From assembly GCF_030684315.1 (NCBI RefSeq), contig NC_081388.1:23419015-23483014 (forward strand): a stretch of 64,000 nucleotides of DNA, written 5' to 3'. The notes below the pieces were generated by a model. It was not told the origin of the DNA and ran no database searches. It saw nothing but the letters and a program-made list of their open reading frames with translations. Made by a program: the position numbers and the translations under genes. The DNA is from Stegostoma tigrinum. Lineage: Eukaryota. Shown here one piece after another: positions 1-64,000 of the stretch (position 1 is its first letter; each line of letters begins with the position of its first letter).

Positions 1-13004: not shown

Positions 13005-14130
13005 ACAGTCATAGAGTAATACTGCATGGAAACAGGCCCTTCAGCCCAAACTGATCCATGCTGGCCATACCACCCACTCAGCTGACCCTTCCCATCCATG
13101 TACCTATCTAAACGTTGCTATTGTCTCTGCCTCAACCACTTTCTGTGGCAGCCCATTCCATATACGCACCACCCACTACATGAAGAAGTTGCCCCTCAGG
13201 TCCTTCTTAAATCTTTCTCCTCTTACTTTAAATCTGTGCCCTCTAGTTTTCAACTCCCCATCCCTGGGAAAGGGACAATATGCATTCATCTTCTTTACCC
13301 TCAGATTTTATACACCTCAATAAGGTCACCCCTCATTCTGCTACGTTCCATGAAATGAAGTCCTATCCTGAACAACCCTATCCTGGAGACCTAGTGGTAA
13401 TACCACTGGCATGTTAATACAGAGACCCAGATAATGTTCGAGGGACCTGGGTTCAAATCCTGCCATGGCAGGTGGTAGAATTTAAATTCAATAAATATCT
13501 GGAATTAAGCGTGTAATGGTGACCATGAATCCGTTGTTGATTGTTGAAAAAACCCACCCGGTTCACTAATGTCCTTTGGGGAAGGAAACTGCCATCCTTA
13601 CCTGGTCTGGCCTACATGTGACTGCAGACCCACAGCAATGTGGTTGATTCTTAACTGCCCTCTGGGCAATTAAGGATGGGCAATAAACGCTGTCCAGCCA
13701 GTGACTCCCTCATCCTGTGAATGAAAAAAGGAAAAGAAAACCTCTCCCTATAACTCAGGCCTACTAATCCTGGCAACGTCCTTGTAAATCTTCTGTGCCC
13801 ACTTTCTAGTTTAATTCCGTATTTCCTATAACAGGGTGACCAAAACTGTACACAATACACCAAGTGCAGCCTCACCAACACCTTATACAACTGTAACATA
13901 GGGTCCCAACTCCACCACTCAACCAGTGAAGGCCAGCCTGCTAAACGCCTCCTTCACCACCCTATCCACCCATCACACTGCTTGCACCATTCGTGTGCTT
14001 GTACACCTGCATCCCTGTGTTCCACGCCATTCCTCGGGGCCTTACCATTTACTGTATAACTCCTACCTTGGTTTGACTTTCCAATCTGCAGCACCTCACA
14101 GTTATCTGTATCGAGCTGCATTTGACTGAC
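13005..14130 (-). mobile_element. CR1 LINE 3' fragment interrupted by a SINE
   Basis: ORF 13651-13899 LQLYKVLVRLHLVYCVQFWSP matches the CR1 ORF2 C-terminus. Confidence 0.85.
13383..13730 (+). mobile_element. tRNA-derived SINE (Deu-domain/SacSINE1-like)
   Basis: A-box-like head, B box gggttcaaatcc, core ggttcactaatgtcc...gaaggaaactgcc...; at least seven copies in the window; family name from recall. Confidence 0.75.
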
Positions 14131-14589
14131 TTCTGTTAAGTGGCCCCTCATAATGTTGGACACCTCAATTACATTTCCTTTCAGCCTCTCTCCTCCAAAG
14201 AAAATCATCACAATCTGTTGAATATCTCTTCATATTTACAACTCTCCAGTCTCGGCAACTCCCTGTAAATCCCCTCTGATCACTCTTGAATGCCACCTTG
14301 TGTTTCTCAAATTGTCAACTGTTGTGACAAAAGCTGTACACAGTACTCACTGCTCGCTTCTGCCTCTTTCCAAAAATCCACAAACAGGACAGTGCCAGCA
14401 GCACCATTGTTCCAGCTTGCTCCTGCCCCACACAACTCATCTCTTCCTACCTTGACCCAGTCTTTTCTCCCTCTTCGAGTCCCTGCCCATTTCATCAGAT
14501 GTCATTCTGCCACCTTCAGTGAGATGCCACCACCAGACACATATTTCCCTAACCCCCTCTTGTCCTGCAGACCAGGGAGGTGCAGTTGT

Positions 14590-16900
14590 AGTATGACGCA
14601 CTGACCTTTACATCACAGAGGCCAGACGCCAGCTCTCTGACACCTCCTCCTATCTCCCCCGGATCATGACCCCAACCCCAACCACCAAACCATCATCTCC
14701 CAAACCATCCACAACCTCATCGCCTCAGGTGACCTCCTACCCACAGCCTCCAACCTCATCTTTCCCAACCCCGCAACACCAGCTTCTATCTCTTTCCCAA
14801 AATCCACAAGCCTGCCTGCCCTGGTCAACCCATTGTCTCCACCTGCTTCTGCCCCATTGAACTCATCTCCACCTGTCTCGACTCCATTTTCTCCCCCTTG
14901 GTCCTGGAACTCCCTGCTTATGCCCATGACACCACCCACACCCTCCACCTTGTCCAAGACTTCCAATTCCCCGGTCCCCAACACCTCGTTTTCACCATGG
15001 GCGTCCAGTCCCCATACGCCTGCATTCCTCATTCAGCTGGCCTAAAGGCCCTCCGCTTCTTCCTGTCCCACAGACCCGACCAGTCCCCCTCCACTGACAC
15101 CCTTATCCGCCTAGCCGAACCCGTCTTCACCCTCAACAACTTCTCTTTCGATTCCTCCCACTTCCTACAGACTAAGGGGGTGGCCATGGGTACCTGCATG
15201 GGCCCCAGCTATGCCTGCCTCTTTGTAGGTTACGTGGAACAGTCCCTCTTCTGCACCTACACAGGCCCCAAACCCCACCTCTTCCGGTACATTGATGACT
15301 GTATCGGCGCCGCCTCTTGCTCCCACGAGGAGCTTGAACAGTTCATCGACTTCACTAACACCTTCCACTTCAATCTCAAGTTCACTGGAAGCATCTGATT
15401 CCTCCCTCACCTTCCTGGACCTCTCTGTCTCCATTTCTGGTAACTGCTCTGAAACTGATATCTGTATCAAGATAACAACGTGTGGAGCTGGATGAACACA
15501 ACAGGACAAGCAGCATCTCAGGAGCACAAAAGCTGACGCTTCGGGCCTAGACCCTTATATCAAGTCTACCAACTCCCACAGCTACCTGGAATACACCTCG
15601 TCCCACCCTCCTACCTGCAAGAATGCCATCCCCTATTCCCAATTCCTTTGCCTCCACCGCATTTGCTCCCAGGATGAGGCATTCCGCTCCTGCACATCGC
15701 AGATGTCCTCATATTTCAAGGACCGCAACACCCCCCCCCCCCCCCCCCACCCCCCGCAGTGGTCAAAAATATCCATCACTGTCTTTGTTGTGTTTGCTGC
15801 ACCTCGGCCCTCACACGCCCAATAAAAACAGAATTCCCTTTGTCCTCATGTATCACCCCATTAACCTCTGGATTCAACGCACCATTCTCTGCCACTTCCA
15901 CCACCTACAATCTGACCCCACCACCAAGGATATATTTCCCTCCCTGTCCTTATCTGCCTTCCAGAGGGACCACTCTCTCCGCTCCACTGTCCGCTCCACA
16001 CTCCCCTCCAACCCTCCCACCCTCGGCACTTTTCCCCACAGCCGCAGGAAGTGCTACACTTGCCCCCACACCTCCTCCCTCACCCCATCCCAGGCCCCAA
16101 GAAGACTTTACACATCAAGCAGAGGTTCACCTGCACATCCGCCAATATGGTATACTGCATTCGCTGTACCCGTTGTGGCTCCCTCTACATTGGGGAAACC
16201 AAGCGGAGGCTTGGGGACCGCTTTGCAGAACACCTACACTCGGTTCATGACAAACAATAACACCTGCCCATTTACCTCCTCCCAGAGTAGTATCCAAGGG
16301 TCCAAACATACCTTCCAGGTGAAGCAACACCAGAATCTAGTTTACTGCATTCACTGCTCACAATGTGGGGTCTCTTCTACATTGGGGAAACAATGACCGC
16401 TTCACAGAACATCTACATTCTGCTCACAAAAAAGACCCTGAGCTTCCTGTTGCTTGCCACTTTCATGCACCACCGTGTTCCCTGACCAACATCTCTGTCT
16501 CTGGCTTGAGGCAGTCTTCCAGTGTCGCTCAATGCAAGCAGGAATAACAGCATCTCATTTTCCTCTTGGGGACCCTGCAGCCCTCTGGATTCAATATCGA
16601 GTTCAATACCTTTAGGGTCTAACTCTCCCATGTCCTCGGCCCATACCCCACACACCAGGTCTTGTTATCACATAGCCTGCCATTACACACTACCTATTGT
16701 TGGCCACTAACAGTCTCTATTAACAATTATTCACCCTCCCAGCCAATTATTATAAACTCCTTTGTCTATCCATGTGCTATTCTATCTCTTTGGGCTCTAT
16801 CCCCACCTGTTGTTTAATCCTGATCCCCTCTCCTCTCCCTATTTTCTGCATATCAACCTATATTTTCCCAGCAACCATCCAGTCTGAGGAAGGACCACCA
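14590..16900 (+). mobile_element. Penelope-like retroelement(s): degenerate RT plus GIY-YIG, with an inverted terminal fragment at about 15470-15557
   Basis: GVAMGTCMGPSYACLF, FRYIDD, VYCIRCTRCGSLYIGETKRRLGDRFAEH. Confidence 0.9.
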
Positions 16901-16989
16901 TTAACTCTGATTTCTGTTTTTAGATGCTGCAAGATTCGCTGAGATTTTCCAGCAATTTCTGCTTTTGTTTCTGCAATCCATAATGTTGT

Positions 16990-17375
16990 TTATTCATTCA
17001 AAGTGATGTGGGTCAGCATTTACTGCCCATTCCTAATTGCCTGGAGGGCAGTTAAGACTCAACCACATTGCTGTGGGTCTGGATGCACATTTAGACCAGG
17101 CTAGGTAAAGATGGCAGTTTCCTTTCTAAAGAGCATTAGTGAACCAGAAGGGGTATTCTGACAATTGACAATGGATTCACAGTCATCATCAGAGTCTTAA
17201 CTCCACATTTTTCTTTAACTGAATTCAAATTCCACCATCTGCCATGGATTCAACCCCAGGTCAGTGTTTGGCTGAATTCGCTGGGTGTTTGGCTGAATTC
17301 GCTGGGTGGTTGGATGAATTCACTGAGTGGTTGGATGAATTATTTAGTGATCGTACCACTGGACAATTGCTCACC
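16990..17375 (-). mobile_element. tRNA-derived SINE copy
   Basis: Reverse complement of the 13383-13730 family; contains a short 21-bp internal tandem repeat. Confidence 0.75.
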
Positions 17376-17795
17376 TCAAGGTCTCTCTGGTGATTTTATT
17401 TCCAGCTGATACTGTCACACGGGAAAGGTTGCTCTCTTGAATGGGAAAGAAAACTTTTGCTTGCCATAAATGACCAGCCTGTAATTAGTTGTTTTATATC
17501 CAGGCAAATTGAAAATGTAACCCAGTTAAAGATACAGCTCAGAACCTCCCCTCCTTTCCAAGAGCTCTAACAATGCACACGGCGAGAGATCATGATGACC
17601 GTGAAACAGAGCGAAAGATATGGATCAGATTTTAGCCAACTGATGTTATGAATTCACCAATTCACAAGGATTGATTTGAGTTATATGAATGATGCAGATC
17701 TCTGTACACTCGACTATTTTTATTTCATTTCTGCGTTCCTTAATTAGTTAAATAGAAGTCTAAAACAAAGCCAGAGTTTAACTTCCTGATAAACT

Positions 17796-17806
17796 GAAAC
17801 TGAAAC
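17796..17806 (+). promoter_or_regulatory. ISRE/IRF-like motif in gene A intron 1
   Basis: GAAACTGAAAC matches GAAANNGAAA; ETS-like cores nearby. Confidence 0.35.
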
Positions 17807-17958
17807 AATTTATATATCAGGAAATCAGGAACGGAGAAATTATTATGGGAAAAGCGAACAAAGTTATCCTTTTTACTGCACTGAAGTAGTAAACATATCA
17901 TAATACTACTTCAGTCTATGTAAATAGTTAGACATATATTTAAAAATTCTTTACTTGC

Positions 17959-18028
17959 CTGAAACGGCGAAGAGTAACGTGAAAATCCAAATACACGCTG
18001 CAGTTAAAAATAGTCGAGAATCCATCAT
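17959..18028 (-). CDS. ICAM/VCAM-like gene A, signal peptide exon with GC donor
   Basis: MMDSRLFLTAACIWIFTLLFAVS plus 1 nt, phase 1 joining the D1 exon (G|CC); donor CAG|gcaagt. Confidence 0.8.
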
Positions 18029-18222
18029 TATTATAGAAATAATAATTTCTATAATTTAAAATTTTAAAATAATCTGGAGTCACAATAACTTTAAAAGTTT
18101 CGGAATTTTGAGACTTTAACTAAACCTAGAGAAACCTGCTGTCATTTCAAACTAACTGAGAAACTGTTAGTCCATTTATCATTTGACAATTCTTCCGGTT
18201 ACAAGTCAAGTCGCGGAACGTG

Positions 18223-18232
18223 GGGGATTTCC
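18223..18232 (+). promoter_or_regulatory. NF-kB site upstream of gene A
   Basis: GGGGATTTCC fits GGGRNNYYCC, about 195 bp upstream of the ATG; ETS-like cores on both sides. Confidence 0.6.
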
Positions 18233-19016
18233 ACTCCCAGTCTTCCTTTATATCACTTCCACAAAGGCCCGACACATCTTTTGTTTCTCTTTACATAATG
18301 CTGAATAATTCTGAAATGTTCCGGTGGTTCTCTCGGCTCAGTCCCGGAGGATTGACGATGAAATGCTCCCACACTCCAACTGATCGATTCCAAGGGGCTG
18401 CTGATCGAAGTGGCCCCCACATTGGAGGCGGCCAGGGCTAGGGGTGCAGCGAATCGAGTTGTTGCGAGATGCAGTGACCATGAGACCCTGGGAAGTTCAT
18501 CAACCAGTATATGCTCGGCAAGCTCCAGCAGACTGTAATGTGATCGTGTCAGATCATCTGCTTTTGCTGATGGTGACTGATTGAGAACCATTGACGAGAA
18601 CATCTTGAAAATATTGTGGTGCCTAAGATTGAGTTTTGACTCCCATCTCAATCAGCACATGGTAGCTCAGATTAACAGGGCCCCTGCAGTGCAACGTTCC
18701 CCAAGACTGCACTGGCCTTTTCACTGTCCCTGCCGTGCCTCAGTGTTCAAGTGGGGTTTGAAGCGGGAACTTGTCACAACAGGTGAAGCCAGTCAGCGGG
18801 AGACGGTAAGATCTCCAACGGCTTGTGTCAACCACATTCAAACTGGCTTCACGAACACGACCCCGAGCTTTCTCCAGTGGAATTTCACGTTGCCATCCCG
18901 GGCCTTCCGGCTCCAGCTTCTGTATCACTGAAACCGCAAACAGAACCTCCTGCCCCTGGCGGGACTGTCGCTCGTGGCGGACATCCTCAGCTTTCGGCAC
19001 AAATGGATGGAGGATT

Positions 19017-21568
19017 ATACTGGAACCCAGCCTCCCCATCCCAGCACACACTCTCTGTGGGTCTCTACTGGAACCCAGCCTCCCCTTCCCAGCACACACT
19101 CTGTGTTGGGCTCCACTGGAACCCAGCCTGCCCATCCCAGCACACACTCTCTGTGTGGCTCTACTGGAACCCAGCCTCCCCATCACAGAACACACTCTCT
19201 ATGGGGCTCTACTGGAACCCAGCCTCCCCATCCCAGCACACACTCTCTGTGGGGGTCTACAGGAACCCAGCCTCCCCATCCCATCACACACTCAATGTGG
19301 GGCTCTACTGGAACCCAGCCTCCCCTTCCCATCACACACTCTCTGCGGGTCTCTACTGGAAACCAGCCTCCCCTTCCCATCACACACTAACTGTGGGGCT
19401 GTACTGGAACCCAGCCTCCCCTTCCCATCACACACTCAATGTGGGGCTCTACTCGAACCCAGCCTCCCCTTCCCATCACACACTCTCTGTGGGGCTCTAC
19501 AGGAACCCAGCCTCCCCATCCCATCACACACTCAATGTGGGTCTCTACTGGAACCGAGCCTCCGCTTCCCATCATCACTCAATGTGGGGCTCTACTGGAA
19601 CCCAGCCTCCCCATCCCAGCACACACTCTCGATGGGTCTCTACTGGAACCCAGCCTCCCCTTCCCATCACACACTCTCTGTGGGTCTCTACTGGAACCCA
19701 GCCTCCCCTTCCCATCACACACTCTCTGTGGGGCTCTACTGGAACGCAGCCTCCCCTTCCCATCACACACTCAATGTGGGGCTCTACTCGAACCCAGCCT
19801 CCCCTCCCCATCACACACTCAATGTGTGCCTCTACTGGAACCCAGCGTCACCTTGCCATCACACACTCTCTGTGGGCCTCTACTGGAACCCAGCCTCCCC
19901 TTCCCATCACACACTCTCTGTGGGGCTCTACTAGAACCCAGCCTCCCCATCCCATCACACACTCTCTGTGGGTCTCTACTGGAACCCAGCCTCCCCATCC
20001 CATCACACACTCTCTGTGGGTCTCTACTGGAACCCAGCCTCCCTTCCCATCACATACTCAATTTGGGGCTCTACTGGAACCCAGCCTCCCCTTCCCATCA
20101 CACACTCAGTGTGGGGCTCTACTGGAACCCAGCCTCGCCATCCCATCACACACCCTCTGTGGGTCTCTACTGGAACCCAACCTCCCCATCCCATCACACA
20201 CTCAATGTGTGCCTCTACTGGAACCCAGCATCACCTTGCCATCACACACTCTCTGTGGGCCTCTACTGGATCCCAGCCTCCCCTTCCCATCACACACTCT
20301 CTGTGGGGCTCTCCTGGAACCCAGCCTCACCTTCCCATCACACTCTCACTGTGGGGCTCTCCTGGAACCCAGCCTCACCTTCCCATCACACACTCACTGT
20401 GGGGCTCTCCTGGAACCCAGCCTCACCTTCCCATCACACACTCACTGTGGGTCTCTACTGGAATCCAGCCTCCCCTTCCCATCACACTCTCACCGTGGGG
20501 CTGTACAGGAACCCAGCCTCCCCTTTCCATCACACACCAATGTGGGTCTCTACTGGAACCCAGCCTCCCCATCCCAACACACACTCAATGTGGGTCTCTA
20601 CTGGAACCCAGCCTCCCCATCCCATCATCACTCAATGTGGGCCTCTACTGGAACCCAGCCTCCCCTTCCCATCACACACTCTCTGTGGGGATCTACTGGA
20701 ACCCAGCCTCGCCATCCCATCACACTCTCACCGTGGGGCTGTACAGGAACCCAGCCTCCCCTTCCCATCACACACCAATGTGGGGCTCTACTGGAACCCA
20801 GCCTCCCCATCCCAACACACACTCAATGTGGGTCTCTACTGGAACCCAGCCTCCCCATCCCATCATCAGTCAATGTGGGCCTCTACTGGAACCCAGCCTC
20901 CCCTTCCCATCACACACTCTCTGTGGGTCTCTACTGGAACCCAGCCTCCCCTTCCCATCACACACTCTCTGTGGGGATCTACTGGAACCCAGCCTCGCCA
21001 TCCCATCACACTCTCACCGTGGGGCTGTACAGGAACCCAGCCTCCCCTTCCCATCACACACCAATGTGGGGCTCTACTGGAACCCAGCCTCCCCATCCCA
21101 ACACACACTCAATGTGGGTCTCTACTGGAACCCAGCCTCCCCTTCCCATCACACACTCTCTGTGGGTCTCTACTGGAACCCAGCCTCCCCTTCCCATCAC
21201 ACACTCACTGTGGGGATCTACTGGAACCCAGCCTCCCCTTCCCATCACACACTCTCTGTGGGGATCTACTGGAACCCAGCCTCGCCATCCCATCACACTC
21301 TCACCGTGGGGCTGTACAGGAACCCAGCCTCCCCTTCCCATCACACACCAATGTGGGGCTCTACTGGAACCCAGCCTCCCCATCCCAACACACACTCAAT
21401 GTGGGTCTCTACTGGAACCCAGCCTCCCCATCCCATCATCACTCAATGTGGGCCTCTACTGGAACCCAGCCTCCCCTTCCCATCACACACTCTCTGTGGG
21501 TCTCTACTGGAACCCAGCCTCCCCTTCCCATCACACACTCTCTGTGGGCCTCTACTGGAACCCAGCCT
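19017..21568. repeat. 48-bp minisatellite, about 53 copies
   Basis: Unit ctactggaacccagcctcccc(a/t)tcccatcacacactctctgtggg(g/t)ct, with 46-47 bp variants. Confidence 0.98.
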
Positions 21569-22559
21569 GTTCAAATATTCATCCACTCGCTGTTCGAAAA
21601 AAATCCATTGAATCTCTTTCACTTTCCTTTCAGGCCCCATGATCCCGGTGACAGCCGCTGGCAATCTGTGAGCAGATCTCCACAACTTCTTTCACCAATA
21701 ATCGTCCTTGTTTGCTTTTTGATTTTCAGGTTCTGTTACTGTAATGGCCAACTTTAGCCAGTGACTGCCTGTTGGTGATTTTCGGATCGTTCATTCAGTA
21801 CATGGCCAAGCGGCAGTTTGCGATGTGGCATTTTGTGTACTTTGACAAGGAAGAAATGTATAGCCTGTGACAGATGAGTTACACTTTAGTGATGCGAAAC
21901 CTGCCCTGGGGCGTGGAGACTTGGAAAAAGGCAGAGCTTTACACTTTGCCATTGTGGCATGTTTGTCGCTCATGTTTGCTGGTGACAGCTTCTGCTTTCC
22001 TCTTGGGCTGATGTGTGGGAACCACCTGGTCTTCTCTACAGAAAGTTATGGCTTTTGCCGCGGAGCCCTCTCGACCTCACTTCCCACCTATCAGACTTAA
22101 TATTTCTCTTGTGGGGCTGATAATCTATTCTGTATCCATCAGCTGGCAGAGGTCTTTCAACAAATGGACAGGTGAACTATCAATGACGTTAGGATGACCA
22201 ATATCCTCTTTCCATCTCTCATCTGAAGGTCAGTTGTCATTCTATCTCACACAAGAACCTGCAAATTTCTCCAACAGTCATTGAGAAGAGGGTACAATAT
22301 GCTGCCATGGTGTTAACGCAATGAACAGTGTGACCTCAGTGATCGGATCAGAGTTAGGCGCGAGAACTATTGTGACTCAGAGTTAGAGCTTTCAGTTGTG
22401 ATGTTAGAGGTAGGATTTTAATGGAGCTGTGTAGATATATCTGTAAGAGAGATGTCTTAAAAAGCTGGAAAATCTTGCATTAATGAGAGCCTTTTTCAGA
22501 ATCTCAGAAATTGAAACTGCTGCTGAACAGTTTATCTCGAAACTGTTAACTTTAAAACT

Positions 22560-23690
22560 GATTGATGCAGAGGCATATGGGAGACCCATGCTGTCATATG
22601 TCCGTGTAAAGGTGCTGCCCGTGTACTGGAGTAGACCCTCCGACCCTGTACACACACAAACACCATCTCCATGCTGCAGCTCGATGGTCCTGGTTGGGGG
22701 TAACTTCGGGTGTTGGCCTGAAGGTGGTGGAGATTATATACTTTCCTGCTGGTTCTATAGGTTAGCTCCACTCCTGCAGGGAGCTTGTCGACCATGAGGT
22801 GCAGCATTGCAATGAGACAGTGTTAGGGCGATGACGCAGTCCCGTATGACACCGGTCCAAATGGGGAGTGGGTGGGCAGCGCTGGAGCCTGTTATTGTTC
22901 CCGCTATTTCCATGTCATCGCTGAGCAGGAAAGGGCCAGAGACTAACTTCGTGGTACAACCGAAGTGGAGAAGGACATTTCAAAATGCTTCGCGATTGAT
23001 GTTGTGAAAGGCCTTTGTAAGGTCAAAGGCAGCACCTACAGGGGTAGGTTCTGTTCTCTGCATTTCTCCTGTAGCTGTCACACAGTGAGAATCATGCACA
23101 CTGTGGCCCCTCCATGGCTGAAACACAGAGCATAGGACATTACAGCGCAGTGCAGGCCCTTCGGCCCTCGATGTTGCACCGACCTGTGAAATCAATCTGA
23201 AGCCCATCTAACCCATACCATTCCATTATCATTAGGATTCTCACACTGAGTCTCCCAGGAGGAGTTTCTCAGCCACAGGGACGAGACAGTTCAGGAGGAC
23301 CTTGGCATCAACAGCAGGGAGACTGCCCTGTAGTTGCCCTTTGTTGAAAATGCTCACGACTGTGGCATCTCAGAGCTCTCCTGGGATGTTCTCCTCGTTT
23401 CAGACAAGGCAGACAAGGGCATGGAGCTGCAGCAAGAGCTCTTTACACCTGCACTTCAATGCCTCAGTGGGGGTGGGGTGGGTGGGTGACCGTCTGCTCC
23501 AGCAGTCCTGTTGTTCTTAAGCTGGTGGGCAGCTCTCTCTACTGTGTGCACAGCTGGGGTATTGTTGAACTCATGGTGTGGGATGTCGTCGAAGACACTC
23601 AGATTAACGACAGATCCCTGGTTGAGGGAGTCACTGAAGTTTTCCACCCAGTGTTTGTCTGTGACAGAGGGACTTCCAGGAGTTTAAGCG
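22560..23690 (-). mobile_element. Degenerate RTE-clade LINE RT fragment, with a CR1-type tail inserted at about 23130-23225
   Basis: QLKNNRTAGADG, FDLTKAFHNINRE, KLPAGVELTYRT. Confidence 0.75.
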
Positions 23691-24228
23691 ATCAACATTG
23701 AAGGAATGGTGATATATTTCAAAGTGAAGTTGGTGTGTGGTTTGGAGATAATTTGCAGGGGATAGTGATTCTCAGGCATCTGCTGCCCTTTTCCTTCTAG
23801 AAGGGGGTGATCATGGGCTTCAAAGGTGCGCGTTGCGTACTGTGACTGAGCATCAGTGATGGAGAGAGTGGGTGTTGAAGGTGGCGGATGGGTTCGCAAT
23901 CAAATGCATCCACCCTCCCGAATGGTGGTGATCTTTTTGAGTTTTGTTGGAGCTCACTCACCCAAGTGAACATTCTGTCGTGCAATCACTTGATATCATA
24001 TTTGATCAAATGATGCCTTGATGTCAAGATAAGTCATGTATCTCCTCTTCACTTGCACCCCTGTTGTCAATGCAAGTTTTGAATGTAATTGGAGACAGGT
24101 AGCGTGTCGAGCTGTCAGACCGGGCAGCCTGGTGGTCTCTGAATGGCAGCATGTGAACAGCTGCACTGCCCACCCATGACAGCACTGTCACGCGAAATGG
24201 AGTCAGTCCAATGAAGAGAGGTAGCCAG

Positions 24229-26091
24229 GTATAGAGCTGGACGGACACAGCAGGCCAAGCAGCATCAGAGGAGCAGGAAAGCTGATGTTTTGGGCCTAGA
24301 CCCTTCTTCAGGAATGGGGGAGGGGAAGGGGATTCTGAAATAAATAGGGAGGGGGTGGTCAGATAGAAGATGGATAGAGGAGAAGATAGCTGGAGAGGAG
24401 ACAGACAGGTCAAAGAGGCGGGGATGGAGCCAGTAAAGGTGAGTGTAGGTGGGGAGGTAGGGAGGGGATAGGTCAGTCCAGGGAGGTCAAGGTGGTGGGA
24501 AGAGGTTAGCGGGTAGGAGAGGAGGGTGGGGCTTGAGGTGGGAGGAAGGGATGGGTGAGAGGAAGAACAGGTTAGGGAGGCAGAGACAGGCTGGACTGGT
24601 TTTGTGATGCAGTGGGTGGAGGGGTCGAACTGGGCTGGTTTTGTGATGCGGTGGGGGAAGCGGAGATTTTGAAGCTGGTGAAGTCCATATTGATGCCATT
24701 GGGCTGCAGGGTTCCCAAGCGGAATATGAGCTGTTCCTGCAAACTTCGGGTGGCATCATTGTGGCTCTGCAGGAGGCCCAGGATGGACATGTCGTCTAAA
24801 GAATGGGAGGGGGAGTTGAAATGGTTCGCGACTGGGAGGTGCAGTTGTTTGTTGCGAACCGAGCAGAGGTGTTCTGCAAAGTGGTCCCCAAGCCTCCGCT
24901 TGGTTTCCATGTACAGGTGAACATCTGCTTGATGTGGGAAGTCATCTTGGGGCCTGGGATGGGTGTGAGGGAGGAGGTGTGGGGGCAAGTAAAGCACTTC
25001 CTGCGGTTGCAAGGGAAGGTGCCGGGTGTGATGGGGTTGGAGGGCAGTTTGGACCGGACAAGGGAGTCACGGAGAGAGTGGTCTCTCCAGAATGCAGACA
25101 AGGGTGGGGAAGGAAAAATGTCTTTGGTGGTGGAGTCGGATTGTAGATGGTGGAAGTGTTGGAGGATGATGCGTTGTATCCGGAGGTAGGTGGGGGGGTA
25201 TGTGAGGATGAGGGGGATTCTCTTTTGGTGGTTATTGCGGGGGCGGGCCATGAGGGATGAGGTGCAGAAAATGCGGGAGACTCTGTCAAGGGCGTTCTTG
25301 ACCACCGCGGAGGCGGGGAAGTTGCGGTTTCTGAAGAATGCAGACATCTGGGATGTGCAGGAGTGGAATGCCTCATCCTGGGAGCAGATGCGGCGCAGGC
25401 GCAGGAATTGGGAACAGGGGATGGAATTTTTGCAGGCGGGTGGATCGGAGGAGGTGTATTCTAGGTAGCTGTGGGAGTCTGTGGGCTTGAAATGGACATC
25501 AGTTTCTAGCTGGTTGCCTGAGATGGAGACAGAGAGGTCCAGGAAGGAGAGCGAGGTATTGGAGATGGTCCAGGTGAACTTGAGGTTGCGGTGGAAGGTG
25601 TTGGTGAAGTGGATGAACTGTTCGAGCTCCTCGTGGGAGCACGATGCGGGCCGATAAAGTCATCAATGTAACGGAGGAAGAGATGGGGGACAGGGCCAGT
25701 GTAGGCATGGAAGCGGGACTGTTCCACGTAACCTGCAAAGAGGCAGGCATAGCTTGGGCCCATGTGGGTACCCATGGCCACCCCCTTTGGCTATAGGAAG
25801 TGGGAGGAATCGAAAGAGAAGTTGTTGAGGGTGAGGACGAGGCGGATGAGGGTGTCGGTAGAGGGGGACTGGTCGGGTCTGCGGGACAGGAAGAAGCAGA
25901 GGGCCTTTAGGCCATCTGCATGAGGAATGCAGGTGGAGAGGGACTGGACGTCCATGGTGAAGATGAGGGTTCCATCTCTGGCAACCGAAACGTCAGCTTT
26001 CCTGCTCCACTGATGCTGCTTGGCCTGCTGTGTTCTTCCAGCTCTACACCTTGTTATCTCAGATTCTCCAGCATCTGCAGCTCCTACAACC
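24229..26091 (-). mobile_element. Penelope-like retroelement with inverted terminal repeat at its 5' end
   Basis: AMGTHMGPSYACLF, FLRYIDD, GIY-YIG remnant; terminal sequence at 24229-24311 recurs inverted at about 25985-26090. Confidence 0.92.
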
Positions 26092-27252
26092 TCAGTCTAA
26101 TGAAGATGTACATCAGGAAGTGCCGTTCCCATTTCAGTGCTTTCTCACTTACTTATATCATGCTCTGTTTCTACTCGCTTAGGAATTCTTTCATTTTCTC
26201 TCACTTCCTGAAATCTCTCCATCTGTCTACAAAAGTCCCCTCTATGATCAAGCTTCCAGCCACTTTTCCAAACATTCCCACAACGGGAATTCTTTCATTT
26301 TCTCTCACTTCCTAAAATCTCTCCATCTGTCCACAAAAGTCCCCCCCTCTATGATCAAGCTTCCAGCCACTTTTCCAAACATTCCCACAACGGCCAGCAA
26401 CTATTCATTTCTTCCCAGCAGTACATGGATTTTTTGCTCCCTACTGTGTAAGTGAATCTGTGGGAGGATGAGCTTTGGAATATGTTGGTAGTTAGAATGG
26501 AACAAAAGTGACCTGAGAAATGGTTTTGTCTGATCTTTCATCTCCGGTGTTTGAGAGGCCAAAACATCAGGTTTTCTTTTTCTCTTTGAAGTAGAGATTT
26601 ACACCCTGGGTTTTACAGTGAAGTTAAATAATTTAATGCACTATCTTTGAGATTTTTGACTCACTTTGGATTCTGATGCCCATGATCTTCTCTTCAGCTC
26701 CAAGGTGATTAACAGCTGAACATTTATATACTCCAGAATTTTTGGCTGTAGCATCAGAAATACGGAGAATCCCTGGAGGATTAATCACAATATTGCCTTG
26801 TTTGGGACTTTCCCACTTCACTGTTGGCTGTGGATTTCCTTTGCTGTCACATTGTAATGTAATACTGTCACCTTGGCTGAAATAGACTGGAGCCTCCAGT
26901 CTATTTTAGCCAAGGTGACAGTATTACATTACAATAACTTTTGTTATTTGCTAACAGAGCTGTAATTATTGGTTTATCTGAAAACGAAAACAATTTGAAA
27001 TTAGGAGAAAAGCCACTTTCAGTTAATTTTGTTAAGAAGCAATAATACCTCAATTTAATTTCAGCGCTTCAAATATGTGTGATCTGTGAAACAATCCCAT
27101 GCCCCGATTTCTGCCGTTGTGCAAAATTGCCCAGAACTGACTCTCTGCTTCTTTCTAATGAGAGTTTGCTGCAGATGTTTGGGCCACATGGAATGTAGGA
27201 TTGCAGTCTGGATCCTGTTAACATGCAAAATTCCACAATGATCCCACCAATG
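26092..27252. repeat. Near-identical duplicate of 50162-51392 (gene B membrane-proximal Ig exon and flanks)
   Basis: By-eye alignment: few substitutions, one 104-bp unit fewer, one palindromic insertion. Confidence 0.97.
26665..26977 (-). pseudogene. Pseudogene C, membrane-proximal Ig exon, frameshifted
   Basis: 313 nt versus 279 nt in gene B; the +34 nt inverted duplication gives NKSYCNVILSPWLK-stop. Confidence 0.9.
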
Positions 27253-27699
27253 TCCTCATGCCTCAATCTTTTTAGGATGAATTGACTAGTCAATCATCTG
27301 GAAGAAATGCAAAATTGAAACCTCATGTGCCCTTTGAGGTGGAAGTATGAGAAAGTAATTGACATTATTCAAGGCAGAGCATGGGAGTTCTTGTAATGTT
27401 CTGCTCAATATTCATCCCATAGCCAAACATCTCTATAATCATTTTCTGAAGAAGGGCCTCGACCCAAAAAAATCAACTTTCCTGCTCCTCTGATGCTGCT
27501 TGACCTGCTGTGTTCATCCAGCTCGACACCGTGTTATCTCTATAATGCATCATTTGGCTATTTACCTTAATGCTGTGCTGTGGAATAGCTCCCATCTTTT
27601 GATACAACGCGCACTTGATTGAAGAGATTAACCAGCTGCAAAGAGTTTTGAGATGTTCTCAGTTTGAGGAAGTTGCAAGACAAATCTAAGATCCGTATC

Positions 27700-28045
27700 A
27701 CATTCTGACAATGTGCCTGGACAGCTCCATCCAAAAACTATGTCTGACTTGCATTCGCCCCATTGTCCGCATGAACAATGTGACAACTTGTCTCTGCCTC
27801 TCCCTTAATGCTAACCTTCCAACACATGCCGATGACAGATGGGAAGAGTGGTCAGCTGTGTACTGAGAGGAAATGGGAGCCACTGCTATCACTCTCCTTT
27901 GCTGTAAACACAATGTGCCTGTGAAAGGGTCTCCGAAGCTCTCTGTGTTCTGTAACTCTGATACTTCTCCTTCTATGTGTGATTTGGACATTTGATGTGC
28001 TCTCCTCAGCCCTTTCCCAAACCAGGCAAGCCTGGCAATTCGCAG
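27700..28045 (-). mobile_element. Degenerate RTE-like LINE 3' end
   Basis: Remnant C-terminal motif (MGRMQVRHSFWMELSRH, resembling CGR.C.SRIGL.SH). Confidence 0.45.
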
Positions 28046-28147
28046 TACTCAATCAGGCTGGCTCTTGGATTTACATTTCTCCTTAAATTGTGCAAATTTT
28101 CTTATAATGGTGCCACTGGCTAATTGGATCCCTGGGATGCAATAAGC

Positions 28148-30870
28148 AACGACACCTTTATCAACGACATCTTCATTAACAACATCTTGATCAACGACAC
28201 CTTTATCAGCGAAATCTTTATCAATGACATTTTTATCAACGACACCTTTATCAGCGACACCTTTATCAGCGACATCTTTATCAACGACACCTTTATCAGT
28301 GACACCTTTATCAGCAACACCTTTATTAGCGACATCTTTATCAACGACACCTTTATCAGTGACACCTTTATCAGCAACACCTTTATTATCGACATCTTTA
28401 TCAACGACACCTATATCAATGACATCTTTATCAGCGACACCTTTATCAACAACACCTTTGTCAACGACATCTTTATCTACGACACCTTTATCAACGACAT
28501 CTTTATCAGTGACACCTTTATCAGCGACAACTTTATCAACGACATCTTTATCAACGACACCTTTATCAGCGACACCTTTATCAGCGACATCTTTATCAAC
28601 GACATCTTTATCAACGACATCTTTATCAACGACACATTTATGAGCGATATCTTTATCAACGACATCTTTATCAACGACATCTTTATCAACGACACCTTTA
28701 TCAGCGACATCTTTATCAACGACATCTTTACCAATGACATCTTTATGAATGACACCTTTATGAGCAATATCTTTATAAATGACATCTTTATCAACGACAT
28801 CTTTATCAGCGACACCTTTATCAACGACATCTTTATCAACGACACCTTTATCAACGACATCTTTATCAGCGACATCTTTATCAATGACTCCTTTATCAGC
28901 GACATCTTTATCAGCGACATCTTTATCAACGACATCTTTATCAATGACATCTTTATCAGCGACACCTTTTTCAGCGACAACTTTATCAGTGACACCTTTA
29001 TCAACAACACCTTTGTCAACGACATCTTTATCTACGACACCTTTATCAGCGACATCTTTATCAGCGACACCTTTATCAGCGACAACTTTATCAACGACAT
29101 CTTTATCAACGACACCTTTATCAGCGACATCTTTATCAACGACATCTTTATCAACGACATCTTTATCAACGACACATTTATGGGCGATATCTTTATCAAC
29201 GACATCTTTATCAACGACACCTTTATCAGTGACATCTTTATCAACGACATCTTTATCAATGACACCTTTATCAATGACACCTTTATCAGCGACACCTTTA
29301 TCAGCGACATCTTTATCAATGACACCTTTATGAGCAATATCTTTATCAACGACATCTTTATCAGTGACACCTTTATCAACGACATCTTTATCAACGACAC
29401 CTTTATCAGCGACATCTTTATCAGCGACACCTTTATCAACGACATCTTTATCAATGACATCTTTATCAGCGACACCTTTATCAGCGACACCTTTATCAGC
29501 GACAACTTTGTCAGTGACATCTTTATCAGCGACACCTTTATCAACGACACCTTTATCAACGACATCTTTATCAACGACACCTTTATCAACGACACCTTTA
29601 TCAACGACATCTTTATCAACGACACCTTTATCAATGACACCTTTATCAGTGACATCTTTATCAGCGACATCTTTATCAGTGACGTCTTTATCAGTGACGT
29701 CTTTATCAGCGACACCTTTATCAACGACATCATTATCAACGACACCTTTATCAATGACACCTTTATCAGCGACACCTTTATCAGCGACATCTTTAGCAGC
29801 GACATCGTTATCAGTGACATCTTTATCAGTGACGTCTTTATCAGCGACACCTTTATCAACGACACCTTTATCAATGACATCTTTATCAATGACACCTTTA
29901 TCAGCGACATCTTTATCAGCGATATCTTTATCAACGACACCTTTATCAGTGACACCTTTATCAACGACACCTTTATCAACGACATCTTTATCAACGACAC
30001 CTTTATCAATGACACCTTTATCAGCGACATCTTTATCAGCGACATCTTTATCAGCGACGTCTTTATCAGTGACGTCTTTATCAGCGACACCTTTATCAAC
30101 GACATCATTATCAACGACACCTTTATCAATGACACCTTTATCAGCGACACCTTTATCAGCGACATCTTTAGCAGCAACATCGTTATCAGTGACATCTTTA
30201 TCAGTGACGTCTTTATCAGCGACACCTTTATCAACGACATCTTTATCAGTGACACCTTTATCAGCGACACCTTTATCAACGACATCTTTATCAACAACAT
30301 CTTTATCAACGACACCTTTATGAGCGATATCTTTATCAACGACATCTTTATCAACGACATCTTTATCAGCGACACCTTTATCAACGACACCTTTATCAAC
30401 GACATCTTTATCACTGACAACTTTATCAACGACATCTTTATCAGTGACGTCTTTATCAGTGACGTCTTTATCAGCGACACCTTTATCAGCGACGTCTTTA
30501 TCAACGACATCTTTATCAGCGACACCTTTATCAGCGACACCTTTATCAGCGACACCTTTATCAATGACATCTTTGTCAACGACATCTTTATCAGCGACAT
30601 CTTTATCAGCGACACCTTTATCAATGACTCCTTTATCAGCGACATTTTTATCAACGACATCTTTATCAGCGACATCTTTATCAGCGACACCTTTATCAAC
30701 GACATCTTTATCAGCGACAACTTTATCAGCGACACCTTTATCAGCGACAGCTTTATCAACGACATCTTTATCAATGACACCTTTATCAGCGACACCTTTA
30801 TCAACGACATCTTTATCAACGACACCTTTATCAGCGACACCTTTATCAACGACACCTTTATCAGCGACAT
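28148..30870. repeat. 15-bp minisatellite, left part, about 181 copies
   Basis: Unit ctttatca(a/g)(c/t)gaca(c/t), constant register. Confidence 0.99.
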
Positions 30871-30964
30871 AGAACATAGAACATAGAACATAGAACAGTA
30901 CAGCACAGAACAGGCCCTTCAGCCCACAATGTTGTGCCGACCATTGATCCTCATGTATGCGCCC

Positions 30965-33862
30965 TCAAATTTCTGTGACCATATACATGTCCAGCAGTCT
31001 CTTAAATGACCCCAATGACCTTGCTTCCACAACTACTGCTGGCAACACATTCCATGCTCTCACAACTCTCTGCGTAAAGAACCTGCCTCTGACATCCCCT
31101 CTATACTTTCCACTAACCAGCTTAAAACTATGACCCCTCGTGCTAGCCATTTCAGCCCTGGGAAATAGTCTCTGGCTATCAACTCTATCTATGCCTCTCA
31201 TTATCTTGTATACCTCAATTAGGTCCCCTCTCCTCCTCCTTTTCTCCAATGAAAAGAGACCGAGCTCAGTCAACCTCTCTTCATAAGATAAGCCCTCCAG
31301 TCCAGGCAGCATCCTGGTAAACCTCCTCTGAACCCTCTCCAAAGCATCCACATCTTTCCTATAATAGGGTGCCCAGAACTGGACGCAGTATTCCAAGTGC
31401 GGTCTAACCAAAGTTTTATAGAGCTGCAACAAGATCTCACGACTCTTAAACTCAATCTCCCTGTTAATGAAAGCCAAAACACCATATGCTTTCTTAACAA
31501 CCCTGTCCACTTGTGTGGCCATTTTAAGGGATCTATGTATCTGCACACCAAGATCCCTCTGTTCCTCCACGCTGCCAAGAATCCTATCCTTAATCCTGTA
31601 CTCAGCTTTCAAATTCAACCTTCCAAAATGCATCACCTCGCATTTATCCAGGTTGAACTCCATCTGCCACCTCTCAGCCCATCTCTGCATCCTGTCAATG
31701 TCCCGCTGCAGCCTACAACAGCCCTCTTCACTGTCAACGACACCTCCGACCTTTGTGTCGTCTGCAAACTTGCTGACCCATCCTTCAATTCCCTCGTCCA
31801 AGTCATTAATTAAAATTACAAACAGTAGAGGCCCAAGGACAGAGCCCTGTGGAACACCACTCACCACTGACTTCCAGGCAGAATATTTTCCTTCTACTAC
31901 CACTCGCTGTCTTCTGTTGGCCAGCCAATTCTGTATCCAAGCAGCTAAGTTCCCCTGTATCCCATTCCTCCTGACCTTCTGAATGAGCCTACCATGGGGA
32001 ACCTTATCAAATGCCTTACTGAAGTCCATATACACCACATCCACAGCTCGACCCTCATCAACTTTTCTAGTCACATCCTCAAAAAACTCGATAAGGTTTG
32101 TAAGGCATGACCTCCCCCTCACAAAGCCGTGTTGACTGTATTTGATCAAGCCATGCTCTTCCAGATGGTCATAAATCTTATCCCTCAGAATCCTTTCTAA
32201 CACCTTGCAGACGACAGACGTGAGACTTACCGGTCTATAATTGCCGGGGATTTCCCTATTTCCTTTCTTGAAGAGAGGAATTACATTTGCCTCTCTCCAG
32301 TCCTCAGGTACGACTCCAGTGGAGAGCGAGGATGCAAAGATCTTCGCAAGTGGCGAAGCAATTGCATTTCTCGCTTCCCAAAGCAGCCGAGGACAAATCT
32401 GGTCCGGGCCTGGCGACTTGTCAATCTTAATGTTTGACAAAATTTTCAGCACATCAGCTTCCTCTATCTCTATCCATTCCAGCATGCACACCTGCTCTTC
32501 AAAGGTTTCATTCACTACAAAGTTCGTTTCTTTCGTAAAGACAGAAGCAAAAAACTCATTTAGGGCTTCCCCTACCTCCTCAGGCTCCACACACAAGTTC
32601 CCTATGCAATCCCTGATCGGCCCTACTCTTTCTTTGACCATTCTCTTATTCCTCACGTAAGTGTAAAATGCCTTTGTGTTTTCCCGGATTCCTTCTGCCA
32701 AGCCTTTCTCGTGCCCCCTCCTGGCTCTCCTCAGACCATTTTTGAGCTCCTTCCTTGCCTGCATGTAATCCTCTCTAGCTGAACTTGACCCTAGCTTCCT
32801 CCACCTTATGTAAGCTACCTTCTTCCTTTTCACAAGAAGCTCCACCGCTGTCGTCATCCAAGGTTCCTTTATCTTACCCCTTCTTGCCTGTCTCAGAGGG
32901 ACATATTTATTCATCACTCGCAACAACTGTTCCTTAAACAGTCTCCACATGTCTATAGTGCCTTTACCATGGAACAACTGCTCCCAGTCCATGCTTCCTA
33001 ACTCACGTCTAATCGCATCATAGTTTCCTCTTCCCCAATTAAATATCCTCCCATTTTGCCTAATCCTCTCCTTCTCCATAGCTATGGAGAATGTGAGGCA
33101 GTTATGGTCACTATCACCAAAATGCTCTCCCACCACAAGATCTGATAACTGCCCCGGCTCGTTTCCGAGCACCAAGTCTAGAATGGCCTCTCCCCTCGTT
33201 GGCCTGTCAACGTACTGCGTTAGGAAACCCTCCTGAACACACCTTACAAAAACAGCTCCATTCAAATCTTCTGCTCGAAGGAGGTTCCAATCAATATTAG
33301 GAAAATTAAAGTCACCCATTACAACAACCCTACTGCGTCCACACTTTTCCAAGATCTGTCGACCTATGCTTTCTTCAATCTCCCTGCTGCTATTGGGGGG
33401 CCTGTAGTAAACCCCTAATGAGGTGACTACTCCCTTGCTGTTCCTAATTTCCACCCATACTGGCTCGGTAGGCAGTTCTTCCTCGACAATGGAAGCTTCT
33501 GTAGCTGTGATACCCTCTCTGATTAGTAGTGCTACACCCCCTCCTCTTTCTCCCCCCTCACTATTCTTTTTAAATGCCCTAAACCCTGGAACATCCAGCA
33601 ACCATTCCTGCCCATGAGAAACCCATGTCTCTGTTATGGCCACAACATCATAGCACCAGGTACTGATCCATGCTCTAAGTTCATCACTTTTATTCCTGAT
33701 ACTCCTTGCGTTAAAGCAAACACACTTTAACCGATCCCTTGGTTCCTTCCCAGGAAAATCCTTCCCACTAGCTGGTCTACCTCTTGCTATTGCCTCACCT
33801 GCATCAACTCTCACCTCCGGTATACAGCTCAGGTTCCCACCCCCCTGCCATGCTAGTTTAAA
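30965..33862 (-). CDS. CR1 ORF2: apurinic-like endonuclease plus reverse transcriptase
   Basis: FNARS, ITETW, GGGVAL, YRPP, GDFN, SDH; [33 protein letters not shown]. The track start at 33973 is TTG; the first ATG lies inside the endonuclease domain. Confidence 0.95.
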   Translation of the reverse strand, partial: FKLAWQGGGNLSCIPEVRVDAGEAIARGRPASGKDFPGKEPRDRLKCVCFNARSIRNKSDELRAWISTWCYDVVAITETWVSHGQEWLLDVPGFRAFKKNSEGGERGGGVALLIREGITATEASIVEEELPTEPVWVEIRNSKGVVTSLGVYYRPPNSSREIEESIGRQILEKCGRSRVVVMGDFNFPNIDWNLLRAEDLNGAVFVRCVQEGFLTQYVDRPTRGEAILDLVLGNEPGQLSDLVVGEHFGDSDHNCLTFSIAMEKERIRQNGRIFNWGRGNYDAIRRELGSMDWEQLFHGKGTIDMWRLFKEQLLRVMNKYVPLRQARRGKIKEPWMTTAVELLVKRKKVAYIRWRKLGSSSAREDYMQARKELKNGLRRARRGHEKGLAEGIRENTKAFYTYVRNKRMVKERVGPIRDCIGNLCVEPEEVGEALNEFFASVFTKETNFVVNETFEEQVCMLEWIEIEEADVLKILSNIKIDKSPGPDQICPRLLWEARNAIASPLAKIFASSLSTGVVPEDWREANVIPLFKKGNREIPGNYRPVSLTSVVCKVLERILRDKIYDHLEEHGLIKYSQHGFVRGRSCLTNLIEFFEDVTRKVDEGRAVDVVYMDFSKAFDKVPHGRLIQKVRRNGIQGNLAAWIQNWLANRRQRVVVEGKYSAWKSVVSGVPQGSVLGPLLFVILINDLDEGIEGWVSKFADDTKVGGVVDSEEGCCRLQRDIDRMQRWAERWQMEFNLDKCEVMHFGRLNLKAEYRIKDRILGSVEEQRDLGVQIHRSLKMATQVDRVVKKAYGVLAFINREIEFKSREILLQLYKTLVRPHLEYCVQFWAPYYRKDVDALERVQRRFTRMLPGLEGLSYEERLTELGLFSLEKRRRRGDLIEVYKIMRGIDRVDSQRLFPRAEMASTRGHSFKLVSGKYRGDVRGRFFTQRVVRAWNVLPAVVVEARSLGSFKRLLDMYMVTEI

Positions 33863-34323
33863 CCCTCTCGAACGACTCGAGCAAACCTTCCACCCAGGAC
33901 ATTGGTCCCCTTCCAGTTCAGATGCAACCCGTCCTTCTTGTACAGGTCCCACCTTCCCCAGAAGGCATCCCAATTATCTACATATCTGAAGCCCTCCCTC
34001 CTACACCAGCTGCGCAGCCACGTGTTAAGCTGTGCGCGCTCCCTGTTCCTCACCTCGCTATCTCGTGGCACCGGTAGTAAACTAGAGAACACTACTCTGT
34101 TCGTCCTGCTCTGCAGCTTCCATCCTAACTCCCTGAAATCACTTTTTATATCCTCAATCCTTTTTCTGGCTATATCATTTGTGCCAATATGTAACACAAT
34201 TTCTGGCTGTTCGCCCTCCCCTTTTAGAACCTTATACACCCGATCGGAGACGTCCCGGACCCTGGCACCAGGGAGGCAACATACCTTCCGGGATTCCCGA
34301 TCTTGACCACAAAATCTCCCATC
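33853..34323 (-). CDS. CR1 ORF1 C-terminal fragment, SGNH/GDSL esterase domain
   Basis: DGRFCGQDRESRKVCCLPGARVRDV, LHIGTND (block III), DGLHLN (block V); the GDS block is lost by truncation. Confidence 0.9.
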   Translation of the reverse strand, partial: DGRFCGQDRESRKVCCLPGARVRDVSDRVYKVLKGEGEQPEIVLHIGTNDIARKRIEDIKSDFRELGWKLQSRTNRVVFSSLLPVPRDSEVRNRERAQLNTWLRSWCRREGFRYVDNWDAFWGRWDLYKKDGLHLNWKGTNVLGGRFARVVREGLN

Positions 34324-35703
34324 TTTATCAGCGACCTCTTTATCAACGACACCTTCATCAGCGACACCTTTATCAGCGACACCTTTATCAGCGACATCTT
34401 TATCAACGACATCTTTATCAACGACACCTTTATCAGCAACATCTTTATCAGCGACATCTTTATCAACGACACCTTTATCAGCGACACCTTTATTAGCGAC
34501 ACCTTTATCAACGACATCTTTATCAACGACATCTTTATCAGCGACATCTTTATCAGCGACACCTTTATCAATGACTCCCTTATCAGCGACATCTTTATCA
34601 ACGACACCTTTATCAGCGACACCTTTATCAGTGACACCTTTATCAACGACATCTTTATCAACGACATCTTTATCAGCGACATCTTTATCAGCGACACCTT
34701 TATCAATGACTCCTTTATCAGCGACATCTTTATCAGCGACATCTTTATCAACGACACCTTTATCAGCGACACCTTTATCAGCGACACCTTTATCAGCGAC
34801 AACTTTATCAGTGACATCTTTATCAGTGACACCTTTATCAGTGACATCTTTATCAACGACATCTTTATCAATGACACCTTTATCAGCGACACCTTTATCA
34901 GCGACATCTTTGTCAACGACACCTTTATCAACGACACCTTTATCAACAGCACCTTTATCAGCGACAACTTTATCAACGACATCTTTATCAACAGCACCTT
35001 TATCAGCGACAACTTTATCAGTGACATCTTTATCAGCGACACCTTTATCAATGACACCTTTATCAGTGACATCGTTATCAACAACATCTTTATCAATGAC
35101 ACCTTTATCAGCGACACCTTTATCAACGACACCTTTATCAGCGACACCTTTATCAACAACATCTTTATCAACGACATCCTTATCAGCGACATCTTTATCA
35201 GCGACATCTTTGTCAACGACATCTTTATCAACGACACCTTTATCAACGACACCTTTATCAACAGCACCTTTATCAGTGACATCTTTATCAATGACACCTT
35301 TATCAGCAACACCTTTATCAGCGACATCTTTATCAACAACATCCTTATCAGCGTCATCTTTATCAGGGACACCTTTATCAACGACACCTTTATCAGCGAC
35401 ACCTTTATCAACGACATCTTTATCAACGACACCTTTATCAACGACACCTTTATCAACAGCACCTTTATCAGCGACATCTTTATCAACGACACCTTTATCA
35501 GCGACACCTTTATCAGCGACATCTTTATCAACGACATCCTTATCAGCGACATCTTTATCAGCGACATCTTTGTCAACGACATCTTTATCAACGACATCTT
35601 TATCAGCGACACCTTTATCAGCGATATCTTTATCAACGACATCTTTATCAATGACACCTTTATCAGTGATATCTTTATCAACGACATCTTTATCAATGAC
35701 ATC
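34321..35703. repeat. 15-bp minisatellite, right part, about 92 copies
   Basis: Same unit as 28148-30870. Confidence 0.99.
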
Positions 35704-35775
35704 TCTGACAATGACCTTTAGAATTTGTGAGACAACAAAGGGATTATTTCAGCACCTGACACACATCTCACACGT

Positions 35776-36060
35776 AGAGTGACAGAGGAGTTTGTGATTG
35801 ACATTGTGGTGTTAGAGCCCAAGTCCACTTCAGCCAAGCAGGTGTACTCCTGTCCATCATCTGATAGACTTGCAGTGAAATTGAAGACATTTCTCAACCT
35901 GTTATCTTCATCCGGAAGACCTTGTTTTTCTGCAGAATTTCTCTGAACAATCTCACTCCCTCTCAACCATGTGAGAATGAGTTTGTTGTTTGGGTAGACT
36001 CTTGGTCCGATGCACTGCAGATCATATATTTTGTTGACCTCCAGCACTTCAGGGAGTAAT
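35776..36060 (-). pseudogene. Pseudogene C, Ig domain 2 exon remnant
   Basis: Core matches gene B D2; acceptor cacag changed to cacgg, about 20-nt 5' deletion, QTY|gtaagt end lost; upstream intron resembles that of gene A. Confidence 0.88.
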
Positions 36061-36139
36061 CCGTGAAATATTGTTAAAAGGATTCTTTGGAATAATTTTT
36101 ATGTGAAAACCCCAGTTCTACTCCTCTTTGTTTTGACAT

Positions 36140-36500
36140 TGGGACACAGTGGCCTAGTGGTATTATTCCTGGGCTGTTAATCCAGAGACCCAGTTAGTGT
36201 TCGGGGGGTGCAGGGGGAACCTGGGTTCGAATCCCCCCACAGCAGATGCTTGAATTTGAATTCAATAAATACCTGGAATTAAGAGCCCAATGATGACCAT
36301 GAATCCATTGTCGATTGTTGGAAAAAACCCATCTGCTTCACTAATGTCCTTTCCGGAAGGAAACTGCCCTCCTTACCTGGCCTGGTCTATATGTGACTCC
36401 AGAACCCACAGCAATAGTGTTGACTGCTTACTGCCTTCTGCTGGGATGGGCAATTCAGGATGGGCAATAAATGCTGCCTGGCCAGCGATGAATTTACAAA
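36140..36500 (+). mobile_element. tRNA-derived SINE copy
   Basis: tggcctagtgg A box, gggttcgaatcc B box, conserved core. Confidence 0.8.
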
Positions 36501-37849
36501 AAAAGTTAACTGCAGTGGGTGAGCATCAAGTGAACATGAAGTGCCAGAGAGCTATGACCGCACCATATGACATCATGATTTTGCATCCCTGTACATAGAG
36601 GCTCACGATGGCGATCAAAAGATGAACATGAGTGTGAGGTTATACTTGGAGCACACTCAACCCAAAGGGCCGACAAAGTAAAGCACCAATGTAATCGGAA
36701 AAAATAAAGACCTGAAGTTTAAGGTAGTGGACATTAAACAATATCCATTCAACTCAGCTGGAGCAGGCCCAGAGATTTGTCTAATGACTCTAAACACAGC
36801 AAAAAAGATTTAGAACATTTAACTCTGTGGCCGAGTTGGATTGAAGGGCCTGTTTCTATACTGTATGACTCCATGACTTTATGATTCTATGATTCCAAGC
36901 CATTGACTGCGCGACAGATCTGGAGACTACAAAGAATGTTTTAAAATCTTCCAGGAATTCCCAGTGAATATTATCTCAATGTGGAGCAGAGTGTGAGGGC
37001 AAGGAGACAAGGCAGAAGGGCTCGAAAAGAAAGGAGCAATAGAGGAAGTGACAAACATTACACACTGGGTTAGCAACACAGCTGCTCGAAAGAGCTGAAA
37101 AACCGAGTGCGTTCATAGATCCAAGCGATCTCAATCAATACCCCCATTTCAACCTTTGAGAAAATTTTGCATCACTGCCAAAGCAAAGATGTACGCTAGC
37201 CTGACTGTGAAGCATGGTTACTCATAAGTGAAGCTAGATGAAAACATCAGTTTTCTACTTATGTTCTGATTTGAGATTTCTACCATTCCGAAAGACGTAC
37301 ATGGAATAGTGTAGGTTAGATGGGCTTCAGATCGGTATGACAGGTCAGCATAACATCGAGGCCAAAGGGCCTGTACTGTGCTGTAATGTAAATAAAAGTG
37401 TCATCACAGACAGGCCCACAAACAACATACTGGGACAATGTAAACTTCACAACCTTAATAACTGCTCATGTATTGAAAGAATCAGAAATACCTCTTTCTA
37501 GAATTAGTTGTTTCTTGAGATGAAAGCAGTAAGGAGCAGCTGTTAATAAGAGATTTTAAAGCACACACGAGTTAATCATGTCTGGGATGAAACATTACCG
37601 ATCTGTTTCCTGGGAGAGAGGAGAAAACAGCGACTTCATAAGCTGCTGCCCTCCTCGTCACTAATGGGCAGTTAGGCCTGCCTGGGAAGTAATATTCAGA
37701 AGGAAAGTGGTTAATTGCAGGAAAAACTGACACCAAATGATAAGAAGGCAAGCGACAGACTTGAGGTCTCCAGGAAATAATCAATGTTTGGGATGATAGA
37801 ATCTATTTAATCAAGAAGTGCATCACACCACAAACTGAATAGCAAGAGG

Positions 37850-38150
37850 CTTTTTCCCAGAGTGGGGGACTCAATTACCAGGGGTCATGAGTTCAAAGTG
37901 AGAGGAGGAAAGTTTAGGGGAGATATGCATGGAAAGTTTACACAGAGGGCGGTGGGTGCTTGGAACGCGTTGCTAGCGGAGGTGGTAGACACAGACACGT
38001 TAGTGTCTTGAAGATATATTTGGACAGGTACATGGATGGGCAGGGAGCAAATGGACACAGACCGTTAGAAAATAGATGACGGGTTAGACAGAGGATCTTG
38101 ATCGGCGCAGGCTTGGAGGGCCAAAGGGCCTGTTCCTGTGCTGTAGGTTT
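37850..38150 (+). mobile_element. CR1 LINE 3' end
   Basis: Similar to 54530-54830; ends in tttctttg repeats. Confidence 0.8.
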
Positions 38151-38949
38151 CTTTGTTTCTTTGTTTCTTTCTTTGAAAAGATTAGAAAATTTTACAAGAA
38201 CACGTCCGCAGCAGATCTTTGAAGAATTGCACTGCCCAAGGATCGAACCCTGGACACTGTTGGCGAAGTCCTGGCCAGATTCCATCATGAATCAGGTAAG
38301 TGCCAGTTTAAGGTTATGAGACTTAACTTGTTTACTTGAGGTTGCTACATGCAAGAAGGTTTAAATCATTGTTTCAGAACTTCATTTTCACTCAGATTTC
38401 TTAATAAATGGTTGAATTCAAGGTAATTTGTAGGGATTTACCTGAAACAGTGCACAACTAGAAGTACAGCCAACAACAGCAGAAATGCATATCATGAGCA
38501 AATCTCCACAATTTGAAAACATACAATTCACGCGCAGAGATTGATGAAAGTAGAACTGACTGTACTTACCACAGGGTTTTGTAAATGAATGAGATTACAC
38601 TTTGTGTCTGTGTTTTTTAGGTAATTTGTGTAACTTACAATTGCAGATGATGGAGCTTCTTTTTAAGAGAAGAGGCCGTCCTGGAGAGATACGCTAGCTA
38701 GCATGCAGTCATCATGCGACCTTCCCCACCACTCTAAGTGCTGTTGTGGACAGTCTGTGAAAGCAAACCTGGAAGTGGCAATGATATTTGTTCCTTGTCA
38801 TTTATTCTTCCTCGTTACAAGTTGCATTGATTTCTCTAATTCTAATTCTAATTTGACTTGAATACTTGTCAGTCTGCACAGACCTAAAACTGCTAACATC
38901 GCTACTGACGTGATTACAAATACCTTTCAACTATTTAAGTAAGACATTA

Positions 38950-40170
38950 AGGAAAAGCCAGGGAACTATACACCAGTGAGCCTGACATCAATAGTGTGCA
39001 AGTTGTTGGAGGAGGTTCTGAGGGACAGGATTTACATTTATTGGAAAGGCAAGGACTGGTTAGGGGCAGTCAGCATGGCTTTATGTGTGGGGAATCGCCC
39101 CTCACTAACTTGATTCAGTTTTTTGAAGAAGTAACAAGCAGGATGGGGGATGTGATCTGTGTGGACTTCAGTAAGCCATTTGTCGAGGTAGTAGATGGTA
39201 GACTGGTCAGCAAGGTTGGATCACATGGATCACAGGGAGAACCAAGCATTTGGATACAGAACCGGTTCATAGGTAGAGGACAGTTGGGGGTGGTGGAAGG
39301 TTGCTTTCAGGCTGGAGGCCTGTCACCAGCGGTGTGCCATGTGGGTCGGTGCTGGGTCCACTGCTTTTTGTCATTTATATAAATAATTTGGATGAGAACC
39401 TGGGAAATATGGTTAGTGAGTTTGCAGATGACACCAGCATTGGAGGTGTAGTGGACAGCGAAGAAGGTTACCTCAGAGTACAACAGGATCTTGATCAGGT
39501 GGGCCAATGGACCGAGAAGTGGCAGATGGAGTTTCATTTAGATAAATAAGAGGCGCTGCATTTTGGAAAGGAACATCAGGGCAGGACTTATACACTTACT
39601 GGTTAGGTCCTGGGGGGTGTTACTGAATAAAGAGACCTCGGAGTGCTGGCTCATAGTTCCTTGAAAGTGGAGTTGCAGGTAAACAGGATAGTGGAGAAGG
39701 CATTTGGTATGCTTGCCTTTATTGGTCAGTGCATTGGGTATAGGAGTTGGGAGGACATGTTGTAGCTGTACAGGACGTCGGTTAGGCCACTTTTGGAATA
39801 CTGTGTGTAATTCTGGTCTCCCTGCAATAGGAAAGATGTTCTGAAACTTGAAAGGGTTCAGAAAAGATTTACAAGGATGTTTCCACGGCTAGAGCTACAG
39901 GGAGAGGCTAAATAGGCTGTCGCTATTTTCCCTGGAGTATCGGGGGCTGAGGGGTGACCTACAGAGGTTTATAAAATTATGAGGGGCATGGAGAGGGTTA
40001 ATAGACAAGGCTTTTCCGCAGAGTAGAGGAGTCCAAAACTCGAGGCATTGGTTTAAGGAGAGAGGGAAAAGATTTAAAGGGACCTAAGGGGCAACTTTTT
40101 CACATGTAGGAATGAGCTGCCAGAGGAAGTGGTGGAGGCTGGTATAATTACAACATTTAAAAGGCATCTT
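38950..40170 (+). mobile_element. Degenerate CR1 LINE RT and 3' region
   Basis: [22 protein letters not shown] with frameshifts and stops. Confidence 0.9.
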
Positions 40171-40544
40171 CCCAAACAATTTTTTCCCTTTATTTGCACA
40201 AATTGAAGACACCATGTCTGTTTCCATTGGCTCTTATTTTAAACTAAAATAGATAAAATTATTTGCCCCTTTCAATTAAAGTTTCCACTGTGTGCTTGAA
40301 CAGGCAACTTGTATCAAGTTATTTAATGAATCCCAGTTTCAGAAACAATTGTGTTCAGGCTAGGTGGTTTTAAACAGTGTTTTTACTCTGGGGATTGAAA
40401 TGATCGCAGTCAGTTCAGCATTGTCCTGTTTTCAGAGACTTTGTCTCAGCAGAATTCTCACTGTCGTCATGAACTTGTTTAAAAACATAAAATCAAAATC
40501 CACTATGGCTCCGGAGGAGACTCAATGAGTTACTAACTTTTTAA

Positions 40545-40870
40545 ATTCATTCATCATGACAGGGCATGGCTGACCAGGGCAGCTTTTATTGCCTATCCCT
40601 AATTACCCAGAGGGCAGCTAAGAGCCGCCCACGTTGCCCACAGACCAGGTAAGGGTGGCAGTTTCCTTCCCTAAAGGACATTAGTGATCGAGATAGGGTT
40701 TTCTGATAATCGACAATGAATTCATGGTCACTGTTAGATTTTTAATTCCAGACTTTTATTTAATTCGAATTCCATCACCTGCCATGGCAGGATTTGAATC
40801 CAGGTCCCAGAATGTCACCTGGCTCTCTGGATTAACAGTTGAACAATAATACGATTAGCTTGTCACCTCC
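40545..40870 (-). mobile_element. tRNA-derived SINE copy
   Basis: Reverse complement of the SINE core. Confidence 0.7.
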
Positions 40871-41599
40871 CAAAACATATATGTAAATTTAGAAATTCGA
40901 AATGTATCCTGTCCAAAATCTCACATCTAGCCACACAGAAGCTGTAGGATAAGATCAAAATAAACTGTCAGCGGAAAGGTTTAACGCTTTACTGTTCTAA
41001 GCAGGTGCCAGGCCCAACTCACCACAAGATATTATGTTGTACTTTCATCCACTCTGTTTAAAAACAAAACTGTTGCAAACTCCTGGACTGCCTTTTCAAA
41101 TTTTTCATTGCCTTAAGTAAAATACTTTTAATTCTTTGAAGCCCAATATCAAAAAGACAAAACAAATATACATTCTTTTAAATGTAGTCTCAAACTATTC
41201 ATAGAAAAAAATCACCTTTAATCACATTCAATCAAAGAAAATTTGCATTGTTGCTTCTTTCAGCCCACTCCCAGTTTTATGAAAGTCTTCTGTTGAATGT
41301 AAGGCATGGTGTGATTGTAACAGACATGGGAAACCTCGGTGATGACAATCCTGTTTTCAGATGGGGCTTCTGTACCTTCAGTGGCAGTGCAGGACGTGTG
41401 CAGAATGTTCATCTCTTCCTTCACTGTGCCTTACGATCTTGCTCCTTCACCCTCCGCTTCCTGCTCCCAAGGGACATTGCCCATTGGCTCTGTGTAACAG
41501 TGGAACAGTGGGGGAGATCACACAACAACGTTCCCAAATCCATGTGATATGTTTAATAGGCACTTTCTCATCTCTTTGACAATCATTACTTCCCCTGGA

Positions 41600-43094
41600 T
41601 AGGAACTGCAGGTGCTGGAGAATCTGAGATAACAAGGTGTAGAGCTGGATGGACACAGCAGGCCAAGCAGCATCAGAGGAGCAGGAAGGCTGATGTTTCA
41701 GGCCTAGACCCTTCTTCAGAAATGGGGGAGGGGAAGGGGGTTCTAAAATAAATAGGGAGAGAGGGGGAGGTGGATAGAAGATGGATAGAGGAGAAGATAG
41801 GTGGAGAGGGGACAGACAGGTCAAAGAGGTGGGGATGGAGCCAGTAAAGGTGAGTGTAGGTGGGGAGTTAGGAAGGAGATAGGTCAGTCCAGTGAGGATG
41901 GACAGGCAAAGGGGGCGGGATGAGGCTGGTAGGTAGGAGATGGGGGTGGGGGATGAGGTGAGAGGAGGGTATATGTGAGAGGAAGAACAGGTTAGGGAGG
42001 CGGGGACGTGCTGGGCTGGTTTTGGGATGCGGTGGGGGGAGGGTCGAGCTGGACTGGTTTTGGGATGCAGTGGGGGAAGGGGAGATTTTGAAGCTGGTGA
42101 AGTCCACATTGATACCATTGGGCTGCAGGGTTCCCAGGCAGAATATGAGTTGCTGTTCCTGCAACCTTCGGGTGGCATCATTGTGGCACTGCAGGAGGCC
42201 CATGATGGACATGTCATCTAAAGAATGGGAGGGGGAGTGGAAATGGTTCGCGACTGGGAGGTGCAGTTATTTATTGCAAACCAAGCGGAGGTGTTCTGCA
42301 AAGCAGTCCCCAAGCCTCCACTTGGTTTCCCCAATGTAGAGGAAGCCACACTGGGTACAGCGAATGCAGTATACCACATTGGCAGATGTGCTGGTTAACA
42401 TCTGCTTGATATGGAAGGTCATCTTGGGGCCTGGGATGGGGGTGAGGGAGGAGGTGTGGGGGCAAGTGTAGCACTTCCTGCGGTTGCAGGGGAAGCTGTC
42501 GGGTGTGGTGGGGTTGGAGGGGAGTGTGGAGCAGACAAGGGAGCCACGGAGAGAGTGGTCTCTCCGGAAGGCAGACAAGGGTGGGGATGGAAAAATGTCT
42601 TTGGTGGTGGGGCCGGATTGTAGATGGCGGAAGTGTCGGAGGATGATACATTGTATCCGGAGGTTGGTGGGATGGTGTGTGAGAACGAGGGGGATTCTCT
42701 TTTGGCGTTACTGCGGGAATGGGCTGTGGGGGATGAGGTGTGGGAAATGTGGGAGACACGGTCTAGGACGTTCTCGACCACTGTGGGTGGGACCTTGCGG
42801 TCCTTGAACAACGAGGATATCTGAGATGTACGGGAGTGGAATGCCTCATCCTGGGAGCAGATGCTGCAGAGGTGAAGCAATTGGGAATAGGGGATGGCAT
42901 TTTTGCAGGAAAGTGGGTGGGAGGAGGTGTATTCTAGGCAGCTGTGGAGTCGGTGGGCTTGAAATGGATATCAGTTTCTATATGTTTGCCGGAGATGGAG
43001 ACAGAGAGGTCCAGGAAGGAGAGAGAGGTAGTAGAGATGGCCCAGGTAAACGTAAGGTTGGGGTGGAAGGTGTTGGTGAAGTGGATGAACTGTT
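41600..43094 (-). mobile_element. Penelope-like retroelement 3' half
   Basis: VVYCIRCTQCGFLYIGETK GIY-YIG motif; terminal repeat with hammerhead core at 41692-41719. Confidence 0.92.
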
Positions 43095-43545
43095 CCCTGG
43101 AATAAAAAGCTTAATGTATGAGCTATGTTTGAGGACTCTGGGGCTATACTCATTGGAGTTTAGAAGGATGAGGGGGATCTTATTGAAACTTACAGAATAC
43201 TGAATCCCTGGACAGAGTGGATGTTGGGAAGATGCTTCCATTGGTAGGAGAGCCTAAGACCCTAAGGCACAGCCTTAGAGTAAAGGGAAGACCTTTTTGA
43301 ACGGAGATAAGGAGAAACTTCTTCAGCCAGAGAGTGGTGAATCTATGGAATTCACTGTCACAGAAGGCTGTGGAGGCCAGGTCATTGAGTACATTTAATA
43401 CTGAGATAGACAGGTTCCTGATTATCAAGGGGATCAAGGGTTTTGTGGAGAAAGCAGGAGAAAGAGGTTGAGGAACTTATCAGCCATGATTGAATGGCAG
43501 AGCAGACTTGATGGGCTGAATGGCCTACTTTCTGCTTGTATGCCT
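43095..43545 (+). mobile_element. CR1 LINE 3' end
   Basis: LGLYSLEFRRMRG matches the CR1 ORF2 C-terminus. Confidence 0.85.
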
Positions 43546-43849
43546 TATGATCCACGATCTAAGATTGCTGCTTCCCAACTTCTGTGTGTGTTTTTTAATG
43601 AAGCTGCTGAGATGCAGCATGACTACATCTGGCACATGTAGGCCACCTGGCTCAGAGATGCAGAACACTATCCCTGTGCTACTCGAACCCTTTAGTCTCT
43701 GCAATATCCAGCACCACATCTTGATGTTGGGATTTGAATGTAGCTTTCATCAGGCAAATTCCCAAGGAACTGACTATACGTGTGCCTCTGTTGTCGGTTT
43801 ATGTGCCAAAGCTAAAGAATGCAGCTCTTTTAATGTACCCACAGATGTG

Positions 43850-44175
43850 GGCATTACTGACTGACATTTATCGCCCATCCCCAGTGCTGAGAGGGCAGTT
43901 ACAAGTCAACCATATTGCTGTGGGTCTGGAGTCACATGTGATCCAGACCAGGTAAGGATGGCAGTTTCCTTCCCTAAAGGGCATTAGTGAACCATGGGTT
44001 TTTCCGACAATCGGCAATGGATTCATGGCATCGTTTGACTCTTAATTCCAGATTATGATTGAATTCAAATTCCACAATCTGCTGTGTCAGACATTGACTA
44101 CAGGTCCCCAGAACATCACCTGTCTGGGGTCACTCGATCAACAGTCTCTAGCTGTTCCCACGATGCCATTGCCTG
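43850..44175 (-). mobile_element. tRNA-derived SINE copy
   Basis: Reverse complement of the SINE core. Confidence 0.7.
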
Positions 44176-44287
44176 GTGCTGTCACCTTGGTCACTGCGTT
44201 GATCTGCTGAATGGATGCTCATATGGCTCACTGGCCCGTAACAGATTCTCCTTCAGCTGCCCGATAACAGGCTAATCAGAGAGTTTA

Positions 44288-45489
44288 AGATAATGAAATG
44301 TGAGGCTGGATGAACACAGCAGGCCCAGCAGCATCTCAGGAGCACAAAAGCTGACGTTTCGGGCCTAGACCCTTCATCAGAGAGGGGGATGGGGAGAGGG
44401 TTCTGGAATAAATAGGGAGAGAGGGGAAGGCGGACCGAAGATGGAGAGAAAAGAAGATAGGTGGAGAGGAGAGTATAGGTGGGGAGGTAGGGAGGGGATA
44501 GGTCAGTCCAGGGAAGACGGACAGGTCAAGGGGGTGGGATGAGGTTAGTAGGTAGGAGATGGAGGTGCGGCTTGGGGTGGGAGGAAGGGATGGGTGAGAG
44601 GAAGAACAGGTTAGGGAGGCAGAGACAGGCTGGGCTGGTTTTGGGATGCAGTGGGTGGAGGGGAAGAGCTGGGCTGGTTGTGTGGTGCAGTGGGGGGAGG
44701 GGACGAACTGGGCTGGTTTTGGGATGCGGTGGGGTAAGGGGAGATTTTGAAGCTGGTGAAGTCCACAATGATACCATTGGGCTGCAGGGTTCCCAAGCGG
44801 AATATGAGTTGCTGTTTCTGCAACCTTCGGGTGGCATCATTGTGGCACTGCAGGAGGCCCATGATGGACATGTCATCTAAAGAATGGGAGGGGGAGTGGA
44901 AATGGTTTGCGACTGGGAGGTGCAGTTGTTTATTGCGAACCGAGCGGAGGTGTTCTGCAAAGCGGTCCCCAAGCCTCCGCTTGGTTTCCCCAATGTAGAG
45001 GAAGCCACACCGGGTACAGTGGATGCTGTATACCACATTGGCAGATGTGCAGGTGAACCTCTGCTTAATGTGGAGAGTCATCTTGGGGCCTGGGATAGGG
45101 GTGAGGGAGGAGGTGTGGGGACAAGTGTAGCATTTCCTGCGATTGCAGGGGAAAGTGCCGGGTGTGGTGGGGTTGGAGGGCAGTGTGGAGCGAACAAGGG
45201 AGTCACGGAGAGAGTGGTCTCTCTGGAAAGCAGACAGGGGTGGGAATGGAAAAATGTCTTGGGTGGTGGGGTCGGACATAGGTAGGGAGTTCCTGGACCA
45301 AAGTGGAGAAAATGGAGTCCAGATAGGTGGAGATGAGTTCGGTGGGGCAGGAGCAGGCTGAGACGATGGGTCGACCAGGGCAGGCAGGTTTGTGGATTTT
45401 GGGAAGGAGATAGAAACGGGCCGTGTGGGGTTGGGGAACAATGAGGTTGGAGGCTGTGGGTGGGAGGTCCCCTGAGGTTCCCATTATCA
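44288..45489 (-). mobile_element. Penelope-like retroelement, internally deleted, with 16-bp target site duplication
   Basis: GIY-YIG ORF 44611-45441; ctaatcagagagttta at 44272-44287 and 45490-45505. Confidence 0.93.
44353..44380 (-). ncRNA. Minimal hammerhead ribozyme core in Penelope terminal repeat
   Basis: CUGAUGA-A-GGGU(CUAG)GCCC-GAAA-CG-UC; palindromic ACGU stem III; stem I weak. Confidence 0.7.
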
Positions 45490-46339
45490 CTAATCAGAGA
45501 GTTTATTGGTCAATTCATTTGCTTCAGTCACATCATGATTCCAGGTGAACACAGCTTGAGATTTTCATGTAGTGGTTCCCAGCTTTTAGGAAATGAAACA
45601 TTTTGATGCAAAGTCCCTGAGTGAACCTCAAAGGACTGGTGGTGCTGATAGCCTTTCTGATGGGAGGAATGATGCCTGATTCCTATCTGCCTGCAACCTG
45701 CTGCCCTTCCTCTGCCTGCACAATAGTGATGGAGTCGCTGACCGAGGGGATAAGCCTGATGTGGTCTGTGGGGATATAGGAGCTGGGGAGGGCATTTCTG
45801 TAAATCAGTGGGTGGCCTGAACAAGCAAGAAACAGTGAGAACAGTTAATGCAGGTTTCCACGTGAATCCACGCAAAACAAACATGGGGTTTGCGATAATG
45901 TTTCCAAGGTACAAAAATTGACAAACAAGCACACGCTTGCCATCTTGCAAATTCATATCCCGTTTTATTTCAGTGATAAAGCCAGTTGCTGCATGTTACA
46001 GTGCTATGTGGTGAAGGAGAGAACCCACAGCTAAGTCCTTACAAACTGACAAGCTTTAATTCACAAAGAAAAAAAATCTTGCATTCATATAGCGCCAGAA
46101 TATCTCAAAGTGCTCTCCAGCCAAAGGAGTACTTTTAGTCACTGTTATAACAGAGACATGCCTTACAGTTACAAAAGAGAAGACTCAGTCCTTCACCAAA
46201 GCAATTTATTACCCACTTGAATTCAATTTATTTCATGGACTTTATTACACAATTAATATACTGTAGCTCACAAACCTGATTCGAAATGACCCTAATGCAG
46301 CAATCTCGTGGCAAAACAAGATGTTCATTTTATTTCTTT

Positions 46340-46670
46340 TATTATTCACTCACAGCATGTGAACATCGCTGGCTCGGCCCACACTTATTGCTGTTTAGAG
46401 TCAGCACATTGCTGTGGGTCTAGAGTGACATGTGACCCAGACCAGGTAAGGGATGGCAGTTTCCTTCCCTAAAGGGCATTAGTGAACCAGATCCGTTTAC
46501 CCAAGAATCGACAATGGATTCATGATCTTCAATAGAATCTTAATTCCAGATTTTTTATTGAACTCAATAAAATAAACTGGACAGCAGGGTTTGAATGGAG
46601 GTTCCCAGCATGTTACTGGATCTCTGGATTAACAGCCTAGTGATAACACCATCAAGCCATTGCCTCTATG
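46340..46670 (-). mobile_element. tRNA-derived SINE copy
   Basis: Reverse complement of the SINE core. Confidence 0.7.
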
Positions 46671-47687
46671 TAATGCCGTGTGTTATCTGCATTTGGGGGC
46701 AGGTGAGTGAAAATGAGACCAAATATAGACCGAGGTAATTTCTTCCAAAGTATTTAACATGAGCAGCATCATTGTTAACAGTTCATGCTGTAAACAGTGG
46801 TTTTCTTCCTATTTTCACCATGTCTGTGGTGTTGGGATGATGTAGAAATGAACTTTAGCCCGGATATCCAAAACACACCGTGTTCACGACTTGTCTGCCT
46901 TTCTATCATTTGCCCCTCATTCTCACAATCATTTTGGCCCCTTCTGTGATCTGCCCTGTGTGATCCACTCTGACTGTTGCTGTTTCAGTTTTGGCCTGTC
47001 GTTCACTAATCCTGAAACAGACCTACATCCAGGCAGAAGGATATCATTTCTGCGTAGGGTCAACTCCCTGAAACCACCAAGGCAACTTCTACCCAGTCTT
47101 TTCTCACATGGGAGAGGAAAGGCTTTTTAATTCAATCTATCAGCATTAGATATTTGAGAGTCTGCTATTCATTTACTTTAACAATGAACAGATACAATCG
47201 CCTTAGGTTTTCCAAGAAACTGGAAAGGAAACTTGAAGGAAATGCAGACAGGCTGGATGTCCGTGATCTCAGGGCCAGCAGACATTGATTGAATGTGAAT
47301 TTTGAAAGAACTAACACTGATTTGGGAAAACCTGATGAGTCAGCATGTGATGAAGCTGTGCAGTGTGCTTCCTCAGAATATGAGGGAGGTAGATGTAGTC
47401 ATGGATTTATGAACAGATTTGAACAATTACTGGAAGAAAGACCATTTTCAGGACAACAGGGAAAGGTCAATGTAGTGAGAAGAGCTCAGCTGTTTTTGCA
47501 GGGAATGAGGCCAGATATGATGCTCCTGTGGCTTCCTCCAGTGCTACAAACATTCTTTGCTTCTACTCAATGAGTGTATTATTCCCGACGATTTGAAATT
47601 ATCTGGATGAAGAATTACAGGAAACAACATTCTGTTTTGGAATTTACTCTGCCAGGCTGACTTAAACCTAATCGATCCTGGATATTA

Positions 47688-48066
47688 AAGTGTGGAGCTG
47701 GATGAACACAGCAGGCCAAGCAGCATCTCAGGAGCACAAAAGCTGACGTTTCGGGCCTAGACCCTTCATCAGAGAGGGGGATGGGGAGAGGGAACTGGAA
47801 TAAATAGGGAGAGAGGGGGAGGCGGACCGAAGGTGGAGAGAAAAGAAGATAGGTGGAGAGGAGAGTATAGGTGGGGAGGTAGGGAGGGGATAGGTCAGTC
47901 CAGGGAAGACGGACAGGTCAAGGAGGTGGGATGAGGTTAATAGGTAGGAGATGGAGGTGCGGCTTGGGGTGGGAGGAAGGGATGGGTGAGAGGAAGAACA
48001 GGTTAGGGAGGCAGAGACGGGCTGGGCTGGTTTTTGGGGGAGGGGAGATTTTGAAGCTTGTGAAAT
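47688..48066 (-). mobile_element. Penelope-like element 3' terminal fragment
   Basis: Nearly identical to 44298-44645. Confidence 0.9.
47745..47772 (-). ncRNA. Minimal hammerhead ribozyme core in Penelope terminal repeat
   Basis: Same 28-nt core as 44353-44380. Confidence 0.7.
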
Positions 48067-49750
48067 CACTGGCTTCATTCCCACAGAGAGGGAAGGAAGA
48101 CAATGTTCCTTCAAGTATACTAAAAGCGTATTCTAACCATCCAGAGTCCTCATGCCTCCCTGAAACAATAAAAGGAACACCTTGCTGGACAATCCAGCTT
48201 CCCTTCAACAGCAGCGCGATGCTGTGGGTACTGGAAATCTAAAACAAACAGAGAGAAATCTGGTGAAACTCAACAGGTCTGTCAGCATCTGTGAGATGAG
48301 CAGCAGAGTTAATATTGCAAGTCTGGTATGGCTCTTCTTCACAACAGATGCTGACAGACATGTGTTTCTCCAGCATCCTATGCGTTCGTTACTGATATCC
48401 TTCAGACTGATCCTGAATGACAATCTGGATTCAGGGTACAACGTCAACTTAGATTTGGACACCTGTTGGCTTTTAACATTCCCTAGGCTGGTGGGGTTTC
48501 TCGACTAGGGCGCACATTTTTAACGTGAGAAGAGAGAGATGTAAAAGAGGCATGAGGGGCGAATTATTTACGCAGAGGGTGGTTCCCATTGAAGGAGTAA
48601 GTAAAGCGATTTACTGAAGAAGGAAGTAAAGACATTAACTTTTAGGCCTGAAACATTAGCCTTGCTGCTCTGAAGATGCTGCTTGGCCTGCTGTGTTTAT
48701 CCAGCTCCATGCCTTGTTATCTCAACTTTTAAAGACACTAACCTTTTAAAAGACATTAACTTACTAAAGGAAGAAGTAAAGAGATCAACAACACAAAGAT
48801 CGAACTTTACACAATCAAGATGAACCACCTGCTTTGCCAGACACTGGGAACGGATTAGAGAACTGTGTACGTGACTTGGGGGAGGGGTGGCTAGTAACAG
48901 CCAATGTATATAAGCTTTGAAATTGTCTGTAATGGCCGAGAAGTTTGGTGAGGCCCCTTTGAGGTCCCTGCTTCACCGAAAAACTTCTAAAGTTTTTGTT
49001 AATAAGCTGTGTCTGACTCACTGTAGAATCGTACTTGGTAATATTTTACCTACATCACCACGTGGGGTGAACTTCCTGAGGAAGTGGTGGACGGGGGTAC
49101 AATTACAACATTTCAAAGACATTAGATGGGATCACGGGTAGGAAACGGTTTGGAGGGATATGGGGCAGAAGCTGTGGGACTAGTTTAGTTTGGGAGTATG
49201 ATTGGACCGAAGGGTCTGTTTCCATGCTGCGTGACTGTATTAAGTTGGAAGATGTGGACAGCATGCCCAATTACTAGAAGTCTCAAGAGTTGCTCAGTGT
49301 TGAGGCTGGAAGCTCTGGAATCAGCAGGGTGGCTCTGTTAGAGTCCTAGAGAGACATGGCATCAAAACAACTTTACAGTGCAACAGTCTCAAGGGACTGG
49401 ATGGGCTCCTGGGCCTCTGTTCCTTAGACACTTGACACAGAAGGCAGGAATGACAGTGACACAGGAAATAAAAATGCAGATGTGCAAGAAGCCAGACTCC
49501 AAAACTCAAAGTTCTGACAGTCACAGCTGAAGAAGGTTACAGAGAGAGAGAGAAGGGAGAGGCCATTCAGAAAGAATTGGGAGTTAATATTTGCATGGTT
49601 CTGCTACATCACCTGCAGAAACCCCAAGACATAGGGCAAGAGAGCCTGCAGATAAACTCGAGCCCAGAATATCTTCCAGAATAGTTGGACACACTGTTTT
49701 TAAATGGAAAAACCTTGTTTCATATTCTAATCCTTTTCAGGTTGCGCTGT

Positions 49751-49929
49751 TCATTCCTGATACTGTATTTCATTGGGAACTTGTGGATTGTTGTTGGGCT
49801 TTGCATTTTGTGGATCGTATTTTCCTGTTTTATTGACATTCCTCCTCCAGTAAGAAAGGATCGTTCCTGTAGCAAGGATAACGGCAGCCATCGCAGGAAC
49901 ACTTGCAGCAGCCATAATTGCAGCTTTGC
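49751..49929 (-). CDS. ICAM/VCAM-like gene B, transmembrane and cytoplasmic exon
   Basis: tttcctacag acceptor, phase 1; AAIMAAASVPAMAAVILATGTILSYW hydrophobic run, then RR stop-transfer, KTGKYD, TGA. Confidence 0.85.
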
Positions 49930-50251
49930 CTGTAGGAAAGGCAGGTGAGTGAAATGGTTCGTAAAAATCAACTTGCACAATCTATTTAAAAACTAATAAC
50001 TTGATGGAGATTTTCAATGTCCCAATACCACATAGATGTTTTGCTCCCTGTGTGCCATGAATGTAAATGGAGGAAGGCAGCGTGTCGAACTGTTAGGTCG
50101 GACAGCCTGGTGGTCTCAGAATGGCAGCATGTGAACTGCTGCACTGTCTCGCAAAACGGAGTCAGTCTAATGAAGATGTACATCAGGAAGTGCCGTTCCC
50201 GTTTCAGTGCTTTCTCACTTACTCATATCATGCTCTGTTTCTACTCGCTTA

Positions 50252-50566
50252 GGAATTCTTTCATTTTCTCTCACTTCCTGAAATCTCTCCATCTGTCTAC
50301 AAAAGTCCCCTCTATGATCAAGCTTTCAGCCACTTTTCCAAACATTCCCACAACGGGAATTCTTTCATTTTCTCTCACTTCCTGAAATCTCTCCATCTGT
50401 CTACAAAAGTCCCCTCTATGATCAAGCTTCCAGCCACTTTTCCAAACATTCCCACAACGGGAATTCTTTCATTTTCTCTCACTTCCTAAAATCTCTCCAT
50501 CTGTCCACAAAAGTCCCCCCCTCTATGATCAAGCTTCCAGCCACTTTTCCAAACATTCCCACAACG
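50252..50566. repeat. 104-bp tandem repeat x3 (x2 in the paralogue at 26182-26394)
   Basis: ggaattctttcatt... starts at 50252, 50356 and 50460. Confidence 0.95.
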
Positions 50567-50838
50567 GCCAGCAACTATTCATTTCTTCCCAGCAGTACAT
50601 GGATTTTTTGCTCCCTACTGTGTAAGTGAATCTGTGGGAGGATGAGCTTTGGAATATGTTGGTAGTTAGAATGGAACAAAAGTGACCTGAGAAATGGTTT
50701 TGTCTGATCTTTCATCTCCGGTGTTTGAGAGGCCAAAACGTCAGGTTTTCTTTTTCTCTTTGAAGTAGAGATTTACACCCTGGGTTTTACAGTGAAGTTA
50801 AATAATTTAATGCACTATCTTTGAGATTTTTGACTCAC

Positions 50839-51117
50839 TTTGGATTCTGATGTCCATGATCTTCTCTTCAGCTCCAAGGTGATTAACAGCTGAACATTTA
50901 TATACTCCAGAATTTTTGGCTGTAGCATCAGAAATACGGAGAATCCCTGGAGGATTAATCACAATATTGCCTTGTTTGGGACTTTCCCACTTCACTGTTG
51001 GCTGTGGATTCCCTTTGCTGTCACATTGTAATGTAATACTGTCACCTTGGCTGAAATAGACTGGAGCCTCGGAAACACTTTTGTTATTTGCTAACAGAGC
51101 TGTAATTATTGGTTTAT
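50839..51117 (-). CDS. ICAM/VCAM-like gene B, membrane-proximal Ig (I-set-like) exon
   Basis: 279 nt, phase 1-1, ttttcag acceptor, gtgagt donor; GDSITLQC..KGNPQPTVKW...SGVYKCSAVNHLG. Confidence 0.93.
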
Positions 51118-53374
51118 CTGAAAAAGAAAACAATTTGAAATTAGGAGAAAAGCCACTTTCAGTTAATTTTGTTAAGAAGCAATAATACCTCAATTTAATT
51201 TCAGCGCTTCAAATATGTGTGATCTGTGAAACAATCCCATGCCCCGATTTCTGCCGTTGTGCAAAATTGCCCAGAACTGACTCTCTGCTTCTTTCTAATG
51301 AGAGTTTGCTGCAGAGGTTTGGGCCACATGGAATGTCGGATTGCAGTCTGGATCCTGTCAACATGCAAAATTCCACAATAATCCCACCAATGCAGCAAAC
51401 TGTTGCTTTACTTGTTTATAATTTTCCCCAAAGAAGGCCTGAAACACAGAGGACTTTGACTGAACATCTTAAATCTCTGACATACACAAAGGTTATCCTG
51501 AAGGACACTGTCAATGATATAACTAACTCGAGCTGTCTGTGGATTATGTGCAGTGAGTCTATTGCAAGAGGGATTGTTGTGTGAGCAAGTGTGGCTATCG
51601 CTGAAGAATTGGCTAAGTCTATAAAAGATGGACTTAGGAACTCTTATCTGAGATATTTCAATTACATAAGGAGGCCAGCATATATCATGAACTGTATAAT
51701 GTTGAATGGTTTTCTGAGGTGGATTTCCCAGTGTTCCTGTGATGAGAAAAGAACCTGGCAGCAGAAAGTGTTTATCAGAAAGCAGACACATGGGAACACC
51801 ATCACATTCAACTTCCCCCTCCAAAGCATTCATCATCCTGACTTCAAAATATCTCGCTATTCCTTCAGTGTCACTGGGTCAAAAACCTCCCGAAGCACAT
51901 CGTGGGTCAAACCATACAAATGGACTGCAGCGGTTCAAGAAGGCAGTTCCTCCAGGGCAACCAGGGACGGGCAATAAGTGCTGGTCACCCAGCAACAACC
52001 ACTTCTCCATTAAGAATTCAAAAGGAAGTATTTTGATGGATATTATTTCGTTGGGTTTCTGCTGCTGACTGTTTGCAAGTATTTTCTTGTGTACAATCTT
52101 TGTTTTTGCTCACAACATATTCATTGTGCTGTTAAGAACATTCTTAATTGTCATTTGTTGCTTTATAAGATTTTCTGTAGAAGGGTCTAGGCCCGAAACA
52201 TCAGCTTTCCTGCTCCTCTGATGCTGCTTGGCTGCTGTGTTCATCCAGCTCTACACCTTGTTATCTCAGATTCTCCAGCATCTGCAGTTCCTACTATCTC
52301 TGAAACAAAAGGTTTTACTTAGGCTCCTTCACATAGTCATAAATTCTGAACTAGTTATGGATCAACATATAGGTTGATCTATAATTTAGAGGAATTAGAG
52401 GAAAAAATTTAAACCAATTTCAGGCAGTAAAAGCAGACCTCCTTATCGTTACAGGGAAAAATGAATCATAGGTACAGAGATTACTAGCCATTGGAGTGTG
52501 GATTGAATGAACATATTAAGACACAACTTGTTAGCCAAAAAATTCTAACATTAGGTGTAACCACATGACTTTGTTGGAACTGATCAAAAATCAATATTGG
52601 TTTTAAATTCCTCATTACAGGAAATACAAAGGTCCTGCAATAATTGGCAAGTATCCAATTAATTGGCAGTTAACGTGGTGAAGCTGGCAAATGTTACTTG
52701 AATACAGCACTGATTGTGAAAAGCCTCAAGAAGGGAGATAAAAGTCTGGAAAACATCATGGGGTGGACCACAAGCCAGTCCATCTCGATGTCATAACAAG
52801 GCATTTCGACAAATACATGGATAGGAAAAGTTTAGAAAGACATGGGCCAAGCGCAGGGAAATGGGCTTAGTGTGGAAGGATATTTCGATCAGCATGGGCC
52901 TGTCTCCATGTTGTAGGGCTCTATGACTCTATAAGTCATTTTCCTTCTGTTTGCTTCTGATAGTTTTGTGAACATATTGGCAAATACAAAAGGAAACACA
53001 GTACATGATTGGAAAGCCAGCACATGCCTGTGGCCTGTAGCAATACAAGTGATTCTGCAGGATTAGAACTGGGAGGTTTCCAAGAGACACCAACTTAGAG
53101 AAAAGAGAAATGAAAGTCAAGTCACTTGTTGGTGGTTGAGGAAAATTGGGCTACCTTTTGAGAAGAAATAAGAGTCAAGCTGCTGCCCGGAGTTGGGTTA
53201 GGCTAGTTGGGGAGCTAATGAGTCAAGCACCACAACCAAAGGAGATGACACACAGGAAGTTAGAGAAGTACAAAAGAATCAGTGGTTCCCGCAAGAGCAC
53301 AACCCAGCACAACTGAGGTGTTAATCCAAGCAGGAGAAAACAATCATATTTTAATTAAATTTTGTAGCTTTTTT

Positions 53375-53720
53375 TTATTCATTCACAAGTTGAGGGTATC
53401 ACTGTCTAGGCAGCAGTAATTGCCCATCCCTAATTGCCCAGACAGCAGTTAAGAGCCAACTACATTGCCGTGAATCTGGAGTCACAGACCTAGCAAGGAT
53501 GGCAGTTTCCTTCCCTAAAGGGCATTAGTGAACCAGGCAGTTTTTTTTCGACAAACAACAATGGATTCATGGTCATCATTAGACTCTTAATTCCACATAT
53601 TCATTGAATTCAAATTCCACCATTTGCCACAGCAGGATTCGAACCCAGGTCCCCAAAACATTACTTGGGTCTCTGTATTAACGGTACAGCAATAATACTA
53701 CTAGGCCATCACCTCCCCAT
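53375..53720 (-). mobile_element. tRNA-derived SINE copy
   Basis: ggattcgaaccc (reverse B box) and conserved core. Confidence 0.78.
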
Positions 53721-54234
53721 CAAAACGTGATATTAATCACCTAGCCTCCCCAGCCAGGGTGAATGCATAGTGAATTACAGTGTGGTTGAATAGGGTGGTA
53801 GGGTATATGTGTGAAACATTTCCCCACCAAGCCCCTCCTTCCACAAAGCAGGCTGGAAGTAAAAGGAAAATCCAGGCTGAAAGGCAAGCTATTTGCACAT
53901 AAATTCCACAAGGCAAACGAATGCCAATGTTATTTAAATAAACTCTTTAGCTCAGTGCTGGTCTCCAACCTCTTGTATTCTTTTTCTCTCTATAGCTTTT
54001 TTGCTAAAGATTTTTGCTAAAGGTGTGTAAATTAGCACTGCAGCTAAGCACTTTTTAATGGCCCCTTTTAACAGTCAATTAAATCATTGATTTATTGCTT
54101 TGGATTTATTTTAATGTAATTTCTTTACTCCCACTCCAAAGAAGAAATCGAAATGTGGTGCCTATGCAAAAAGTCTGGACAATCCTGTCATATAATCATT
54201 TATATCAGGGATTGCTGGATAGCAGCTATTCATT

Positions 54235-54835
54235 GGACGGGGTATTGAGTACAAGAGTTGGCAGGTCATGTTACAGTTGTATAGGACTTTGGTTCAACCA
54301 CTTTTGGAATACTGCGTACAATTCTGGTCGCCACATTACCAAAAGGATGTGGATGCTTTGGAGACGGTGCAGAGGAGATTCACTAGGATGTTGCCTGGTA
54401 TGGAGGGCACGAGTGATGAAGAGAGGTTGAGCAGATTAGGATTATTTACATTAGAAAGACAGAGGTTGAGGGGGGACCTGACTGAGGTCTACAAAATCAT
54501 GACACCTATAGACAGGTTGGATAGCAAGAAGGTTTTTCCCAGAGTGGGTTCTCAATTACTAGGGGTCATGATTTCAAGGTGAGAGGGGAAAAGTTTAAGG
54601 GAGATATGCGTGGAAAGTTCTTTATGCAGAGGGTGGTGGGTGGCCAGAATGTATTGCCAGCAGAGGCGGGCACGATAGCTTCATTTAAGACGTATCTAGA
54701 CAGATACATGAATGGGCAGGGAGCAGAGGGATAGAGATCCTTGGAAAATAGGCGACAGGTTTAGATAGAGGATCTGGATCGGCGCAGGCTTGGAGGGCCA
54801 AAGGGCCTGTTCCTGTGCTATCATTTTCTTTGTTC
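54235..54835 (+). mobile_element. CR1 LINE 3' end
   Basis: ORF 54268-54582 LEYCVQFWSP...VQRRFTRMLPG. Confidence 0.9.
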
Positions 54836-55464
54836 TTTGTAATTAGCTTAATCAGAAACACATTGAAATTGCTGATTTGAGACGCAGTATCAGAGAGCTC
54901 TTTTACAAAGGGATAACTCAGCACTGCTGACCAATTGTAAACAAAGGATGGGGTCGACCGGATGTGTGCACTCTGAGCTTGAAGTGTATAAGTTATGACA
55001 TTCAGAAGCTTCCTGTGTGCCTTATTACTCCGAGAAATGAAGCTATACTGAAAAACAAAGCTGCAATAAAGGTTATCTGACAGCTCCCTCTGGACTCTCA
55101 TTGGAAAATATGACATCTAACACTTCTCCCCCTGATTTGAAAGTGATTTTTCTTTCCTGTTTAAAAAACATCAAGATACTGCAGGTCCTGCAATTCAAAA
55201 GTTTTTTTTAAAAATGTAAACATTTGAAATACTCAGCAACTGAAGAATTTCAAGAGAGTAAAACACAGTTAATGTTTCAGGTCTGTAAAATTTCTGATCT
55301 GCTTTTCAAACCTGTATATCCAGTGTTTTTAGTTTTAAAATGTCAGCATCCTTTTCCAAAACAGGACATTTCAGAGTGATCCTAAACTTTCATGATACAA
55401 GCCCCTTATTGTTGTATTTACAATGTAGAGACAAATCTACAAATCCTGTGCAGCTGGAACTTAC

Positions 55465-55779
55465 AGTAGGTTTGCAGAGTGACAGAGGAGTTTGTGATTG
55501 ACATTGTGGTGTTAGAGCCCAAGTCCACTTCAGCCAAGCAGGTGTACTCCTGTCCATCATCTGATAGACTTGCAGTGAAATTGAAGACATTTCTCAACCT
55601 GTTATCTTCATCCGGAAGACCTTGTTTTTCTGCAGAATTTCTCTGAACAATCTCACTCCCTCTCAACCATGTGAGAATGAGTTTGTTGTTTGGGTAGACT
55701 CTTGGTCCGATGCACTGCAGACTATATCTCCTGTTAACTTCCAGCACTTCAGGGAGTGATGTAATGTTTATCTCTCGAT
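55465..55779 (-). CDS. ICAM/VCAM-like gene B, Ig domain 2 exon
   Basis: 315 nt, phase 1-1; two nucleotide differences from the gene A exon 5693-6007 by eye. Confidence 0.93.
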
Positions 55780-56427
55780 CTGTGAAAGGAGAATCACAGT
55801 TAATAGGATTCACAGAAAGAGGGGACCTTTGGACCTCATTAGAGAGAGAGGCTGGTGCTGTTATAACCACAGGATCATCACACTGCAGGTGATGGGAGAG
55901 GTTGAAAAGGAGAGCCTTTCGTGATAATCTCAGTGGGAAATAATGTAGCTGAGCACCTTGGAATCCTGCCCATCCCAATTATTCACCCTCACCCAATAGT
56001 GTGCCAATCAAAATATTTGAGCCAATCAAATTTATACTTTGCCATTTATTATTCCTCATTATGAATCGGTACATTAACTTGAGTTGGCGACTTCTCAGTT
56101 TGCACAGTGCACAAAGTGATACTCTGATTATCAACCTGAAATCACTACCGACATCATTAGCATGATTAAAAGTACCTGTCAATTAAAAGGTTTCCAACTG
56201 GTGCTCACTGAAACAACTAAAAATGAAAATGGGCATTTTCCAGAGGATCCTGACATATCTGTATGTTGTTCACATGTTTGAACTGAAATTTGAAGGATAC
56301 TGTTTTCCACCTTAATGGGAGGGAGCGAAATCTCACTACCTTCAAACGTACAAGGATCAGCTCTTAAAATGTCACAACATTCAAAGCTATGGGCCAACAG
56401 CTGCAAAGTGGGATGCCTATCAATAGG

Positions 56428-58405
56428 AGATCACGAGGTGTGGAGCTGGAGGAACACAGCAGGCCGAGCAGCATCAGAGGGGCAGGGAGGCTGATGTTTC
56501 GGGTCTAGACTCTTCTTCAGAAATGGGGGAGGGGAAGGGGCTTCTGAAATGAATAGGGAGAGCGGGGGAGGCGGATAGAAGATGGATAGAGGAGAAGATA
56601 GGTGGAGAGGACACAGACAGGTCGAAGAGAAAGGGATGGAACCAGTAAAGGTGAGTGTAGGTGGGGAGGTAGGGAGGGGATAGGTCAGTCTGGGGAAGAC
56701 GGACAGGTCAAGGGATCGGGATGAGGTTAGTAGGTAGGCGATGGGGGTGGGTCTGGAGGGGGGGATGAGGGGTAGGTGGGTGGAAGGGCAGGTTAGGTAG
56801 AGATGTGGGGACAAGCTGGGCTGTTTTTGGGATGCGGTAGGGGGACGGGAGGTTTTGAGGTTTGTGAAATCCACATTGATACCATTGGGCTGCAGGGTTC
56901 CCAAGCGGAATATGAGTTGCTGTTCCTGCAACCTTCGGGTGGTATCATTGTGGCACTGCAGGAGGCCCAGGATGGACATGTCATCTAAAGAATGGGAGGG
57001 GGAGTGGAAATGGTTTGCGACTGTGAGGTGTAGTTGTGTATTGCGAACCGAGCGGAGGTGTTCTGCAAAGTGATCCCCAAGCCTCCGCTTGGTTTCCCCA
57101 ATGTAGAGGAAGCCACACCAGGTACAGTGGATACAGTATACCACGTTGGCAGATGTGCAGGTGAACCTCTGCTTAATATGGAAAGTCATCTTGGGGCCTG
57201 AGATGGGGGTGAGGGAGGAGGTGTGGGGGCAAGTGTAGCACTTCCTGCGGTTGCAGGGGAAGGTGCCAGGTGTGGTGGGGTTGGAGGGTAGTGTGGAGCG
57301 GACAAGGAAGTCAAAGAGAGAGTGGTCTCTCCGGAAGGCAGACAAGGGTAGGGATGGAAAAATGTCTTGGGTGGTGGGGACTTATTGTAGATGGTGGAAG
57401 TGTCGGAGGATGATGCCTTGTATCCGGAGGTTGGTGGGTGGTATGTGACGACTAGGCGGATTCTCTTAGGGCGATTATTGCGGGGGCAGGGTGTGAGGGA
57501 TGTGTTGCGGGAAATGTGGGAAACACGATCAAGGGTGTTCTCAACTACTGTGGGGGAGAAGTTGCGGTCCTTTAGAACGAGGACATCTGAGATGTACGGG
57601 AGTGGAATGCCTCATCCTGGGAGCAGATGTGGCGGAGGCGGAGGAATTGGGAATAGGGGATGGAATTTTTGCAGGAGGGTGGGTGGGAGGAGGTGTATTC
57701 TAGGCAGCTGTGGGAGTCGGTGGGCTTGAAGTGGACATCAGTTTCTATATGGTTGCCGGAGATGGAGACAGACAGGTCCAGGAAGGAGAGAGAGGTAGTA
57801 GAGATGGCCCAGGTAAACGTAAGTTTGGAGTGGAAGGTGTTGGTGAAGTGGATGAACTGTTCGAGCTCCTCGTGGGAGCACGAGGCAGCGCCCATACAGC
57901 GATGAGTTGCTGTTCCTGCAACCTTCGGGTGGCATCATTGTTGCACTGCAGGAGACCCATGATGGACATGTCGTCGAACGAATGGGAGGGGGAGTTAAAA
58001 TGGTTCGCGACTGGGAGGTGCAGTAGTTTGTTGCGAACTGAGTGGAGGTGTTCTGCAAAGCAGTCCCCAAGCCTCCACTTGGTTTCCCCAATGTAGAGGA
58101 AGCCACACCGGGTACAATGGATACAGTATACCACATTGGCAGATGTGCAGGTGAACCTCTGCTTAATATGGAAAGTCATCTTGGGGCCTGGGATGAGGGT
58201 GAGGGAAGAGGTGTGGGGGCAAGTGTAGCACTTCCTGCGGTTGCAGGGGAAGGTGCCGGGTGTGATGGGGTTGGAGGGCAGTGTGGAGCGGACAAGGGAG
58301 TCACGGAGAGAGTGGTCTCTCCGGAAAGCAGACAAGGCTGCGGAGGGAAAGATGTCTTTGGTGGTGGGGTGGGATTCCAGATGGCGGAGGTGTCGGAGGA
58401 TGACT
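56428..58405 (-). mobile_element. Penelope-like element, partial tandem with two GIY-YIG segments
   Basis: ORFs 56431-57345 and 57745-58335 both carry VVYCIHC..CGFLYIGETK; junction near 57900. Confidence 0.92.
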
Positions 58406-60397
58406 GTCCTTTACATGTCTGACAACTGGAAATTCTGAAGAGCAATCGACAATTAAGATAAATTTTCTCTATTCCTGGTAAGTGGATCCATGACAGCTTT
58501 GGAGCAAGGAACAGAAGAGTGTAGAGGTCCTCTACATTGCTGTGACTGGTGGATCTGGTAAGTCTTGACATTCTCGCTAACTAGTCACTGTCACCGTTAA
58601 TCCTGGGCCAATTGACTGTGTTACGTGTTGGTTATCTTGTCCATTCTATGCACATGGGTCCTTCGCATAGTTGTGGTAATATGTCGCTGGTGGGAAGTTT
58701 CACGGTTAGGTCCTTACTTTCCTTCAAAAGTAACACATTTGAGATATCGATCTCCTTTGAAGGACCACAGGTGCCTGAGAGTGATTCCTTTGTATCCTGT
58801 CAGGGTGCACTTCACTCATAACTGTTCACTGCCTTACACAGTGCATGGACATTGAGGTGGACAAGATGCTCAAGAAGTGTTTGTTTGTAGATCCACTGGA
58901 AAATCTGCATCTTTTATTGAGTTTGCCCACCAGCTCAGCATGTCCAAAGTGTCTATGTGGTGATCTAAATGATTGGTAATCCTATTGCATTCCGGCCATC
59001 CAGCTCACATTTCAGCTTCTTTGTGTGTGAACACTCCACATCTGTAACATATAGCTCAACACTGCCTTTAAACCTTGCTCTGGAATGACCCAATGTGAGT
59101 TTTGGTCTCTTCTGCTGCCCTGGGGACCTCAGTGATCTCAGGGAAAGGCATAAAGTGAAGGTGCACACACGCTGGTGGTTCTGCCGTTATCGGTTCAACC
59201 GGCTAAAGTGTTTGTGGTCTCTATGCCAAATTGCCATCAGTTGCTTTGTGTTGACAATGTGCGAGTGCGATGAGCGGCTAAACCATTGTACACCGCTACT
59301 TTAGTAGTTAGCAGTTGTGCTATTGAATTCCAATGATCCTGATCCATGTCCTTCAGAATGCGGACTGATGGGGTATCACACCCACACTCGTGTCAGTCGG
59401 TGATTTGCAGCAGTGTTTGCCAGCTGTGCCCGGGAAAATGGTGTTTGTGGCAAAGACTTGTAGGGAGATGTTTTGGTCCCACAGTGTGTTCTTCTTACAA
59501 TGTGGGAAGCCTGTTCATTCATTGATTGAAAGATGTTCTGTTCGAACACCACACCTGAAAGTTCCCCTCCAAGCCACTCACCATCCAGACTCGGAATATA
59601 GTGCTATTCCTTCACTGTCGCTGGATCAAAATCCTGGAATTCCCTCCCTGAGGGTACTGTGGCTCTAGCCACAGCGGGTGGACTGCAGCGGTTCAACAAG
59701 GCAGCTCACCCCCACCTTCTCCAGGGCAACTAGGGACGGGCAATAAATGCTGGCCAGCCAGCGACGCCCACATCCCATAGGTGAATAAAGATATATTCTG
59801 GCTTTTGGCTCAAGTCTACCTTGCTGTGAACTTTGTGTATCGGCTTATATGTACACAGGCTTTGCGTGCATCCCTTGCTGCCATCGCTGTATTGCTGTGC
59901 TTCTTTCCTGTCTGTTCTTTTCCTACCTCGCCTGTATGCTTGGAACTACATTACTTGGATATGAGGCACCAGTGCCATCTAGCACCACACTGATCTTGTA
60001 ATGCAGGATAGCTTTACACTAGCACCAGAGCACACAGTCTGCTTGTTTCTTTCTGTCCATGCTAGTTATGGTTGGCTGTGTAACTAGTTCTTACTGTTGT
60101 CCAGCCACAATGGCTCCATATTTTCTGCCATCTGCCAGCAGCAAATCAATGATGTGACCTTTCCTTTTACAAGAGGTCTTTTCAGAATGCTTTGATGTGC
60201 GCTGAGACAATTACCAACTTCAATGTCTGCTCCAACAATATGACAAAAAACTAAAATGTACAGCAGAGTGATCTCTTGACACGTGGTTGTCTATGATGCT
60301 AAAAAACTGAAACGACTTTGACCTCTGGTCATGTGAGGACATCTACCCTTTGCTTGACTTCAGGAACCTGTCAGTTACCTCATTCTACATTTGGGCG

Positions 60398-61168
60398 TCA
60401 TTTGTCCTCACCATCCCTCTATCATTTGTCCTCACCATCCCTCTATCATTTGTCCTAACCATTCCTCTATCATTTGTCCTCACTATCCCTCTATCATTTG
60501 TCCTCACCATCCATCTGTATTTGTCCTTACCATCCCTCTATCATTTGTCCTCACCATCCCTCTGTATTTGTCCTTACCATCCCTCTATCATTTGTCCTCA
60601 CCATCCCTCTATCATTTGTCCTTACCATCCCTCTACCATTTGTCCTCACCATCCCTCTATCATTTGTCCTTACCATCCCTCTATCATTTGTCCTCACCAT
60701 CCCTCTACCATTTGTCCTCACCATCCCTCTAACCTTTTTCCTTACCATCCATCTGTATTTGTCCTTACCATCCCTCTATCATTTGTCCTCACCATCCCTC
60801 TATCATTTGTCCTCACCATCCCTCTATCATTTCTCCTTACCATCCCTCTATCATTTGTCCTCACCATCCCTCTATCATTTGTCCTTACCATCCCTCTATC
60901 ATTTCTCCTCACCATCCCTCTGTATTTGTCCTCACCATCCCTCTATCATTTCTCCTTACCATCCCTCTATCATTTCACCTTACCATCCCTCTATCATTTC
61001 ACCTTACCATCCCTCTATCATTTGTCCTCACCATCCCTCTATCATTTCTCCTCACCATCCCTCTGTATTTGTCCTCACCATCCCTCTATCATTTCTCCTC
61101 ACCATCCCTCTGTATTTGTCCTCACCATCCCTCTATCATTTCTCCTCACCATCCCTCTGTATTTGTCC
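60398..61168. repeat. 24-bp minisatellite, about 32 copies, in gene B intron
   Basis: Unit atcatttgtcct(c/t)accatccctct with 23-bp variants. Confidence 0.97.
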
Positions 61169-61346
61169 ATGCTCCTTAATTCCAACTGAGCTCATTTCCT
61201 CACTTTGTGTGTAAAATGGTTTTGGATGTCATTACAGATTATAAACACATTCAGATTCCTTTAGCCAAGCACTTTCTGCACAGCTTTAAACATGTCAATT
61301 ATGTCATCATTGTACTTTATTTATTAATATAAAACCTTTTACTTAC

Positions 61347-61610
61347 TGTATACAGTTATCTGTTCTGATATTCTGCCATGCTGCGATGAGCATTCTATGT
61401 AACATATTACTGAGAAAGACCACGACCGGATACTTGTGAAATTAATCCAGACCCACTGATCGCTTTCTATTTTTGGATTATTCCTTGGGCCTTCTATGAT
61501 GATGTGAGGTGTTGCACATGGTGTACTGCAGTTCATCACCAAAGAGTCTCCAAATGCCACAGCCAGTGGGTTCGCATTGATCTGTATCTCCAGTCCAGTC
61601 ATTTTTCCCA
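61347..61610 (-). CDS. ICAM/VCAM-like gene B, Ig domain 1 exon
   Basis: 264 nt, phase 1-1, cccacag acceptor, gtaagt donor; NCSTPC and ICYIEC C-x3-C pairs; IIIEGP resembles ICAM-1 IETP. Confidence 0.92.
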
Positions 61611-62504
61611 CTGTGGGTACATATCACAGTAAATATCATGATTTAGAATTCATTAAGAATATAGGCCATTCTGAATAAACCTCTGCACAGGTTTACAGTT
61701 GAATAAATGAAAAAGGAGCAGGGGTAGTCCGCTGGGGCTCCTCAGTAACTTCATAGCTGACCCCATCACTTCACATTCCTGCCTATTCGCAATAAGCTTT
61801 CACTCCCTACCTTACCGAGAATCTATTCAGCTCTGCCTTAAACAAATTCAAACACCGTTTAGGAACAGAAAAGCAAAAGATTAATGACACTCTAAAAGAA
61901 AAACATTTCCCTCATCCCTCTCTTTAAAATGGATGATGCTTGATTTCTAAACAGTCATTGCTAGTTCTAGGTTCTTCAATAAGTGTGAAGGTCTTCCTCA
62001 CATTCACACCATAAAGACATCTCTGGAATTTATATGTCTCAGTTAAAGTACCTCTTATTCTTCCAAATCCCAGGAGATTCATGCCCGGCCAGTTCCACAT
62101 TTGCTCATTCCTGATTTTGATCTGATCAATGTTCTGTGAATTGTTTCAAACACATTGACATCCTTTCTTAAATAAAGGGACCAATCCTGTTCACTGTACT
62201 CCGGACACCAGTGCCCTTTAGAACTGAAACATAATCTTCCTACTTTTGTATTCAAGTTCCCCTGTGGTAAATGACAACAACCTACTCGCTTGCCCAATTA
62301 CTTTCTGTATCCACACATGAACCTTTTAAAATTCACTAGAATGCATCTGACAGTTCTGTAAATCTCTCACCATTTAGATAAACTTCTTATTTTTAACCTT
62401 GTCTGGGGCAATATACTCGAAATCAAGCCCCATTATTCCTGGATCTGCCACAAATGGTAAGTATTATTTAAAGTATGTAAAATTCCTGGATTTATTTTGG
62501 AGAT

Positions 62505-63110
62505 GGTAAGAACTGCCGACGCTCGAGAATCTGAGATAGAGCTGGAGGAACACAGCAGGCCAGGCAGCATCACAGGAGCAGGAAAGCTGATGTTTCGGGT
62601 CGAGACCATTCTTCAGAAATCGGGGAGGGGCAAGGGAGCTCTGAAATAAATAGGGAGAGGAGGGGTAGGGCTGGGGAAGGTAAGTGGGATGGCGATAGGT
62701 GAGTGCAGGTAGGGAAGGAAGAGTGTAGAATGAAGACAGGTTCACCTGCACATCAGATAACGTGGTTGCCTGCATCCGCTTCTCCTGATGTGGCCTCCTC
62801 TACATCGGTGAGACCAAGTGGAGGCTCGGAGGCTTTGTAGATGACAACATCTTCTGACTGTGAATCATTTTAACACCCCTCCTACATCCTGGGTGACATG
62901 TCCATCCTGGGCCTCCTCCTTGTCACAATGACATCACCCACAAACTGGAGGAGCAGCACCTCATATTCCACCTCGGGAGCTTACAGCCTGATGGCCTAAA
63001 CATGGAATTCACCCGTTTGGAAATCTCCCCAATCCTGGCCTCATCTCATGACCAACTCTCCCTCACCTCCTTGGCTGACACAATGTGTCCATCTTCTCTC
63101 CCACCTATCT
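62505..63110. mobile_element. Penelope-like remnants in inverted arrangement
   Basis: Minus-strand terminal repeat 62505-62730 abuts a plus-strand GIY-YIG remnant (ctctacatcggtgagacc = LYIGET). Confidence 0.8.
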
Positions 63111-63299
63111 GCCCCACTCCCCTCACTGACCAATCACCCTAATGCACTTTGTATGGTCTGATCTGCCTGTACTGCATGCAAAACAAAACTTTTCACTGTA
63201 CTAGGGACATGAGACAATAATAAATCAAATCAAAACATTCATAACTTATCCCCGTAGTCCAGGAATCATTCTAGAACCTACATTGTACTCTCCCCGAGG

Positions 63300-63800
63300 C
63301 CGATATAGACTTCCCAGGGTGCAGTGCTCAGGCTGCTCACAGCTCCATGTTCCTAAACGACGTTGGCTGATTACCTTGATAATATCTAATATAGTCATAA
63401 CTTCTTTATTAGTACCTTCCAATATTTTCCCTGTGACAGGTGTTAAAGTAACTGTCACGCTGTTGCCTGCTTTTTTTGCATTTGCTGTATTCCAATCTAA
63501 TGGGATCTTCCCTGAATCAGGGCAGTTTTCAAAAATTAAAACAAAAAAAAATCCAACAATCTCATTTGCTACATATTTTAAGACCCTGGGGTGAAGTCTA
63601 TCAGGACTTGGGTAGCTGTCAGCCATAGGTCCAACTATTTACTCAGTATCACTTCTCTGTTTCGCTCTCCATTCCATTTCTTCATTGTTCGCTGTTTCTC
63701 AGTGTTCATTGTAGACTCTATTGCAAAGACTCGTGTCAAATACTTCTTTTTATTCTCTATCTCTTTATTTCCCATTATTACTTCTCCACACCCACTTTCT
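63300..63800 (-). mobile_element. Old CR1 LINE RT-region fragment
   Basis: SPDRLHPRVLK...SGKIPLDWNTAN. Confidence 0.75.
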
Positions 63801-64000
63801 ATGGGTCCAAGACACACTTTCGGAGGAACGTGGAATCAGGAGTGGGCTATTCAGCTGATCAAACACTTCAATGCCTTTACCCACCTCATCCCCATGTGAC
63901 CGGTTAGCCACTTCTGTTTAGAAATCTCCTGGAAGATAGCAAATACAAAGATTGAACAGCCACAACCCTCTTGGATAGAGAATTCCAAAGATTTATAACC

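Follow-up and report, generated by a model that had tools for sequence, protein, structure and literature searches.

Recoding and ORF2 translation in described systems

In the Gag-Pol systems of retroviruses, LTR retrotransposons and PEG10, a first ORF for a structural or accessory protein is followed, in the -1 frame, by one that bears the reverse transcriptase (RT); an in-phase slippery heptamer sits close to where the first ORF ends, and a low-abundance fusion is expected. The heptamer of PEG10 is G_GGA_AAC. Coronaviruses rely on a well-defined pseudoknot, three-stem or H-type in form, that lies 5-6 nt past their heptamer. The use of frameshifting by PEG10 has been described, and the UUUAAAC heptamer is named in the same work (PMC5009743). 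The arrangement of the Gag-Pol systems is found likewise in a CR1 copy located in the window (the whole stretch of 64,000 nucleotides of Stegostoma tigrinum DNA analysed here), but this element is a non-LTR LINE, its ORF1 encodes an esterase and not Gag, and it has no protease to cut a fusion. Furthermore, whereas Gag-Pol sites combine a heptamer with a 3' pseudoknot, the CR1 stop codon touches the heptamer, and no stimulatory hairpin was found by minimum free energy (MFE) folding. With the coronavirus ORF1a/1b site the CR1 copy shares the same U_UUA_AAC and the same -1 direction, without evolutionary relation, but a comparable downstream structure is not predicted.

Among LINE-like elements, translation of ORF2 in Dictyostelium TRE5-A and TRE3-A is stated to require a -1 frameshift (PMC5911963), which sets a precedent for frameshifting in such elements, although clade, host and ORF1 differ from those of CR1. 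In human L1 and silkworm SART1, ORF2 is expressed from a bicistronic LINE RNA in dependence on ORF1 translation (PMC2881922, PMC3708506). L1 has an inter-ORF spacer and SART1 an overlapping UAAUG, whereas the CR1 copy has an AUG-less -1 overlap with a conserved slippery heptamer. The zebrafish L2 element ZfL2-1 (PDB 4C1B) encodes a homologous SGNH esterase ORF1p. Outside mammalian L1 and SART1, LINE ORF2 translation is an admitted open question (PMC3894237, PMC2881922), and the searchable full texts yielded no paper in which UUUAAAC or -1 frameshifting is connected with CR1 or L2, an earlier mention in older literature being possible.

Anatomy of the CR1 copy and of its ORF1/ORF2 junction

The element is carried by the minus strand, so that the sequence cited in an earlier note on this DNA is the reverse complement of the window (Table 1). 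Its ORF1 tail is a GDSL/SGNH esterase (Pfam PF13472, 1.6e-12) that matched the ZfL2-1 ORF1p esterase of PDB 4C1B with E=2.7e-25 and, by tblastn, four shark-type ORF1 proteins with 61-74% identity over the fragment, whereas ORF2 combines the Pfam domains Exo_endo_phos (2.3e-17) and RVT_1 (1.3e-34). For CR1 and L2 of vertebrates, no ORF1 subtype other than the esterase type is stated to have been identified (PMC13343379). By its tail, ORF1 belongs with the 'GLHL' type of turtle and shark proteins and not with the 'GLHP' type of ZfL2-1. The 3' microsatellite tail resembles the short repeat ends of CR1 elements, for example the amniote CR1 octamer. Judged by its endonuclease-RT ORF2, esterase ORF1, 3' repeat and GLHL tail type, the element is a CR1-clade LINE. 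ORF1 is truncated at its 5' side at about 34322, where it abuts the array of 15-bp satellite repeats into which the element is inserted. In four sequencing runs, whose organisms all carry different codes, 973-1827 contigs per run were at least 99% alike, which indicates that the family is young and that the window copy is representative of it; the element is a recently active CR1 LINE of a cartilaginous fish.

Table 1. Coordinates of the CR1 copy, its junction and related features in the window.
Feature	Position	Strand	Remarks
CR1-clade LINE copy	30867..34322	(-)	both ORFs uninterrupted; truncation in ORF1 (5') the sole defect
ORF1 fragment, 155 codons + TAG	33853..34320	(-)	C-terminal SGNH/GDSL esterase domain, end VVREGLN-stop; from PF13472 and translation
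ORF2-frame open stretch overlapping ORF1 end	33863..33973	(-)	37 codons upstream of the site
Extended slip tract G_GGU_UUA_AAC	33856..33865	(-)	10 nt, two overlapping in-phase heptamers
Slippery heptamer U_UUA_AAC	33856..33862	(-)	0-frame phase, adjoining the ORF1 stop
ORF1 stop codon TAG	33853..33855	(-)	
ORF2, FKLAWQGGG...	30965..33862	(-)	-1 frame, 965 codons from heptamer to stop TGA at 30965-30967
Linker, shift site to endonuclease	33736..33852	(-)	variable (AWQGGGNLSC...KEPRDR), ORF2-frame ATG absent
Weak hairpin, 4+4 bp	33824..33848	(-)	7 nt 3' of the heptamer, within G-rich tract
Endonuclease domain of ORF2 (apurinic-type)	33104..33715	(-)	PF03372 2.3e-17, residues 87-290 of the 1002-codon open frame
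RT domain of ORF2	31541..32269	(-)	PF00078 1.3e-34, residues 569-811
3' terminal microsatellite (TTCTATG) x4.4	30867..30897	(-)	repeat at the 3' end, in place of a poly(A) tail
15-bp satellite flanking the CR1 copy	28147-30870 and 34323-35695		on both sides
Old diverged CR1 copy	10787..10796	(-)	GAT TTA AAC TAA, in-phase heptamer followed by stop
Esterase remnant of the old copy	10819-11278		33-49% protein identity
Other CR1 fragments	509-1838, 38931-40017, 54244-54663		RT region only

As the earlier note had proposed, ORF1 ends in GAG GGT TTA AAC TAG, which places the heptamer (33862-33856) in X_XXY_YYZ phase directly 5' of the stop. ORF2 indeed lies in the -1 frame (codon starts are p = 0 mod 3 for ORF1 and p = 1 mod 3 for ORF2), where TTT AAA CTA GCA TGG, translated as FKLAW, is followed by a stop-free frame down to 30965. 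Its first ATG is the M of VVVMGDFN, past the endonuclease motifs CFNARS and ITETW, so that no ORF2-frame AUG precedes mid-endonuclease in the window copy. An ATG located just past the ORF1 stop (33851-33849) was rejected as an ORF2 start, since it opens a +1 frame of only 15 codons. Within the ORF1 fragment, GGGTTTA and TTTAAAC were the only in-phase X_XXY_YYZ sites. The chance of such a site adjoining the stop is about 0.2% (about 32/16384 heptamers fit), and from the element's own codon usage GGT TTA AAC is expected 1.3% of the time for Gly-Leu-Asn. The codon UUA accounts for only 11% of Leu codons in the element, yet it is present at the site in both the young copy and an old diverged copy of the window.

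Among the 40 of 192 variable places listed for the family, about 18 of 26 in the overlap and further upstream fell at third positions of the ORF1 frame, and 8 of 10 in the endonuclease at third positions of the ORF2 frame; the overlap variants so listed are mostly silent in the ORF1 frame and not in the ORF2 frame. Minor family variants inside the heptamer may occur among the places beyond these 40.

The longest exact run shared by the old and the young copy is TTTAAACTA; it measures 9 nt and is tied with two other runs. Indels have moved the endonuclease remnant of the old copy out of the -1 frame relative to the heptamer of that copy, which makes this copy uninformative on the frame relation of ORF1 and ORF2. 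Conservation of the heptamer was seen directly in DNA for these two copies, both in the window.

ORF1 protein tails across vertebrates

Beyond the S. tigrinum genome, conservation was read from proteins alone. The exact ending E[G/D]LN-stop was present in 9/12 close ORF1 homologues, and a Leu-Asn (LN) ending in 52 of the 150 representatives of clusters, whose identity reached as low as about 35%. Among the tails of the 'GLHL' type (CR1-type esterase ORF1) that were judged complete, 43/73 ended in LN, in 36 of these 43 exactly 22 residues past the block-V His. The taxa with LN tails comprise whale shark, electric ray, sawshark, elephant shark, sturgeon, eel, four turtles, frog and Komodo dragon. 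The six residues before LN are free to vary, while LN, the stop position and a residue with a U-ending codon before LN persist from one vertebrate class to another at 35-45% identity.

Residues without a U-ending codon (E, K, Q, M or W) preceded LN in only 2 of 59 cases versus a background of 15.8% (P = 0.003), this and the following P-values being rough because the cluster representatives are mutually related. With distinct tails only, P was 0.01-0.02. One of the two exceptions is an artefact, an LN inside the protein at which the contig happens to break off, and without it the count becomes 1/58 (P about 6e-4, or about 3e-3 after removal of near-duplicate tails). Four to five tails end in QGN (Gln-Gly-Asn), compatible with CAG GGA AAC, and this alternative in CR1-type ORF1s fits a PEG10-like G_GGA_AAC. 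In the relatives P0015 and P0007 the ORF2 frame reads G-F-K-L, which together with L-N-stop in the 0 frame fixes GGU UUA AA[C/U]. L2-type 'GLHP' tails mostly lack the LN ending, and the signal appears specific to the CR1-type branch. Collectively, the tail comparisons strengthen the case for the heptamer and suggest that it is a selected signal; the range of tails from shark to turtle also suggests that the slip site is ancient.

No CR1 locus was found when contigs from metagenomes, viruses and genomes were searched with the ORF1 alignment, where the sole match (L001) was an unrelated bacterial SGNH protein, or when viral contigs were searched with the ORF2 alignment, and a degenerate DNA pattern for WDLYKxDGLHL gave no match in metagenome contigs.

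Readings of the junction and their meaning

We consider that the junction probably carries a conserved signal for programmed -1 frameshifting, by which ORF1p and ORF2p would be made as a fusion, with a probability of roughly 0.65 judged from the features described above. Ribosomes translating the esterase-type ORF1 would reach G_GGU_UUA_AAC before UAG, where the majority would terminate and release ORF1p. A minority would slip by -1, the Leu and Asn tRNAs re-pairing from UUA-AAC to UUU-AAA or, alternatively, the Gly and Leu tRNAs slipping on GGU-UUA. The slipped ribosomes would then read CUA GCA UGG and produce a fusion of ORF1p, linker, endonuclease and reverse transcriptase, like retroviral Gag-Pol. 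Slippage would set a low ratio of ORF2p to ORF1p, and ORF2p would be delivered in cis to the ORF1p-coated RNA. The predicted tryptic transframe peptide is EGLNLAWQGGGNLSCIPEVR if the slip takes place on U_UUA_AAC, and EGLKLAW... if it takes place on G_GGU_UUA. Slippage, its efficiency and its stimulus are what we infer here; the stimulus may come from the stop codon next to the heptamer or from an RNA element that escaped recognition.

The G-rich tract that the earlier note had placed 3' of the heptamer, GGCAGGGGGGUGGGAACCUG, indeed starts 6-7 nt past it. The note had also suggested that the tract may form a stem, pseudoknot or G-quadruplex. A stimulatory stem or G-quadruplex found no support, since the region folds no better than shuffled sequence and holds only a two-tier G-quadruplex motif. 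Pseudoknot-free MFE folds of 76 and 133 nt past the heptamer gave z-scores of +0.4 to +0.5, and a hairpin anchored 5-9 nt downstream was matched by 66 of 200 shuffles. Regular expressions detected no three-tier G-quadruplex, and the position of the two-tier motif is not shared by the old copy. Simple enumeration of stems, done for the old copy as well as for the young one, gave nothing significant, and an Rfam search returned no match. A long-range pairing of the MFE fold, CUAGCAUGG/CCAGCUAG, was rejected as stimulator as it starts inside the heptamer. The gag-pol-like fusion put forward by the earlier note is partly supported: the anatomy is just as the note has it, the 3' stimulator found no support in these folds, and the frameshift itself is the step that we infer.

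The lack of a convincing predicted 3' stimulatory structure also speaks for another explanation, in which ribosomes that have finished ORF1 would start ORF2 in the linker, either by reinitiation that depends on termination, the route reported for human L1 and silkworm SART1, or in some other unconventional way that needs no AUG, UUUAAAC-stop being kept for another reason such as the termination/reinitiation context or the ORF1p C-terminus. Reinitiation is the known LINE ORF2 route in reviews that do not list frameshifting (PMC2881922, PMC3894237), and an in-frame CUG is available 10 codons past the heptamer. However, it predicts neither a canonical slippery heptamer in exact phase, nor the near-absence before Leu-Asn of residues without U-ending codons, nor QGN as an alternative tail, which matches another canonical heptamer. 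In addition, the linker is conserved at its start only, as FKLxxQGxGNLxC in the window copy and P0015, and this segment sits upstream of any plausible restart codon. We regard this explanation as unlikely.

According to a further reading, Leu-Asn would be structurally needed at the esterase end and UUA AAC inherited by shared ancestry, its match to a slippery site being a coincidence and not selected. This reading draws on the phylogenetic relatedness of the cluster representatives and on nucleotide data from one genome only, beside which stands the fact that the L2-type esterase of ZfL2-1 (PDB 4C1B) works without an LN ending, so that LN is not universal. It is at odds with the variation of the six pre-LN residues next to the constancy of LN, stop position and U-compatible residue, with the rare UUA in both window copies, and with F-K-L in the other frame in two relatives. 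We hold it to be quite improbable.

The earlier note had also named an in-frame ATG 5' of the endonuclease as evidence against its proposal. Such an ATG is absent in the window copy, and three of the five ORF2 relatives (P0013, P0014 and P0016, with ORF2s about 70% identical, or 72-86% where their N-terminal region was matched) do begin at one, 8-20 codons ahead of the endonuclease (GLKCV). The positions of these ATGs are non-homologous and lie within the variable linker, and they are therefore consistent with chance; neither are the starts evidence of use, as a gene caller would pick any ATG. Separate initiation of ORF2 is possible in some subfamilies. That active masters in general start ORF2 at their own linker AUG by leaky scanning or internal entry, the window copy being non-competent and its heptamer incidental, draws on these three starts but is likewise quite improbable, given that Met is missing from the linker of both the window copy and P0015, that chance alone would more often than not put a Met into a variable linker of some 50 codons, and that both ORFs of the window copy are intact and its near-identical relatives number in the thousands.

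Returning to the -1 frameshift, its extension to the whole group is a proposal that we rate at slightly under an even chance: a stop-adjoining U_UUA_AAC (or G_GGA_AAC) shift would be the ancestral, conserved ORF2 route of jawed-vertebrate esterase-type CR1 LINEs, giving a protease-free fusion with no classical downstream structure and with the stop as a possible pause signal, a strategy that would differ from the reinitiation of L1, from the coupling in SART1 and from 2A skipping. New in the present analysis are the pattern of Leu-Asn-stop and a U-compatible residue in CR1-type ORF1 tails, the QGN alternative, Phe-Lys-Leu in relatives and the heptamer of the old copy.

Most non-mammalian vertebrates have CR1 as their dominant retrotransposon. 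If true, a conserved slippery junction would offer a concrete, testable mechanism for ORF2p supply and cis-preference, and it would predict an esterase-endonuclease-RT fusion protein. Frameshifting without a strong 3' structure would be of interest to the recoding field. Leu-Asn-stop on UUUAAAC would also provide a simple mark for competent CR1 copies, one that would help to correct the annotation of ORF2, for which genome pipelines now yield orphan or chimeric gene models.

The CR1 copy and its ORF1/ORF2 junction

The earlier note quoted the sequence reverse-complemented relative to the window, so the element was placed on the minus strand. The predicted domains of its esterase ORF (ORF1) and endonuclease-reverse transcriptase ORF (ORF2), together with its 3' repeat tail, fit the CR1 clade, and the ORF1 remnant also matched the esterase structure solved for ORF1p of zebrafish ZfL2-1 (PDB 4C1B, E=2.7e-25). 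The same 15-bp satellite (unit ~GATAAAGRTGTCGYT, 86-87% matches) flanks the LINE on both sides, from which we conclude that this CR1 copy was inserted into one satellite array; long multi-frame "ORFs" in the satellite (up to 942 aa) were discarded as artefacts of the 15-bp period. Just past the satellite, an open stretch at 35718-36047 (-) resembles an immunoglobulin-superfamily domain (…YTCLAEVDLGSNTT…). Three more CR1 fragments in the window (509-1838, 38931-40017 and 54244-54663), 66-72% identical to this young copy, span the RT or 3' part only, as expected from 5' truncation.

Features of the CR1 copies and their surroundings
Feature	Position	Size or copies	Description
LINE copy	~34322 to 30867		minus strand; 5' end cut within ORF1
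15-bp satellite, 5' side of LINE	34323-35695	92 copies	adjoins truncated ORF1
15-bp satellite, 3' side of LINE	28147-30870	182 copies	same satellite as on 5' side
LINE 3' end			microsatellite (TTCTATG)x4.4
ORF1 remnant		155 codons	undisrupted; C-terminal part of SGNH/GDSL esterase (Pfam PF13472, 1.6e-12)
ORF2			apurinic-type endonuclease (PF03372) and reverse transcriptase (PF00078) in a single uninterrupted frame
Old CR1 copy	10796-10787		GAT TTA AAC TAA; same heptamer, then stop

The last codons of ORF1 are GAG GGT TTA AAC TAG. Its stop, at 33855-33853 (-), is directly abutted by T_TTA_AAC at 33862-33856 (-) in X_XXY_YYZ phase. On the minus strand, ORF1 codon starts are divisible by 3 and ORF2 starts leave a remainder of 1, so ORF2 lies in the -1 frame. 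From the heptamer, this frame reads FKLAWQGGGNLSC... and is open as far as 30965; upstream of the heptamer it is open for 37 further codons. Its first ATG is the Met of VVVMGDFN, beyond the catalytic CFNARS and ITETW motifs. The ATG just past the stop (33851-33849) was rejected, being in the +1 frame, which closes after 15 codons. The junction is therefore real, and what the earlier note had said of its sequence (heptamer phase, stop, -1 frame and late first ATG) was correct throughout when re-derived. In addition, the codon before T_TTA_AAC creates a second in-phase heptamer, G_GGU_UUA, which gives a full tract of G_GGU_UUA_AAC. The chance of a canonical heptamer immediately preceding a stop is about 0.2%, and under the codon usage of the element, where TTA makes up 11% of Leu codons, GGT TTA AAC is expected for 1.3% of Gly-Leu-Asn.

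Variation within the family and ORF1 tails in other species

Contigs from four sequencing runs, of four differently labelled organisms, were aligned to 33500-34300. Each run yielded 5,000-15,000 matching contigs, 973-1827 of them at least 99% alike; the family is thus very abundant and young, and the intact window copy can be taken as representative. About 60% of the 31-mers sampled from 33300-34280 were found in runs of four organism labels and about 30% in a fifth, so the family is nearly identical across several labelled taxa, reflecting close relatives or very recent activity. Among the best-supported 40 of 192 variable places, none fell within 33853-33871, the nearest being 33852, the base right after the ORF1 stop. 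At that base, the element strand of the window copy carries C, whereas nearly all or most family contigs in the four runs carry U, giving UAG-U and, in the ORF2 frame, Val in place of Ala. Many contigs agree through the stop and heptamer to 33867 and have a different ORF1 tail beyond it. Of the 26 best-supported places that lie in ORF1, the part overlapping ORF2 included, about 18 are third positions of the ORF1 frame, and in the endonuclease 8 of 10 are third positions of the ORF2 frame, the three closest to the linker being nonsynonymous. These counts indicate that selection constrains the ORF1 frame as far as the heptamer and the ORF2 frame within the enzyme, leaving the intervening linker free. 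The old copy, whose esterase remnant (10819-11278) shows 33-49% protein identity, aligned with the young one at roughly half identity; the longest exact run, TTTAAACTA, was tied at 9 nt with two others.

Among close ORF1 homologues, 9/12 have the exact ending E[G/D]LN. Among 1.84 billion cluster representatives there were 1744 hits, and 52 of the best 150, with identity down to ~35%, end in Leu-Asn. This LN ending was present in 43/73 GLHL-type tails that look complete, 36 of the 43 ending exactly 22 residues past the block-V histidine, whereas GLHP-type tails (including ZfL2-1) mostly lack it. LN tails occur in cartilaginous fishes (whale shark, electric ray, sawshark, elephant shark), a group to which all of the closest relatives belong and from which the window likely originates, as well as in bony fishes (sturgeon, deep-sea eel), turtles (painted, snapping, alligator snapping, a tortoise), poison frog and Komodo dragon. 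The six residues preceding LN vary freely. Residues that have no U-ending codon (E, K, Q, M, W) stand just before LN in only 2/59 tails, compared with 15.8% in neighbouring sequence (P = 0.003 with all 59 counted, 0.01-0.02 with distinct tails alone). One of the two exceptions reflects a contig end falling at an internal LN, and dropping this artefact gives 1/58 (P ~6e-4; ~3e-3 with near-duplicate tails removed). A U-compatible residue is what NNU UUA AAC requires. Five other tails end in Gln-Gly-Asn, which fits CAG GGA AAC, i.e. G_GGA_AAC, also a canonical heptamer.

The ORF2 frame was seen in two homologues: P0015, an ORF2 relative, has the N-terminus LRGFKL..., and P0007, an ORF1 homologue, passes into that frame as ...RGVFKLIWQG. 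Where the ORF2 frame reads Phe-Lys-Leu and the ORF1 frame Leu-Asn-stop, the only possible sequence is U UUA AA[C/U] and then a stop. The database entry for P0007 (UniRef UPI0016259AB3) is "SGNH/GDSL hydrolase family protein, Proteus mirabilis", but at 73% identity to the present shark-type CR1 ORF1 it most likely stems from vertebrate contamination of a bacterial assembly. CR1 esterase ORF1s with the LN tail also form the C-termini of the Komodo dragon "Collagen alpha-1(XVI) chain" (P0084, KAF7245806.1, 1496 aa) and of an unnamed frog protein (P0065, CAJ0941587.1, 980 aa), which look like chimeric annotations having absorbed a LINE ORF1. In homologue P0092, the tail ...KTFLNFKLVAKK... carries Leu-Asn with Phe-Lys-Leu immediately after it in a single frame, as though both frames of the junction had been read one after the other; this may be a duplication or a gene-model artefact.

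Proposed frameshifting and its alternatives

Taken together, this broad, indirect comparative evidence makes a -1 frameshift at the CR1 ORF1/ORF2 junction plausible, with a probability of about 0.65. We infer that most ribosomes would stop at UAG and release ORF1p, and that a fraction would slip -1 on U_UUA_AAC (...EGLN-LAWQ...) or, alternatively, on G_GGU_UUA (...EGLK-LAWQ...), continuing to give an ORF1p-linker-EN-RT fusion. The adjacent stop codon, whose position most LN tails share, might in itself cause ribosomes to slow, although this is speculation.

The 3' stem, pseudoknot or G-quadruplex that the earlier note had proposed as a possible stimulator found no support: pseudoknot-free folds, a hairpin scan, G-quadruplex motifs and Rfam revealed no credible candidate. 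Folds of 76 and 133 nt past the heptamer had z-scores of +0.4 to +0.5, and the best hairpin starting 5-9 nt downstream (4+4-bp stem, 33848-33824) was equalled by 66/200 shuffles. The three-tier G-quadruplex motif was absent, the two-tier motif of the young copy is not shared at that position by the old copy, and the Rfam search gave no match.

L1-like termination-reinitiation at a non-AUG codon is the strongest alternative, yet an unlikely one. Reinitiation is the sole route given by Han 2010 (PMC2881922), and a review of LINE protein biogenesis treats ORF2 initiation as an open question, covering reinitiation, IRES and 2A but never frameshifting (PMC3894237). That the heptamer is an inherited coincidence appears improbable. 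Independent AUG initiation in master copies is the least probable. The earlier note had counted an in-frame ATG ahead of the endonuclease against frameshifting, and formally one exists in 3/5 ORF2 relatives (P0013, P0014 and P0016, with a Met start 8-20 residues before the endonuclease), but not in the window copy or P0015, which have no linker Met. Gene callers accept any ATG as a start, and in a variable linker of ~50 codons a Met is expected more often than its absence. Considering also that the Mets of the three relatives are at differing positions and that some copies have none, linker AUGs are only a weak objection.

A full-text literature search, with primary CR1 papers in subscription journals beyond its reach, found no link of CR1 or L2 to UUUAAAC or -1 frameshifting. 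In their compendium on frameshifting, Atkins et al. cover LTR elements, PEG10 and Drosophila HeT-A, with CR1 absent (PMC5009743), and a 2026 survey of vertebrate CR1-group elements does not mention an overlap or frameshift (PMC13343379). Retroelements in which a -1 frameshift links an accessory ORF to the RT ORF are already known, and for Dictyostelium TRE5-A and TRE3-A a -1 frameshift is described as necessary (PMC5911963).
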